Origin: a virus
Lineage: Duplodnaviria; Caudoviricetes
Virus record (IMG/VR): IMGVR_UViG_3300033120_000387
Coordinates: 1-64,000 of that record
Direction: 5' to 3' (one strand)
Length of the DNA stretch: 64,000 nucleotides
In this document: positions 1-64,000 of the stretch, piece after piece
Layout: the number at the start of each line of letters is the position of its first letter
Position numbering within the stretch: position 1 is the first letter of the stretch
Translations under genes and position numbers: made by a program
Notes under the pieces: model-generated
What the model was told of the DNA's origin: nothing
Databases searched by the model: none
What the model saw: the letters and a program-made list of their open reading frames with translations, nothing else

Positions 1-303
1 TATTGTTTTTAAGATTGTATCTATATCTCCCTTTTTTACGCCTTCTTTTGTTGAAAACTTACTAAATAAATAAGACATATTAGTGTCATCCCTTATTTTA
101 TATTGCTCTTTATTTTCTTGTGTTATGGTCGGCATAGGATAATATTCATCGCAACAAGTATTAGGTGAATTATAACATCCTGTTCCTTTATTTCTACATG
201 ATTTACATAATTGGCTTGACATATCATCCTCCTTTTTGGTATTTATATTCATTAGAGGTGGTTCAAGACATTCTATGATTTTTTCTTTCTTTTTAAATAA
301 CAT
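1..303 (-). CDS. Hypothetical protein, runs off the window edge (alternative start at 222); Cys-rich segment
   Basis: Open frame from ATG 303 (SD AAAGGA) through in-frame ATG 222 (SD AGGAGG): ...MSSQLCKSCRNKGTGCYNSPNTCCDEYY... Confidence 0.6.
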   Translation of the reverse strand, partial: MLFKKKEKIIECLEPPLMNINTKKEDDMSSQLCKSCRNKGTGCYNSPNTCCDEYYPMPTITQENKEQYKIRDDTNMSYLFSKFSTKEGVKKGDIDTILKTI

Positions 304-463
304 AATATTTATTCCTTTCTTTTAAGATATAAGATTTTTCTTATTTTTTTACATATATTTTATAATTTCTTATAGTATAACATATAGTCTATACATTATC
401 AACAATTTTATTTAATATTTTTTATATTTTATTTCTTGCTTGAGATATAGTCGTGCTGTCGCA

Positions 464-627
464 CAAACACTTGCTAAAGCAAGGTTTGTTTGGTATTAAT
501 AATAATTTGCACCACTTCGCCTGTCGGCTCGTTCCTTGCAAATTATTATTAATTTCAGATTTTTTACTTTGTCACCTCTTCCGTTTAGTTATATAATAAG
601 TTATATAGTAACGGACTAGGTGACAAA
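464..627. repeat. Cluster of inverted repeats in a long non-coding region (possible origin or regulatory region)
   Basis: 17-bp perfect IR ATTAATAATAATTTGCA 495-511 / 537-553; TTTGTCACCT 568-577 / 618-627; hairpin 464-488. Confidence 0.75.
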
Positions 628-740
628 CTTGTAACACTTGAAATTTCAATGGTTTTAAAGGTTGATTTATAATGCGATAGCCCACAAATAAGAAACGATA
701 AAACGGGTGATGTGGTGAAAACATATATAAATATAATGGT

Positions 741-1268
741 TTAAGCCCATTTCCATATAAATCCTTTGTATTTACTTATGCTTTCATTGCAACATCTTTT
801 TATCATAGAATCTGTAAGATTTAATTCAACACAAGCTTCTTTAATTGAATTAAATCTTTTAATAAATTTTTCTTCTAAATCATATTGAATAATTGGTGTT
901 TCTTCATAAAGAACTCTTAACTCTTCTTTTCTTACTTCTGATTGTTCTGTTTTAAAAATTGTTTCATTCTCTGATATAAATTTTTTATATTCATTCCATG
1001 TAAATAGTATTGGTAAGGGTATATTTAAAAATTCTGCTATAGTTGTAGCATAATATATTTGATTTTGACTTGGCTCAGCCAATTTTTTCTTTTCGTACAG
1101 TTGGCGTGATAAATTTCCTTTAAAAGCAAAAGTATTTGATATTGTATTAAACATTTCGTTTTTATATGAAAAATTTATTTCATCATCTTCAATTGAATCT
1201 TCTATATAAGATATAAACTCATATATGGTGTTTCCGAAAGCTATTTCTTTTTCGTTTAATTTATTCAT
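741..1268 (-). CDS. Protein with C-terminal NUMOD1-like DNA-binding domain
   Basis: IIQYDLEEKFIKRFNSIKEACVEL...YKGFIWKW pattern. Confidence 0.7.
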   Translation of the reverse strand: MNKLNEKEIAFGNTIYEFISYIEDSIEDDEINFSYKNEMFNTISNTFAFKGNLSRQLYEKKKLAEPSQNQIYYATTIAEFLNIPLPILFTWNEYKKFISENETIFKTEQSEVRKEELRVLYEETPIIQYDLEEKFIKRFNSIKEACVELNLTDSMIKRCCNESISKYKGFIWKWA

Positions 1269-1281
1269 TTTTATTTCCTTT

Positions 1282-2301
1282 CTAACATTTAATAAATGTA
1301 TTTATAAATTGTTCCTTTAATGCTTGTTCAATAAGACCTAAATCTTGAGCTGTTAAGAGTTTATTTTGAACATTCTGATTAAGGTTTCTATAATTAAGTT
1401 TTCTAACTTCATATTCAAAACTATCTAATTTTGCTAAATTTATTTTCCATGCTGTTGAGTAAGCATTAAATCCTTCTTCTTTAAATTCCTCACAAAGATT
1501 ATAATTTAATATTTGAAAAAATTCCTTCTTTTGTCTAGGAAAAAGCATATTTACATTTCTAATATCTTTTAAAAAATACTTCTTTTTATCATTTTCATCT
1601 ACTTCTGCTAATTCATTAAATTGCCTTATTGTTTTGTGTTGAACATTTAATACTCTACCAATATCCTTATCGTCGCAGTCTTTATATTCGCTAATAAATT
1701 TACCATCTTGATTTGTTGTATTTTTATATAATCTAAATGATTTATTCTTTTGAATAAGAGACTTCTTTTCCATCGAAGTTAAACTATCATATATTACTCT
1801 TTTTAATAATCTATATGACGAAGAAAAAAATATATCACTTTCATCTAATATTTTATTAAATAAATATGTCTCGTTCGGTATATCATTTTGGTTCATCTTC
1901 AAAGCAAATGTATCTATAAATAAATATGGGCAATTTTTACCTTTAAAATAATCATTATTTACCATGTATGTGCTTTCTAGTATATCTCTATTTGTCAAAA
2001 AAATACTGTCTATATTTTCTTGTTTTTTTATGTAATATAAACTAGATATTAAAAAATTTTCTATATAGGTAGTGAATTTACCATGATGCTCTATTATTTG
2101 TAATTCATTATCATTTTGATACACTTTTTTAATAAATATTTTTCTGTTTTCTTGTATCAAATCTACATATTGTTTGATTTGTTTTAGTTGTAATACTTTT
2201 GCCTTACCAGTTTTATATTCCAAATTTAAAACTTCACACAATTGTTTATAAGTTATTTCTGCCCCTTCAAATTGTTTTAACTTTTGATATGGATTAATCA
2301 C
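1282..2301 (-). CDS. Conserved-looking phage hypothetical protein, possibly DNA-binding or replication-related
   Basis: 339-aa ORF; N-terminal YKQLCEVLNLEYKTGKAK helix-turn-helix-like segment. Confidence 0.55.
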   Translation of the reverse strand: MINPYQKLKQFEGAEITYKQLCEVLNLEYKTGKAKVLQLKQIKQYVDLIQENRKIFIKKVYQNDNELQIIEHHGKFTTYIENFLISSLYYIKKQENIDSIFLTNRDILESTYMVNNDYFKGKNCPYLFIDTFALKMNQNDIPNETYLFNKILDESDIFFSSSYRLLKRVIYDSLTSMEKKSLIQKNKSFRLYKNTTNQDGKFISEYKDCDDKDIGRVLNVQHKTIRQFNELAEVDENDKKKYFLKDIRNVNMLFPRQKKEFFQILNYNLCEEFKEEGFNAYSTAWKINLAKLDSFEYEVRKLNYRNLNQNVQNKLLTAQDLGLIEQALKEQFINTFIKC

Positions 2302-2633
2302 TTCTTTTTCCTCCCTTCCACATTCTCACTCTCATACAACCTAACCACATATTCGGCAATCTTAGTCAAATATTCATTTTGCTCCTTGCTTAATCTTCCT
2401 CTTAAATCAAAACCTGTCGAGCCGTCAAAATCATATATAATATCAGCGTATTCACTCTCTTTAGCTTGCTCAGGATATTTCTTAATCAAGTCGGCTAAAT
2501 AATAAGCCTTTTTATCGTACTTTTTATCACTGATTAAATTTTTATCCATCTCATAATAAATTATACTGTGTACTATAATCTGCCGACTTGCATATGAGAT
2601 TTGGTCTGTAATAGATAGGTTTTTAAATTTCAT
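2298..2633 (-). CDS. Stand-alone NAD-dependent DNA ligase N-terminal (domain Ia)-like protein
   Basis: HSIIYYEMDKNLISDKKYDK resembles LigA YY..D.P.ISD.EYD; no adenylation domain follows. Confidence 0.7.
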   Translation of the reverse strand: MKFKNLSITDQISYASRQIIVHSIIYYEMDKNLISDKKYDKKAYYLADLIKKYPEQAKESEYADIIYDFDGSTGFDLRGRLSKEQNEYLTKIAEYVVRLYESENVEGRKKK

Positions 2634-2661
2634 TATTCCTCCATTTAAAACACTCTCTTAT

Positions 2662-2690
2662 ATTATACCACATAATCAAGAGAGTGTCAA
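2662..2690 (-). promoter_or_regulatory. sigma-A promoter nested in a terminator-like inverted repeat
   Basis: TTGACA(2690-2685)-17 nt-TG-N-TATAAT(2667-2662); IR ACACTCTCTT 2650-2659 / 2678-2687 followed by Ts on the minus strand. Confidence 0.85.
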
Positions 2691-2707
2691 GTATTATTTA
2701 TATTTAT

Positions 2708-3609
2708 TTATGGCATAATATACATGAATAAACACATACCTCTTGATGGAGTGCCTACAGTAGTACCTGTACTCCCTTCAAAAGATGTACCTGCTCCTGC
2801 ACCATAACCACCTGCGCCGCCGCCGCCGCTTCCACCTGTTGAGCTAAAACTCAAACCGCCCGCATATTTACCTTCACAACCACTACCACCATTTTTATAA
2901 GGATAGCAACCACCACTACCACCAGCATATCCTCTTAAATCTGGCAAAAGTGCTAATATGCGATTAGTGAAATCGTTTGATATCAAAGCTGTAGAATATA
3001 AACCATCTTTTCCATTCATATCAATTTCACCACCAAGAGACCCACCTAAATTATCTATAGCAAATCCTCCACTTAGACCTTGTGCTTGTTCAGTATAACC
3101 AGTCCACCGCACACCTCCACCACCAAAGCCAAAAGCACCGCCATTTCCTCCTCGAGAATTATAATCACTTCCTTCACCATTAACGCCTGTTATAACACCT
3201 AAAATATTAGCGTTCAGTCCCTTTGTTATGCCACCTGCTGTAAGCGTTATCGTTTGCCATGAAGGATTGCTGCTTGTTATAACAGTATTCCCTGAACCCA
3301 CTTGGACAGTAAGTATATCCCCTTGCGTCACTGCGTATTCTCTTCCTGCTATGTATTGCCCTGCTTCATTCCTTAAACCCGCACCACAAGCGTATATCCA
3401 TATTTTGTTTACGCCTGTTGGTACAGTCCATGTAGTATTTCCATTTTCATAAGTAAAAGCGGCTAAACCTATATTGGAATGTAAGTTTGCGAATCCAACA
3501 TTAATTTCATCAATTCTACTATTGAAACCGTCCATGTTAAACCCTTCAGTTAGAGTAAATGGAGAGACAAACCCCCCGTTGTTAATAAATTGTCAATGTT
3601 GTTGCTCAT
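2708..3609 (-). CDS. Glycine-rich tail-fibre/adhesin-like protein; full length requires a -1 shift at the G6 tract 3577-3572 (annotated ORF 3535-2708)
   Basis: SD AAGGAG + ATG 3609 gives MSNNIDNLLTTGG then stop at 3552-3550; the -1 frame continues GGFVSPFTLTEGFNMDGF...; TWTVPTGVNKIWIYACGAG and GGGG repeats typical of glycine-rich tail domains. Confidence 0.75.
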
Positions 3610-3691
3610 AATTTTTTCTCCTTTTTAATATTTGTTTTAATATAATAAATCAATTCCAATGAATTAATCTATCTTTGATTTTTTAAAGTGC

Positions 3692-3886
3692 TTATCCTTC
3701 AATTACCTCAAATTTAACCCCTTCACAATCACAACTTGCGCCATAAGGCATACCCATAAATGATGTAAAGATGTAATATTCAGGTGGATAACTATTCTCC
3801 ATATCAATTGTAAATATGTCATCCTTATTCCATATAAGCGTATTTGTCTCGTTATCGTATTCAGTTGTTAACATTTTAATTTTCAT
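3692..3886 (-). CDS. Hypothetical protein
   Basis: 64-aa ORF coupled to the upstream gene (TAATG overlap). Confidence 0.6.
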   Translation of the reverse strand: MKIKMLTTEYDNETNTLIWNKDDIFTIDMENSYPPEYYIFTSFMGMPYGASCDCEGVKFEVIEG

Positions 3887-4578
3887 TATTTCTCTCCTTC
3901 TAAAAATTCACAATATTTATTCCATAACCCTATTTTATGTACATATTCTCGGTCTTTTAATTTAGTATCATTTTTTATCTTGTTTTGCTCTAAGAATTTT
4001 TTATTAACACTTTTAACATATAAACCGTCAATTATAACCTTGTCACCCATATTCCTTGTAGGATAGTTTTTGATTGCGTCTTGATATTTTTCTAAATCAG
4101 ATTTAGGAATAATATATGATTCTTTTGGCAGGTTTTTGGTCGAAAAGGGTGATATTTTAGCCCCACTTGTTCTTGCTCCCACCACCTCAGCTATATAATC
4201 TATCATATCTGCTTTAAAATCAAAACATACTTCAAAATCAAGCACTTCTACAGATTCTAATACACTTGACAAAGATTCAGTTAATTTATCATAATATTTT
4301 TTAGTGTTGCTATTTTCTATTGGTAGTGTATTACTAATTTTATCTATATATATTTGTTTTAAAATGTTAACCCCTTTTGTTTTGTTGGGAATGTAACAAG
4401 AGAGACTGCTTGTTTTAGATATGTGACGGATTTTTATATTGTTTTTGCAATCTATATACATACCGTCAAAATCTTTATCATAATCACCATTAGTATCTTT
4501 AACAAAATTCTGTGTGGATAGGTCATAATCGGTTTTAACACGATATTTACCTATATATCTTCTTAAATACTCTGCCAT
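3886..4578 (-). CDS. Phage hypothetical protein (start MAEYL at 4578)
   Basis: SD AGGAG upstream of ATG 4578; long ORF in operon. Confidence 0.7.
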   Translation of the reverse strand: MAEYLRRYIGKYRVKTDYDLSTQNFVKDTNGDYDKDFDGMYIDCKNNIKIRHISKTSSLSCYIPNKTKGVNILKQIYIDKISNTLPIENSNTKKYYDKLTESLSSVLESVEVLDFEVCFDFKADMIDYIAEVVGARTSGAKISPFSTKNLPKESYIIPKSDLEKYQDAIKNYPTRNMGDKVIIDGLYVKSVNKKFLEQNKIKNDTKLKDREYVHKIGLWNKYCEFLEGEK

Positions 4579-4591
4579 ACTCTCTCCTTTT

Positions 4592-4825
4592 CTACTTTCC
4601 TTTTGTATCAATCAATTCCATTGGTCTAAACCATCTCACAAAACCTACAGTATCTGTTTTATCAATTATATGTCTACATTTAACACAGCTAAATTTATGC
4701 GGATTTCCATATTGACCCTTTTTATATATTTCAATAACTTTAACCCATCCATAATAATTACAATATTCTCCCCATGTATCTTTAAGTCTATAATATTCAT
4801 TTAGTTTTATATCTTGTATACGCAT
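4592..4825 (-). CDS. Hypothetical protein
   Basis: SD AGGAGG; directly downstream of a consensus promoter. Confidence 0.65.
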   Translation of the reverse strand: MRIQDIKLNEYYRLKDTWGEYCNYYGWVKVIEIYKKGQYGNPHKFSCVKCRHIIDKTDTVGFVRWFRPMELIDTKGK

Positions 4826-4844
4826 GGCATCCTCCTTTTTATAA

Positions 4845-4885
4845 TCTTGACACCATTATATCATAATAATACAATGATGTCAAGA
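4845..4885. promoter_or_regulatory. Palindromic element carrying overlapping sigma-A promoters on both strands
   Basis: Minus: TTGACA 4883-4878, 17 nt, TATAAT 4860-4855; plus: TTGACA 4847-4852, 17 nt, TACAAT 4870-4875. Confidence 0.75.
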
Positions 4886-4888
4886 GGT

Positions 4889-4966
4889 TTATTTAATTGG
4901 TAAAAATCCATACTCTTCAGCTTTTTCATACCAATATCTCAATATGTCATTTAAAATATTTTTCAT
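4889..4966 (-). CDS. Small hypothetical peptide, 25 aa (MKNILNDILRYWYEKAEEYGFLPIK)
   Basis: SD AAGGAG; fills the gap in the operon. Confidence 0.5.
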   Translation of the reverse strand: MKNILNDILRYWYEKAEEYGFLPIK

Positions 4967-4978
4967 AATCTTTCTCCT

Positions 4979-5572
4979 TTACTCCACATCTACACTTATA
5001 GGCTTTTCAACCACTCTTAAACAATCAAGAATTTCACCAGTTGATTTAACCATAATATCATAGCCGATTTCACTAGGTACGATTTCTAAATCTTTCTTTA
5101 AATCACCCCATAATACAGATTCCTCTGTTTTGATAAATTCTTTTGCATTATCTTTAGCCCATGCAATAAGTTTCTCATCTTTTTTGAGTTCTTTAGTGCC
5201 ACATGTTGATTCAAAATCAAGCTTTTCGAGTGTTCTCTTTATGACCCCTGAAGGTAACACCAATTTCTTACTTGTTTTTGTAGTTTTAGCAGGTACTCCA
5301 TCCATATCAAGATACTCATTTAGCTTAAATAACAAATATGAGTTTCTTGATTCAGATTTTCTCTGTTCTTCCTTAATCTGTTCCTTTAAAATCTCAATCT
5401 TAGAATTAGCCACATCTACAAACATTTGACAACGAGCTTTTTCTTCTTTGATTTTTTCAATTGCCCAATCACATAATTGTGGGGTATTTAGTTTAAATTC
5501 TTTTCTTTCATCTTCTGCTATAGACTCCTCAAACTCCTCAATATCCATGTTTAATAAATCCTTCTGTTCCAT
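4979..5572 (-). CDS. Mu Gam-like host-nuclease inhibitor family protein
   Basis: Coiled coil followed by TKTSKKLVLPSGVIK and EFIKTEESVLWGDLKK. Confidence 0.7.
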   Translation of the reverse strand: MEQKDLLNMDIEEFEESIAEDERKEFKLNTPQLCDWAIEKIKEEKARCQMFVDVANSKIEILKEQIKEEQRKSESRNSYLLFKLNEYLDMDGVPAKTTKTSKKLVLPSGVIKRTLEKLDFESTCGTKELKKDEKLIAWAKDNAKEFIKTEESVLWGDLKKDLEIVPSEIGYDIMVKSTGEILDCLRVVEKPISVDVE

Positions 5573-5574
5573 TT

Positions 5575-5895
5575 TTATTCCTCCTCTTTTTTCTTATCTT
5601 TATAATTCAACACATTCCATAAATCCTTAATTGTAGTAAATGGCACATATCTGCCATTGATTTGTATCTTATTTTCTCCGCATTTACCACATTCACAATC
5701 ATATAGCCAATAACTAATAGTATCATTATTATCATTAGTTAAATATTCTAATAAATCTAATAAGCAATTCTCTGTTTTCATGCCATTATTTTCATATAAA
5801 TCAAGACCCACATCATATAATTTTCCCATATATTCGTCTTGGTCGATAATGGATTGTATACATTTTTCAAATATTTCATAAGTTAATTGTTTCAT
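5575..5895 (-). CDS. Phage hypothetical protein
   Basis: DTISYWLYDCECG...TIKDLWNVL; SD AAGGAG. Confidence 0.65.
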   Translation of the reverse strand: MKQLTYEIFEKCIQSIIDQDEYMGKLYDVGLDLYENNGMKTENCLLDLLEYLTNDNNDTISYWLYDCECGKCGENKIQINGRYVPFTTIKDLWNVLNYKDKKKEEE

Positions 5896-5897
5896 TC

Positions 5898-6050
5898 TTA
5901 CATCTCCTTAAAATAATCTTCAACTTTAACATCACTTAAACAATCGTGACATTTTTTCTTACTTAGACAACATACATAAATAAAATCGTCATTATCATCT
6001 TTATCACATCTGCTATTAGCACATTCTAAACATTTTTTATTTTGAATCAT
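5898..6050 (-). CDS. Small Cys-rich protein, 50 aa (MIQNKKCLECANSRC...)
   Basis: Read manually; fills the gap between neighbouring genes; 7 Cys. Confidence 0.5.
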   Translation of the reverse strand: MIQNKKCLECANSRCDKDDNDDFIYVCCLSKKKCHDCLSDVKVEDYFKEM

Positions 6051-6561
6051 CAACTTCTAACACCACCTTTTCCACAAAAGTTTGAGCGGATAACTTTAAT
6101 TCATTTTTTGAACCAATATTACAAATAATATAATCATATACATAATCATATACCTCGTCATCCGCATGATTAGTAGTAATGTGTGATACATTAGGATTTG
6201 TTACAAGTATTGTGGTAGCATTAAAATTATCTTTAAATCTTTGTATTTCTTTAGGTTCTCGGCAATGAATAAAAATACAAGTGTTGGTAAAAGAGTTTAT
6301 AATATTGAAACACTCATTAAAAGGGATATCATTCCATTCTGTAAGAATATCTTTTAAATTAGATAAAAACTTTCTGTCTTTTTCTAGTTTGTCTCCATTC
6401 CATCCGCATATTGTTGCAATTTTTTTTACAAAATCTACTGTTGAGATATTAATACTTCGTTGTGGAATAAATCCTTGACAAAATTGTACAAATGTATCTT
6501 TCCCTACCGTAGCTCCGCCATTTACTATAACTACTTTATTATTATTTATCGTTGTATTCAT
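6037..6561 (-). CDS. P-loop deoxynucleoside-monophosphate kinase-like protein
   Basis: VVIVNGGATVGKDT Walker A, IFIHCREPKEI, NHADD; SD GGAGG before ATG 6561. Confidence 0.75.
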   Translation of the reverse strand: MNTTINNNKVVIVNGGATVGKDTFVQFCQGFIPQRSINISTVDFVKKIATICGWNGDKLEKDRKFLSNLKDILTEWNDIPFNECFNIINSFTNTCIFIHCREPKEIQRFKDNFNATTILVTNPNVSHITTNHADDEVYDYVYDYIICNIGSKNELKLSAQTFVEKVVLEVDDSK

Positions 6562-7417
6562 TTGTTTTGTACCTCCATATATATCCATACGCTGTATAAT
6601 TATTTTTTACTCCTTTATTTTTGTTACATATTAAATTAATGGTTTTATATCTTTTAGGGTTGTTTTTAAAATAAAGAGCTATATCCATAGAGCTTTGCCA
6701 TTCTTTAATAAAATTACCATTTTTATCAAATTGAATAACTTTTTTTCTGTTTTTTATAGGTAATCCATTTTCTTGATTTCTTATTTGTATATTTCGATAA
6801 CTATGAATTATTTGTACTGTGTCATTACTATATATTTTATTATCTTTATTTAGTTGTAATTCATCTTTGTCAATATCCCATTCACTAGGACTGTTGATTA
6901 AATCTTCGTAATGCGATTTATTGATTATATCATTATAAAAATTTGGGTAATATAACCATTTATCACATATTTTAACGCCTTTACCACCATAACTTTTATA
7001 ATTTTTACAATTTTCATTATAGCATCTATCTATTATATCAGTCCATCTTGTATATATAATATTTTTTGAATATTGATGTTCAAAATATTTTTCTCCTACT
7101 ACACCTATATTTTGTATCGAAGGATAAAAAGGGTCTTTTATATTTCCTTTTTCTAACTCTTTGCTTTCTATTATAGTTTTATATCCGGTTTTTAAAAATT
7201 TTATAAGTCTTTTACTGTTCCCTTTGTAATACTTAATAATTATATATTCTAATCCAATACTATTTTTGTATATTTCTCCTACTAAATATTTCTTCATAGT
7301 TTTTTTCGGTGATAACAAAAGACTATCATCATAAAACTTTTCCATATCTATTAGTGGCAATATATTATTAAAATAATAATATAATTGTTTATCTATATTC
7401 TTGTAACATTTATTCAT
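6542..7417 (-). CDS. HNH-type homing endonuclease with C-terminal NUMOD1
   Basis: RWTDIIDRCYN...YGGKGVKICDKW...IDKD...YSNDT; KKVIQFDKNGNFIKEWQS...AYGYIWRY. Confidence 0.8.
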   Translation of the reverse strand: MNKCYKNIDKQLYYYFNNILPLIDMEKFYDDSLLLSPKKTMKKYLVGEIYKNSIGLEYIIIKYYKGNSKRLIKFLKTGYKTIIESKELEKGNIKDPFYPSIQNIGVVGEKYFEHQYSKNIIYTRWTDIIDRCYNENCKNYKSYGGKGVKICDKWLYYPNFYNDIINKSHYEDLINSPSEWDIDKDELQLNKDNKIYSNDTVQIIHSYRNIQIRNQENGLPIKNRKKVIQFDKNGNFIKEWQSSMDIALYFKNNPKRYKTINLICNKNKGVKNNYTAYGYIWRYKTNEYNDK

Positions 7418-7420
7418 CCT

Positions 7421-7591
7421 TTAATCCTCATAATCTTCTTCAATATCGTCACTACCACAATAAGGGCAAAACCATTCGGTTGTTTCCATATTTACCATGA
7501 TTCCCCAATATTCAACCTTGTCATAACTTATTCTAATTTTAATTTTATCTTCGTTAAAAAATGAATTACAGTTTAAACACTTATACTTCAT
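7421..7591 (-). CDS. Small zinc-ribbon protein
   Basis: CLNC...CPYC; SD AGGAGAGG before ATG 7591. Confidence 0.65.
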   Translation of the reverse strand: MKYKCLNCNSFFNEDKIKIRISYDKVEYWGIMVNMETTEWFCPYCGSDDIEEDYED

Positions 7592-7619
7592 AACCTCTCC
7601 TTTCTCAATCATTTACTTA

Positions 7620-7648
7620 ATTATACCACATATCAACACCTAATGCAA
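7620..7648 (-). promoter_or_regulatory. sigma-A promoter
   Basis: TTGCAT-17 nt-TG-N-TATAAT. Confidence 0.7.
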
Positions 7649-7720
7649 GCATTATTTTAAATTATTTTAATATTTTTTCTTATAGCCTCACTTGCTAAGT
7701 AATCATCATTAACCACATCT

Positions 7721-7918
7721 TTATCTAAAACCACCTTCAGGTTCAATATCACAACTGTAAGTGCCTTGTGGTAAATAGTCTAAAAATACACCATTTCCTC
7801 CACTTGGTTCAATCCACTCTGTAATATTTTCCTCTCCTATAACTTCTTTTGTTTTTTCTACACAGTATTTAGCGAGGCCACTTGGTGTGTAGTATTTGTC
7901 ATTTTTAATCTTTGCCAT
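7721..7918 (-). pseudogene. Truncated amino-methyltransferase (N-terminal SAM-binding part only)
   Basis: DKYYTP and IEPSGGNGVF motifs; stops after 65 aa, before any NPPF/Y catalytic motif. Confidence 0.65.
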
Positions 7919-8004
7919 TTTTCTCTCCTTTCAAAATGTAATTTATTCAATTTTACCACGAATTTCAATGGTTGTCAAGGATAAATTCATGTTTTTGTCG
8001 GTTA

Positions 8005-8087
8005 AAATATTTATGTTATGTAGTATATGAAATATATATATGCGATAGCATATATATATTGAAATATACGGAATAATATAAATATTT
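8005..8087. repeat. Long AT-rich hairpin between the divergent early and RNAP transcription units
   Basis: 13-bp perfect stem 8031-8043 / 8048-8060 with GATA loop; outer 15-bp stem 8005-8019 / 8073-8087 with one G-T. Confidence 0.8.
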
Positions 8088-8218
8088 CTATAATACTATA
8101 AATAATTTTTTCTTATTAATCTTATATATTTATATATAAGATATTATATACTTATTTATATATTTTGTAAAGTAAAAATTTAAATAAAAAAATATTTATA
8201 TTTTTTAAAAAAAAACAC

Positions 8219-8247
8219 TTGCATTTATTTCCATTTTGGTATATAAT
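8219..8247 (+). promoter_or_regulatory. sigma-A promoter for the RNA polymerase operon
   Basis: TTGCAT 8219-8224, 17 nt, TATAAT 8242-8247. Confidence 0.7.
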
Positions 8248-8290
8248 ATATAAAAGAGATACAAACCGAGAAAGGAGCGGCAATAAAATT

Positions 8291-8437
8291 ATGAATAAGT
8301 GGACGGAAATGAGTTATTCACAATATCCACAAATGACACAACATGAAAGATTAATTTGGGAATTTGAAATGGATATTGATGTTGATGACCTTGATATAGA
8401 GATATATTTGAATGATGATAATAACGAGGAGGAATAG
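8291..8437 (+). CDS. Small highly acidic protein coupled to the RNAP gene
   Basis: SD AAGGAG; C-terminal EFEMDIDVDDLDIEIYLNDDNNEEE; TAG immediately followed by the RNAP ATG. Confidence 0.6.
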   Translation: MNKWTEMSYSQYPQMTQHERLIWEFEMDIDVDDLDIEIYLNDDNNEEE

Positions 8438-11041
8438 ATGGCATTAACAAAGCAAATACATTTATACGCATTAGATACAGCTTGTTTTTACAACGATATA
8501 GAAATAGCATTACATAAAAAATTATCTAAATGCTACTCAATTCGTTCAAGAATTAAAAAAAACAACAAGAAATGTTTAAAAACTAAAAAAACTAAAAGTA
8601 AGCATTATGACTCTCAACTCAAGAGAATTAATAAAATTATTATGTATTTTAAAGAAAAATTATATAACGAATTTATTGAGACAAGAAAAACCACTCCTAT
8701 ACGAAATCTTAGAGAAGAATCTATAATTGATAGAAATGTTATATCAATATTTGAATCGGCTTTAACCCGTGCTTTGGAAATAAAAACCAATGAATTGACT
8801 CAAGACCTTATGGTTGTTAAAGTATTTTATTTTCAAGTGGCTGAGGATTTAATAAAGCATGGGTTTATGTACAAAGATGAAAAATATGTTTTATTTAGTG
8901 CGAGTGCAGGTCAAATAAGAACAAAGAAGTTTGTAGTAATTAAAGAATCAACACTAAAAAAATACGAAAACACCTTGACTTGTGGTTTGTCTTGGGATAT
9001 AATCAACTCAAAAGGTGGTGTTAATGCTAATAAATATTTAGCTTATTATAGTTTGAATAATAGTGCTACTGATATTTGGCAAGGATTTGATATTGATAAA
9101 TCTATTGTTGTAGAAGATTTTGAAACATTAGTACATGGCACGGTGGACTTTATTAGTGATGCTACATATGAAATTGAAAGAAAAACAACGGATATATCAA
9201 TACCACACACAGACGGAGCAGGTATTATGCTTGATGGCGATAATGAAATGGCAAGACTTCCTTGGGTTAAAGGATTGATGGGAGTATTTGCTTATGACGA
9301 GCTAATATTGGAATGGAGAGAGATATACAAAAATTCTAAAATTGGTGTAATTAAAGACATTTATGGTGTTGAACACGATGTTATTGCTGAAGATATTAGA
9401 TACATATTTACAAAATCCCAATTCAAGATGTGGAAATATTATGAATCATGGGAACAGTATAAAGACAATTTTAAGAAATATAAATGTCAAGCTTGTATAT
9501 GTAATGTGGAAGAAGAATATATACCTGATGCACAAATAAATTATCAAATGTTGCAGAGTTTATCAGATATTAAATATTCCGAAATGGAAAGATTAGCTAA
9601 AAGAACTGTTGAAGATATTAGCAATATTGGCAATGATTATCGAACTATGATGAAAATATTGGGGGTCACAGAATATAATACTAATAAAAACTATATGCAA
9701 CAAGCACTAGAAATATATCCCGAATTAATGCGTGATAAGTACAATAGGCAAATTTTAAAAGATTGCAGAGATAGTATTATTAAAGAGGGTAAAGCAGGAA
9801 AATTATCAATCAAAGGCAAATATACTTTTGTGCTACCTGACCTATACGCATTTTGTGAATGGTTGTTTTTAGGTATTGAGAACCCTAATGGGTTATTGAA
9901 TGATGGTGAAGTGAGTTGTTCTATTTACAAAAATGGTATTGACTTAGATTGTTTAAGGTCTCCACATTTATATCGTGAACACGCTGTTAGAACTAATGTA
10001 ATTAATGATAATACTAAAAAATGGTTTAAAGGGAAAGCTATTTATACAAGCACTAGAGATTTAATAAGTAAATATCTTATGTTTGATGTAGATGGCGATA
10101 AGTTATTAGTAGTAGCAGATAAGTTATTGTGTCGCATTGCTAAAAGAAATATGAAAGATATTGTGCCTTTGTACTACGATATGAAAAAAGCACCTAGTCA
10201 AAATATTAATAGTGATATTTTATTTAATGGTTTAATGTCAGCTTATAAAGGTGGTAATATTGGACTTTATAGCAATAATATATCTAAGATATGGAATTGT
10301 GATAAAGTAGGTCAAGAACAAATTGATGTAATAAAATTGCTATGTATGGAGAATAATTTTGTCATAGATATGGCTAAGACATTATATATGCCTACTCGAC
10401 CAAAAGACAAAGATGAATTGATTAAAAAATATACCAAATTACAACTTCCACATTTTTTTATATATACTAAAGATAAAGATGAAGACCAAGTTAATGAGAT
10501 TAATAATAGTCCTATGAATATGTTGGATAGAATGATAGGAGATAAAAAATTATTAGTAAACAAAAGTATTGGAAAACTTGATTTTAAAGTATTAATGTCT
10601 AATATGGATTATATTCCTACTAAAGATACAGAAATTGTTATAAGGGCATATGACTATTGGAATAATGTAAAAACATATTATTTTAATGTTAATGATGACA
10701 AACATAGAGGTACGGAAGATTTATATGTTTATCAAAAAATAAGAGAGTATTTATTAAAATTACCTTATGATAATAATTTTATAGTAGATAGTATAATCTA
10801 CACTTTATTTAATAATAGAAAATCGTCTTATAAAAAAACATTTTGGGGGTGTTTTGGAAGTGAAATTGTAGATAACCTAAAAACCAACACTCAATCCCTC
10901 GGTAAAATATGTCCTATTTGTGGGAAGAGACATCAACCTAAACAAGATAATTATGAATATTGTGGGGAAGAATGTTATAATGTTGCCGAAAAAGAAAGAA
11001 AAAGAATAGTGGCTCAAAACATAAGAGATAATAAAAAGTAG
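8438..11041 (+). CDS. yonO: YonO-like single-subunit (two-barrel) phage RNA polymerase with C-terminal Zn finger
   Basis: SASAGQIRTKK, HTDGAG, RLPWVKG, CLRSPHL, catalytic MFDVDGD; C-terminal CPIC...CGEEC. Confidence 0.9.
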   Translation: MALTKQIHLYALDTACFYNDIEIALHKKLSKCYSIRSRIKKNNKKCLKTKKTKSKHYDSQLKRINKIIMYFKEKLYNEFIETRKTTPIRNLREESIIDRNVISIFESALTRALEIKTNELTQDLMVVKVFYFQVAEDLIKHGFMYKDEKYVLFSASAGQIRTKKFVVIKESTLKKYENTLTCGLSWDIINSKGGVNANKYLAYYSLNNSATDIWQGFDIDKSIVVEDFETLVHGTVDFISDATYEIERKTTDISIPHTDGAGIMLDGDNEMARLPWVKGLMGVFAYDELILEWREIYKNSKIGVIKDIYGVEHDVIAEDIRYIFTKSQFKMWKYYESWEQYKDNFKKYKCQACICNVEEEYIPDAQINYQMLQSLSDIKYSEMERLAKRTVEDISNIGNDYRTMMKILGVTEYNTNKNYMQQALEIYPELMRDKYNRQILKDCRDSIIKEGKAGKLSIKGKYTFVLPDLYAFCEWLFLGIENPNGLLNDGEVSCSIYKNGIDLDCLRSPHLYREHAVRTNVINDNTKKWFKGKAIYTSTRDLISKYLMFDVDGDKLLVVADKLLCRIAKRNMKDIVPLYYDMKKAPSQNINSDILFNGLMSAYKGGNIGLYSNNISKIWNCDKVGQEQIDVIKLLCMENNFVIDMAKTLYMPTRPKDKDELIKKYTKLQLPHFFIYTKDKDEDQVNEINNSPMNMLDRMIGDKKLLVNKSIGKLDFKVLMSNMDYIPTKDTEIVIRAYDYWNNVKTYYFNVNDDKHRGTEDLYVYQKIREYLLKLPYDNNFIVDSIIYTLFNNRKSSYKKTFWGCFGSEIVDNLKTNTQSLGKICPICGKRHQPKQDNYEYCGEECYNVAEKERKRIVAQNIRDNKK

Positions 11042-11256
11042 CTTAGTGCTAAATCTTTATGAACCTTGAAATTTCAATGATTATGGGGTTTTGGATATCT
11101 AAAAACGATAGACTATTAAGGAAACAACTATATTTATGCAATCAAAAGAGAAGTTTTCTATAATGCCTTTTGCCCATAGGCTTAATATATGGGCAAATTA
11201 TTTTAATATTAATAGGGTCGTGACCTTAATCCACGAGATTAAAAGGAGAATAAAAA

Positions 11257-11592
11257 ATGGAAAGAGTAGACAAGAAGTTACTAATTGATGGAGTATCAGT
11301 AAAGCTAGAGGTAGTAGAGATTGATTTAACCAAGAAGGAAATCAGGGCAGTTATAGATGCTTATGAGGAAACGGTTGTAGATTTCATAATGAAAGGTAAT
11401 GAAGTACCTATTCACAATTTAGGAACATTTAAGTTCAAGGAAGTAGATGCAAAGCCCGAAAGACCTAATACGCTACCTATAGGTGGAGATATACTCGAAG
11501 CAACACCTGAATATTCAAGACTTATGTTTAAGGTAAATTCGGCTTTAAGAAAAGCAGTTAGAGAAAAAACAGAAGGTAATGTATTTAAGTAG
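11257..11592 (+). CDS. HU/IHF-like DNA-binding protein
   Basis: GNEVPIHNLGTFK...FKVNSALRKAV. Confidence 0.8.
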   Translation: MERVDKKLLIDGVSVKLEVVEIDLTKKEIRAVIDAYEETVVDFIMKGNEVPIHNLGTFKFKEVDAKPERPNTLPIGGDILEATPEYSRLMFKVNSALRKAVREKTEGNVFK

Positions 11593-11600
11593 GTGAAGAT

Positions 11601-12182
11601 ATGGGTAAGAAACTAACAGCAACAGAAACCTATAGAAGTCTTGCCCGAATAAACAACAAATATTCTGTTGAGAGTTTTAAAGAGATGTATGAAACCCTCA
11701 ATGAGTTTATTGTTGATGAATTGCTTAGATTTGGCTATGTTGATTTGCCAAATCTAGGCAGAATTAAATTGATATTAATAGATGGGCATATGGGTCATGT
11801 ACCTAGTAGCAACCCTGAAATCGAAGGTAAGACAAAAATGATATACATAGAGCCTTATTATACATTTAAGTTTACAAGTACAGAAATTTTTAAACAAAAT
11901 ATTAATAATGGCAGACCGCCTCGTGCTGAATTAAAACGAGAAAGAGAAAGATATAGAGCCGAATCACAAAAAGAAAAAAATGAACAAAGAATTAAAGAAT
12001 TGCTTAAAAATGAGCCTGAAAGGTTAGAAAAAGCACGAGAAAAAGCAGAGGAAAGACGAAAAAAGAGAAAAGAATTATATAGAATGTCTAAAAAGAAGCG
12101 TGCAGAGTTGGAATATCAAGAAAAACTTGAGCGTGGAGAGATTGAAGAGAACCCATATGACTATGGGAATTTAGAGGAGTAA
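11601..12182 (+). CDS. Second HU-like protein with long charged C-terminal coiled coil
   Basis: GYVDLPNLGRIK...FKFTSTEIFKQNIN, then R/E/K-rich tail. Confidence 0.65.
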   Translation: MGKKLTATETYRSLARINNKYSVESFKEMYETLNEFIVDELLRFGYVDLPNLGRIKLILIDGHMGHVPSSNPEIEGKTKMIYIEPYYTFKFTSTEIFKQNINNGRPPRAELKRERERYRAESQKEKNEQRIKELLKNEPERLEKAREKAEERRKKRKELYRMSKKKRAELEYQEKLERGEIEENPYDYGNLEE

Positions 12183-12188
12183 AGGAAT

Positions 12189-12377
12189 ATGAAAGACATA
12201 TATGAAATAACCAAAAAGATTAAAGTAATTGGCACTTTAAACGAAAATAATGATGGAGAAAAATTTATTAGAGTTGAGATTAAGGATTGCGAACCCAAGA
12301 TTGTTGATTTTGAAGAACTGATTAATAGTTTAATGGGACAGCAGATTAAGATTGAAAATAGTTCAGAAATAGAATAA
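12189..12377 (+). CDS. Small hypothetical protein (YonK-like position and size)
   Basis: 62 aa, between the HU and phosphoesterase genes. Confidence 0.6.
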   Translation: MKDIYEITKKIKVIGTLNENNDGEKFIRVEIKDCEPKIVDFEELINSLMGQQIKIENSSEIE

Positions 12378-12383
12378 ATAAAT

Positions 12384-12413
12384 AAGAGAGTATGTGTTTA
12401 TGTACTCTCTTTT
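12384..12413 (+). terminator. Intrinsic terminator-like hairpin
   Basis: AAGAGAGTA / TACTCTCTT plus T tract. Confidence 0.7.
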
Positions 12414-12441
12414 ACATAATGATTAAAAGGAGAATTAAAAT

Positions 12442-13605
12442 ATGAAATATAAGAGTTACGACGACGAACTCCAATTACTTATTGATAAAGTAGAGGGAAC
12501 GAATGATAAGGATTGGGTTGAATTAGTTAATGATTTAGAAGCTAATTGTCATCCTGATTCTTTAAGAAAATCTTTTAATGTGGGCAGGTATTCGGGCTAT
12601 AGAGTCGCTAAATATTATCAAGAAAAACTTGAAAATGAATATTTGGCTGATGATGAGTTAGATAGAATACAGTCACAAAGAGACGAATTATATAAAGAGC
12701 GTGTAAAACTGCAAGATGCTCGTAGAGAATATAATAAAAATCTTAGAACAGAAGCAAGATACGAAAATCTCGTTGATGTTCTTAAAGAAAGAATGGAAGA
12801 TTTGGCAGATTTACCATTGGAAAATTTTGGTGAATTTGTAAATTATAATGAGGAAAAATGTGCCATTTTGCAACTAGGGGATTGGCATACGGGAGCATTG
12901 GTCGATACTCAATGGAATGTATATTCTATTAATATTATGAAAGAAAGAGTTGTACAACTTTCTAATAAAGTTAAACGATATGCTCAGAATTATAAAATTA
13001 CAGACTTAATGATTGAGATAAATGGAGATATGATAGAAGGGTTAATTAATTGCTCAAATCGTATACAAGCTGAAGAAGATGTAGTACAACAAATTATAAT
13101 TGTATCAGAAGTATTAGCTGAAATGATTAATAACTTAAAGCCTTATTTTAATAGCATTTCTATCACAACTACATTAGGAAATCATGGTCGGCTTGTTCCC
13201 GATAAAAAAGCAAGCATTGGTAAAGAAAACATGGAAATGCTTATACCTGAATTTTTAAGACTAAGATTAAGTAAAGATGTTAAAATATTAACATCACAAG
13301 GACTTGACTTTATGAAGTATGAATTTGACGGCAAGATTATATGTTTAGCACATGGGCAAAATGATAAGATAAATACTGTAATAGAGGATTTTGTAAAAGT
13401 ATATAAGTTAGCACCTTCAGAAATTCATTTAGCTCATACCCATGCTTATAAAGATATTAATAAGTCTAATATTATGGTAACAGTATGTGGGAGTTTGAAG
13501 GGTTCAGATGAATATGCTTTAGGTATGAGAGAAGTAACTAAGTCTAGCCAAAATTTGATTATTTATGGTGAAGATAGAGGTATATTTGAACTAATATTAG
13601 ATTAA
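12442..13605 (+). CDS. Calcineurin-like metallophosphoesterase
   Basis: GDWH, NGDMIEG, GNHG, HG and HTH motifs. Confidence 0.85.
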   Translation: MKYKSYDDELQLLIDKVEGTNDKDWVELVNDLEANCHPDSLRKSFNVGRYSGYRVAKYYQEKLENEYLADDELDRIQSQRDELYKERVKLQDARREYNKNLRTEARYENLVDVLKERMEDLADLPLENFGEFVNYNEEKCAILQLGDWHTGALVDTQWNVYSINIMKERVVQLSNKVKRYAQNYKITDLMIEINGDMIEGLINCSNRIQAEEDVVQQIIIVSEVLAEMINNLKPYFNSISITTTLGNHGRLVPDKKASIGKENMEMLIPEFLRLRLSKDVKILTSQGLDFMKYEFDGKIICLAHGQNDKINTVIEDFVKVYKLAPSEIHLAHTHAYKDINKSNIMVTVCGSLKGSDEYALGMREVTKSSQNLIIYGEDRGIFELILD

Positions 13606-13634
13606 AAGGACATTAAAGGAAGGAGGGATTTCTT

Positions 13635-14531
13635 ATGGCACAAAAAACATTAAAACCTCAATACTATTGTGTTGGTTGTGGTAGACATAGAGATAAAAAA
13701 GAATTTAATCTCAACTATAATAAATATTTACAAGAATATAATGACAACAGAATGCTTTATTGTATATCATGTTGCAAAACTATATCACAAAAAATTATGG
13801 CAGATTATGAGAATTTTGAAATGGGTATGAGAAATGTTGCAACATTCTTTTGTATGCCTATTGTAGAAGAAGCTATAATCAAGTTAAAAGACTTGTATGA
13901 AGCTAGAAATAAAGATGTGGATTGGAACTGGGTTACACAGTATGGGGCTTGTTTAAAAGATTTAGAAGTAGACAAGGAAAAGTGGGATAATCTTACAGGA
14001 AACTCTCTTTGTTTTGACCCTACATTTAGACAATTAGATAGGGATAATTTTGAATCTCTAAGAGAATTAGTAAAAACTTGGGGAGATAGAACTTTATTTG
14101 AATATGAATTTCTTGAAAGTAGATGGCAAAAATATACTGATGGATTGAAATTGACAACTGCTCAAGCTTCTTTGTATAGACAAATTTGTGTTCAAGAATT
14201 AGATATTAGAAATAAAGAAAAAGCTAAAGAACCAGTTAAAGAATCTCAAGGTGAAGTAATGAAACTTATGAATAAATTAGGTATTGATAAATTTGTATCT
14301 AATGATAAATCTTTACTTGAAAGAGGATATGAACATCAAGTAGAATATATAGAAAGAGAAGAACCTGCTTTTCATTATAAAGATATGGAAATGTTTAAGG
14401 ATTATAGAGGTATTGGTGAATATTTTGAAAATCATATAACAAGACCATTTAAAAATTTATTATTAAATTCAAAAGACTATAAGATATTAGATGAGTTTTT
14501 AAATACTAAAAAGAAAAGAACCAAAGAATGA
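13635..14531 (+). CDS. Zn-finger protein, putative terminase small subunit
   Basis: CVGC...CISCC; overlaps the large-terminase start. Confidence 0.55.
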   Translation: MAQKTLKPQYYCVGCGRHRDKKEFNLNYNKYLQEYNDNRMLYCISCCKTISQKIMADYENFEMGMRNVATFFCMPIVEEAIIKLKDLYEARNKDVDWNWVTQYGACLKDLEVDKEKWDNLTGNSLCFDPTFRQLDRDNFESLRELVKTWGDRTLFEYEFLESRWQKYTDGLKLTTAQASLYRQICVQELDIRNKEKAKEPVKESQGEVMKLMNKLGIDKFVSNDKSLLERGYEHQVEYIEREEPAFHYKDMEMFKDYRGIGEYFENHITRPFKNLLLNSKDYKILDEFLNTKKKRTKE

Positions 14532-16390
14532 CAAGATTGGATAGAGTTAATAATATTTTAAATAGTCGAAGAGAATTTGAAAATAGACAGGAAAAAGAAG
14601 TTTCTTATGAAGAGCAGAGAAATAGAATAAAGAGCTGGTGTACTCTCTATAGAAGAAATTGGGATATTTATGCCGAAGAAGAATTGGGTATTAATCTAAA
14701 ATGGTTTCAAAAAGTTATAATATATTTAATAGGAATATCTGATGTATTTTTCTTCTTTTGTAGTAGAGGAAATTCAAAATCATTTCTATCTGCTCTTGCT
14801 TGCGTAGTTCAATGCATGAACTATCCAGATAGCGAAGTGGTATTAACAGCTACTACAATAAAAACAGCCAAGAAATTTGTAGAAAAAAAAATAGAAGGAG
14901 AATTATGTGGAAAGTTTTCTCCTAAATTAAAATATTTAAAAGAAAAGGGTTTAATAAAATTTAGATATGACCAAGAAGAAGTAAGGGTTAGTTTTACTTT
15001 TAATCGTTCTTGGATTATAATACTTCCTGAAACTGCATCGTCTTTAGGTGAGCGTATAACTACTTTAGTATGTGAAGAAGCAAGACAAAGCAAATTGAGC
15101 GTAATAGATAGAGTGTTTGTTCCAATGAAGCACACAAGAGTTCCACAATATAGAAACAATCCTTTATATGAAGGTGATTCAAGATTGGTAGAAAAAGCTA
15201 AAACAATATATTTAACATCTGTATCATTTAAACATGAACCGATTTGGAAAAGATGGGTTTCTATAGTTGAAAACACATTTAATGAAACAGACGATGATGA
15301 TGGTGTATACAATATTTTTATAGGTGATGTATATACAGCATTATATCATGAATTTATATCAAGAGCCGACTATATGACGGCTAAAAAGACATCATCTGAT
15401 GTTGAATTTAGAATGGAATACCTAAACGAATCACCAGCCGAAGGGGATGGAGATTTTTATACTTACAAAATGTTTAAAGAAAACTCCATAATTCCTAAAG
15501 CGTTTATTCCTCCAACTTATGATGAGTGGCTATACAAATATCAACGAGGGAATTTGCCTTATTTTAGAGAGAAGGTAGATGAAGAAGTTAGATGTATATA
15601 TGTCGATTTTGCATTCAATGATAGTGTAAAAGCCGAAAATGACTTAACTGTAATAGGTTGTATGAGCGGTTATCCCGATGAAGATTATGAAAAAATGTTT
15701 AGAAATTTAGAATATATGGAATCTTTTGAAGGTGGAGATAAATATGCTAGTTTACTTAGAATAAGAGAGTTATTTTTGTTTTATGGAGCAGATTACTTGT
15801 TGGTGGACACTAGAAATGGTGGAGCAGACCGTATGCAAGACCTTACAATTCCATATGAAAATACTGAATTAGGTATTACCATGAGAGGTTTTGGTTACTT
15901 ATATGAAGAAGATATAACTAATCATTTTTATTCTAAAGAAAAACTAGAGAAAATGAGAGAACGAGTAATAGATTCCGACCCTATGAATGTAGCGATACCA
16001 GTAATGGGTGATAAAGTAAGAAATGATTCATTTCATAGACAAATGAGAGATTCTTTATTGGGTTGTAAAATAAGACTTATTAAAGATAGTATGGCTGTTA
16101 AGCGTGAATTAGAAGAAGAAGATATTGAATTATCATTAACATCAGAAGAAGAATTTAGATATTTATATCCTCATGTTCAAGTAGACTACATGGTTCAAGA
16201 AGCTATTAAATTAGAGAAAAAATTGGTAGATGGTGGATATACCAAGCTATATACAGTTGGGGGAAACACCAAAGATAAAATTGTGGCTACCGAGTATGCT
16301 AATTATTTATTTTATTTACTTGAAATGAAGATGGAAAAAAGAAAACAGAAATCAAATGTAGATTTTAGTGATTATCAACTTTTATTTTAA
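14528..16390 (+). CDS. Terminase large subunit
   Basis: SRGNSKS Walker A, LVCEEAR Walker B, FRMEY, YVDFA, KDK nuclease residues. Confidence 0.9.
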   Translation: MTRLDRVNNILNSRREFENRQEKEVSYEEQRNRIKSWCTLYRRNWDIYAEEELGINLKWFQKVIIYLIGISDVFFFFCSRGNSKSFLSALACVVQCMNYPDSEVVLTATTIKTAKKFVEKKIEGELCGKFSPKLKYLKEKGLIKFRYDQEEVRVSFTFNRSWIIILPETASSLGERITTLVCEEARQSKLSVIDRVFVPMKHTRVPQYRNNPLYEGDSRLVEKAKTIYLTSVSFKHEPIWKRWVSIVENTFNETDDDDGVYNIFIGDVYTALYHEFISRADYMTAKKTSSDVEFRMEYLNESPAEGDGDFYTYKMFKENSIIPKAFIPPTYDEWLYKYQRGNLPYFREKVDEEVRCIYVDFAFNDSVKAENDLTVIGCMSGYPDEDYEKMFRNLEYMESFEGGDKYASLLRIRELFLFYGADYLLVDTRNGGADRMQDLTIPYENTELGITMRGFGYLYEEDITNHFYSKEKLEKMRERVIDSDPMNVAIPVMGDKVRNDSFHRQMRDSLLGCKIRLIKDSMAVKRELEEEDIELSLTSEEEFRYLYPHVQVDYMVQEAIKLEKKLVDGGYTKLYTVGGNTKDKIVATEYANYLFYLLEMKMEKRKQKSNVDFSDYQLLF

Positions 16391-16398
16391 AAAATAAC

Positions 16399-16427
16399 TT
16401 GACATAGAGATAAATCTATGTTATAAT
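16399..16427 (+). promoter_or_regulatory. Consensus sigma-A promoter P1
   Basis: TTGACA-17 nt-TG-N-TATAAT. Confidence 0.85.
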
Positions 16428-16452
16428 AAAAAAGAATTAAAGGAGAATTATT

Positions 16453-16683
16453 ATGAATAATAACTGTTGCGACTGTGCAGGAGAGCCAAGAATCCAAATG
16501 GATTTTACTATTGTAGACCAATATGGTAATATGAGTCATATTTGTAAAGACCAAGAATTATTTGAAGAATTTGAAGGTGATGGACTTCAAGAATATTGTG
16601 AAGCATTTAGATTATTGTTAATCCAAGTAGGATATACCTTCTTAGAAGGAAAGAAAATTGAATTTGTTGAAAATAATGATTGA
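16453..16683 (+). CDS. Small acidic hypothetical protein
   Basis: SD AAGGAG; follows P1. Confidence 0.65.
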   Translation: MNNNCCDCAGEPRIQMDFTIVDQYGNMSHICKDQELFEEFEGDGLQEYCEAFRLLLIQVGYTFLEGKKIEFVENND

Positions 16684-16708
16684 CATTGTAGGTTATTTGT
16701 GGTATAAT
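16680..16708 (+). promoter_or_regulatory. Consensus sigma-A promoter P2
   Basis: TTGACA-17 nt-TG-N-TATAAT. Confidence 0.85.
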
Positions 16709-16769
16709 AAGGTATACAAACAAGGAGGTGCAATTATGAATCAAGAATTTGAACATTAACAAAAAGGTA

Positions 16770-16798
16770 TTGACAACCGCATCAATGTATGATATAAT
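16770..16798 (+). promoter_or_regulatory. Consensus sigma-A promoter P3
   Basis: TTGACA-17 nt-TG-N-TATAAT. Confidence 0.85.
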
Positions 16799-16892
16799 AT
16801 AGAAAAGAAACACAAACCCCTATTAATAAAAAGGGATTAAACCGAAGTTTCTCTCATTAATAAAGAGTTTTTTAGTAGGTTATAAAAAAGTA

Positions 16893-16921
16893 TTGACACA
16901 TTGCATAAAGTGTGGTATAAT
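16893..16921 (+). promoter_or_regulatory. Consensus sigma-A promoter P4 (tRNA operon)
   Basis: TTGACA-17 nt-TG-N-TATAAT, about 30 nt before the first tRNA. Confidence 0.9.
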
Positions 16922-16949
16922 ACATACATAAGTTAAAGAACAAAGATAT

Positions 16950-17021
16950 AGCGGATTAGTGTAATAGTAGCACATAAGGTTCATGTCCTTATAGTTTGGT
17001 GCAACTCCAAGTCCGCAACCA
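16950..17021 (+). tRNA. tRNA-Met(CAT), initiator-like
   Basis: Anticodon arm TAAGG-TTCATGT-CCTTA; unpaired A1/A72; encoded ACCA. Confidence 0.75.
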
Positions 17022-17025
17022 ATAT

Positions 17026-17102
17026 GGAAATGTAACTCAGTTGAATAGAGTAATCGGCTTTTAACCGATGAGTCGTGAGTTTGAATCTCGCCATTTCCAC
17101 CA
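17026..17102 (+). tRNA. tRNA-Lys(TTT)
   Basis: GGAAATG/CATTTCC acceptor; ATCGG-CTTTTAA-CCGAT; CCA. Confidence 0.92.
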
Positions 17103-17387
17103 CGAGGAACATTTTTTAGCAGTTTATTAACACTCGATAATGACACAATAAAACTGTAGTGTTTATCCATTTGAACTTTAACAGAATGGAGTGGCTGATA
17201 GGAATAGACTATTTAATAGATGTTACGAAGCATTTAAAAAATCGTATTGATAAAGCGTAAGGCTATCATAAAAACCTCTATAAGAGTCTATCGTCTTATA
17301 GTAAACCATATGCCCTAGTTTGATAGGATTGGGGGAAGAATTATATTTCAATATATGGTAACAGTTATAGGTAACTGCTTATAATAT
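17103..17387 (+). ncRNA. Candidate structured ncRNA inside the tRNA operon
   Basis: Several complementary pairs (TCCATT/AATGGA, ATAGACT/AGTCTAT, ACCATAT/ATATGGT, CAGTTA/TAACTG); no SD-led ORF. Confidence 0.4.
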
Positions 17388-17473
17388 CGGCAAGTATGCC
17401 TAGTAGCGAGGGCAACGGACTGTAAATCCGCCACATAAAAACATCGTAAGTGCGAGTCTTACCTTGCCGACCA
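17388..17473 (+). tRNA. tRNA-Tyr(GTA)
   Basis: CGGCAAG/CTTGCCG acceptor; CGGA-CTGTAAA-TCCG; long variable region; ACCA. Confidence 0.88.
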
Positions 17474-17477
17474 ATAT

Positions 17478-17565
17478 GGAAGATTAACCCTAATGGTAAG
17501 GGAGCGGTTTGCTAAACCGTCAGTAAACGAAAGTTGTATGAGTTCAAATCCCATATCTTCCTCCA
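17478..17565 (+). tRNA. tRNA-Ser(GCT)
   Basis: GGAAGAT/ATCTTCC; GCGGT-TTGCTAA-ACCGT; variable arm; CCA. Confidence 0.9.
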
Positions 17566-17568
17566 TAT

Positions 17569-17654
17569 GGAATGTACCCGAATGGTTAGGAAATAGTCTT
17601 GAAAACTAGGATGGTGTAACAGCCTACAGAGTTCGATTCTCTGACATTCCTCCA
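17569..17654 (+). tRNA. tRNA-Ser(TGA)
   Basis: GGAATGT/ACATTCC; TAGT-CTTGAAA-ACTA; variable arm; CCA. Confidence 0.88.
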
Positions 17655-17659
17655 ATAAT

Positions 17660-17736
17660 GCTCCAATAGTCCAATTGGCAGAGACAACGGACTTAAAATC
17701 CGTATAGTGGTGGTTCGAGTCCACTTTGGAGTACCA
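17660..17736 (+). tRNA. tRNA-Leu(TAA) with short variable loop
   Basis: GCTCCAA/TTGGAGT; ACGGA-CTTAAAA-TCCGT; GGTTCGAGTCC; ACCA. Confidence 0.9.
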
Positions 17737-17739
17737 TAT

Positions 17740-17814
17740 GGTAGATGTAGTCTAAAAGTAAGGCACACGACTGTGAATCGTGGTAACTGAGGGCGGTACT
17801 CAGCTTCTACCCCA
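17740..17814 (+). tRNA. tRNA-His(GTG)
   Basis: G-1:C73; CACGA-CTGTGAA-TCGTG; atypical T loop GGCGGTA; CCA. Confidence 0.82.
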
Positions 17815-17819
17815 AATAT

Positions 17820-17895
17820 GCTCGGTTAGTCAAGTGATTAAGACATACGACTTTCTATCGTACATTCATGGGTTTGAATCCCATACCGAGTACCA
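17820..17895 (+). tRNA. tRNA-Glu(TTC)
   Basis: GCTCGGT/ACCGAGT; TACGA-CTTTCTA-TCGTA; CCA. Confidence 0.88.
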
Positions 17896-17900
17896 AATAT

Positions 17901-17976
17901 CTAGGTGTAGCTCAATCAGTAGAGCATTCCGCTTGGGACGGAAAGGCAGTGGGTGCAAAACCTACCACTTAGACCA
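17901..17976 (+). tRNA. tRNA-Pro(TGG)
   Basis: CTAGGTG/CACTTAG; TTCCG-CTTGGGA-CGGAA; ACCA. Confidence 0.9.
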
Positions 17977-17979
17977 ATA

Positions 17980-18212
17980 ACCCTAAAGTACACAGGGATG
18001 GTGAGAATGGGATAGTTCTCCTGCAAGATACCATAAAGGTGAATCACCTCTCATAAAATGAAGTGAAAAATTTTATCAAAAAGTCTTGCATTAATTTAAC
18101 AAACACCCACTTGGTTATGTTTGCGATAATTTAGTTCAGTTCATTACTTTTACGAAATTATTTGTAAAAAACTTATCGGTTGCAAACGAGTTTCTTAGGA
18201 AAGTGGGTTTAT
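17980..18212 (+). ncRNA. Candidate structured ncRNA(s) between tRNA-Pro and tRNA-Gln
   Basis: TGCAAGA/TCTTGCA; nested CCCACTT/AAGTGGG, GTTTGC/GCAAAC, GATAA/TTATC, TTTTACGAA/TTTGTAAAA. Confidence 0.45.
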
Positions 18213-18214
18213 AT

Positions 18215-18288
18215 AAGCCTTTGGTCTAATGGTACGACATCAGAATTTGACTCTGACAATGATTGTTCGATTCAATCAAGGCTTGCCA
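18215..18288 (+). tRNA. tRNA-Gln(TTG)
   Basis: AAGCCTT/AAGGCTT; TCAGA-ATTTGAC-TCTGA; GTTCGA; GCCA. Confidence 0.9.
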
Positions 18289-18332
18289 CAATTTTCTAAT
18301 CATTTTAAACCTCCAAAATTTAAAAATGAGAT

Positions 18333-18360
18333 AAAAAACATCTAGTAATAGGTGTTTTTT
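18333..18360 (+). terminator. Terminator of the tRNA operon
   Basis: AAAAAACATCTA-GTAA-TAGGTGTTTTTT. Confidence 0.75.
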
Positions 18361-18427
18361 ATTTTGTCTTATTTGGAAAAATTTAACAAAATTTACAGAA
18401 TATATAAAAAATAGAAAGGAGGACTTT

Positions 18428-19975
18428 ATGGAAAAAGATAATATTTTGATGTCTGAACAAGAAGTGTTTGATATATTAAAATTTGCACAATATAGCACTG
18501 ATGGATTTTCACAGAGGATGGGATTGGGAGTTTATACACCTGATTTAGTTAATCAAACATTAAAACAGCTAAATGTAAATCCACTTGAACCAACAGAGAA
18601 AAAAATAAGTAGTGCATTAGGAGACCCTAATAATAATGAAGAAGAACTAGTTGGATATTCAGAATGGTATAATATAAATAATATGTTATATAAGCGCACT
18701 AATGGATATTTGGGGAATATGCTCTCCTTTGATTTACAAATAAAGTGTGATAATGCTCATGGCGCAGATTATAATTCAAAAGAATATAAAGAAGATAAAG
18801 AACGAGTATATAAGTGGCTAAGAAAGTTTAACTATAAGAGAGAGTTTAGAAATATCGTCAATAATATGCTTAGGCAAGAAACAGTGTTTACATCACTAAG
18901 GGAAGAGGGTAGAAGTTATGCTTTACAACAACTTCCTAGCGATTATTGTAAAATGACAAGATATATACCTGAAACAAAATCTTTTGACTTTAATTGTTAT
19001 TATTTTTTAACACCAGGGGTTGATATTGACCAATATGCACCGATATTCAAAAAATATTATTTAGATGTTATGAAAGGTCAAGGAATAAACGATTATTTTC
19101 CTAGTAGTCCTATGACTATAAGTAATGGTTCATTTGTATTATGGCATCAAACTACTCCAAGAGAAGGTTTTTGGACATGGAAATTTGCGCCTGAAATATT
19201 TACTAAAATTCCTTATTTAGCACCTATGATGCAGGATAGTCAAAGAACTAATTTATTAAGAAAGCTTCAGACCAATAAAGATTTAGCAAGTGCTAGGGCA
19301 TTAGTATTAGGGGAAATAGGATTTTTAGATAAGACTAAAAGTGGACAAGTACCCGACCAATTAAATCTATCACCTGAATCACTATCTTTCTTTATGCAAT
19401 TGCTAAAAAGTGGTTTGGAACAGGTATGGAATGTTGGCGGTGTTCCTTTAACAAATACAAAGAAACATCAATTTGAAGATACTAATAAAGATATGTATAG
19501 CACTCATTTAAAGGAGTTAGCGGGACAATCAGTATCTATGAGTAGGATTTTGTATAATACCGACAAAATGAGTGAAACTGAAGCGATTATCGCCTTAAAT
19601 ACAGATGCTAATTTAATGAAAAGTTTATACATACAGTTTGAGGACTTCCTTAAATACTATGTAAATAGAAAAACTAAAAAGTATAAATTTAGTTTTATAT
19701 TTGAAGGTATAGAATACCCAAGAGATAGAGAGGACAGATTAGGTCGTGCTTTAGAAGTAGCTGATAGAGGTATTGTGCTTCCTTCAATGATTTCAAGTGC
19801 TTTAGGAATATCTCCTATGGACTTTGACTCAATGATGGATGAGGCTAAACATAGTGGTTTTAGTGAGCAATTGACACAATTATTGTCTATCCATACTGCA
19901 ACAGGTGGAGAAGATGGTAAAAGGGGTAGACCTTTGAAAAAGCGTGTATCTACTGAGAGCCGAGATTATGATTAA
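18428..19975 (+). CDS. Portal protein
   Basis: 515 aa, after terminase and before protease; LQQLPSDYCK, IPYLAPM, C-terminal GRP. Confidence 0.8.
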   Translation: MEKDNILMSEQEVFDILKFAQYSTDGFSQRMGLGVYTPDLVNQTLKQLNVNPLEPTEKKISSALGDPNNNEEELVGYSEWYNINNMLYKRTNGYLGNMLSFDLQIKCDNAHGADYNSKEYKEDKERVYKWLRKFNYKREFRNIVNNMLRQETVFTSLREEGRSYALQQLPSDYCKMTRYIPETKSFDFNCYYFLTPGVDIDQYAPIFKKYYLDVMKGQGINDYFPSSPMTISNGSFVLWHQTTPREGFWTWKFAPEIFTKIPYLAPMMQDSQRTNLLRKLQTNKDLASARALVLGEIGFLDKTKSGQVPDQLNLSPESLSFFMQLLKSGLEQVWNVGGVPLTNTKKHQFEDTNKDMYSTHLKELAGQSVSMSRILYNTDKMSETEAIIALNTDANLMKSLYIQFEDFLKYYVNRKTKKYKFSFIFEGIEYPRDREDRLGRALEVADRGIVLPSMISSALGISPMDFDSMMDEAKHSGFSEQLTQLLSIHTATGGEDGKRGRPLKKRVSTESRDYD

Positions 19976-19986
19976 AGGAGGATATT

Positions 19987-20190
19987 ATGACAAATCAAGA
20001 AAAATTTAATGAGAGTTATAGTGATTTAGTTGATATTCTCTATAATTTAACTGGTGCTTTGAGTGAGTTGGATAACACGAATGATATCAACGAAGAAGAT
20101 TTAAAACTATTGGGGGAAATAACGACCAATTTGAAGCGTATGGGGGATAGTGTTGTTCTTGAAAAAGGAATGATAATACCTGAAGAATAG
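19987..20190 (+). CDS. Small hypothetical protein
   Basis: SD AAGGAGG; 67 aa, helical and acidic. Confidence 0.6.
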   Translation: MTNQEKFNESYSDLVDILYNLTGALSELDNTNDINEEDLKLLGEITTNLKRMGDSVVLEKGMIIPEE

Positions 20191-20232
20191 TGAGTAAATA
20201 TTACAAAAATTACAAGAAAGGAGTTGGTATAG

Positions 20233-20775
20233 ATGCTAATTTCAAAAAATACAAGCGATGCTTTGACTGAAATATATGGGGCATTTTTCGATTTAAATGC
20301 AACCTTAGATGTTGTGAGTTCTATTATGTTGAACAAATGGTCAATGCCACAAGCATCGGATATCTGTCATCATAGGATAAGTCACTTAATGCCTTTATTA
20401 GCAGATAAAATTTCAGAAATACAAGATAATTATAATATAGTAACATATAGACCAGAAGTTCATAGAGATTTTAGAGACTATGATAATTTAAAAGATATGT
20501 TTGAAAGTGTATTAAAAGAATTTTCTGATGTTTATGAAATGATAAGAATGTGCAATAAAATTGCAAGTGATAATGGCGATTTTAATGTGCATGGTGATTT
20601 GATAGATTTTATTAGGAAATTTAATGTTGTGATGGGTCAAATTATAACACTTAGGGATAAGAGTGTACAACTTCCAAATGATTATACTACATTTGATAAA
20701 CAAATCTCATCGTGGAATATTGTTGGAATACCAGAAATACTTCCAATTTTGGACGGTGGTAACGATGTTGATTAG
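20233..20775 (+). CDS. Ferritin-like four-helix-bundle protein
   Basis: MLISKNTSDALTE...IASDNGDFNVHGDL helix pattern resembles ferritin MLS..M..ALNEQ and A....D.....FL. Confidence 0.6.
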   Translation: MLISKNTSDALTEIYGAFFDLNATLDVVSSIMLNKWSMPQASDICHHRISHLMPLLADKISEIQDNYNIVTYRPEVHRDFRDYDNLKDMFESVLKEFSDVYEMIRMCNKIASDNGDFNVHGDLIDFIRKFNVVMGQIITLRDKSVQLPNDYTTFDKQISSWNIVGIPEILPILDGGNDVD

Positions 20776-20950
20776 ACAAAAACCAAGCAATCCACAATTA
20801 TATTATATAGTATTATCAGAAGAAAGTCAAGAACTTCATAAAAATAATTTTTACCCTAAATACTTTTATGAGGGCAAATATTATTATGAAAAAACACGAG
20901 AACTAATAAAATATATGGAAGGTGGTGATATATTTTGGCAGAAGAATTAA
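20765..20950 (+). CDS. Small Tyr-rich hypothetical protein
   Basis: ATG 20765 overlaps the previous stop; MLIRQKPSNP... Confidence 0.55.
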   Translation: MLIRQKPSNPQLYYIVLSEESQELHKNNFYPKYFYEGKYYYEKTRELIKYMEGGDIFWQKN

Positions 20951-22743
20951 AGAAATTTTCCGTTGATAACATTCAAATGTTCCAAAATGACGATGATGTA
21001 GATTTCGCTCTAGCAGAAGTATGGAGTTTGGCTGATGGTAATAATTCACATAAAAATCCTATAAGTTTAGAAGTATTAAAAAGAGATGCCCACACTATGC
21101 TTGGTAAATTTTTAGTGGCAAAATATTCAAATTGGTCTAATGATGCCACTTCTCATGCGGAGGACGAGCAAATCGTTGGGTATTTCCCTAAAGATAGTAA
21201 AATAAGTTTTAAGGAAAAAGATGGTAAAACATTTGCAGTATTTGAAGCATTAGTTTCTAAATTATATGCAACTCCAATATATCAGTTATTTAAAGACCAC
21301 AATTTTAGGAGTGTTAGCACCGAATTTTCATGTGTCGAAGGCATGGAAGATGAGAATGGAAACAAACCGATTGAAAAACTAACTTTTCATGGTTGTACGA
21401 TTTTAGGATTATCTTATTCTCCTAGTTGCGAAGGTGCTGAAATGAATATAAAAAGATTTTCAACAGAAGATGCTGACAAATACTACAATTCACATAATCT
21501 AAGTGAATTACAAAAATTCGCAGAAAGGAGAAGAGAAGAATTGGCTAAAAAAGAAGAAAAATATGTTTCTCATCCTGTAAATCGCTCCAAAGATGCAATA
21601 TATTCGGGAGGTTGGGATGGCGAAAAAACTAAAAAAGACTTAGTTAAGGAAAAAGACTTTGAAAAAATAGCACCTGAAATATGTTTAGAATTAGATGCAG
21701 GGTGGCAAGACAGAGAAGTAACTAAGTTAAAATATCCTGTTATGACTTTACACAACGGTGAATGGGTTTATTCAAGAGAAGGATTGGCAAGTGCAAAAGC
21801 ATATGCTAACAATCCTGATAGAGGAAATCCTACCGTGGCTGAAAAGATAAATGCTATTTATAAAGAGTTAGATTTAGACGATAAAGATAAGGAGGACAAA
21901 AAGAACATGGAATCAAAGAAATTCTCCGAACTTGAAGGAAGAGAACTATATAGTGCGGTAATAGAGAAAATCCAAAAGAAATTAGGAAAATCTTATTATG
22001 TAGAGGCAATATATAGTGACCACATTGAAGTTCGCAACGAATCAACAAAAGAAATGTTAGATATTCCTGCTGATATTTCATTAGGCAAAGATGACGAAGA
22101 TATGAAAATCGATATTGACTATGATGGAATGAAGAAGTCAAAAGTTCAGAAGTTTGAAAAGAAAAAAATGGACGATGACGAAGATGAGGAAGAGGACGCT
22201 AAAGAAGGTTCTATTCCTGATGACAAGAAAGATGTCAAAGATGGCGAGGGTGACGACTCCGAGGCAGAAGAATTTGGCAAGAAAAAAATGTCTTTAGATG
22301 CTAATGCTTATGCAGGTTCTATACTTCAAATGCTTATTGCTGAAACCGAAGAGGAAAGAAAACAAGCGATGAAACTTGGGGAAGATGAGGAAATGGATGT
22401 AGTAATGAACAAGCTGTACGGTGTTGCTACAGAAATGGCTGAATTAAAATCTTTCAAAGCTGAAAAAATGGAAGAAGAAAAGAAGTTGGCGGTTGAAAAA
22501 ATCATGGCTGGCGTAAAATCAGACATAGATAATAAAGACTTTGAGGATTTATATGGCAAGGGAATGGCTTGTAAGTATGAAGAATTAAAGCAATTTGAAA
22601 CTACAGTAAAAGCATTTGCTTATGAAAATAGTAAGACTAGAACTAAGAAATTTAATGATAACGAAGATGTATTCATGGGTTTTAGCTTTAATAACAGTTC
22701 AAAAGACACTTCAAAAGAAGATGTATTCAAAAAGTATTTATAA
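20935..22743 (+). CDS. Prohead protease/scaffold protein (TTG start)
   Basis: GNNSHKNPI, SVSTEF, GCTILG...PSCEGA; acidic coiled-coil scaffold C-terminus; position. Confidence 0.8.
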   Translation: MAEELKKFSVDNIQMFQNDDDVDFALAEVWSLADGNNSHKNPISLEVLKRDAHTMLGKFLVAKYSNWSNDATSHAEDEQIVGYFPKDSKISFKEKDGKTFAVFEALVSKLYATPIYQLFKDHNFRSVSTEFSCVEGMEDENGNKPIEKLTFHGCTILGLSYSPSCEGAEMNIKRFSTEDADKYYNSHNLSELQKFAERRREELAKKEEKYVSHPVNRSKDAIYSGGWDGEKTKKDLVKEKDFEKIAPEICLELDAGWQDREVTKLKYPVMTLHNGEWVYSREGLASAKAYANNPDRGNPTVAEKINAIYKELDLDDKDKEDKKNMESKKFSELEGRELYSAVIEKIQKKLGKSYYVEAIYSDHIEVRNESTKEMLDIPADISLGKDDEDMKIDIDYDGMKKSKVQKFEKKKMDDDEDEEEDAKEGSIPDDKKDVKDGEGDDSEAEEFGKKKMSLDANAYAGSILQMLIAETEEERKQAMKLGEDEEMDVVMNKLYGVATEMAELKSFKAEKMEEEKKLAVEKIMAGVKSDIDNKDFEDLYGKGMACKYEELKQFETTVKAFAYENSKTRTKKFNDNEDVFMGFSFNNSSKDTSKEDVFKKYL

Positions 22744-22761
22744 AACAAGGAGGAAAATATA

Positions 22762-23316
22762 ATGGCATATGGCGTATTAATTGAATCGGAAATAAGAGCA
22801 ACCGATAATATCGCTCTTAATAAATTTGCAGTAAGTTCAACTACTAATGTAGCAGGTGGTGGATTAGTGGTTTTAACTCCCCCAACACTACAGGGAGAAG
22901 ATAGATTTACTGCTACAGTTCCAGCAACAGGAGCTTTAACAGGATTGGCAATCGCTTATAATCCTAGTGAACATTTAACAAATGTAAATGGAAAGTTATT
23001 TGCTGGTCTTTCTGCTGACCCTAGAGACTACACAAATCTACAAGGTAGAACTTTTACAACATTTTATCCACAGGTTGGTGATGAAATTGTTGTGAGTATT
23101 GATACAGTAGACAATACTGGTGCAAATGTAGTAGCAGGTGATTTTCTTGAAGCTAAAGCTAATCAGACTACATTCACAAGAGCTACAGCCGCAACTGGTG
23201 CAACAGCAAACACAACCGCATTTAAAGTTGAATGGGTTGGAGTTCTTCCTTTCCCACAGGCAGGAATCGGTTTTGCACAAGTTAAAGCATTTAAGTGTAT
23301 TTGCGTACAGCAGTAA
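22762..23316 (+). CDS. Capsid decoration/cement protein
   Basis: Beta-rich 184 aa, between scaffold and major capsid genes. Confidence 0.65.
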   Translation: MAYGVLIESEIRATDNIALNKFAVSSTTNVAGGGLVVLTPPTLQGEDRFTATVPATGALTGLAIAYNPSEHLTNVNGKLFAGLSADPRDYTNLQGRTFTTFYPQVGDEIVVSIDTVDNTGANVVAGDFLEAKANQTTFTRATAATGATANTTAFKVEWVGVLPFPQAGIGFAQVKAFKCICVQQ

Positions 23317-23338
23317 TTAAGAGAGGAGAATTAAAATA

Positions 23339-24433
23339 ATGTTAGAAACAGTAATGACTAAAAAGTTCAGTGAAAGTTCACCTGAGCTTTACAAGGCTAT
23401 GAAAATATATAATGAACACTGTCTTGCAGAAAGAGGTGTTTTAGGTAAGAAATTTGCTGAAACTTCAAAAGACGATATGGAAGTTGCTATCAACAAAATG
23501 TTTGCAGAAGAAATCGAAAAGAAGAGTGGAATAACTCTTGCTCAGTTTGATGGTTCTCTGAAGAGATATGCAAATAACACTAGTGTAAAGGAATTTGCAA
23601 ACGCTATTAGGGATTATATGATTGATATGATTTTGCCTGATACTCTGTTAAATGGTATTTTACCTTATTTTGCAGATATTAAGTTTGCAGGTCTTGGAGA
23701 TTCTTTAACTTTCAATATCGAAAACAACTCTCTTTACTATGTATCAAAAGCTGGTTACAGAAAGAGAAGCACTAACTTACAGAAACTTTATGATTCAACT
23801 GTAACCCTAGTTCCTGAAAATAGAATGGTAACGGTAGGAACAGATTTATTTGAAATCTTAACTAATAGACAGTTTATTGCTAAGGAAGTTATGAAGGCTA
23901 CTAGAAGTATCGAAACAGCAATGTTATTTGATGCTTATGATACTTTTAATACTTCTATGGGCGCATTGACTGGGAATCTATTGGTGAATAACTATTCAGA
24001 AAAATCACTTATTAAGTTATGTGAAACAGTCGGAGCTTACAATCAGAACAGAAAACCCATTATTATGGGAACGCCTGTCGCATTAAAGAGTGCACTTCCG
24101 TCGAACAATAATTACAGATACACCTTTGATAGCGACTATGTAAAATCTGGATTTATTCAGACATTTAATGGTTATGATGTAATTCCTATGCCACAGGTTG
24201 CTAACCCTTATGCTGGTACTCAGTATTCATTGAAACTAGATGATACTAAGATTTATGTAGTATCTCCAGGAAGTGATAAGCTAGTTAAGGTAGGTGTTGG
24301 TGGAGATTTAATGTCTCATACTGATGCTATCTATGACAATGCAAACTTGTTACAGATGACAACTCTGTCTAAGGCTTGGGACACTCAGACTATTACAAAT
24401 AGTGTAGCAGGTGTTGTAACTAACATCAACTAG
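23339..24433 (+). CDS. Major capsid protein
   Basis: 364 aa; strong SD; followed by a terminator; IMGTPVAL, GFIQTFNG, LDDTKIYVV. Confidence 0.85.
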   Translation: MLETVMTKKFSESSPELYKAMKIYNEHCLAERGVLGKKFAETSKDDMEVAINKMFAEEIEKKSGITLAQFDGSLKRYANNTSVKEFANAIRDYMIDMILPDTLLNGILPYFADIKFAGLGDSLTFNIENNSLYYVSKAGYRKRSTNLQKLYDSTVTLVPENRMVTVGTDLFEILTNRQFIAKEVMKATRSIETAMLFDAYDTFNTSMGALTGNLLVNNYSEKSLIKLCETVGAYNQNRKPIIMGTPVALKSALPSNNNYRYTFDSDYVKSGFIQTFNGYDVIPMPQVANPYAGTQYSLKLDDTKIYVVSPGSDKLVKVGVGGDLMSHTDAIYDNANLLQMTTLSKAWDTQTITNSVAGVVTNIN

Positions 24434-24449
24434 AAAAAACAAATAACAT

Positions 24450-24474
24450 AAGAGGGCTGAAATATGCCCTCTTT
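24450..24474 (+). terminator. Terminator after the capsid gene
   Basis: AAGAGGGC / GCCCTCTT plus T. Confidence 0.7.
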
Positions 24475-24510
24475 ATAAATTAAAACAGGAATAAAAGGAG
24501 AATATATAAA

Positions 24511-25173
24511 ATGGCAACAACAAAGAAAACTACAACCAAAGAAGTTGAAGTAAAAGATGAAATAAAAACTCAAGAAGAAACCTTTAATTTGGAAGATGTA
24601 TTAAAAATAGTGCAAGAATTGCAAGAAAGCAATAAACAACTAAAGCAAGAATTAGAAAATAAAACAGTTCAGCCTGTTGTTATTAAAAATGATGAATACA
24701 GAACAAAGAAAATTAAGTGTGTTAGCTTAGTACACAATCCTATTAATGTCTTTACTGGTGCAGATGCATCAGGTAAGCCATTTTCATTTGATAAATATGG
24801 TGACTCTAGGTTAATAAAATTTGATGAACTTAGTGATATTATCGCTTCTTATCCTAATACAATGGAACAAGGCTTAATTTATATTTGTGATATGGAAGCT
24901 GTGAAGGAGTTAGGACTAGAGGAAGCCTATGAAAAAATTTATACAAAAGATATGATAGATAGGTTAATATATCTTAGAGAAGAATCTGATGTAGATTTGC
25001 TTTTAGGTATGAATGAAAATATGTTTAATTCCACCTTACCAGAAATCGCTAAATTGTTAAATGCTAATGAAACGATAGACTTGAATTTTTTAGCTAGAAT
25101 TAAAACAGAAACAGGTCATGATATTAAAATGATGGCTGATAAAATAAGAGAAGAATCCGAGGTTAAAGAATAG
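24511..25173 (+). CDS. Head-module hypothetical protein
   Basis: Directly after MCP; strong SD. Confidence 0.65.
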   Translation: MATTKKTTTKEVEVKDEIKTQEETFNLEDVLKIVQELQESNKQLKQELENKTVQPVVIKNDEYRTKKIKCVSLVHNPINVFTGADASGKPFSFDKYGDSRLIKFDELSDIIASYPNTMEQGLIYICDMEAVKELGLEEAYEKIYTKDMIDRLIYLREESDVDLLLGMNENMFNSTLPEIAKLLNANETIDLNFLARIKTETGHDIKMMADKIREESEVKE

Positions 25174-25184
25174 GAGGTGTTGTA

Positions 25185-25634
25185 ATGGCTACACCTTTTA
25201 CAACAGTATATGATAGAGCCTTGATAGTAATTGATGACTATCACTTAGATGAGGTGGCTCAGACTGCATATCAAGCCTTTTTAAAATTTTGGGAAGGAGT
25301 ATTGATATTTTCTGTGCCTTATTTTGATAAATGTCAGCAATCTTTAACCTACAATACTACAACACAGACCTTTGATAGTGATTTAACCGAAAAAGAAATT
25401 AATATTTTGGCTGAGATTATGGTAACGAGTTGGTTCGAGGGCAAGGTTCAAACAGTTAGTCAATTTGAACAGAAATTATCAAACAGAGAATTTAAGATGT
25501 TTTCTGAAGCACAAAATTTAAAGGTTAAAAGTGATTATTTAGATAAATTAAGAGAAAAGTATAATCAAGATATTATGCAATACTCTTTGTCGAAAAATAA
25601 TTTTGCTAAAATTTTTAACATTACACTAACATAG
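25185..25634 (+). CDS. Head-tail adaptor protein
   Basis: MATPFTTVY...FDSDLTEKEINILAEIM...FKMFSEA; position. Confidence 0.7.
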   Translation: MATPFTTVYDRALIVIDDYHLDEVAQTAYQAFLKFWEGVLIFSVPYFDKCQQSLTYNTTTQTFDSDLTEKEINILAEIMVTSWFEGKVQTVSQFEQKLSNREFKMFSEAQNLKVKSDYLDKLREKYNQDIMQYSLSKNNFAKIFNITLT

Positions 25635-25638
25635 GGGT

Positions 25639-25890
25639 GTGATTATGGATAAAGCAAAAATAATTAGAGGTATTCACAAAATACTATTTGTGTTTGAAGA
25701 AAACAATTATGAGGGATATTATTCATATTTAACACATCAAATTGTAAAATTAAGTGAATATGAGAATGAAGTAATATCTCAAAATATAAGATTATTAAAA
25801 GGTTTAAGAAATATGGGAGAAGAAGTTGTTCATTTTGATGTAAGACAAACAATAATACATATCATGAACGATTTAAATAGGAGGTTGTAA
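25639..25890 (+). CDS. Small hypothetical protein of the neck module
   Basis: 83-aa ORF in operon. Confidence 0.6.
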   Translation: MIMDKAKIIRGIHKILFVFEENNYEGYYSYLTHQIVKLSEYENEVISQNIRLLKGLRNMGEEVVHFDVRQTIIHIMNDLNRRL

Positions 25891-25891
25891 A

Positions 25892-27136
25892 ATGGCTCTA
25901 CAATTTTATGAGAATTATTTGCAAAACATCTATCGAAATCCCAATGAGGTCTATACTCAAACAACACAAGCTTTTGCAAATTCAGTATGGAATAATAGTA
26001 CACAAACTTATTATACAATACTAGGGCAAGGAAATATTGGTAGTGGTATTTATTTACCACAAGAGATTTCTGTAGATATGGCAATCGACCTAACTACTGG
26101 TATGAAAAAATCTGATGATTGGAAGATATTCACTTTTAAAGATTTATCTACAATTCCATCTTTAGGTTTAATGTACAAATATTCAGACAATGATTGGATT
26201 GCTGTAGATACTCGTAAAATTGGTACAGTAATAAAATCATTAGAGGTTCGTAGATGCAATAATATACTAAAATGGATTGATAAAAATACTAATGTTTTAC
26301 ATGAAATTCCATGTATATTAGAGTATGACGATACAAGTCCTAGACCTCAAGTAAACAAAGATATAATCACGCCTAATAATGGTATTGTTATGATTGTTCA
26401 AGGCAATCAAGATACCGTTAATTTAAAGGTTAATCAGAGGTTTATCTTTAATGGCAGACCGTTTAAAATCACAGGATATAATAATTATATGCAAAATGAT
26501 TATGTAACACAAGACACTCCATTATTATTTTTTGACACATATCTTGATGAAATACAACCTACTGATGATTTGGTAAACAACATAGCTAATAGATATGAAT
26601 ATAACTATCAAATCACTATACTAGAGAACCCTATTGAAAATGTTAAAGGGTTTAGTGGTCAGTTGAATGCACAAGTCACTTTAAATGACAATGTAGTAGA
26701 TGTCCCTGTGGTATGGTCAAGTAATGAAAACGGCACTATTGACAGTAATGGTAATTATACATTAACAGGTGAAGTAGGCACAGTTGCGACATTCGATGTT
26801 GCATTTGGCAGAACATCAAATCTTGTTAATATCAATATTGTAGATGTAATTGTTGATAATTATGAGATTATTGTATCGCCAAATATAACAGAAATTAAGC
26901 AAAATCGTACTGTGAATATTAACGCTGAATTGTATAAGAATGGGGTTAAACAGACCGATGTTGTAAATGCAACATTAAGTGGTGCTGATAGTCTTAGTTG
27001 TTATACATGGACAAATCTAAGTGTAAATAATTTTGCATTAACTAATAAAATGAGGTCGGTTGCACCATTAATAATAACATTTACAAGTGGGGTAATAACT
27101 AAATCAATAAATATAGAACTCAACGCTATGTATTAA
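25892..27136 (+). CDS. Head closure/neck protein with C-terminal Ig-like domains
   Basis: RRCNNILKWID, NQRFIFNGRPFKI, DDLVNNIA; VVWSSNENGTIDSNG Ig-like segment. Confidence 0.7.
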   Translation: MALQFYENYLQNIYRNPNEVYTQTTQAFANSVWNNSTQTYYTILGQGNIGSGIYLPQEISVDMAIDLTTGMKKSDDWKIFTFKDLSTIPSLGLMYKYSDNDWIAVDTRKIGTVIKSLEVRRCNNILKWIDKNTNVLHEIPCILEYDDTSPRPQVNKDIITPNNGIVMIVQGNQDTVNLKVNQRFIFNGRPFKITGYNNYMQNDYVTQDTPLLFFDTYLDEIQPTDDLVNNIANRYEYNYQITILENPIENVKGFSGQLNAQVTLNDNVVDVPVVWSSNENGTIDSNGNYTLTGEVGTVATFDVAFGRTSNLVNINIVDVIVDNYEIIVSPNITEIKQNRTVNINAELYKNGVKQTDVVNATLSGADSLSCYTWTNLSVNNFALTNKMRSVAPLIITFTSGVITKSINIELNAMY

Positions 27137-27148
27137 AGGAGGGATAAT

Positions 27149-27739
27149 ATGAATAGACCATTGAGAAATAAATTCACGACTATGCCATTTATCCCTTATA
27201 ATATTATAGAATATTTGGCATTAAGTCCTGATGCTGAAAACATATGGAAAATATTAAAATATCCTACTTATGATTGTTTAAGTCAGCCTAATTTAACTCT
27301 TAACGAGAAAATGGATTTGCTTTGTATGAACAATGATAATCAACAAGATTATAATATATTCCTAACGCAATTAGTCGAAAATATGATACCTGAAGAAAAG
27401 ACTATATTGAAAATATATAAGGTGCAAACTGGGTTTGAGAACATAACAAAAGGTTTATTTGGAGTAGCAAGTTATAGGTTTGACATCTTGTATGGTGGAA
27501 AAATGGGAATGATAGAGTATCAAAAAACACCTTGTAATAGAGGGGATGTGCTTGAAATGGAATTATTGAGTGTTTTAAATGGTGCTGACATAAAGGGTGG
27601 CGCAGGTTGGTTAGAATACAGCCCTATTTTATCAAGAAATTGTGGTAGTAATCTAAATCTAGGCAATCACACTACTTATACAGGTGTTAGTATTATCATG
27701 GCTATAAGGGTGGCGAATTTATATGATACAGGATGTTAA
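27149..27739 (+). CDS. Putative tail terminator/neck protein
   Basis: Position between head closure and tail tube genes. Confidence 0.55.
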   Translation: MNRPLRNKFTTMPFIPYNIIEYLALSPDAENIWKILKYPTYDCLSQPNLTLNEKMDLLCMNNDNQQDYNIFLTQLVENMIPEEKTILKIYKVQTGFENITKGLFGVASYRFDILYGGKMGMIEYQKTPCNRGDVLEMELLSVLNGADIKGGAGWLEYSPILSRNCGSNLNLGNHTTYTGVSIIMAIRVANLYDTGC

Positions 27740-28484
27740 ACAATATATCGAGCCATTTGTAGCTTTAAATAAACCAATTCCATATAAATCATTACAAATT
27801 TTTCCAATAAAAATAAAAGATATTTATGAATTTATGTTTGCATATGATGTTATAAATGTTGAAAAGAATAAAATTCCCAATGTAGAAGTTATACAAATGA
27901 GTTATCTTGACTTTATATTTTTTAAACTTATGAAAGATGAAACAAAATTTAGTAACGAAATAACATTAGGTAATATATGGGCGCATAAATTTAGTTTAAT
28001 AATGAAACTATGCTTAAATGTAGAGTCGAATGATATTGAGCTTGTAATAGATAAAAACAAAATTAACCTTAATATAAAGGGCGAAACAATTAATTCAAAA
28101 GAGTTTGACGAAATTAGAAAGATTATTATGTTTCAAAATTTTTATGATTATGATGATAGACCTATGAGTGACGATTTTAAAAAAGTAATAGAAAAATATT
28201 ATAGTCTTAAAAATAAAAACAAGATAATGCCAACAATTGAAAATAAGAAAGATGTAATAATTACTCATACCTCTTATAAAGATGATGAGATTGAAAATAT
28301 TACATATAGAAGATTTGAAAAAATGTTTAATTCTATCGTAAGTAAAACTGATTTTATTGCCAATGTTATATTCAAGTCACAAGGAACAAAAGAACCTTTG
28401 GAACATTGGGTATATAAAGATAAAAAAGATAAGTATTCGGAAGTCTTTAGTGATGCCGAAGAATTTGCAAAACAATTTAATTAA
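27723..28484 (+). CDS. Tail-module hypothetical protein (possible chaperone)
   Basis: MSYLDFI, INSKEFDEIRKIIMFQN, LEHW. Confidence 0.55.
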   Translation: MIQDVKQYIEPFVALNKPIPYKSLQIFPIKIKDIYEFMFAYDVINVEKNKIPNVEVIQMSYLDFIFFKLMKDETKFSNEITLGNIWAHKFSLIMKLCLNVESNDIELVIDKNKINLNIKGETINSKEFDEIRKIIMFQNFYDYDDRPMSDDFKKVIEKYYSLKNKNKIMPTIENKKDVIITHTSYKDDEIENITYRRFEKMFNSIVSKTDFIANVIFKSQGTKEPLEHWVYKDKKDKYSEVFSDAEEFAKQFN

Positions 28485-28498
28485 AAGGAGGAATAAAT

Positions 28499-29554
28499 AT
28501 GAAATATGCTTTAGCAGGTACTTTGCTCAATAGAGTATTAAGCCCTGTAAATGGAAATGAAATATTTAGAACCGAAAGCTTGCAAGATAACACTATTAGC
28601 GTTAGTGTAACAGAGGAAGAGATTCGTGGGGGATTAGCAAACAAAAAATTAGCTAGTTATTTTCATGATAGTATTTTAAATGTTACACTAACTGATGCTT
28701 TGTTTGACCTTAATTATCTAGCACAGAATTTCGGGGGTCAGGTTTCGGTAGGAGGAGATGTGTTTTATAACGAAACTATCACTACTACGGTAAATAATCA
28801 AATCACTGTAACAAACACACCTGTAGCGTTTCTTAATTTTGGAACAATCGGAAGATATACTATTCAAGGTCAAGAAAATTGGAAGCCGCTTACATTTGTG
28901 AACAAGGTGGCTACCACTTCAAATTTACCTGTTGGAAGTGTAGTATGTGTAGAATATTCTGTAAACAGTTCTACTGTACAGCAGTTTACTATATCGTCTG
29001 CAATAATTCCAAATGAAGCTATATTAGTAGTAGAAGCACCGCTATTTAATGCTTCATCCACAGTATTTAGCCAGAGTTCAAGGGTAGGTGTTCTTAGAGT
29101 AACCGTACCAAAATTCCTTTTCACGGGTTCAACCGATTTGGCACTTACAAGCACTGGCGCATCAAATACTTCTATTAGTGGTTCTGCATTAGCCTATAAA
29201 GGTGCAACATCGTCTTGTACAAGTCTTGGTGATTATGCTTATGTTCAATTAGAAATATTTGACCAAACACCAGAAGATGGCTTGGTTAATCTTGCTATTG
29301 ATGGTGCTGATATTCAAATGAAAGTTAATACTCCATATACACTACAAGTAGTAGGTATTTACGAAAATGGAGCAACTAATTCGAATTTTGATAATACGAG
29401 ATTGACATTTACTGCTAATCCTGCAACAAATGTTACTATTACTAATGCAGGTGTTATTACGGTAAATGCGGCGGTAAATGATGTATCATTGAAAGTTGTG
29501 GCAACAAATGCACCTACCATTGAAACATATGGAAATATAACTGCAACCGTATAA
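28499..29554 (+). CDS. Major tail tube protein with C-terminal Ig-like domain
   Basis: EEEIRGGLANK...YFHDS...LTDALFDL; followed by a terminator. Confidence 0.8.
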   Translation: MKYALAGTLLNRVLSPVNGNEIFRTESLQDNTISVSVTEEEIRGGLANKKLASYFHDSILNVTLTDALFDLNYLAQNFGGQVSVGGDVFYNETITTTVNNQITVTNTPVAFLNFGTIGRYTIQGQENWKPLTFVNKVATTSNLPVGSVVCVEYSVNSSTVQQFTISSAIIPNEAILVVEAPLFNASSTVFSQSSRVGVLRVTVPKFLFTGSTDLALTSTGASNTSISGSALAYKGATSSCTSLGDYAYVQLEIFDQTPEDGLVNLAIDGADIQMKVNTPYTLQVVGIYENGATNSNFDNTRLTFTANPATNVTITNAGVITVNAAVNDVSLKVVATNAPTIETYGNITATV

Positions 29555-29557
29555 AAT

Positions 29558-29580
29558 AAGAGAGAGCCAATCTCTCTTTT
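29558..29580 (+). terminator. Terminator-like hairpin
   Basis: AAGAGAGA-GCCAA-TCTCTCTTTT. Confidence 0.7.
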
Positions 29581-29607
29581 ACATAATATCCTATAAGGAG
29601 GCTTATC

Positions 29608-30000
29608 ATGTGTGCCAATGCCCACTATCACCCTAACGATATTAGACTATATTGTAAACAAACCGATAACATTTGTGTTTATCAATATTATTGTCCACAG
29701 GTTAAAAAATATAAATTAAATAATAGAGAAGGAGGTTGTATAATGTATAATAAAGAAAAGAAAACATTGAATAAAAATCAATACAATGTTAGATTTGAGA
29801 AGCGTGGTATTTTATTCGTAGAAATAGATAACTATGTGCAAGAATTTAAAAATCCTTATGACTATATCCCTGAATCAGTAGAATTGGCTAGAGTTAATGG
29901 AGAATGGTTTATAAAAGGGTTCGAGCCCAAAATAAAGGAAAAATCCAAGAAGGAGGTAGTAGAAGATGGCATACGCATCACCGATAACGATTTGTCATAG
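29608..30000 (+). CDS. Hypothetical protein with Cys-rich N-terminus and an internal SD+ATG
   Basis: Five Cys in the first 45 aa; GGAGG before internal MYNKEK. Confidence 0.6.
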   Translation: MCANAHYHPNDIRLYCKQTDNICVYQYYCPQVKKYKLNNREGGCIMYNKEKKTLNKNQYNVRFEKRGILFVEIDNYVQEFKNPYDYIPESVELARVNGEWFIKGFEPKIKEKSKKEVVEDGIRITDNDLS

Positions 30001-30280
30001 TGGGATAACCAACAAGGCAAACTTTGATTTATTTGTAGATGACGAATATGTAGCACAGGATTTAGCAACGCTAAATAGTGATTATTTAACCACAGGCATT
30101 CCTTGTGCTATAGATATTGTTTTAGACACTACTATTCCATGTCAAGTAAAAATCAACAATAAAACATGGCAGAATTTTATGTTAAATACTGGCTATAGTA
30201 TTCCTGACCCAAGAACTGTTAAATCAGTAATTTTATCAGCCGATAATGTAAAATATAACATTACTATAATGGCAGAGTAG
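29966..30280 (+). CDS. Small beta-rich putative virion protein
   Basis: SD AAGGAGG; 104 aa. Confidence 0.6.
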   Translation: MAYASPITICHSGITNKANFDLFVDDEYVAQDLATLNSDYLTTGIPCAIDIVLDTTIPCQVKINNKTWQNFMLNTGYSIPDPRTVKSVILSADNVKYNITIMAE

Positions 30281-30288
30281 GTGATATT

Positions 30289-31069
30289 ATGAGTAAAATA
30301 ACATCTGCAATGGTTAACACTATTGCTAAATATTGGGCTACTAAAATTAGTACAATGACCAGTGCTGGTATTGAATCTATAGCTATGAACGCCACTAAAA
30401 CAGCTTTAGTAATAACATATAAAGACGGAGGGTACAAATCCGACCCATACTATATTTAGTGCAGGAAGTGGTGGAACACCTAGCACAGTAGGAATAAATG
30501 ATGTAATTGGTTTACCACAAGTTTTAAACGGTACGAATAGAATTGACAATATACATCTTACTACACAAACATATGATTTGAACAATTTTATGTCTTTATC
30601 ACAAGCAAATACAGCAGGAATATTATATGTTCGTAGCGGTGGGTCTAATGGCGATGGTAGTTTATTTACACCATATACTTTACTATCTGATGCACAAAAT
30701 GCACTAAACACATTAAATCAATCTATTGATATAATGGATTGTAGTACACATATTATGACAATAGCTAACACAAGCTTATTATCATCTTTACATGGTCTGA
30801 AAGCAACAACAAGCGGCAATATATCACTAAGTAAAAATAATTGTTTTTATCATGTAGCGAATCATGAGAGTAGCATTGATATAGATGGGAATGATGTAAT
30901 TGTTGTTGTAGATGGCGAAGTCAAAGGAGATATTATTTGTAATGGGTTAAGGTGTAAGATATTTATAAACTTCTTTGATGATACCACATATACAATAGCT
31001 GGTAAAGATAATATTGCTGATGGTTCAAAGATTGGTGACAGAACATTTGGATTTAAGGCAGAAAGGTAG
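30289..31069 (+). pseudogene. Putative virion accessory gene split by a +1 frameshift near GGAGGG 30427-30432
   Basis: ATG 30289 frame ends at TAG 30457-30459; the +1 frame is open from about 30416 into ORF 30578-31069. Confidence 0.6.
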
Positions 31070-31076
31070 GTAGGGC

Positions 31077-31496
31077 ATGGCTGATAATACAATAAAAGAG
31101 AGGCTAGACGCTTTAGATGTAGGCTTTGAAGGCTTAAAATTTAGAGAATTTATACAAAATGGTTGGAAGGTGCGTGTCTCAGAAACAGGCGTAAAAACAG
31201 CAATGCTTGATATAGATGTTCCTACTACTTGGGTTAATAATAGCAGTCCTTATGGTTGTTATAGGAAAGATACTGCCTTTTCTCAGAATTTGCCAGTAGG
31301 TATATTTACATCTGAGCCTGTTATTAATACAACAGCTTATGCGGTTAATAAGAATTTTGCATTTTTAAATGTACAAACTAACGCACCTAGCTTAGTATAT
31401 ACAGGTACTTTTGAAACATATTTATTTGATAAAACAGGGACAGGCAATGATAAACCAACAGAAATACACTATGTAGTAGTGGCTATTGGTTTTTAG
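31077..31496 (+). CDS. Small tail-fibre-tip-like beta protein
   Basis: NGWKVRVSETG, NLPVGIFTSEPVI, IHYVVVAIG C-terminus. Confidence 0.6.
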   Translation: MADNTIKERLDALDVGFEGLKFREFIQNGWKVRVSETGVKTAMLDIDVPTTWVNNSSPYGCYRKDTAFSQNLPVGIFTSEPVINTTAYAVNKNFAFLNVQTNAPSLVYTGTFETYLFDKTGTGNDKPTEIHYVVVAIGF

Positions 31497-31599
31497 AAAG
31501 AGAGGTTTTGCATGGCATATATAAACACCCAATGTGGGGGATTAAAAATAAATACAACATCATAGATATAACCTTAGAACAAATACCACAGCCATAAAC

Positions 31600-31623
31600 A
31601 AAAGAGGGAATACCCTCTTTTTT
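31600..31623 (+). terminator. Terminator-like hairpin directly upstream of mazF
   Basis: AAAAGAGGG-AATA-CCCTCTTTTTT. Confidence 0.75.
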
Positions 31624-31642
31624 ACATATTAAGGAGAAAAGG

Positions 31643-32008
31643 ATGAAAGATAAATTTATATCACAAGGTCATATTTATATATGTGATTTTAGTGGAGCAA
31701 AGGGGTCAGAGCAAAAATCAACAAGACCTGCACTTGTAGTACAAAATAATATTGGCAATACATTTAGTACAACTACATGGGTTATACCGATAACTAGCAA
31801 AAATAAAAAAGAATATCCTATGCACCACATCATATATCAAAAAGATTATCCACAATTAGAATATGAGGAAAATATAATTTTAGTAGAACAACTAACCACA
31901 CGAGATGAGTGTCGAATAGGAAAATATATTGGTACTTTAAAAGATAAAGATTTTAATATTGTTATTGATAAAATCATAGACAATTTAAAAAAATATAAAA
32001 ACACATAA
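31643..32008 (+). CDS. mazF: PemK/MazF-family endoribonuclease; no adjacent antitoxin gene
   Basis: GHIYICDF...GSEQKSTRPALVVQNNIGN...VIPITS...LVEQLTTRD...IG.L. Confidence 0.9.
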   Translation: MKDKFISQGHIYICDFSGAKGSEQKSTRPALVVQNNIGNTFSTTTWVIPITSKNKKEYPMHHIIYQKDYPQLEYEENIILVEQLTTRDECRIGKYIGTLKDKDFNIVIDKIIDNLKKYKNT

Positions 32009-32073
32009 CATTATAAAAATAATAGGCAAAGAAAGTGAGGCTTATAATGGGTGAAAAGGAGGAGGTGTTATAT

Positions 32074-32469
32074 ATGGAAGAATTAAACAGAGTAGAAACA
32101 AAATTCGACAAACAGATAGCAAAGCTTAATGAAAAATTGCATCAAACCGATTTGAAACTTGAAAGAAACAATACCATCACAGAACAAAGCACAAAGGCGA
32201 TAGAAAAAATGACCGACACAATGGATAGTGTGAAAGAAGCAATGATTGACATCAGTACAAAATTGTCTATAACAGAGCGAACTAATCAAGAATTGAAGGA
32301 AAATGTTGAAAACCTAAATGGAAAATTTGAAAGGCTTGAAACCAAAGTCGATGATAAGGTCGATTTAATTGAAGAAAAAGGAAAATTCGACTACCTGCTA
32401 TGGATTAAACAAAATTTTGTAAGTTTAGTAATAGCAGGTAGTTTAATAGGATATATGTTATTAAAATAA
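32074..32469 (+). CDS. Coiled-coil protein with C-terminal TM helix (XhlA/holin-like)
   Basis: Heptad repeats followed by FVSLVIAGSLIGYMLL. Confidence 0.65.
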   Translation: MEELNRVETKFDKQIAKLNEKLHQTDLKLERNNTITEQSTKAIEKMTDTMDSVKEAMIDISTKLSITERTNQELKENVENLNGKFERLETKVDDKVDLIEEKGKFDYLLWIKQNFVSLVIAGSLIGYMLLK

Positions 32470-32470
32470 T

Positions 32471-32491
32471 AAAGGGGTTTTAATCCCCTTT
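32471..32491 (+). terminator. Terminator-like hairpin
   Basis: AAAGGGG / CCCCTTT. Confidence 0.6.
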
Positions 32492-32535
32492 ATTTTAATA
32501 ATATAATAATAATTGAAATAAAGGAGAATAAAAAA

Positions 32536-32976
32536 ATGATAGAACTTAAAAAAGCAGAAATGATACATAACGAAGAGTTTGATATTGAAATCAAGCCTTA
32601 TTTAAACGCAAGTGAAATACAACTAATAATTGAAGAAGTTGGTAAAAATGATAATGTAGTAACAAAACAATTATTAAAAGATATGTTAATAATAAGATTT
32701 TGCACCAATATAGAAGATAATATTGTCGATAATCTTAATTACGATTTAGTTGTTGAAAGCGGTTTAATTGATGTTATTAGAGAGAATGTAAAAAATTATT
32801 ATGATGTAGATGGGTTTATAATGCAAAACGAAAGTATTAATCGTAGTGTTTCTAAATTTTTAGAATCTATATCGGCAACTGCTGATAAGGCTGTTAAAAA
32901 TATGCCTAAAACACCTAAAGGATGGGAAAAACTATTAGGTCAATTTGCTGAAGTGGTAAAGAAAAATGATAAATAA
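32536..32976 (+). CDS. Putative tail assembly chaperone
   Basis: IEIKPYL...FCTNI...YDLVVESGL; upstream of the tape measure gene. Confidence 0.55.
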   Translation: MIELKKAEMIHNEEFDIEIKPYLNASEIQLIIEEVGKNDNVVTKQLLKDMLIIRFCTNIEDNIVDNLNYDLVVESGLIDVIRENVKNYYDVDGFIMQNESINRSVSKFLESISATADKAVKNMPKTPKGWEKLLGQFAEVVKKNDK

Positions 32977-33469
32977 TATGGCTCAACTTAATTTAATATT
33001 AGGTGGAGCAGTAGCAGAAGCATTAGAAAACACTACTAAAATTTTATTAGAAGAACTAAGACGAATAATCGACCAAGATATTTATAGCTATAATGCAACA
33101 TGGACAAATGGATATGATGATGTTTTGGGTCGAACTGGGCAATTTAAAGATTCATGGATAATGGAGATGTCACCGTTGATAGGCACATATGTGCAATCTC
33201 AAATATTTCAAGATTATGATGCTATGGATTATGATAGTCCATTTAGTCATGGTAGTGAATACAGTGGTGGAAAATTAAAACCAAATGGTTTAGCTGATAT
33301 TATTGAAAACGGATTAGCACCCGCTTTTCATGGTTTTCCTGAAGGACACGCAAGACCATTTTGGTCAAATTTTGAAAATTATGTTAATGCGAATGTACAG
33401 AGGATATTTGCAGAAGAATGTAAGAAATTAGGATTGCCGATTAGTTTTATTGGGGCTACATTTAGTTAG
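32966..33469 (+). CDS. Tail completion (gp10-like) protein
   Basis: RTGQFKDSW and ARPFWSN motifs. Confidence 0.6.
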   Translation: MINNMAQLNLILGGAVAEALENTTKILLEELRRIIDQDIYSYNATWTNGYDDVLGRTGQFKDSWIMEMSPLIGTYVQSQIFQDYDAMDYDSPFSHGSEYSGGKLKPNGLADIIENGLAPAFHGFPEGHARPFWSNFENYVNANVQRIFAEECKKLGLPISFIGATFS

Positions 33470-33608
33470 GGGCAAAATATGGAGTTTTTGATAGAATATT
33501 AACCCTAAAATCGTTTTTATATGTAATTAGGATAGATTGCATGGGTAGTATATAAAAATTGATTTTATGGCTATTTTATGGTTAAAAAATATAAGGAGAT
33601 AAAAGGAT

Positions 33609-34115
33609 ATGATATATATGGGGGTTGACCTGTCAACCACGAGTAGCGGAATAGGTATATTTGATGATGATAAATTAATACATTATGAGTGTATTAAACC
33701 CAAATCAAAGAATTGGGAAGAAAGAGTAGGAGTAATGTTTGTTGAATTAGATAGGATATTAAAGTCTTATCCAATAGAACATATCTTCGTGGAAGAAATT
33801 CCTATGAAAGACGGTAAACCTACTTTGATAAAATTATCAGCAATCCGTGGTGCTTTTATAAGTGCTTGCTATATTAATAATATACCATTTACACCACGAA
33901 AAGTCAATGAATGGAGACAAGATTGTGGTTTTTATGGTGATGGAGTGAAAGGTCTAAAGCGAGAAGAAATGAAAAAAAAGGCTATAGAAGAAGTTAAAAA
34001 TTTATTTGATATAGATGTAAACGATGATATAGCTGAAAGTTGCTTGATTGCTTATAGAACAAGATATCCAAAAGAGGAGATAAAAGGATTTGGAAGAAAA
34101 AGTAAAATGAAGTAA
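33609..34115 (+). CDS. ruvC: RuvC-like Holliday junction resolvase
   Basis: MGVDLSTTSSGIG, FVEE, NDDIAES acidic catalytic residues. Confidence 0.85.
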   Translation: MIYMGVDLSTTSSGIGIFDDDKLIHYECIKPKSKNWEERVGVMFVELDRILKSYPIEHIFVEEIPMKDGKPTLIKLSAIRGAFISACYINNIPFTPRKVNEWRQDCGFYGDGVKGLKREEMKKKAIEEVKNLFDIDVNDDIAESCLIAYRTRYPKEEIKGFGRKSKMK

Positions 34116-34142
34116 CCCTTAAAGAAAGGGGGAATAATACAT

Positions 34143-37100
34143 ATGGCGGTAAATGATTTTAATTTAAGTTTAAAAGCCGTATTAAATACACAAGACATAA
34201 AAAATCAATTAAAAGCTATAAGTCAAACACAAAAAATAGAAATAGATGCCAAAGGTGTTGAAAAAGTTGTAAAACAAGTTGATAAATGGCAAAGTGGCAA
34301 CAATCAAATTATAACACAAGTTAGTAAAATAGATAAAAAAACAGGCGAATTAAACACTACTTTAAAGACAGTTAATACAAGTGCTGATAAGATAAATCAA
34401 TCTTTTGGTGATATAGTAGTTAAAGTTAGTAAGTTCTTACTTGCTACTACTATTATCAGTGGATTTACAAGTGCTATTTATGGTGCTGTGGATGCGGTAG
34501 TAAAATTAGATTCAAGTTTGATTGAACTTCGTAAAGTATCGGATTTAAGTGGTGAAAGCCTTAAACAATATACTAAAGACGCTTTTGATTTGGCAGAACA
34601 AATGTCTACAACTGCAACAAATGTAGTAGATGCTACAACCGAGTTTGCTAAGAGTGGATATAGTATAGCTGAATCAATGGATTTGGCAGAGCAAGCCTTA
34701 AAATTCCAAACTATTGCTGATGGAGCGATAAGTGCGAGTGATAGTGCAACATTGTTAATTCAGACGATGAAAGCTTATAATTTAACTGTCGCAGATAGTG
34801 AAAAAATCATCGACTCTATAAATGAAATTTCCAATAATTATGCGGTTTCCAGTGGCGATTTGAGCCTTGCAATCGGAAAAGTCGCATCAACCGCTAATTT
34901 AGCAGGTGTTGACCTCGACCATCTTTTAGGCTTAATGACTGGTTCAAACGAGATTGTACAAAACGCCTCAAAGGTTGCTAATGGTTATAAATCTATTTTA
35001 ACTAACCTTGTAACAAAAGACCTAGAAAAACAATTTAACTCGTTTGGTTTAACTATGCGTGACCAAAATGGAATGTTAAAAGATGGATATACTATACTTA
35101 AAGAACTAGCGGGTGTTTATAATTCATTAGGAGAAACATGGGACGGCGATACAGAATCTATGGTTTCTCTTAATGATGAAATGAATAAACTGTTAGAAGA
35201 TATTGGCGGAAAGTATAATATAAACACGTTGACAGCAGGACTTTCTAACTTTGATATAGCTATTCAAGCTACTGAATCATCTATTAATTCAGCAGGCTCA
35301 GCTAATGAAGAATATCAAACAGCATTAGATGGAATAGCAAAAAAAATGGAAGCCTTAAAGGGACAATTCCAAGAATTAGCTAATAATGTAATAAATTCAC
35401 AATTCATCAAATCCCTCTTAGACGCTGGCACAGCAATCCTTAAATTTGCTAATAGCGATATAGGACAGACTATAATTAAAATAACCTTATTAACAGGCTC
35501 AATAACTGCATTTTTAGCTGTAATGGGCAAACTTAAAGTTGTATTAGAAGCTACTGCAATGTGGTCTGCTTGGAATGCGGCTTTAAGCACTTTTACACTT
35601 AATACCACTACAGCATCAAGAGCGGTATCAGCTTTTAATGCTGTTTTAAATACCTTAAAAATAAATCCTATTATTCTTGGAATAACAGGAATAGCCACAT
35701 CAGTAGTTGTAGCGCAAAAGGCATTTGAGGCATGGGATAACTCATTTGAAAATCTGACGCTTATACAATCCGAACCTTATGATGTATTAGTAGATAACAT
35801 TGAACAAGCCGAAAAAGCGTTTGATGAATCGAATAAAACTACAGAAGAGGGCGCAACACAAGCTGAATATTATGCTAATGTTTTAGCGGAACTTGGTAAT
35901 AAATCTAATAAAACTGCTTATGAACAAACTAAGTTACAAACTGCTGTAGATACTTTAAATTCTCTTTATCCCGAATTAAATCTTGCTATTAATAACGAAA
36001 CAGGATTGTTAGAAGGAAACACAACGGCTGTTTTAGAAAATGCCAATGCTTATATAACTCTTGCCAAAGCCAAAGCATATGCACAATTAGCACAAGAATA
36101 CGAATATAATGCGGCTAAAGCACGAATAAGAGAAGGTGATTTAGAGGAACAAATTAGTGCCTATCAGAAAAAACATGGTGCTTATTATGTTGCCGCAGGA
36201 GGAATTTATAGCACTACTGCAAAGCAAGATTTAGAGCTATCTAAAATTCAAAATAAGGCGGCTGATTGGGAAAAGAAAGCGGCTGATTTGGCGGCAAGAG
36301 CACAAAACCTCACCTTGTCAGTACGAGGACAAAGAAATGGTGTCGCAATTCCTTCTTCAAACCCTCAACCGACCTCAACCCCAACAGGCGGTGGCGGAGG
36401 TGGAGGAACAGCCAAAGAAGAAGATGCTTTAAAAAATCTTAAAGAAGCCTACGAAGAAATCATCTCTGTAATGGAACACAAGTTGTTCCTTGATGAACAA
36501 GCGGGAGCAAGTAATGAAGTTCTTTTGCAACATTATAAAGATATTCAAACCGAAATCCATAGACAAGCACAATATTATCGTAGTATTGGATTGGGCGAAA
36601 ATCACGAATATATAATGTCGTTGCAAGAGCAATGGTGGAAATATCAATCCGAAATCTCTGATATAAATAAAAAAATAGCTGAAGATGCTAAAAAAGCACG
36701 AGAAGAATCGCTTAATAAATCTATTTCTTTATATAATGCACAATTAGCGGCACTAGAAAGATATGCACAAGCACAACAAGATAGTATACAAAAAGAGATA
36801 GACGCTTTACAAGAAGCTAATAATCAAAGAGAAAAATCTATTGAATTACAAAATCTTGAAGAAGCCTTGGCAACCGCTAGACAACAGCGTATTAGAATAT
36901 ACGAAGAAGGTAAAGGGTTTGTATATCGTGAAGATATGTCGGCAATATCTCAAGCCCAAACAGCACTTAATGAATATAACCAACAGCAAGCTTATGAAGC
37001 TGAATTAGAAAGGCTTGAAAACAGAAAGCAAGCATGGTCAGATTATGTAAGTAATTTTAAAATTCAACAAGATAAATTGCTTAATGAGCAACAATTAGGC

Positions 37101-37751
37101 ACAACCGAAGAAGCTTTTATACAACAACAAAGAATATCTAATTTACAATCTTTTGCTAATAGTTATTTATCTATAATGCAATCTTTAGTTGATGCACAAG
37201 GTGAATTAAACGACATGGATGGTTCTACAGCTTATGGTGCTAGTTCATCATCTGATAGAGCCGAATCAGCAAGAAAAACTAATATTCAAGCACAAATGTC
37301 AGCTAATAGTGCGGCATGGCATGGTGCTAGCGCAAGCGAAAAGAAAAGATTAGAGTCTGAGAATAAAAAACTTGGAGCTTCCATTGGTGCAACATATACA
37401 CCTTCAACTGGTAAGTGGTCTTATGCAGATGGTATTACAAAGATTCCATTTAACCAATGGGCAAATGTCAATGAAAATGGTGACGAGTTAATAATACCGC
37501 CACAAGGCAATATGCAGTATTTGCAAAAGGGTACAGGTGTTATTCCTAAGACATTAACCGAAAACCTTATGGAGATTGGTCAATTAGGGCTAAGCGGGTT
37601 GAAGAATTTTATGGGTAGTGGTGGTTCTACTGATAATTCAATCAATATTCAATCATTAACTGTTCGAGCTGACAATCCAACACAATTATTTAATGAACTA
37701 AAAAGCTTGAATAATTTTAAGAATTTAGCAACTCAAAGTGCTTATGAGTAG
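34143..37751 (+). CDS. Tail tape measure protein (TP901 family)
   Basis: LDSSLIELRKVSD, ATTEFAKSGYS, INEISNNYAVSS; 1202 aa, Ala-rich helical. Confidence 0.92.
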   Translation: MAVNDFNLSLKAVLNTQDIKNQLKAISQTQKIEIDAKGVEKVVKQVDKWQSGNNQIITQVSKIDKKTGELNTTLKTVNTSADKINQSFGDIVVKVSKFLLATTIISGFTSAIYGAVDAVVKLDSSLIELRKVSDLSGESLKQYTKDAFDLAEQMSTTATNVVDATTEFAKSGYSIAESMDLAEQALKFQTIADGAISASDSATLLIQTMKAYNLTVADSEKIIDSINEISNNYAVSSGDLSLAIGKVASTANLAGVDLDHLLGLMTGSNEIVQNASKVANGYKSILTNLVTKDLEKQFNSFGLTMRDQNGMLKDGYTILKELAGVYNSLGETWDGDTESMVSLNDEMNKLLEDIGGKYNINTLTAGLSNFDIAIQATESSINSAGSANEEYQTALDGIAKKMEALKGQFQELANNVINSQFIKSLLDAGTAILKFANSDIGQTIIKITLLTGSITAFLAVMGKLKVVLEATAMWSAWNAALSTFTLNTTTASRAVSAFNAVLNTLKINPIILGITGIATSVVVAQKAFEAWDNSFENLTLIQSEPYDVLVDNIEQAEKAFDESNKTTEEGATQAEYYANVLAELGNKSNKTAYEQTKLQTAVDTLNSLYPELNLAINNETGLLEGNTTAVLENANAYITLAKAKAYAQLAQEYEYNAAKARIREGDLEEQISAYQKKHGAYYVAAGGIYSTTAKQDLELSKIQNKAADWEKKAADLAARAQNLTLSVRGQRNGVAIPSSNPQPTSTPTGGGGGGGTAKEEDALKNLKEAYEEIISVMEHKLFLDEQAGASNEVLLQHYKDIQTEIHRQAQYYRSIGLGENHEYIMSLQEQWWKYQSEISDINKKIAEDAKKAREESLNKSISLYNAQLAALERYAQAQQDSIQKEIDALQEANNQREKSIELQNLEEALATARQQRIRIYEEGKGFVYREDMSAISQAQTALNEYNQQQAYEAELERLENRKQAWSDYVSNFKIQQDKLLNEQQLGTTEEAFIQQQRISNLQSFANSYLSIMQSLVDAQGELNDMDGSTAYGASSSSDRAESARKTNIQAQMSANSAAWHGASASEKKRLESENKKLGASIGATYTPSTGKWSYADGITKIPFNQWANVNENGDELIIPPQGNMQYLQKGTGVIPKTLTENLMEIGQLGLSGLKNFMGSGGSTDNSINIQSLTVRADNPTQLFNELKSLNNFKNLATQSAYE

Positions 37752-37756
37752 TTAAT

Positions 37757-37790
37757 AAAAAAGGGATAGGGGCAAACTCTATCTCTTTTT
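37757..37790 (+). terminator. Terminator-like hairpin
   Basis: AAAAAGGGATAGGG / CTCTATCTCTTTTT. Confidence 0.65.
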
Positions 37791-37813
37791 ATATAATTGA
37801 AAGGAGGGTATTT

Positions 37814-39811
37814 ATGGGAAACTTAACTCAACAATTAATTGACGGTATTAATATTATTGTTGATAAAAAAATAAAAAAAGCTGATTATGCAAGGATAAGA
37901 ACAGGTCTTATAACGAGTATAAATGCAGATGGTACATATAATGTAATATTTGATAGTAAAAACATTACAAATGTTCCCTTTATTGGAAGTGGTACTTTAT
38001 CTATTAATTCAACCGTTAGGGTGGTAATTCCTGATAATCAACCTAATCAAGCAATAATTTTAGGCACAACGGTTGGTGGAAGTATTGTTAGTGGAGTCAC
38101 AAGTGTTAATGGTATGACAGGCGATGTCGCTATGACTAAAAGCACTATAGGTCTTGGTAATGTAGATAATACATCAGATGTTGATAAGCCGATATCAATA
38201 GCCACACAAAACGCTTTAAATCTTAAAGTAAATACATCGTTATTAGCTACGGTAGCCACAACAGGTAGTTATAATGACTTATCTAATAAACCTATTGTAC
38301 CCACTAAAACAAGTGATTTAACTAATGATAGTGGCTATCAAACAAGTACACAAGTCGCTTCGAATATATCTATAGAAACATCTAACAGGCAAACAGCCGA
38401 TAACGATTTACAAGGGCAAATAACATCTAATGATACAGATATTTTAAATTTACAAAACACTAAGGCTAACATAACAGATATTCCTACTAAAATAAGCGAA
38501 TTAACAAACGATAGTGGTTTTTTAACCTCTATACCTACTGAATATGTAACTGATACAGAAATGCAAGCATATGCACAGCCAATAGGTGATTATGCTACTA
38601 ATACTGATTTAGGCACAAAACTACCTTTATCAGGTGGCACTATGACAGGTGCTATTAATATGGGTGGATTTGGTATAAACAACCTTCCTGATGCTACTAC
38701 CAATCAGCAACCTGTTACTTTTAAACAATTAAGCGATGCTATATCGGGGTTGGGAAATGTATTTGATTTAAAGGGTGCATTGGCAACAGTATCGAATTTG
38801 CCAACAACAGGTAATGCAATAGGTGATGTATGGTATGTTGAAAGTGAATCTGTTGGATATATATGGTTACAAGATACTACGGGAACTCTTAGATGGGAAA
38901 AATTTGGTCAAGAAATTGATTTAAGTGGATATATGACTAAAGCAGGACTGCTACAAACCATAGGTAGTGCAACTGATAATGCCATGTCGCAAAACGCAAC
39001 TACAATAGCATTAGCCACAAAAGCCGATATTGAAGATTTATCTAATGTGGCTTTTAGTGGACTATACAGTGATTTAACGGGCGTGCCAACATCACTTCCT
39101 GCAAGCGATGTATATTCATGGGCAAAACAGCCTACTAAACCGACATATACAAGTGCTGAAGTGGGATTGGGTAATGTGCCTAATGTAAACACAAATAATC
39201 AAACGCCTACATGGACAATATCAAGCACATTAGCAAATCTTGTAAGTGGCGAAACCTTAACAGTTGCTTTTGGCAAAATTGCAAAATGTATACAAACACT
39301 GATTAGTCATATTGCTAATGTGTCTAATCCTCACAATGTAACAAAAGCACAAGTGGAATTAGGGAATGCTGACAATACGGCTGATAGTGCTAAAAATGTA
39401 TTATCGGCTACTAAATTGACTACATCACGAACAATAAATGGCGTTTTATTTAATGGTACAGCTAACATATCAACGCCTTTGGGTGGTAGTTCAGATGTTG
39501 CCATAACATCTCCTGTAAATAAACAGGTTTTACAATATAATGGAACTGAATGGGTTAATGAAGCCGTTCCTACAGGTGCAACATCTTTAGGGGATTTAAC
39601 AGATGTAACCCTAACATCACCTACAAATAGTCAAATTTTACAATATAATGGTACAGATTGGATAAATAGTACATTGCCAAGCGTAGATGTGGCAAATGCT
39701 GTAAAAAACCAACAAAACCCAACTACATCTTTAAAAATGTGGTCAGGTACTTTAGCACAATATAACGCTATAACTACTAAAGATGCTACTACAGTTTATA
39801 TGATTGTGTAG
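37814..39811 (+). CDS. Tail fibre/spike-like mosaic protein
   Basis: VTSVNGMTG, GLGNVDNTSD, PTKTSDLTNDSG, LPLSGGTMTG, SRTINGV, LQYNGT.W modules. Confidence 0.85.
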   Translation: MGNLTQQLIDGINIIVDKKIKKADYARIRTGLITSINADGTYNVIFDSKNITNVPFIGSGTLSINSTVRVVIPDNQPNQAIILGTTVGGSIVSGVTSVNGMTGDVAMTKSTIGLGNVDNTSDVDKPISIATQNALNLKVNTSLLATVATTGSYNDLSNKPIVPTKTSDLTNDSGYQTSTQVASNISIETSNRQTADNDLQGQITSNDTDILNLQNTKANITDIPTKISELTNDSGFLTSIPTEYVTDTEMQAYAQPIGDYATNTDLGTKLPLSGGTMTGAINMGGFGINNLPDATTNQQPVTFKQLSDAISGLGNVFDLKGALATVSNLPTTGNAIGDVWYVESESVGYIWLQDTTGTLRWEKFGQEIDLSGYMTKAGLLQTIGSATDNAMSQNATTIALATKADIEDLSNVAFSGLYSDLTGVPTSLPASDVYSWAKQPTKPTYTSAEVGLGNVPNVNTNNQTPTWTISSTLANLVSGETLTVAFGKIAKCIQTLISHIANVSNPHNVTKAQVELGNADNTADSAKNVLSATKLTTSRTINGVLFNGTANISTPLGGSSDVAITSPVNKQVLQYNGTEWVNEAVPTGATSLGDLTDVTLTSPTNSQILQYNGTDWINSTLPSVDVANAVKNQQNPTTSLKMWSGTLAQYNAITTKDATTVYMIV

Positions 39812-39821
39812 GTGATATGAT

Positions 39822-41288
39822 ATGACGGTATATAATGGTAATGTAATAAGTCCTACACAAAGACTTGTAAATGGCGATATAATTGAGTATACTTTTTCAG
39901 GTAGCTTAAAAAATATAATATTAAAACAGGGAACTTATAAATTTGAATGTTATGGTTCAGCATCCTCTGATGTAAGTGGTACTAGCGGTACTGATAATAG
40001 AGGTGGATATGCTGGGGGTACGATTTTAATTACAGAAGATAAAGAATTTTTTATAGTTGTAGGTGGTAATACATCTGGTAATTTTAATGGTTCTGCAAAT
40101 GGTGCTAGAGGTGGTGTATATTCTGGTGGTGGTACTGATATTAGATTAACTGGTGGGAACTGGAACGATCTAGCTTCTTTGTGTAGCAGAATTATAGTCG
40201 CAGGTGGTGGTGGTACAAGAGGAGCTAGTAATAAATATGGTGGTTATGGTGGCGGTTTAACAGGTCAATCCAGAACAGAAAACTATGGTAGTTATGGCGA
40301 GGGTGGCTCACAAACTGGTTCGGGTACATACGGTGGTTTTGGCTATGGTGGCGCAGGGCAATATCGTTCAAATGGTTATGGTGGCGCTGGTGGTGGTGGA
40401 TATTACGGCGGTGGTGGAGTATATCCGGATAGAAGCGGTGATGATGACAGAGGCGGCGGTGGAGGCTCTGGTTTTATTTCAGGTTTAGCTGGATGTAATG
40501 CTGTAATATCTCAAACCAATAGTGGGGCAAGCGGTCAGCCAAACCATTATAGTGGGCTAAAATTTACAAATGCTTCTATGCAAAATGGAATCAGAGATAC
40601 CACGGGATTAGTAAGAATAACAGTAATAGAATTAGTGCCACAATATATCATAACAGCAACATCAAATAATAATGGTTTAATATCTCCGAGTGGTAGTATA
40701 GAGGTAAATTATGGAGAATCACAAAATTTTACAATGATTCCAAATATGGGGTACAAAGTGCTTGATGTAACAGTAGACGGTGTATCACAAGGAAAAATAA
40801 CATCATATACATTTACAAATATTGCCGCCAATCATACCATATCTGTCACTTTTGAATCTATAATATACACTATAACATCTTCTGTTGTAGGCAATGGTCA
40901 AATTATGCCTCTTGGTACAACCAATGTAGATTATGGGGGTACACAATCATATACTATAATTGCCGATGAAGGATATAGAATAAATGATGTTGTAGTAGAT
41001 GGTGTAAGCATGGGTAGAATGAATACTTATACATTTACTAATGTTTTATCTGACCACAATATATCAGTAGAGTTTGTACTATTTTCAAATATTAAGCTAG
41101 GCACGAATATGGTAAATAATATGAAAATAGGCGCGGTTAAAGTTAAATATGTATATTTAGGCTCGACAATGATAGCAAATTATGTAGTACCGTTGATATG
41201 GTCAGATGTAAATGCTTTAAACTACACATTCCAAGATGTCAACAATCTTAACCTCACATGGCAAGATGTAAATGATGGCAAATTATAG
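39822..41288 (+). CDS. Glycine-rich-domain tail protein with two Ig-like repeats
   Basis: GTYKFECYG, GGGTDIR, RIIVAGGGG, GGGGSGF; two YTIT...G.I.P.G...V.YG..Q repeats. Confidence 0.8.
   Translation: MTVYNGNVISPTQRLVNGDIIEYTFSGSLKNIILKQGTYKFECYGSASSDVSGTSGTDNRGGYAGGTILITEDKEFFIVVGGNTSGNFNGSANGARGGVYSGGGTDIRLTGGNWNDLASLCSRIIVAGGGGTRGASNKYGGYGGGLTGQSRTENYGSYGEGGSQTGSGTYGGFGYGGAGQYRSNGYGGAGGGGYYGGGGVYPDRSGDDDRGGGGGSGFISGLAGCNAVISQTNSGASGQPNHYSGLKFTNASMQNGIRDTTGLVRITVIELVPQYIITATSNNNGLISPSGSIEVNYGESQNFTMIPNMGYKVLDVTVDGVSQGKITSYTFTNIAANHTISVTFESIIYTITSSVVGNGQIMPLGTTNVDYGGTQSYTIIADEGYRINDVVVDGVSMGRMNTYTFTNVLSDHNISVEFVLFSNIKLGTNMVNNMKIGAVKVKYVYLGSTMIANYVVPLIWSDVNALNYTFQDVNNLNLTWQDVNDGKL
41197..41288 (+). 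repeat. Copy 1 of a C-terminal W/DVN repeat shared with the next gene
   Basis: AAACTACACATTCCAAGATGT identical at about 41219 and about 42427. Confidence 0.75.
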
Positions 41289-41302
41289 AAAGGAGGGAGT
41301 AT

Positions 41303-42496
41303 ATGAGTTTAACACAACCACTTTTATTAACACAAACCGCATTTGATGCCACTAACGCACAAACATTCCTATTTAATGTAGTAGGTGGTTCACAAGTAGT
41401 TAAAAACACACTTAAAATAACAGATAATACAACAAATATCGTTGTATATGAACAAACACAAACAACCTATACTTTTGAACATATATTGCCTGCAAATACA
41501 TTAACAAATAGCAAGAATTATGTGGCGCAAATACAGACAATAGATGCTAATAATGATACTTCACCTTGGTCGAATATTATAACCTTTTATTGTTATGCAA
41601 CACCTACATTTACCATATCGAATATGCCGACAGGTAATATAATAGCCAACTCAAGCTATGTGTTTCAAGCTACATATAATCAAGCAAGTGGAGAATTATT
41701 AAATTCCTATGATTTTATTTTATATGACTCATCTAATAATCAGATAAGTACAAGTGGTGTACAATATGTGGGAAGTAGCACACCTCCTCCTACAATCATA
41801 TCTCATAAATTTAGTGGGTTTGAAGATAATACTATATACAAAATAGAAGTAAAAGGTGTGACCGCTAACGGAACAATTATCACAACTGGTATAATACAAT
41901 TTATCACTAATTATACTGTCCCTATCTCTTTTGGCGCATTTGAATTAGCTAATAATTGTAATGATGGATATATAAATATTATTAGTAATATGTTGTCAAT
42001 AAAAGCACAAAGTAATCCTTCTCCACCTATATATATAGAAGGTGAAGAAGTTGATTTAGTTAATACAGGCACATATGTAGAATGGATAGAGGGCTTCGAT
42101 ATACCTAATGATTTTGTCCTAAGAGTATGGGGTAGAGCCTTTATGTTAAACAATGTTATATGTATAGCTAGCAACCCTGATATGCCGAACGAAAAATTGC
42201 TTTTAACATATCATTATGATAATGTTAATAAAGAGGTTTCTATTATAGTAGAATATATCACAGGAGGTCAATCATCTTTCTTTTTTAGTAACGCAATAAC
42301 AGTGCCGATAGCAAAAGACCAATTGTTTGTATGGGTAAAAAAAATAGGTGATAATATTACGGTAAATCTTGATGTAACCTATGTTAGTCCTGATAGAACT
42401 TATATATGGTATGATGTAAATAATAGAAACTACACATTCCAAGATGTGAATAATCTTAATATAACATGGGCGCAAGCAAATCAAGGAGGTTGGTAA
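41303..42496 (+). CDS. Baseplate/distal tail protein with FN3-like domains
   Basis: AFDATNAQTF, ITFYCYATPTF, ATYNQASGELLNSY. Confidence 0.7.
   Translation: MSLTQPLLLTQTAFDATNAQTFLFNVVGGSQVVKNTLKITDNTTNIVVYEQTQTTYTFEHILPANTLTNSKNYVAQIQTIDANNDTSPWSNIITFYCYATPTFTISNMPTGNIIANSSYVFQATYNQASGELLNSYDFILYDSSNNQISTSGVQYVGSSTPPPTIISHKFSGFEDNTIYKIEVKGVTANGTIITTGIIQFITNYTVPISFGAFELANNCNDGYINIISNMLSIKAQSNPSPPIYIEGEEVDLVNTGTYVEWIEGFDIPNDFVLRVWGRAFMLNNVICIASNPDMPNEKLLLTYHYDNVNKEVSIIVEYITGGQSSFFFSNAITVPIAKDQLFVWVKKIGDNITVNLDVTYVSPDRTYIWYDVNNRNYTFQDVNNLNITWAQANQGGW
42404..42496 (+). repeat. Copy 2 of the C-terminal W/DVN repeat
   Basis: IWYDVNNRNYTFQDVNNLNITW vs IWSDVNALNYTFQDVNNLNLTW. Confidence 0.75.
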
Positions 42497-42498
42497 AA

Positions 42499-43335
42499 TT
42501 GTATACAAATGTAAAATTACAAAATGGCATATTTGACCATTTTAATGTAACAAAAGATGTCGATGCTCCTTATAGTACAACAATACCTACAGCTTGGGAT
42601 TTATTAACGATTATGGATTGCGATTTTAAAAATAATATAGACGCAGGTAATATTGACTATGCACTAACCTTAATTGATACAATAAAAATAAAGCGCAGAA
42701 TAAAAGGAGAATTTGATTGGCTCACATTGGCTTCTATACCTATCAGAGTTGCATCCGATTTAAAATTTATTAAACCAGACTTCTTTAATCAAAACAATAT
42801 AGAATATGAGTATGCTTTAGTGCCTGTAATGAGCGGAGTTGAGGGAGAGTATATAATACAGTCCGTATTAAGTCAATTTGACGGTGTGTTTATATGTGAT
42901 TATGAAACGATATTTAAATTTTATGCAGGGGTTAGCTATGGTGATACTGAAAGTATACAAGCCGTAGGCGTTTATGAGCCTATTGGCGCAAAATACCCTA
43001 TTGTTGTAGTGAACGCTAATACAGATTATCATACAGGTAGCGTAAATGCTACTATGATGCCAAGTGAATTTTATACAGATGGTACAATAGATAGGCAAGC
43101 AATTGTGAATTATACAAATTTAGTTGATAAATTCTTGAAAAATAAGCGTGCAAAGATATTAAAAGATTGGAACGGTTCGATTTATTTATTGATGGTGACG
43201 GGAAATCCATCGTTATCTTATGCAAATAATTATGGTATGGGCATAATCAACACATCGTTTTCATGGACTGAACAAGGCGACCCTAATAATCAAGAAAGTT
43301 TATATGACAATGGTCTCGTTAATATACTAGAATAG
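42499..43335 (+). CDS. Distal tail/baseplate protein (TTG start)
   Basis: IKIKRR..GEFDW, YEYALVPV, KILKDWNG, SFSWTEQGD. Confidence 0.7.
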   Translation: MYTNVKLQNGIFDHFNVTKDVDAPYSTTIPTAWDLLTIMDCDFKNNIDAGNIDYALTLIDTIKIKRRIKGEFDWLTLASIPIRVASDLKFIKPDFFNQNNIEYEYALVPVMSGVEGEYIIQSVLSQFDGVFICDYETIFKFYAGVSYGDTESIQAVGVYEPIGAKYPIVVVNANTDYHTGSVNATMMPSEFYTDGTIDRQAIVNYTNLVDKFLKNKRAKILKDWNGSIYLLMVTGNPSLSYANNYGMGIINTSFSWTEQGDPNNQESLYDNGLVNILE

Positions 43336-43348
43336 GAGGTATTAGGCT

Positions 43349-44743
43349 ATGAATATTACACAGAATATGTATAATGTGCTTTTACAACAGCAAAGAATTT
43401 TACATATTAAAGTTAATTTGCTTAACTTCCAATTCCTAACAGTAAATGAATTGAGTGGCTTGGTTTTAAATCCTCCACAAATAGATATAAATGCTAATAG
43501 TGATATAAGGCGCACTTGTGATATAGAAATGGTAGTAAAAGAAAGATTATATGATATTGAGGTTGGAGGGCAGATTTTTATTGATAAATTTGTTCAAGTA
43601 TATTTTGGTATTGAAGATATTAGAAATAGCAATGAAATAGTGTGGTTTAATCAAGGAATATACCTCATAAATGCACCAAGCGTTCAATACAATGCTACTA
43701 CTAATACATTGTCATTTCAAGGTGTAGATTTAATGGCTAAATTGACAGGAATGAGAAACGGCTACTTAGAGGGTATACCAAGTGTAATCCCTAAAGATAG
43801 TGTAATTAGAGATGTAATAATTAGCACATTAGCATTAGGCGGTTTTAATAAATATATAATCAATATTAAAGACACCGATACCAAGACACCTTATGAGATT
43901 AAATTAGATATAGGCGCAACTGTATATGATATATTAGCTAAATTGAAAGAGATATATAGTGCTTATCAAATGTATTTTGATATAGATGGGGTTTTCCATT
44001 ATGAGCCTTATCCAACTGATGAAAATGCACCAATACTTATAGACAATTCAATGTGGGATAGATTGTATATATCTCACACAAATGCAGTTGATTTTGAGCA
44101 AGTAAAAAATGTTGTCGAGGTTTTAGGTAAATCATACGATATACAACATTATGGAGCGACAACAACAGTTAGTGGAAGTGAGTATACTACTAATATTGCA
44201 AGTCTAAGTGCTTTATCTAACGATATACTTATAGGGTTTACAGCACCAAGCGTTGTAGTAAATCCTACATTAAAAATCAATAATTTTACAGCATATCCTA
44301 TTGTAAATGAAGATGGCACAAGTGCTGTTATACCCGAAGCTAACAAATATTATGTTGTCCAATATAAAGACAGTAAATATATATTCATGGGATATCAGCA
44401 AGTTAGAGCAACCGCAAAAGATGAAAATCCTGACAGTCCATTTTATGTAAATGGAACAACAGGCGAAATTAGAATTGTTTTGAGTGGAGGAGAATTTGAC
44501 AATATACCAAGCAATAAACTAGCTTTAGATAGAGCAAAATATGAGATATATATGCGGTCAAGAGTTAATGATAGTTTAATAATAGAAACTATACCTATAT
44601 ATTTTGCCGATGTATATCAATTGATATCATTTAAGTTTCCTGATGATGTGGAAACTTATTTATATATGATACAATCAATATCGACAAGCGATACACAAAC
44701 AATAACTTGTTCAAGATTTTATCCCCTATATCCTTTTTCATAG
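43349..44743 (+). CDS. Baseplate hub/tail protein
   Basis: ANSDIRRTC, DLMAKLTGMRNG, MYFDIDGVF, VKNVVEVLG. Confidence 0.75.
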   Translation: MNITQNMYNVLLQQQRILHIKVNLLNFQFLTVNELSGLVLNPPQIDINANSDIRRTCDIEMVVKERLYDIEVGGQIFIDKFVQVYFGIEDIRNSNEIVWFNQGIYLINAPSVQYNATTNTLSFQGVDLMAKLTGMRNGYLEGIPSVIPKDSVIRDVIISTLALGGFNKYIINIKDTDTKTPYEIKLDIGATVYDILAKLKEIYSAYQMYFDIDGVFHYEPYPTDENAPILIDNSMWDRLYISHTNAVDFEQVKNVVEVLGKSYDIQHYGATTTVSGSEYTTNIASLSALSNDILIGFTAPSVVVNPTLKINNFTAYPIVNEDGTSAVIPEANKYYVVQYKDSKYIFMGYQQVRATAKDENPDSPFYVNGTTGEIRIVLSGGEFDNIPSNKLALDRAKYEIYMRSRVNDSLIIETIPIYFADVYQLISFKFPDDVETYLYMIQSISTSDTQTITCSRFYPLYPFS

Positions 44744-44776
44744 GGGATAAAAATACATAAAGAAAGGAATGATTAT

Positions 44777-46234
44777 ATGAGCAATATAACAACACCGTTT
44801 CAATTGACGGATAATTTTAATATGACCGAATTTAATGGTATGTTAAATGATATAAATACAAATACGATAGCACCAAATATAGATATAAGCACAACAACTG
44901 CTAATTTATATGATACAAATAATGTAGATACAGCATTACAAATGATAGCAATAGCTAAAACGACCATAACGCTTACTTCAACTGCTGTGGGCAAGGTGGC
45001 AAGAATTGAGCAAGGAGCTATTATTTTAACACAAACAGCGACAGGGAGCACCATTGTTTTTGATGTGCCCAAAACAGGAACTTGGAATATATATTATGAT
45101 AATATTGGTGTAGGAAGCGCAAATATTAATGTAGGGGATAGTTTTGTTAAAGATGTAGGTTATAAAATAATGACATTAAATATAGACCTTACTAACTCAA
45201 ATCCTGCAACTTGCGCTACTTATGCAGACGATGCAGTCACTATGACGGCAGGTGGCAGTGATTGGGATGCATGGTTTGGTATTAAGCCATGTTTATTTAA
45301 AAACGGTGCGGTAGTAGGGTATTTAAATCCTAATAATTTTACACAGTTTGCAGATGGTTCTGCCGCCGACATCACAAGTGGCAATGCAGGCGATGTTATG
45401 ATTGAGTTTCCGAGGTTAGGTTTGAATATTACTACTGTTGGCAACACACTCACAATATCTATGACAAACAATCCTAACAATAGTAGCTTTAACTACTTGG
45501 CACATACAAGAGGCTCGACAAATAAAGATTATTTTTATCTTGGAGCATACAAAGGTTATACGATGGGTGGTCAAATTCGTTCCCTTAGTGGTAAAGCACC
45601 AACAACTTCACAAACCATTGGAACATTTAGAACTCAAGCCCAAGCAAATGGGGCGGGTTATGAACAAAGTGGCTTTTATCAGCTTATATTTAGACAAGCA
45701 ATGTACTTGTTAAAATATAAGAATCTTGATTCACAGACCGCACTTGGTAGGGGTTATGTTGATGGTAACAGTGCAGCAATTGCTACTGGTGGCACAAATG
45801 CCAAGGGCATGGACTTTGGTGAAACAACTGGTAAACTACAAATGAAGTTATTTGGGCTTGAGGACTTCTGGGGAAATGTTCATGAATGGATTGATGGATT
45901 AGTATCCACCTCTACTTGGAATATGCTGACAACTACAGATAATTTTAATGATACCGGTGCAGGGTATATGGATAATGGTCAAGGAGCAAGCGCTAATATT
46001 GGAAACTATATGAGTAAACCTCAAGGAACAACTAAGACTGGGTTTATTGCAAAAGAAGTAACTGGTTCGGGTAGTACTTACTTCTGCGATTATGCGAGTT
46101 TGTATTCTTCCTGTGTTGCGAGTTTTGGCAGTGGTTGGGGTGATGCTTCGGGTGCGGGTGCTTTCTGTTTGCTGGTGTATATTGCCGCTTCGTATTCGGG
46201 TGCTGCTGTCGGCGCGCGCTTGATGTTTTTATAA
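44777..46234 (+). CDS. DGR target: tail receptor-binding protein with C-terminal C-type-lectin/FGE-like variable domain
   Basis: GDVMIEFP, YLGAYKG, GLEDFWGNVHEWIDG, terminal GARL; the 3' end is the VR. Confidence 0.92.
   Translation: MSNITTPFQLTDNFNMTEFNGMLNDINTNTIAPNIDISTTTANLYDTNNVDTALQMIAIAKTTITLTSTAVGKVARIEQGAIILTQTATGSTIVFDVPKTGTWNIYYDNIGVGSANINVGDSFVKDVGYKIMTLNIDLTNSNPATCATYADDAVTMTAGGSDWDAWFGIKPCLFKNGAVVGYLNPNNFTQFADGSAADITSGNAGDVMIEFPRLGLNITTVGNTLTISMTNNPNNSSFNYLAHTRGSTNKDYFYLGAYKGYTMGGQIRSLSGKAPTTSQTIGTFRTQAQANGAGYEQSGFYQLIFRQAMYLLKYKNLDSQTALGRGYVDGNSAAIATGGTNAKGMDFGETTGKLQMKLFGLEDFWGNVHEWIDGLVSTSTWNMLTTTDNFNDTGAGYMDNGQGASANIGNYMSKPQGTTKTGFIAKEVTGSGSTYFCDYASLYSSCVASFGSGWGDASGAGAFCLLVYIAASYSGAAVGARLMFL
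46088..46231 (+). repeat. DGR variable repeat (VR)
   Basis: 144-nt ungapped match to TR with 31 mismatches, all opposite TR A. Confidence 0.97.
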
Positions 46235-46260
46235 GTTAATAATTTGGGTAATGGAAGTTA

Positions 46261-46404
46261 GATTATACGAATTTGAATTCTTCCTGTGTTACGAATTTTG
46301 GCAGTAATTGGAGTAATACTTCGAATACGGGAACTTTCTATTTGCAAGTGAATAATACCACTTCGAATTCGAATGCTAATATCGGCACGCACTTAATGTT
46401 TTTA
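46261..46404 (+). repeat. DGR template repeat (TR)
   Basis: AAT/ACN-rich copy of VR; flanked by IR GGGTAATGG 46246-46254 / CCATTACCC 46423-46431. Confidence 0.97.
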
Positions 46405-46523
46405 ATATTGACCCACGTGCAACCATTACCCTGGCTCTTGCCAAAACATAAAAAGTAAAAAAGTTGTACTGGTACTCAATAAGGAAGGTTCAACATCAAA
46501 AAACATCAATGGAGGTCAGGAAC

Positions 46524-47678
46524 ATTAAAAGATACGGAAACATATATGAGAAAATATATGATATAGAAAACTTAAAACTCGCACATAAAAATGCGAGAAA
46601 AGATAAGACCTGCTATAAAGAAGTTAAAATGGTGGATGCTAACGAAGATTATTATTTAAGTGAGATTCAGAAGATGCTTAAAAAAGAAACTTATGAAGTT
46701 AGCACATATGAAATTTCAGTGATAAATGACAAAGGTAAAGAAAGAGAATTATGTAAATTACCTTACTATCCAGACAGAATTATTCAATGGGCTATCATGT
46801 TACAGGTTGAGCATATATTCATGCAGGTGTTTACAACATTCACCTGCGCTTCAATAAAGGGTAGAGGTATTCATAAAGCTTCATCTTTGTTAGATAAATA
46901 TATGAAAGATAAAGAAGGTACTAAATATTGCTTAAAGGTTGATATTAGTAAGTTCTATCCAAACATTAACCATAGTATCTTAAAAAGATTGATACGAAAG
47001 AAATTCAAGGATAAAAGATTACTTAGTATTTTAGATAAAATAATAGAAAGTACTCCAGAAAATAAAGGTGTCCCAATAGGTTCATATTTATCTCAGTTTC
47101 TTGCAAACTTCTATTTAGCATATTTGGACCATTGGCTAAAAGAGGTAAAGAGAGTTAAGTATGTTGTTAGATATATGGATGATATAGTTATTCTACATCA
47201 TTCGAAAGAATATTTACACCAATTAAAACGGGAAATGGATATATACTTGGATAATGAACTCAAGTTAAAAATCAAAGATAATTGGCAGGTGTTCCCAACC
47301 GCAATTAGAGGTATAGACTTTGTAGGTTATAGACATTTCTATGGTTACAAATTATTAAGAAAATCTACTTGTAAAAGATTTAAGAAACAAATGCCAAAAA
47401 TTAGAAAGAAATGTAGCCAAGGTCATAAATTAAATTATTCAGAATGGTGTTCAGCTAATTCTTATAAGGGGTGGTTAATATGGTGCAGTAGTTATAGATT
47501 AAGTAAAAAATACATTGACCCTATTCAAACTTATTTAGATGAATATTATCAAAAGCAAATTAAAGAAAGGGAGGTAATGCCTTATGAAAGACATGGGAAT
47601 AGTACAAGGTTCTGTCGCGCAAGCGCAACCTATAATAATAAACAAAGACACAGTATATGTGCATACAAACATCGTTAA
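46524..47678 (+). CDS. DGR reverse transcriptase (probable ATT start at 46524; in-frame ATG at 46509)
   Basis: KRYGNIYEKI, YYPDRIIQWA, LKVDISKFY, GVPIGSYLSQ, RYMDD, GIDFVGY. Confidence 0.95.
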   Translation: MKRYGNIYEKIYDIENLKLAHKNARKDKTCYKEVKMVDANEDYYLSEIQKMLKKETYEVSTYEISVINDKGKERELCKLPYYPDRIIQWAIMLQVEHIFMQVFTTFTCASIKGRGIHKASSLLDKYMKDKEGTKYCLKVDISKFYPNINHSILKRLIRKKFKDKRLLSILDKIIESTPENKGVPIGSYLSQFLANFYLAYLDHWLKEVKRVKYVVRYMDDIVILHHSKEYLHQLKREMDIYLDNELKLKIKDNWQVFPTAIRGIDFVGYRHFYGYKLLRKSTCKRFKKQMPKIRKKCSQGHKLNYSEWCSANSYKGWLIWCSSYRLSKKYIDPIQTYLDEYYQKQIKEREVMPYERHGNSTRFCRASATYNNKQRHSICAYKHR

Positions 47679-47835
47679 AATAGCAAAAGATAATCAAGGT
47701 AAGCCTGTGGATAATTTATATCAATACAACGAGGTGCAATATGATAAAGATGAGTATATTAATTTAACAGTTGAAAAAATAAATTCACAGCAAACAATAA
47801 TTGACGATATCTTAGTAGCAATGGTGGAGGTGTAA
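47584..47835 (+). CDS. Small tail-associated hypothetical protein
   Basis: SD GGAGG; DTVYVHTNI...YQYNEVQYDKDEY; precedes the XkdX-like gene. Confidence 0.65.
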   Translation: MKDMGIVQGSVAQAQPIIINKDTVYVHTNIVKIAKDNQGKPVDNLYQYNEVQYDKDEYINLTVEKINSQQTIIDDILVAMVEV

Positions 47836-47836
47836 A

Positions 47837-47992
47837 ATGAGCGCAACAGCAAATGCTTATAAGAATTTATATGATAAAGAGAGAGTAGATAAAGTCGGAC
47901 TTCGTAGAGCAGTTATGAGAAAACTTATAACAGCAGAAGAATACCAAGAAATAACAGGTGAAGTTTACAATATAGATAATCAGGAGGTATAA
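47837..47992 (+). CDS. XkdX-like protein (51 aa, absent from the ORF track)
   Basis: LITAEEYQEITGEVY motif; SD GGAGG. Confidence 0.75.
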   Translation: MSATANAYKNLYDKERVDKVGLRRAVMRKLITAEEYQEITGEVYNIDNQEV

Positions 47993-47993
47993 T

Positions 47994-49157
47994 ATGACTA
48001 CATCAGCAAAACAGCAAGATTTAGATAGGCAATTGCCTTTAATGGGTGTGGATAGATGGCGCAATCAAAACTACAATAAGCGCACTATAAATGTATGGAA
48101 TATAGAAAATGATGCAGGACATGGTGCTTGCACAGGTCAAATTGTACTTGATGTTAATCCATATGCTAATGTGTATTTTGGCGCAATAAGTGGATTATTC
48201 GACAGTGAAAAAATCTTAGATTTAACAGTACATGATGATAAAAATGGGATTGACTTTAAGGGAGTTTCGGCAATAGAAGATTTTATAAAAAAGTATAACA
48301 TAGATATAATAACATCATCTCAAAAAGGCTTTACACATTGCAAGGAGTGGAATGATTTATGGGTTGAATTAGTAAAAAAATACAATCTTGTAATTTGTCA
48401 GTGTGCGGCTAATGAAGGGTATAATCCAGAAGATAGCAAAGATACAACAGACGCAAAATTCCCGACTGAAATATCTCATGTTGTAGCCGCCTTAGAATAT
48501 ATAAATTATGCAAGTGGTGCTGTAATACAAAGAGCAAATTATTCAAGCGTAGGCGAGGATTTAGATTTTGCACAACTTGTATTATGGTATAGTGGCACAT
48601 CAGCGGCAACTCCCGCATTAGCAGGTCAAGTAAGTATGATTATGCAAAGATATGGTAAAATGAGTTTGCAAGAATCTCATCAATATCTTAAAATGATATC
48701 CACAGATTTAGATATAAAAGGGCATGATAAATTTACAGGTTGGGGTATGCCAGTATTGCCTAATTGGGATAAAAAATATATCACAATGACAACTAAAAGT
48801 AATACTTATTATGTTGATGGTGAAGCCAAAACAATGGACACAAAACCTATAAATAAAGAAGGTAGAATATTCGTGCCTATACGAGTAATATCTGAGTCAT
48901 TGGGCGCAGAAGTTCAATGGGAATTTAATGCCGACAAATCCATAAAAGTTACTATCACAAAGGGCAATAACATCATAGTTTTAAATACAGGTAATGAAAT
49001 AGCATATATAAATGGCAAGAAAATATACATTGATGTTGCGCCATTTATAGACAGCAACAATCGTACACTTGTACCAATTAGGTTTTTGGCTGAGTGCCTA
49101 AATTGTAGAGTAGATTGGATTCAGTCAGAAGCTAAGGTTCAAATATTGGAGGTGTAA
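47994..49157 (+). CDS. S8 (subtilase) serine peptidase fused to a copper-amine-oxidase-N-like (stalk) domain
   Basis: GHG, AANEG, SGTSAATP; GRIFVPIRVISESLGAEVQW and NRTLVPIRFLAE repeats. Confidence 0.85.
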   Translation: MTTSAKQQDLDRQLPLMGVDRWRNQNYNKRTINVWNIENDAGHGACTGQIVLDVNPYANVYFGAISGLFDSEKILDLTVHDDKNGIDFKGVSAIEDFIKKYNIDIITSSQKGFTHCKEWNDLWVELVKKYNLVICQCAANEGYNPEDSKDTTDAKFPTEISHVVAALEYINYASGAVIQRANYSSVGEDLDFAQLVLWYSGTSAATPALAGQVSMIMQRYGKMSLQESHQYLKMISTDLDIKGHDKFTGWGMPVLPNWDKKYITMTTKSNTYYVDGEAKTMDTKPINKEGRIFVPIRVISESLGAEVQWEFNADKSIKVTITKGNNIIVLNTGNEIAYINGKKIYIDVAPFIDSNNRTLVPIRFLAECLNCRVDWIQSEAKVQILEV

Positions 49158-49158
49158 T

Positions 49159-49788
49159 ATGGCTATTATATTTAATAGTCTGCCTGTCAAACCTTTAAGA
49201 ATAACAAGTTATTACGGTAAAAGGAATACTAATATAAGTGGGGCATCTACTTTTCATGAAGGAATAGATTTAGGTTACAATAAATCTCTATCCCAAACCC
49301 CTATATTATCTGTGGTAAGTGGTACGGTGTCTGATAATTATTGGAACGACTATCGGGGTTGGGTTATTGTTATAAATCATGGAGAATTTAAAACGCTATA
49401 TCAGCATTTAAAATCTCAATCACCTTTAAAAAAGGGCGATAAAGTTACCACAGGACAGCAAATAGGCATAATGGGTGATAGTAGTAATCCAAATAAATTA
49501 AACATATCGACTCATTTACATTTTGAATTGATATATAATAATGAAAGCATTAACCCCTTGTATTATTTAAGAAATATAAAGGAGGTGGAAGATTTGACAA
49601 GAGAGGAAACGATAGCACTAATCAAAGAAATATTAGCATCACAAGATGTTAAGGCGTCAGATTGGGCGAAAAAATATTGGACACAAGCAACATCTGAAGG
49701 ATTAGTTGACGGCACTCGACCAAGAGGATATCTTACAAGAGAGGAAATGGTTAAAGTGTTGTTGACGGAAAGGAGTAAAAGGAAATGA
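49159..49788 (+). CDS. M23 peptidase endolysin with SLH-like C-terminus
   Basis: ITSYYG, HEGID, YQHL, HLHFE; SDWA...GLVDGTRP...LTREE. Confidence 0.88.
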   Translation: MAIIFNSLPVKPLRITSYYGKRNTNISGASTFHEGIDLGYNKSLSQTPILSVVSGTVSDNYWNDYRGWVIVINHGEFKTLYQHLKSQSPLKKGDKVTTGQQIGIMGDSSNPNKLNISTHLHFELIYNNESINPLYYLRNIKEVEDLTREETIALIKEILASQDVKASDWAKKYWTQATSEGLVDGTRPRGYLTREEMVKVLLTERSKRK

Positions 49789-50144
49789 TAGAGCAAATAG
49801 TAACAAATTTAATATGGGTAGGTTATGCTATGGGGATATTATCTATAGCATGGCTATCTAATTTTGTGCTTAGTATATATTGTAATATAAAAGTGCTGAA
49901 TGAGTTATTTGATATAAAAAGAATGATTAGCGGCATTGAAAAGCTATTAGCATTATGTATAGGCATAGGTCTTTTAAGCCTTGTAATCACCGTATTTCCT
50001 ATTTATATGGCATATGTAGGCATTCCTATTGCCGAAGAATATATAAGCGTTTTTAGCATAGGTACAATAGTCGTTTTGTTCGGTAATAGTACGATAAAGT
50101 ATACTACACAAGCATATAATACCTTGAAGGACATTTTGAAGTAG
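49785..50144 (+). CDS. Putative holin (3 TM helices)
   Basis: Three hydrophobic segments; last gene of the lysis module. Confidence 0.65.
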   Translation: MIEQIVTNLIWVGYAMGILSIAWLSNFVLSIYCNIKVLNELFDIKRMISGIEKLLALCIGIGLLSLVITVFPIYMAYVGIPIAEEYISVFSIGTIVVLFGNSTIKYTTQAYNTLKDILK

Positions 50145-50156
50145 CATTAAATATTT

Positions 50157-50196
50157 AAAGGGGAGTAGATTCTTAATTGAGTCTACTCCCCTTTTT
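50157..50196. terminator. Bidirectional terminator between the converging late and early arms
   Basis: AAAGGGGAGTAGATT / AGTCTACTCCCCTTTTT. Confidence 0.85.
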
Positions 50197-50213
50197 ACTT
50201 TTTATATCAGTAT

Positions 50214-50426
50214 TTATTCCTCATCTTTTTCAAAATCTCTCTCTAACGCTTCTAATCGTTTGATTTCATTCCACAATTTTATCTTTTTTTCTTGTAAAAT
50301 AGATAAAATTGTGTCCAAGCTAACAGAAGTAATAGAATTTTTAGGGTTATTGTGATAATCGTCTATTTCACAATATGCTTCAACACAACTATTATATGCT
50401 TCTTCTACCATTTGTTTTGTAAACAT
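50214..50426 (-). CDS. Hypothetical protein
   Basis: SD GAGGTG; 70 aa. Confidence 0.6.
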   Translation of the reverse strand: MFTKQMVEEAYNSCVEAYCEIDDYHNNPKNSITSVSLDTILSILQEKKIKLWNEIKRLEALERDFEKDEE

Positions 50427-50442
50427 TAATTTTTCACCTCAT

Positions 50443-50967
50443 TTACTTTCCACTTGCACCCAAGCAACCATCTCCACGCTTACTAGGTATTGCTTGAATT
50501 TCCTCATATGTATATTCCTCAATGTCAGCAAAGGGAACAGATAATAATAGTGCTTGACAAATTGCCTTTTCGTAAGGATATGATATATAGTTAGAATTAA
50601 GTGTTCTTATTCCGAAATATTCAATACCATCATAAGCATTAGAATACTCTTTTTTTATAATTAGTATAGGTTTGTTATTGTGATTAGTGAGGGGTACAAA
50701 CCACTCCCCACGATACCCTGAATCTATAATTCCTGACCTTTGACCTATTCCTTTAGTTCCAGTTGAGCCTCTTTCTTTTAAGACTATAACATAATCAGTA
50801 TCAAAAGCACTACATATTCCTGTAGGTATCATTTTAGTTTCATGTGGTGGGATAATCATATAATCCTCATCAAAACAAGGATAAATATCATATCCTGCAT
50901 TTTCTAAATCTTTACTAGGAATAATCGCTCCCTCTCTAATCTTGGCAAATTTAACTGTTGTTATCAT
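50443..50967 (-). CDS. dut: Trimeric dUTPase
   Basis: AGYD, ERGS, GIIDSGYRGE, ICQ, RGDGCLGASG. Confidence 0.93.
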   Translation of the reverse strand: MITTVKFAKIREGAIIPSKDLENAGYDIYPCFDEDYMIIPPHETKMIPTGICSAFDTDYVIVLKERGSTGTKGIGQRSGIIDSGYRGEWFVPLTNHNNKPILIIKKEYSNAYDGIEYFGIRTLNSNYISYPYEKAICQALLLSVPFADIEEYTYEEIQAIPSKRGDGCLGASGK

Positions 50968-51521
50968 TTTTTACCTTTTCTCCTTTTTAATAATTGTATT
51001 AACTTATAAACCTCATCTAAATTATATACCCTATTTATGTTTTTGTCAACATATTTTTCATTATGTGGTCGTGTATATAATATTTTATCGAAATCACCTT
51101 TTGCAAGATTGTGATATCCATCATCTACTAAACAATCTATGTTTAATAATGACTTATCATTTATCTGTATGATTTGTTCATATTTTATAAACGGAAACAA
51201 AACATGAAATCTTTCAAATTTAGATTTAGGTGTGGTTGGACAAGTTGCTGTTACTATATATAATTCAATATCTTCATCATTTTGTAATAATTGGAGAAAC
51301 TCTTTTGCCCCTTGCGTTGGTTTAACATTTTCCCATAGTCTATCCCATGATAAAAAAGAGTATATGATTGATTTATGTTCATCGGGAATAAATAATGATA
51401 TATCCCAATCGGTAATATCTTGTTGATATAATGGCTCTTTGGCAATTTTGTTATAACACTTTAGCCACTGTTCTAAAGTTTCAAATAATACATCATCTAA
51501 ATCTATGCCTACTTTATAAAT
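50964..51521 (-). CDS. 5'(3')-deoxyribonucleotidase (HAD family), ATT start
   Basis: Frame open from ATT 51521 (GGAGG 7 nt upstream): YKVGIDLDDVL...YIVTA...DKSLL..DCLVDDG. Confidence 0.85.
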   Translation of the reverse strand: MYKVGIDLDDVLFETLEQWLKCYNKIAKEPLYQQDITDWDISLFIPDEHKSIIYSFLSWDRLWENVKPTQGAKEFLQLLQNDEDIELYIVTATCPTTPKSKFERFHVLFPFIKYEQIIQINDKSLLNIDCLVDDGYHNLAKGDFDKILYTRPHNEKYVDKNINRVYNLDEVYKLIQLLKRRKGKK

Positions 51522-51634
51522 ATTAACACCTCCTTTTATTAGTGTTTTTAGGGTAAATTGAGGGTAAATTAGCGACTTTATATCAATGTCGATAGATTAG
51601 TCAATAAAGGATATAAAGTCGCTTAAAATTGTCT

Positions 51635-52270
51635 TTATTTATCTTTTTCTTCTATAACACACCCATCTTTTTCAAGCACAACAATATCACAGCTTTGACT
51701 AATATAGGTATCGTTTTTACAAGCTAATAATATTGCGGTCTGAATTAAACTAACTGCATCGTCACGCTCCATTTTACCAAAATATTCATCTACGGTACAA
51801 TCATCATCTATTTCAATTGTATTCAATAATCCCATAACCATATCTTCGCCACAACCGATAACTGACCAGTTTGGCATTTCTATAACTCCAAAATCACTCA
51901 TTATAGTATAAATATTGTTGTTAGTGGCATAAATAAAACAATTATCTGATGATATAGTGCCGTCTGTATTACGATGTAACACATGATTATCATTTAGATG
52001 TTGTATCAAATTAGGAATTATAACACTTGACATATAAGACAAATCAACCTCAACATCATCTAATATATCTTTATATTCCATAAATTCATCTTTGACCGAC
52101 ATAAGGTTGACAGCTCTTAGTGTGCCAACAGTTCCAATAGCATGATTTGTATATGTGGTTGTTATAATTTTAGTGCAATTATCATAAGATAATCTACCTT
52201 TATATGTGGCTCTATTGTCTGAACCTATAACTACTCCATTTTTATATCTTACTGCTACTACTATACTCAT
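51635..52270 (-). CDS. Ntn-hydrolase, proteasome-beta/HslV-like
   Basis: SIVVAVRYKNGVVIGSDNRAT, KI, IGTVG, VIGCG. Confidence 0.75.
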   Translation of the reverse strand: MSIVVAVRYKNGVVIGSDNRATYKGRLSYDNCTKIITTTYTNHAIGTVGTLRAVNLMSVKDEFMEYKDILDDVEVDLSYMSSVIIPNLIQHLNDNHVLHRNTDGTISSDNCFIYATNNNIYTIMSDFGVIEMPNWSVIGCGEDMVMGLLNTIEIDDDCTVDEYFGKMERDDAVSLIQTAILLACKNDTYISQSCDIVVLEKDGCVIEEKDK

Positions 52271-52753
52271 TTAACTTATCCTCTCTGCATATTGATTATC
52301 GCTAATTAACTCGACCCCTAATACCTTATCATAATGCGGTTTGTTGCCTTGTTTATATCTGCCAAATTTTATAACGATATTAGGTACTTGTTTAAGTTGC
52401 ATTAGATATAATTCAAGTTCGTTGGGGTAATACCCTGTATATATAACAATATCATCCATACATCCATTCGAACGAATGTGGTATATTAAACTCATGACTT
52501 CATCAAATTGGTCAAAGGGTTCAAAACCTGCAATGACTATGGCTTTAGTGATAGGATTGTTGATGTACATATTATATATCTGCTCGTTAGATATATCTAT
52601 ATTAGGCTGTTGAGCCAAAGGGGAATTTTGACATACGGATATATCATATCCCCCTTCAGTACAACATTTGAATGTGCAAGTAGATGTAGATATAAACATA
52701 GAGGGGAGTTTATAATTAGTAAAGTCCTCGACTACTATTGTTTTTAATATCAT
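52271..52753 (-). CDS. nrdG: Anaerobic RNR activase (radical SAM)
   Basis: CTFKC...CQN, GFEPF, IYTGY, KFGRY, SDNQ; adjacent to nrdD. Confidence 0.85.
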   Translation of the reverse strand: MILKTIVVEDFTNYKLPSMFISTSTCTFKCCTEGGYDISVCQNSPLAQQPNIDISNEQIYNMYINNPITKAIVIAGFEPFDQFDEVMSLIYHIRSNGCMDDIVIYTGYYPNELELYLMQLKQVPNIVIKFGRYKQGNKPHYDKVLGVELISDNQYAERIS

Positions 52754-54673
52754 CTAAATACCACCTAACATATCAGCATATTCATACCATTGACGAGTAT
52801 CAAATTCTTTAAACCTATCTTTTGAGTAAGAACGAGTAGGCACAAGGTAGCCCACTATACGCTGGTAAGTATCATATACTCCCTCTCCGCACACAGGACA
52901 AGATTTTGTTCCTACAAAACCATGATGATTTATACATTCGTTAATACGAGTGTTGAAAGCAAAATACATAACTCCATTTTGCGCTATATAGTTTAACATA
53001 TCCCATGCTGAGTCTTTGTCGGGGAAGTTTGAGTCTATATTTATGTGGGCTATTGCACCACCTGAACACTTCTTATCTAAGATAGAACTAAGTCGAATTT
53101 TTTCTTGTATTGTGCATTTTTCCGACAAAGGAATCCATTGATTCGAATAAATAAATTTATCTTTTTTATCATATAACAGATTATCTTTTTGACATAAAAT
53201 AACTGCGGCTCTCTCAGCAGGAACGCTCTCTATGTTGAAACTATATTCATCTGTAAAATTATCTTTTACTTCATTTAGAATCTTAAATATTTTACTTGCC
53301 AAATCAATTCCCTTGTCATCATAAGATTTATATCCTAACTCATCAACACTGATAAAACCAAATGCTTCAACTACTTCATACAAACCTAAGATTCCAACAG
53401 TACAATATTGTTTAGACATTTCTATACCACCATCTTGATAGTTGTGAAGCAGTCCTTTTTCGATATTGCGAGTTATAATGTGTCTAATACAATCCAATGT
53501 TTTACAACATAATTCAGTTCGTTTTTTAAGTAATGAGAGATACTTCTTTTCATCGCCATCTACCTCATAATAAATACGCATAAGATTTATAGTATTTACT
53601 TTAATAGAACCAATTGATAAAGCTGTACCACCTATTGAATTGATAAAAGCATCAAGTTTAGAGGAATCAGATAAGAGTCTACAACAATTACTCAAAACTC
53701 CTACATTATCGCTTATAAAGAAATTACTGTCATTCCATTTAGTATTATGGTCGGAACACCATCTTGCAAACTCAACATCTTGAAACTCTTTATCTTTATA
53801 AAGCAGAGAATATGTCAATACAGGAAATGTAAACATATTTTCAGTTCGAATATCAGAGACAGTTTCCATAAATACTTTTTGATGTTCAATTAATTCATTT
53901 ACATTATCTATTACAAAAGAACCATCGGGATATTCTACACCTCCAAATAATGCTTCGATATAGTGTCTATCAAATATAGAAACATTTACAAATGCTGTTT
54001 GGTCAATACGCATAAATGGCTGATTAAGGCGATATATCAATTTTTGAAAACTTTGTCTAATGTAATAATCTTTATCTTGTATTAGATAGTTAGTATCACA
54101 ATCCTTTTTCCAAAAATAATAAGTCCATATAAGTATATTGGGAATACCAACAGCACCTGAACTTCTGTTACTCATATAAGATATGTATTCGATAACATCA
54201 TCTATAAAAGTAGTCAAATGTTTTGGTGGCTGTGCATTATAGTTGTTAAGGAAAAATAATCCTTCGGTAGCCAAACGGGTCAAATCGTATGCAAAACAAT
54301 ATGGAAAAAAAGAAGTAGTTGGAAAATCATGTAAATAAAACCCTCCGTTATATTCAGTCTTAAACCACTCTTTAGCCGCTTTTAATCCATATTTTTTTTT
54401 CATTTCGTAGAATATTTTATTAGCTACTATGATTTTGTCAATAGATTTTCCCTTTTCACTCATCAGACTACGAATATCTTTGGTAGAAGCATTAGCATTG
54501 GCATCTATTGTGACATCAGCCACATTTTTATCTACAAATCCATCTATGAAATCAGAAAAATTTAACTGCGATTCATGAAATCCATTGAGTATTTCAAAAT
54601 CCTCTCCATACTCATTAGACATTTTTATAAATTCTTTTTCAAAATCTTTGTTCATTTTTAAATTTATTTCCAC
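52754..54673 (-). CDS. nrdD: Class III ribonucleotide reductase (no ATP cone)
   Basis: YLHD, PYC, TFPV, SNCCRL, PAE, CPVC, QRIVGYL glycyl-radical motif. Confidence 0.93.
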   Translation of the reverse strand: MEINLKMNKDFEKEFIKMSNEYGEDFEILNGFHESQLNFSDFIDGFVDKNVADVTIDANANASTKDIRSLMSEKGKSIDKIIVANKIFYEMKKKYGLKAAKEWFKTEYNGGFYLHDFPTTSFFPYCFAYDLTRLATEGLFFLNNYNAQPPKHLTTFIDDVIEYISYMSNRSSGAVGIPNILIWTYYFWKKDCDTNYLIQDKDYYIRQSFQKLIYRLNQPFMRIDQTAFVNVSIFDRHYIEALFGGVEYPDGSFVIDNVNELIEHQKVFMETVSDIRTENMFTFPVLTYSLLYKDKEFQDVEFARWCSDHNTKWNDSNFFISDNVGVLSNCCRLLSDSSKLDAFINSIGGTALSIGSIKVNTINLMRIYYEVDGDEKKYLSLLKKRTELCCKTLDCIRHIITRNIEKGLLHNYQDGGIEMSKQYCTVGILGLYEVVEAFGFISVDELGYKSYDDKGIDLASKIFKILNEVKDNFTDEYSFNIESVPAERAAVILCQKDNLLYDKKDKFIYSNQWIPLSEKCTIQEKIRLSSILDKKCSGGAIAHINIDSNFPDKDSAWDMLNYIAQNGVMYFAFNTRINECINHHGFVGTKSCPVCGEGVYDTYQRIVGYLVPTRSYSKDRFKEFDTRQWYEYADMLGGI

Positions 54674-54891
54674 TACTCACCACTCCTTTCATTAACCCAT
54701 CTAACAGCTTCGCCATATTCCATAAACTTTCCATCTACTTCTAACATAGGAGCACTCATATATCCTTGTGCCATAATAGATTTTACAGCATTTTTGCCGT
54801 CTATAGTTTTATATTCAATTTTTTTATCTTTTAGTTTTTTTTCTAAAATAGTGCATTGAGTACAGTGGGTTGTATATAATGTTATTGTCAT
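54673..54891 (-). CDS. Glutaredoxin/NrdH-like protein
   Basis: CTQC, SAPMLEVDG. Confidence 0.8.
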   Translation of the reverse strand: MTITLYTTHCTQCTILEKKLKDKKIEYKTIDGKNAVKSIMAQGYMSAPMLEVDGKFMEYGEAVRWVNERSGE

Positions 54892-54899
54892 AATCCCTC

Positions 54900-55199
54900 C
54901 TATACAATTCTGCACCAAAAGAGGCGTTCATCAGAAAGTGGTGTATTTTCATTAATTGAAAAATTTACACAAAAGTTTTCTCCATATTCCTTGTTGTAAG
55001 CTTTTACTAAAGTATCAACATGACTAATAGCATTATTAATCTCTGCCCTCTTGTCTATCTTCTCTTTTTCCTTTAGTTCTACAGCTTTAATCTTAGCTTT
55101 TTCTAAACACTCGTTTTCACACTTGTTGCGTTCTGCTACTGTAGGGTGTGACTTGTAACATAAACCACACACATAAGTATTTTTCTTTTTGCCATCCAT
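54900..55199 (-). CDS. Zn-finger hypothetical protein
   Basis: CGLC...CENEC. Confidence 0.65.
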   Translation of the reverse strand: MDGKKKNTYVCGLCYKSHPTVAERNKCENECLEKAKIKAVELKEKEKIDKRAEINNAISHVDTLVKAYNKEYGENFCVNFSINENTPLSDERLFWCRIV

Positions 55200-55251
55200 T
55201 TTTATTATACTTCCTTTCTTATTTTTTTATATCTTAATCGTTATAACGATG

Positions 55252-55431
55252 TTAAGACCATTTGTTAATATCTGTCACTATACCATTTACCATTTTGTGC
55301 CAATATGTTGCACCTTCATATTTTATAATTCTTATAGTAATATTGCCCTCATCTGACTCATAATCTTCTTTTAGCGTTATTTTACCATACCTCAATAGAG
55401 TTTTACTTAATACTAAATTTCGTGCATCCAT
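55252..55431 (-). CDS. Small hypothetical protein
   Basis: SD AAGGAGG before ATG 55431. Confidence 0.6.
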   Translation of the reverse strand: MDARNLVLSKTLLRYGKITLKEDYESDEGNITIRIIKYEGATYWHKMVNGIVTDINKWS

Positions 55432-55445
55432 ATTTATACCCTCCT

Positions 55446-55973
55446 TTATTTTATAAATTTTAAATATTTTTTTTCTATATTTTTTCTTATAAGATAAATA
55501 TATTGGCGTGAGCACCCATATACATCTTTTATAGTGTTTGGGGTTTCTCCTTTTAGTAATCTTATTAATATGTCTTTTTCGAATGTTGTCAACTTTGGTG
55601 CAAATTCCTTTAATAATATTTTAATTTCTGTTTCAGAAAATCCTTTGTTTGCATTAAAATCTGGTATAATGCTTTCATATGTTTCATCGCTTTCATATAT
55701 TGTATCATCTAAGTTTATAAAAGACACCTCATTTCTGTTTCTTTTGTGGCGTGACCAATAGCGTTTATCGCGCTTAATATCTTTAAGCATAATTGTAATA
55801 GCATAAGTTGAAAATTTAGCCACTTCTTGCTTATATGTTAGTGCGGCTTTACATAAAGATAGTGCCAATAAATCATAATATTCATCATTTTCTAAATCAT
55901 ATTTGTTAATTATGAAATATATAAGATTATGATTGTCCTCTACTAGTTTTTGTTGTTCGATAGTTAACTTCAT
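55446..55973 (-). CDS. Sigma-70 family sigma factor-like protein
   Basis: LVEDNHNLIY, LCKAALTY, KFSTYA; C-terminal HTH (GCSRQYI). Confidence 0.85.
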   Translation of the reverse strand: MKLTIEQQKLVEDNHNLIYFIINKYDLENDEYYDLLALSLCKAALTYKQEVAKFSTYAITIMLKDIKRDKRYWSRHKRNRNEVSFINLDDTIYESDETYESIIPDFNANKGFSETEIKILLKEFAPKLTTFEKDILIRLLKGETPNTIKDVYGCSRQYIYLIRKNIEKKYLKFIK

Positions 55974-56001
55974 ATAATCCTCCTTTCTTATTGTTAAGTG
56001 T

Positions 56002-56030
56002 ATTATATCATAAATTGGTTAGGTTGTCAA
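56002..56030 (-). promoter_or_regulatory. sigma-A promoter for the sigma/nrd operon
   Basis: TTGACA-17 nt-TG-N-TATAAT. Confidence 0.85.
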
Positions 56031-56078
56031 GAATTAATCTGTAATTTCCACTTCATATTATATTTTTCACCTGTTCTA

Positions 56079-58286
56079 TCATTGAATCTTCCCATTTAAT
56101 AACTCCTTTAACATTGTCTGTCTATTTTCATCACCTAAACTATTAATTGCATCTTTAATAGTTTCAATATCCCCTATTTCAATCAAGCATTGTTCTTGCC
56201 TAGTTTGTGCCGTGTATAATAACTGTCTGTTTAAAGATGACTTATGTTGAGGTAATACTAAATTAATAATATATTTACATGAACTACCTTGAAATTTAAA
56301 GGGGTTTGTGGCATATGATAATAATAAATTATAACACTTTATTTTACTAAACACGATAATTTCTTCATCAATTTGTGCATTTAACACCTTATCATCAATA
56401 GATAATACTTTGCCTATTTGACCATTAAATATAGATGTTTTAGGTATTTCTTCTTCAGTAACATCTTCATCCCACATAAAATTATATGAATCTAATGAAA
56501 TAGCGCTATAGTCATTTCTTATATTCATTATTAAATCACCTTTTCTAAAAACAATATCTGTTTTATCTTGTTTAGATTTCATAATATTTTCATTAGGTTT
56601 AGGTGGATTAATTTCTAATTGGATAAGATTATTAATGTTGGTTGCTCCAAAATCATATTTATTGTAAGGACTAAGAATACATATATCTTCTTTTTTAATA
56701 CCTTTGTTAATTAAGCTCATATAAGTATCAACGATTTGGTCTACAGTGCCATCCGATTTGATAAAAGTATAATCTTTGTCTTTGCCCAGTATTACTTTAT
56801 CTTGTTCACATTGCTCGTCAGTAAGATAAAATTTACCTTGTCTTGTTAATGTAGATACATAACTCGCTCCTCCATCTAAAAACCTAAAACAATGAGTTAA
56901 GGTACAAGTAGGTACGCTAGGACTTTCTAGTAAATCTTTAGCAATACGACCTATACCAAGACTTGGTATCTGACATGAATCGCCTACAAAAAATACTCTT
57001 ATATCTTCATTTTTAATGGCATTTATAATCATCATCATTAAATCAATAGATAGCATTGAGTATTCGTCTACAATTAATACATCTTCATATATTGAGCCAC
57101 TCATTGTCTTTCTATGAATTGTACTTGCAGGTCTGCCAGTTTGTTCAGTCATTCGTGCTGATGCCTTGCCTGTAAATGCTAGACAACAATATGAGTAATT
57201 ATATTCGTCACAAGCATCCAAAATCGCTCTTAAAACTGATGATTTGCCTGTACCACTTGGAGCATCTAATACGCAAAAACTATGTTCGCAAAATGTTCTT
57301 AATACATTAGATTGTTCCTCTGTTAGAGTGCCATCTTTAATCTCTGTAAATTTGTGCCAATCCCAATCGAGTTTATTAGATTTAGCCAATTTATTTTTAA
57401 TAAAATCAGCAATCCTAACCTCAGCCAAATATGTTCCTAACTTTGCTATATTCTTACTCTTATCATCATAGTAAATCAACTCACTTTTAATAGCTACTTC
57501 TTTTAATTTCTTAGTCAAGTTCCTATCAACCTCAGCTGTATATTGAGCCATAACATTTGCGTTCATATATGTACTGCCATCATATTCATTTCTAGTCAAT
57601 ACATCAAGCATTAAAAACTCTGTTCTTTGGTCTGACTCTAATAAATCTGGTCGAACCTCTTTTAATATTTTATCAGCTCTATCAAATGATTTTCCACATA
57701 CCTTAATTAAGGCGAAATAAGGCTTTTCTTCGAGTAATTTATTGACTTTTTCGACTGTTGGATATAACTTACATAACTCTTTACAATCCTTTAATTCAAG
57801 CTCATATTGTCTATTTTTCTCTATGATATAATAGTATTTAAATTTCTCGTTAATTAACCTACAAAATAAGGCATGGCGAACTTCTTTAACACCTTTGATT
57901 TTTTTAAGGTCAATGTCATCTTGCTCACCTTGTAAAATCATACGAACATAATTCGGATATGATTTGTTTATTTGTTCAGCTAAATCAGGTGATGTAATCT
58001 CATATAATATTTCTCGCTCCATTTCGTCTGTGATAGATTTAATGTCATCAATTTGCATAGATGGAACAGATTTGAGGATATAGGATTTATTGCCCTTAAA
58101 TTCGGTTTCTTCTATTTCAACGGTATATTCTTTGCCTTCGGATAATATAAGCATTGAATCCTTTATGCTAAAGTTTCCGTATTTATTTAATATTATTTGG
58201 TCATTATTGTCAAGTGGTATACATCCTAAAATTTGATAATTAGAACATTTAAATACTTCTTTAATGACCTTACATTTTAGTTTCAT
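56079..58286 (-). CDS. recD2: RecD2-like SF1B helicase
   Basis: APSGTGKS, AFTGKA, STIHR, IVDEYSM, GDSCQ, FQGS, LLYTAQTR. Confidence 0.9.
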   Translation of the reverse strand: MKLKCKVIKEVFKCSNYQILGCIPLDNNDQIILNKYGNFSIKDSMLILSEGKEYTVEIEETEFKGNKSYILKSVPSMQIDDIKSITDEMEREILYEITSPDLAEQINKSYPNYVRMILQGEQDDIDLKKIKGVKEVRHALFCRLINEKFKYYYIIEKNRQYELELKDCKELCKLYPTVEKVNKLLEEKPYFALIKVCGKSFDRADKILKEVRPDLLESDQRTEFLMLDVLTRNEYDGSTYMNANVMAQYTAEVDRNLTKKLKEVAIKSELIYYDDKSKNIAKLGTYLAEVRIADFIKNKLAKSNKLDWDWHKFTEIKDGTLTEEQSNVLRTFCEHSFCVLDAPSGTGKSSVLRAILDACDEYNYSYCCLAFTGKASARMTEQTGRPASTIHRKTMSGSIYEDVLIVDEYSMLSIDLMMMIINAIKNEDIRVFFVGDSCQIPSLGIGRIAKDLLESPSVPTCTLTHCFRFLDGGASYVSTLTRQGKFYLTDEQCEQDKVILGKDKDYTFIKSDGTVDQIVDTYMSLINKGIKKEDICILSPYNKYDFGATNINNLIQLEINPPKPNENIMKSKQDKTDIVFRKGDLIMNIRNDYSAISLDSYNFMWDEDVTEEEIPKTSIFNGQIGKVLSIDDKVLNAQIDEEIIVFSKIKCYNLLLSYATNPFKFQGSSCKYIINLVLPQHKSSLNRQLLYTAQTRQEQCLIEIGDIETIKDAINSLGDENRQTMLKELLNGKIQ

Positions 58287-58494
58287 TTATTCCTCCAATC
58301 TTTAAAAAATTCTTCTGCCCTATATTTATCACATATTATATCTTCAACTATTTGATATAAATAAAGGCAAAATATAACCTAAACATATAATTAATAGAAT
58401 TTTCATTATTCCCCTCCTATATTTCTATCGAACCAATTTATCCAATATACTTCTTTATGATGTAACATTTTAAAAACCTCCTTTAATAATATAT

Positions 58495-58523
58495 ATTATA
58501 CTACATAAAAGAGGTTTTGTCAA
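58495..58523 (-). promoter_or_regulatory. sigma-A promoter nested in an IR that covers the downstream SD
   Basis: TTGACA 58523-58518, 17 nt, TATAAT 58500-58495; IR AAAACCTC 58473-58480 / GAGGTTTT 58511-58518. Confidence 0.8.
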
Positions 58524-58535
58524 GGGAAACTTTGT

Positions 58536-59489
58536 TTAATTTTTATACTCCTTTGGTAAAAAACTAAATATATGTGCTATGACGTCCACAGTCCAACCAT
58601 TTCCAATAGTGCTAAATCTTTTGGTGTCACTTATGCCAGAAGTATATCCAATTGGTAATGTTTGTAGTATTTCAGCTTCTGTTACTGTTATTTTTCTAAT
58701 TTTGTTATTTTTATCTTTTATTAAACAAAATGAATTTCCACATCTAAGAGTTGGTGTTTTTTTTATTCCTACTTTATTATCTTGCCAACCACTTGTGCAA
58801 TTTAATTGTTGTATTATTTTATTGCTATGTATTATTTTTCCATATTGTTCAATTACATTATTTCTAACACAAGGCTTAAATGGTTGTATTTTTCCGTCTA
58901 TTTCTATATTCTCAAGAATTTCCTGTAAAATAATATGTTTATCTTTTGGTTGATGAACATTAGGAATATTTGTCCAATACAATCTTTCTCTGTGTTGCCC
59001 TGAAACTAAAGCGCTATCAATTAAAAATGGCTCAACTTTAAGAATATTTGTAATAATGTTTTCCCATTTTTTAGCCATTTTAACATTTTCGAGAAGAAAA
59101 TATTTTGGTTTTATTTCTTTTAAAAGTCTTGCATATTCCCAAAATAAATACGAAAATCCATCAAACTCAAATTTGTTTTCTTTTAATTCTAAATATTGTT
59201 CTAAAGTTGTCACTTGTATATTATCTTTTGTGCTTGCTCCATTCATTTTTCCAGCAAAAGAAAAATTTTGGCACGGACTTCCACCTATTACAATATCAAT
59301 GTCTTTAAAATCATCACCTTTAATGTTTCTAACATCACCAATTTGTTCTATGTCATTCCAATTTTTTTGACTAATTTTAATTGCATTTGGTTCAACTTCA
59401 CTTGCAAAATATTTTTCTATTTTAATTCCTGCCCTTTCAAATGCAATTCTGCCACAGCTAATTCCATCAAATAAACTTAAAACTATCAT
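58536..59489 (-). CDS. C5 DNA cytosine methyltransferase (orphan)
   Basis: LSLFDG, GGSPCQ, LLENV, QHRER, QTLP, GNGW. Confidence 0.93.
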   Translation of the reverse strand: MIVLSLFDGISCGRIAFERAGIKIEKYFASEVEPNAIKISQKNWNDIEQIGDVRNIKGDDFKDIDIVIGGSPCQNFSFAGKMNGASTKDNIQVTTLEQYLELKENKFEFDGFSYLFWEYARLLKEIKPKYFLLENVKMAKKWENIITNILKVEPFLIDSALVSGQHRERLYWTNIPNVHQPKDKHIILQEILENIEIDGKIQPFKPCVRNNVIEQYGKIIHSNKIIQQLNCTSGWQDNKVGIKKTPTLRCGNSFCLIKDKNNKIRKITVTEAEILQTLPIGYTSGISDTKRFSTIGNGWTVDVIAHIFSFLPKEYKN

Positions 59490-59519
59490 ATTTTTATTCT
59501 CCTTTTGATATTATTTTTT

Positions 59520-59831
59520 CTATTCATCCTTGTCAACCCCATATCTTTCTAATTTCAAATCTAATGTTCCATCTTCGTTAGGCATATTTTTAAAATGAAA
59601 CCCTTTATGCGTTTTTCTTTCTCCTCTGCATACTGCTCCTATATGTGATGACCAAAATTTTATATTATATATATTTGACATATCTATAACACATTTAGAA
59701 TAAGAAGAATATATTCTATTTGTTTCTACACAAAGTACACCTTTACTATTTAATATTGCATTATGGTCTATAGTGTTGTTTACATTAGTAGAAGGGTCAT
59801 ATTTATATTCTTTACCCATTCTCTTTTTCAA
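59520..59831 (-). CDS. NUMOD1-like homing-endonuclease remnant ending in a DnaE-like C-terminus
   Basis: GVLCVETNRIYSS...IGAVCRGERKTHKGFHF, then EDGTLDLKLER. Confidence 0.65.
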   Translation of the reverse strand: MKKRMGKEYKYDPSTNVNNTIDHNAILNSKGVLCVETNRIYSSYSKCVIDMSNIYNIKFWSSHIGAVCRGERKTHKGFHFKNMPNEDGTLDLKLERYGVDKDE

Positions 59832-62800
59832 TCCTTTCTAATTGAAGTTCTAAAGTTTTATCTTCTTTTATTTGTAAGACTCTTATTATACTATGTTGAA
59901 AAGGAGTATCTTTATAATTTTTTACAAAAAAAGCATCATCTCTCCTATATCCACAAGCTAAAATTATGTTCCCTCTAGTAAAGTAATTTTCATCTTTTAC
60001 ATTACCATTTGTAATAGTTTGTTTATAGAATCCAAATTGTCCTTGTGGAATATTTAAGGTCACAACGTCTAAGTCAGGTGTAAGAATATCTACTAAATGG
60101 TTTTGGTCATTTCTATCTAACACAGTACCACAAATACGACTAATATCATATTGTTTCCATTTTCTTTTTTTATTCTTAGACATTTTCTCAATAAATCTAG
60201 GCTCTTCTGGCAGTTTATTAAATGACGTGATATTGTACTTAGTCAAATCAACATCATCAAGTTCATGTCTACCATTGTGATAGAATGATGTGCTGTCCAT
60301 AGACCACTTATCAACATCTTCGACCTTAACCATATCTATATACTGTTTTTGCAACATTTTAGTGTTAAAATCATTTAATACATCTTGACTAGATAAACAC
60401 TCTTTTAACCCGTCTAAATCTTTTTTCATAGCCTTTTCAAGTGATTTATCCACTATAATAAGCATATCATCTACATAGTAGTAATCTACTTCCTCTTTCA
60501 TTGAATCAATGTAATGTTTCTCTAAATATGGTCTAGCAAATTTTGGCTCACATATATAGTGTTTTTTAGACTTGAATTTAGGGTCTTGACAATATAAATA
60601 TTCTTTGCTTAGTACATATTGCTTGAACTTGTAGGCACGAATTAATTCAAGTGGTAAATTGACATTTAACTCAATACATTGTGCCATGTTTTGCATATTA
60701 AGAGATTCTTTTTTAGGATGCTCATATACACATAACCACTTCATCAAAGCAATACGATTAGTATTAAATGTATCAAAACAACCTGCTTGAATTAGTTTGA
60801 TAAATTTTGACTTGGTTATAAGAGTTTCTTCTTTTAATTTTGTATAATCATAGAACTGTTTAAACGATGTATAAGGTCTGCCCTCGACAATCTCCCTAGC
60901 AATGTCTTGATTAATCCCACTAATACCACCTAGACCAAATAGGATTGTGTTGTTTTGTTCATTGGGAGTGAATGATACATCAGAAATATTAATATCGGGT
61001 GGTAATACAGGCACACCAAAGTTGATACTTCTATATATAGCCTTTGCAATCTTACCATAATCAGTAGTTTTTTTACTTGTTTCCTCTTCTTCACTTACAC
61101 CTGCGTTAACTGATAAAGCTGAACAATTCCAATAACAAGTAGGATAAAAATGATATAAATTCATCTCTTGTAGTGCCTCAGCGGAATAAGGCTTTACATG
61201 GTTTCTACTAAATGAATAAGCAAGTTGAGGCTTAATACACTCTTCCCATACATAGTTTGCTATATTAATAGAATTATTATTGTCTATTACATATTTATAG
61301 AATTTATTTTTTAATTCCTCTACATCTTCACTTTTTTTCTTAGCTACAATCTTTCTCATTTTATCAGCGTCTACTAAGGTAAAATTACTAATCTCAGGTC
61401 GCATGGATAATTCCATAATATCTTCTTGTGTATTAGCTACTCCATAATTAGGTAACAACACTTCTTCAAGAGCTTTAATTTCACTTGGATTGGTAATACC
61501 ATATTCCTTTAATTCATCATACCATAAAGATATATCTAACTTATATCTTAAAAATTTGTCAATAGGCTGTTCTCCATCTTTGACAGAAATACGCATTAGG
61601 GAGTTAGCATTAGCCATCTCATTAAGAGTATGAGGTTGAATCTTTTTAATACAAGCCCCTCCTACTGGTGTAATAAATTGGAATAAGTCAATGATTTGTC
61701 CATTAGAACATTCATCCCACATATCTTGATTGGTATAATTTAATACATCAGGATGAAGATATTTATTATATGTCTCTCTAATAGTAGATTGCAATTCAAT
61801 TCGACCACCTTTAGGAAGATATTCTAATAAACACATTTCTAGCTTATCTTGACATTCTGTTGTTAAACTATCATATTTTAATCCACCTGCATAATCACTA
61901 TCAGACATTTCCCATGCTGTAACTTCATCACCTCTAGGCGTTTTCATCTTAGAGTTTTGTTTGATATATCCGTCTTTAAATATGTATATGCCACTTGCAT
62001 GAAGTGAGAGACCACTTACGAGACCTTCAATCATTTCAATGGTATGTTTTAAATCTACACTATATTCAGTAGATAGTCGATATACTTCATCGACAAACTC
62101 TGTAACAGATTTACGCTCTTTATCTTTATTTCCATTAAAACAATCGTTAATAGACCATTGTTTCCCTCTTTCAACAGGAACTAAAGAAGCTAAATAGTCT
62201 CCTTCATCATTAGTCATTCCTAATCCTCTACAAGCCGTTTTACAAGCTGATTTAGAGGTTTCTGTTCGGAACGTGCAAATATTAAGAATATTATCTTTAC
62301 CAAATACTTCTTGTAGTCTTTTTACTATTTTAGGTCTGTTTCTAGCACTTGTATCTAAATCTACATCTGGAAATGATACACGAGAACTGTTCAAATGTCT
62401 ATAAGCTGGTAAATTCCATTTAATAGGATTCATTTGGTGTATATCAATAAGATACATTGTATAATATCCTGTTACACTACCTCTGCTAATTCCTACAAAA
62501 CCAATCTCCCAACATAAATCAACAATATAATCTACTAGATTATAATAAGCTGACATTCTATCGTTTAGTGCTTCCGATACTTTCCATAGTTCATTTAACT
62601 CCCAATTAATACGCATAACATTTTCTTCATTAAACTCTTGTTTTTTTTCTAAAAATCCTACCTCAATCATATAAAGCAAATATTTATCTTGTATAAAATC
62701 ACTATAAGCAAAATTACAAATTCCCTCACATTGACTATACCACTCTTTGAATATATGCTTTACATTAAAACACTCATTAGACAAATCACGCTCTGGAATA

Positions 62801-63729
62801 ATGGTAGTATGTTCCATGTCAATAAACTCAACATCTTTAGTAAAATTATATGAATTTTCTATGATTTGGTTAAAATACTCCTTGTTCATATAATCCTTTA
62901 CATATTCCCACATTTCTTCCAATGACATAAGATAAGTGGTAGAATAGAAATCTCCCAACTCTCTTTCTTCAGAATCTCGACTTGTTAAAAATACTTGATG
63001 AACCAATCTATCTTCTTTTTTTAAATAATGTGTGTCATTAGTAATAATAAGAGGGATGTTATATGCTTTACTTAATGTCATAAGGAATTTATTATAATCT
63101 ATTTGGTCTTGCTGGCATGATGGCTGAATCTCAAATACAATATTATCCTTGCCAAAAATACCAATCATCCATGTAACGAACTCATGTATTTTTTGTTTAT
63201 ATTGAGTATCATTAGTTGATAAATAGTTTAAGATGTGTTGAGCTAACTCTGAGCCAAGACAAGCAGTTGAACATAAAATATTTCCTTTATTGTCTCCTAT
63301 AATATCTTCAATTTGTTGTTTATCAATAGGTGTTCTGACCATTTTTCCTGTTTTAAAACTGTTATCCCATGCAGTGGAGTCAATCATTCGTAATTGCTCA
63401 TACCCAAGAGAATTTTTAGCAATGAAAATCAGATGCCAAAATTTTGTTACTCCTCCACCAACATAATTTTCTTTAATATCTATGTGGTCATCAATAACAT
63501 ATTCTTCTACTCCCAACCCTAATGTAAAATCAATACCTTTTTCCTTTAACTCTTTTACATATTGAATGGCTTGAATATGAGCACTAACTGAACTATGGTC
63601 AGTAATAGATATTCCTTTATATCCTAATTCTATTGCTCGGTCTATTAAAGGTTTTACTTTACATATACAGTCTAACATACGCAAATTTGAGCCTTTATCT
63701 GTATGATTGTGGTTTGATATATAATCCAT
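59812..63729 (-). CDS. dnaE: DNA polymerase III alpha subunit (family C)
   Basis: PHP domain HNHT, ITDH, TNDTHY; SRGS; FPDVDLD; HASG; YSFSRNH; PPDIN. Confidence 0.95.
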   Translation of the reverse strand: MDYISNHNHTDKGSNLRMLDCICKVKPLIDRAIELGYKGISITDHSSVSAHIQAIQYVKELKEKGIDFTLGLGVEEYVIDDHIDIKENYVGGGVTKFWHLIFIAKNSLGYEQLRMIDSTAWDNSFKTGKMVRTPIDKQQIEDIIGDNKGNILCSTACLGSELAQHILNYLSTNDTQYKQKIHEFVTWMIGIFGKDNIVFEIQPSCQQDQIDYNKFLMTLSKAYNIPLIITNDTHYLKKEDRLVHQVFLTSRDSEERELGDFYSTTYLMSLEEMWEYVKDYMNKEYFNQIIENSYNFTKDVEFIDMEHTTIIPERDLSNECFNVKHIFKEWYSQCEGICNFAYSDFIQDKYLLYMIEVGFLEKKQEFNEENVMRINWELNELWKVSEALNDRMSAYYNLVDYIVDLCWEIGFVGISRGSVTGYYTMYLIDIHQMNPIKWNLPAYRHLNSSRVSFPDVDLDTSARNRPKIVKRLQEVFGKDNILNICTFRTETSKSACKTACRGLGMTNDEGDYLASLVPVERGKQWSINDCFNGNKDKERKSVTEFVDEVYRLSTEYSVDLKHTIEMIEGLVSGLSLHASGIYIFKDGYIKQNSKMKTPRGDEVTAWEMSDSDYAGGLKYDSLTTECQDKLEMCLLEYLPKGGRIELQSTIRETYNKYLHPDVLNYTNQDMWDECSNGQIIDLFQFITPVGGACIKKIQPHTLNEMANANSLMRISVKDGEQPIDKFLRYKLDISLWYDELKEYGITNPSEIKALEEVLLPNYGVANTQEDIMELSMRPEISNFTLVDADKMRKIVAKKKSEDVEELKNKFYKYVIDNNNSINIANYVWEECIKPQLAYSFSRNHVKPYSAEALQEMNLYHFYPTCYWNCSALSVNAGVSEEEETSKKTTDYGKIAKAIYRSINFGVPVLPPDINISDVSFTPNEQNNTILFGLGGISGINQDIAREIVEGRPYTSFKQFYDYTKLKEETLITKSKFIKLIQAGCFDTFNTNRIALMKWLCVYEHPKKESLNMQNMAQCIELNVNLPLELIRAYKFKQYVLSKEYLYCQDPKFKSKKHYICEPKFARPYLEKHYIDSMKEEVDYYYVDDMLIIVDKSLEKAMKKDLDGLKECLSSQDVLNDFNTKMLQKQYIDMVKVEDVDKWSMDSTSFYHNGRHELDDVDLTKYNITSFNKLPEEPRFIEKMSKNKKRKWKQYDISRICGTVLDRNDQNHLVDILTPDLDVVTLNIPQGQFGFYKQTITNGNVKDENYFTRGNIILACGYRRDDAFFVKNYKDTPFQHSIIRVLQIKEDKTLELQLERIEKENG

Positions 63730-63731
63730 AC

Positions 63732-64000
63732 CTACTCCTTTCTAATTATATTATAATCTTCATCATAACACCACAATCCACAATCTTTTAATCTTTGTTC
63801 TTCAATATCTACATATTCTTGAGATAATTCAAAGCCTATAAATTTGCGATTGTTTAGTAATGCCATTTTATGTGTTGTGCCACTACCACTAAATATATCC
63901 ATAACTATATCACCTTCATTAGACCATGAGATGATGTGGTCATTGGCTAGTTGTTCTGGAAACATAGCTGGATGCTGAAAAGCATCTTTGTCCTTTGTTG
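63732..64000 (-). CDS. N4-C/N6-A DNA methyltransferase, 3' part (gene starts beyond the window)
   Basis: HPAMFPEQL...GDIVMDIFSGSGTT...FIGFE. Confidence 0.85.
   Translation of the reverse strand, partial: TKDKDAFQHPAMFPEQLANDHIISWSNEGDIVMDIFSGSGTTHKMALLNNRKFIGFELSQEYVDIEEQRLKDCGLWCYDEDYNIIRKE

Follow-up and report, generated by a model that had tools for sequence, protein, structure and literature searches.

The closest described cases of a phage fibre gene whose product depends on the length of a base run, or on a single base, come from two directions. In laboratory lambda PaPa, the side tail fibre gene stf is said to have been found frameshifted by Hendrix and Duda in 1992. Homopolymeric tracts that work as switches usually count at least eight G or C, and slippage by RNA polymerase normally needs longer runs of A or T. 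We know of no description of a DGR coupled to a homopolymer-switched alternative receptor-binding protein. In Fletchervirus phages of Campylobacter, receptor-binding genes have been described that contain hypermutable polyG tracts (Sorensen et al. 2021, Cell Rep 35:109214; as cited in PMC12823448 and PMC10877375). Phage PMBT24 of Enterocloster bolteae is a siphovirus (PMC11035940), and its fibre module includes a ‘glycine rich protein’ of the family PF21722.

The window studied here is the stretch of 64,000 nucleotides from position 1 to 64,000 of the IMG/VR record IMGVR_UViG_3300033120_000387, which represents a virus of 100,107 bp, rated complete by CheckV, with 30.5% G+C. The genome has a single G/C run longer than six, a C7 at 66696-66702, and this one stays in frame within an ordinary ORF of the minus strand (..ESVRGGYTNED..). 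A module of tape-measure, baseplate and fibre genes is placed on the plus strand and ends in a DGR; its baseplate proteins are encoded at 39822-44743. The baseplate protein of 42466-43335 shares 46-47% identity with its counterparts in the approximately 100-kb Enterocloster bolteae phages. The window phage is, by its sequence, siphovirus-like and of gut type, and a distant relative of the Enterocloster bolteae PMBT24 group. By analogy with these phages, its host would probably be a gut bacterium of the low-GC Clostridia. The fibre position in the window is taken by the DGR target, while the gene in focus here, coding for a glycine-rich protein, is found 41 kb off on the opposite strand. Its neighbours are DNA-metabolism genes, i.e., HNH endonucleases, a Gam-like protein, a dNMP kinase and a ligase-like protein. 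Recent horizontal import of the gene was considered and rejected; its GC3 equals the genome mean, and it is thus regarded as resident. The features referred to below are the following.

3618 to 3623, minus strand: Shine-Dalgarno (SD) sequence AAGGAG, read directly, 8 nt 5' of ATG 3609.
3550 to 3609, minus strand: start codon (ATG 3609-3607) and frame-0 remnant of 19 codons (MSNNIDNLLTTGG, out-of-frame LSLHLL, stop).
3572 to 3577, minus strand: G6 run and frame break, at codons 12-13 of the ancestral gene.
2708 to 3592, minus strand: -1 frame ORF from stop to stop, P0001, 295 codons (294 aa and the stop at 2710-2708).
3533 to 3535, minus strand: annotated internal ATG, at which gene callers start, giving 275 aa.
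3500 to 3562, minus strand: shared N-terminal motif PFTLTEGFNMDGFNSRIDEIN, also present in the DGR target.
2711 to 3472, minus strand: glycine-rich tip domain (Gly_rich_2-like, TNF-like/polyglycine), from the Pfam matches of homologues and from fold search.
44777 to 46234, plus strand: DGR target tail-fibre gene, P0002, with the N-terminal motif at 44795-44857 and the VR at 46088-46231.
46261 to 46404, plus strand: DGR template repeat (TR); all VR mismatches are at TR adenines.
46464 to 47678, plus strand: DGR reverse transcriptase (YMDD).

Direct reading of the minus strand confirmed the arrangement first reported for this locus, namely the AAGGAG, the ATG 3609, the 19-codon frame, the G6 run and the open -1 frame. 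The pairing energy of the AAGGAG with the anti-SD was -8.9 kcal/mol, which is the median for genes of this genome. Frame 0 from ATG 3609 comprises 19 codons and then meets TAA 3552-3550. Either G7 or G4 at 3577-3572 would restore one gene, and with one added G, or with a -1 shift within the run, a single protein beginning MSNNIDNLLTTGGFVSPFTLTEGFNMDGFNSRIDEIN is obtained. The translation of the -1 frame is GGFVSPFTLTEGFNMDGFNSRIDEIN; P0001 contains the second half of the anchor at its N-terminus, followed by a helix and by the glycine-rich tip domain. The internal ATG 3535 is situated 14 nt past the stop of the 19-codon ORF and is preceded by a weak SD, GAAGGG at 3547-3542, with a spacing of 6 nt. 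The SD energy at this codon was -5.0; 83% of gene starts have a stronger SD, and 92% of internal Met codons a weaker one.

The surroundings of the gene were inspected as well. Its leader and ribosome site (3614-3645, ACAAATATTAAAAAGGAGAAAA) are 88% identical over 32 nt to positions 50976-51009 on the minus strand, which form the leader of a dUTPase gene (50443-50967). A good promoter was seen upstream of the dUTPase leader copy, none upstream of the copy belonging to the glycine-rich gene. Directly 3' of the stop of the glycine-rich gene, at 2655-2695 on the minus strand, there is a sigma-70 promoter that fits the consensus at 12/12 positions (TTGACA, 17 nt with TG, TATAAT), enclosed by an inverted repeat of 10 bp without mismatch, ACACTCTCTT...AAGAGAGTGT. 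The repeat looks like an operator that overlaps the promoter serving the ligase-like gene 2298-2633.

The N-termini of P0001 and of the DGR target P0002 were aligned without gaps by pairwise BLASTP (E 7e-8), and the proposal that the two genes have an N-terminal module in common was thereby upheld. The core of the alignment is PFTLTEGFNMDGFNSRIDEIN in the glycine-rich gene and PFQLTDNFNMTEFNGMLNDIN in the DGR target, and the stretch of the DGR target aligned without gaps to the -1 frame is TPFQLTDNFNMTEFNGMLNDIN. Nine of the aligned residues precede Met-3535. In addition, the frame-0 residues ahead of the G run, MSN..TT, parallel the MSNITT of the DGR target, relative to which the G run falls in an insertion of five residues, GGFVS. 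The motif was also recognised outside this phage. P0006, which is distantly homologous to the glycine-rich body, starts in frame with MSTQTTNYGFLKPALTD..NSNWDTVDEEL, which aligns to the shared-motif stretch, and several homologues of the DGR target start with NYNLIKP...D.YD..FNENADIID. When aligned with MAFFT, both window N-termini matched, at the very N-terminus, the class NYxLxKP..D.YD..FNxNxDIID (P0006, P0055, P0110, P0111, P0113, and P0119), and no aligned fibre N-terminus had lost the half equivalent to NYxLxKP. Within this class the two window copies are divergent, and they are mutually nearest relatives. A word search with the first 60 residues of the DGR target found no match except itself, and a back-translated motif pattern found none in IMG/VR. 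To our knowledge there is no curated family for the motif NYxLxKP..D.YD..FNxNxDIID.

Homology to the DGR target and to other fibre N-termini supports the earlier suggestion that the frame upstream of ATG 3535 is coding. Since this homology reaches upstream of ATG 3535, ATG 3609 is the true, ancestral start of the glycine-rich gene, and the gene is frameshifted. Annotation pipelines call the 275-aa ORF alone and in this way miss both a broken fibre gene and the anchor it has in common with the DGR target. The window motif is a divergent member of a widespread class of tail-fibre N-termini, and so is no unique adaptor. What gives meaning to the anchor shared by the two window genes is a modular design, in which a phage-specific anchor is combined with an exchangeable tip. 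Attachment to the virion would be through the N-terminal motif, and the two fibres may dock at one and the same baseplate site. The gene pair illustrates neatly how modular fibres occur in nature: a single private anchor carries two unrelated tips, of which one is hypermutated by the DGR and the other apparently silenced.

The DGR itself is real, with its VR/TR pair and reverse transcriptase; the VR and the TR differ at 31 positions, 31/31 of them at TR adenines. We also considered the glycine-rich gene as a second DGR target, and rejected this because the TR matches the VR of P0002 alone. The C-terminal part of the DGR target, about 74% of the protein, shares 65-77% identity with over 1600 proteins (among them the homologues P0039-P0157). 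At least four kinds of N-terminus occur on these DGR-tip homologues: the NYNLIKP motif with fibre repeats PF22337, tail-collar PF12571, collagen, and others. With so many homologues and such varied N-termini, the tip of the DGR target behaves as a very mobile cassette. In an IMG/VR relative (L006:4050-7181), a reverse-transcriptase-like ORF comes directly after a fibre-like gene of 607 aa, and DGRs may recur at this position in the lineage. After the DGR of the window there is an M23 peptidase-like endolysin (49159-49788). In both of the loci L003 and L004 the glycine-rich homologue is followed by one and the same set, namely a protein of about 137 aa, a Cu_amine_oxidN1-domain protein, an M23 peptidase and a holin.

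P0001 and P0004 had no match in Pfam, even at E values up to 1, and did not reach the gathering score of PF21722. No match was found in NCBIfam, and a profile search of PDB sequences returned chance matches only. However, a search of 5.8 billion proteins matched P0001 to P0007 (E 3e-10) and P0012 (E 1e-5), both of which score 32 bits with PF21722 Gly_rich_2, above its cut-off of 24.3. In a set of 1.84 billion representatives, P0001 had only 20 similar proteins. The alignment of the glycine-rich family (22 sequences) had 27 invariant columns, and the similarity of the P0001 homologues was confined to the glycine-rich body, their N-termini being different from each other. The order of elements is beta strands FTVPxGV..I.ACGAG, then GGAFGFGGGG, AGGYGAGGG, and a C-terminal GMVLI strand. 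The AF2 model of the protein had a mean pLDDT of 68.6, with values over 90 in the core (about residues 41-120) and low confidence in the glycine loops. It consists of a confident beta core and a helix which begins exactly at Met-3535, the first 18 residues being disordered. Fold search with VIA-align gave the fibre of cyanophage Pam3 (Z 11.2 and 10.9), the tail tip of mycobacteriophage Bxb1 (Z 9.0) and the glycine-rich TG domain of ALK/LTK (Z 6.5-8.5), and the matches among predicted viral structures were glycine-rich domain proteins, tail fibres and minor tail proteins. The two best homologues, P0006 and P0005, sit between baseplate and lysis genes, one in a prophage and one in a phage contig. 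The fibre-tip fold and the position of homologues at tail-fibre sites support the view that this is a receptor-binding type (adhesin) gene, and the body of the protein is, as modelled, a Gly_rich_2-type fibre tip.

Relatives that keep the split were looked for in several collections. The region and P0001 gave no match by blastn and tblastn, respectively, against 50,697 phage records. Scans of IMG/VR with P0001, with the exact context of the G run and with two neighbouring proteins gave none, and the same was true for a scan of JGI metagenomes. The glycine-rich profile A2 had no match in the whole sequences of 19 related IMG/VR phages and PMBT24, and the early-region neighbours of the glycine-rich gene had no counterparts in PMBT24. 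The distant homologues of P0001 were all unsplit.

We favour, at about an even chance of being right, a reading in which a dispensable accessory fibre gene suffered an unprogrammed frameshift mutation and was left silenced or N-terminally truncated. The region 2708-3609 would then be a second, accessory tail-fibre or receptor-binding gene, made of an anchor motif paralogous to that of the DGR fibre, a helix and a glycine-rich tip. In the sampled population one base would have been lost in the G run at codons 12-13, most simply by shortening of a G7 run to G6. Ribosomes that start at the strong ATG 3609 and decode normally would terminate after 19 codons, so that the full-length fibre would be absent or made at error level only; at most, translation might restart at the weak ATG 3535 and yield a protein of 275 residues, in which the conserved first half of the anchor is missing. 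The outcome would be loss of function of the glycine-rich fibre gene. Reversion by rare slippage in the G run would be possible, and we saw no sign that the site evolved as a switch. Since the 275-codon frame is fully intact, either the break is recent or the frame is still selected, by expression from ATG 3535 or by occasional reversion. Codon choice counts against a plain frameshift. GGG makes up 10.9% of the Gly codons and ACG 5.8% of the Thr codons in the genome, and GGGGGG occurs in 0/129 Gly-Gly dicodons of its ORFs; a stretch ACG-GGG-GG(G) built from rare codons would suit a G tract under selection.

The break was reproduced in separate assemblies. Homopolymers are the commonest sites of indel errors. 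Positions 2892-4000 are covered by Logan contigs of two runs, both of the same study, with 0 substitutions, 0 indels and G6 in both, these being contigs at a depth of about 5-8, which drop minority variants, and one of the runs may be the source sample. A further run, X1, gave only a short, unrelated G+C-rich match. The origin of both supporting runs in one study leaves some room for an artefact, with a true G7 and an intact gene, but we consider this very unlikely: the two runs were assembled separately and show no differences over more than 1.1 kb, and six G's are short for such an error. Besides, 45 long homopolymers (A/T of at least 7, G/C of at least 6) lie inside intact ORFs genome-wide, and the assembly thus has no general problem with homopolymers.

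If the run is truly G6, the rare codons could also belong to a slipped-strand phase-variation (contingency) switch, off at G6 and on at G7 by replication slippage, with a minority of virions carrying the glycine-rich fibre besides or instead of the DGR fibre. The tract occupies codons 12-13, at the 5' end of the gene, which is where such switches classically sit, and the ORF beyond it is intact. The Campylobacter phages provide a precedent for polyG-switched receptor-binding genes. Such a switch is nevertheless unlikely here. A tract of six is shorter than in known switches, no other length form was present in the contigs of either run at a depth of about 5-8, and G/C runs of at least six are not enriched, with three in 100 kb against about 2.3 expected by an estimate from base composition. 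The phase variation offered in the initial annotation was therefore not supported, given G6 in both runs, the short tract and this lack of enrichment. Two layers of host range, in which the DGR mutates the tip of the main fibre and the G tract stochastically toggles a second fibre with the same anchor, competing for the same site or adding to it, appear quite unlikely. Should G6/G7 heterogeneity be present in reads, the locus would be the first case of a DGR and a homopolymer switch acting together on host range. The same annotation had seen the second fibre as metered by ribosomal frameshifting or by polymerase slippage. Indeed, G_GGG_GGT (3577-3571) formally fits X_XXY_YYZ in the zero frame, the SD of the leader is strong and the -1 product is the complete protein. 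A programmed -1 shift or transcriptional slippage yielding a small fraction of full-length fibre is, even so, highly improbable. In E. coli, G_GG.G_GG.U gave 0.018% frameshifting without a stimulator, the lowest of 64 heptamers (PMC4066793), and no stimulator was recognised at this locus. The fold of 3470-3630 had a z of -1.05, which is not significant, the sole local hairpin is weak and uses the G run itself, and no GGAG, GAGG or AGGA lies 6-17 nt upstream of the run. None of the homologues is split, and six G's make transcriptional slippage unlikely.

A functional 275-aa protein translated from ATG 3535 by termination and reinitiation after the 19-codon leader, the upstream homology being a relic, is a plausible, though rather unlikely, alternative. 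The short distance from the leader stop, the GAAGGG at 6-nt spacing with an SD that beats 92% of internal Met codons, the predicted helix beginning exactly at Met-3535 and the intact ORF all speak for it. On the other side, that product would be without the NYxLxKP-equivalent half of the anchor, which all aligned fibre N-termini have kept, its SD is weaker than that of 83% of real starts, and every motif-bearing homologue starts upstream of the equivalent point. The unprogrammed frameshift remains the account that we prefer.

Compared with the described systems, the locus has something in common with each. Like phages with multiple receptor-binding proteins on a common N-terminal anchor (modular fibres), the window phage has two genes with a short common module and unrelated tips, of CLec type in the DGR target and glycine-rich in the other; in contrast to those phages, one of the two genes is broken, and the common docking is a prediction. 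The Fletchervirus polyG genes likewise have a G tract in a phage receptor-binding gene which decides whether the protein is produced, whereas the tract in the window counts six G's only, is without length variation in the contigs of two runs, belongs to a class of tracts that is not enriched in the genome, and is unproven as a switch. The PF21722 proteins of phages, among them the ‘glycine rich protein’ of PMBT24, minor tail proteins of mycobacteriophages and the Pam3 fibre, have the same domain order as the window protein and have in common with it the fold match to solved fibres and the fibre position of homologues; the window protein differs in being under the Pfam cut-off, outside the tail module and frameshifted. 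The stf gene of lambda is also an accessory tail-fibre gene with a single-base frameshift and an intact downstream frame. The window break differs from it in lying 12 codons from the start and in a G run, and the window gene belongs to the early region and runs on the opposite strand; the main fibre of its phage is diversified by the DGR. In both, the phage is viable on its main receptor-binding protein.
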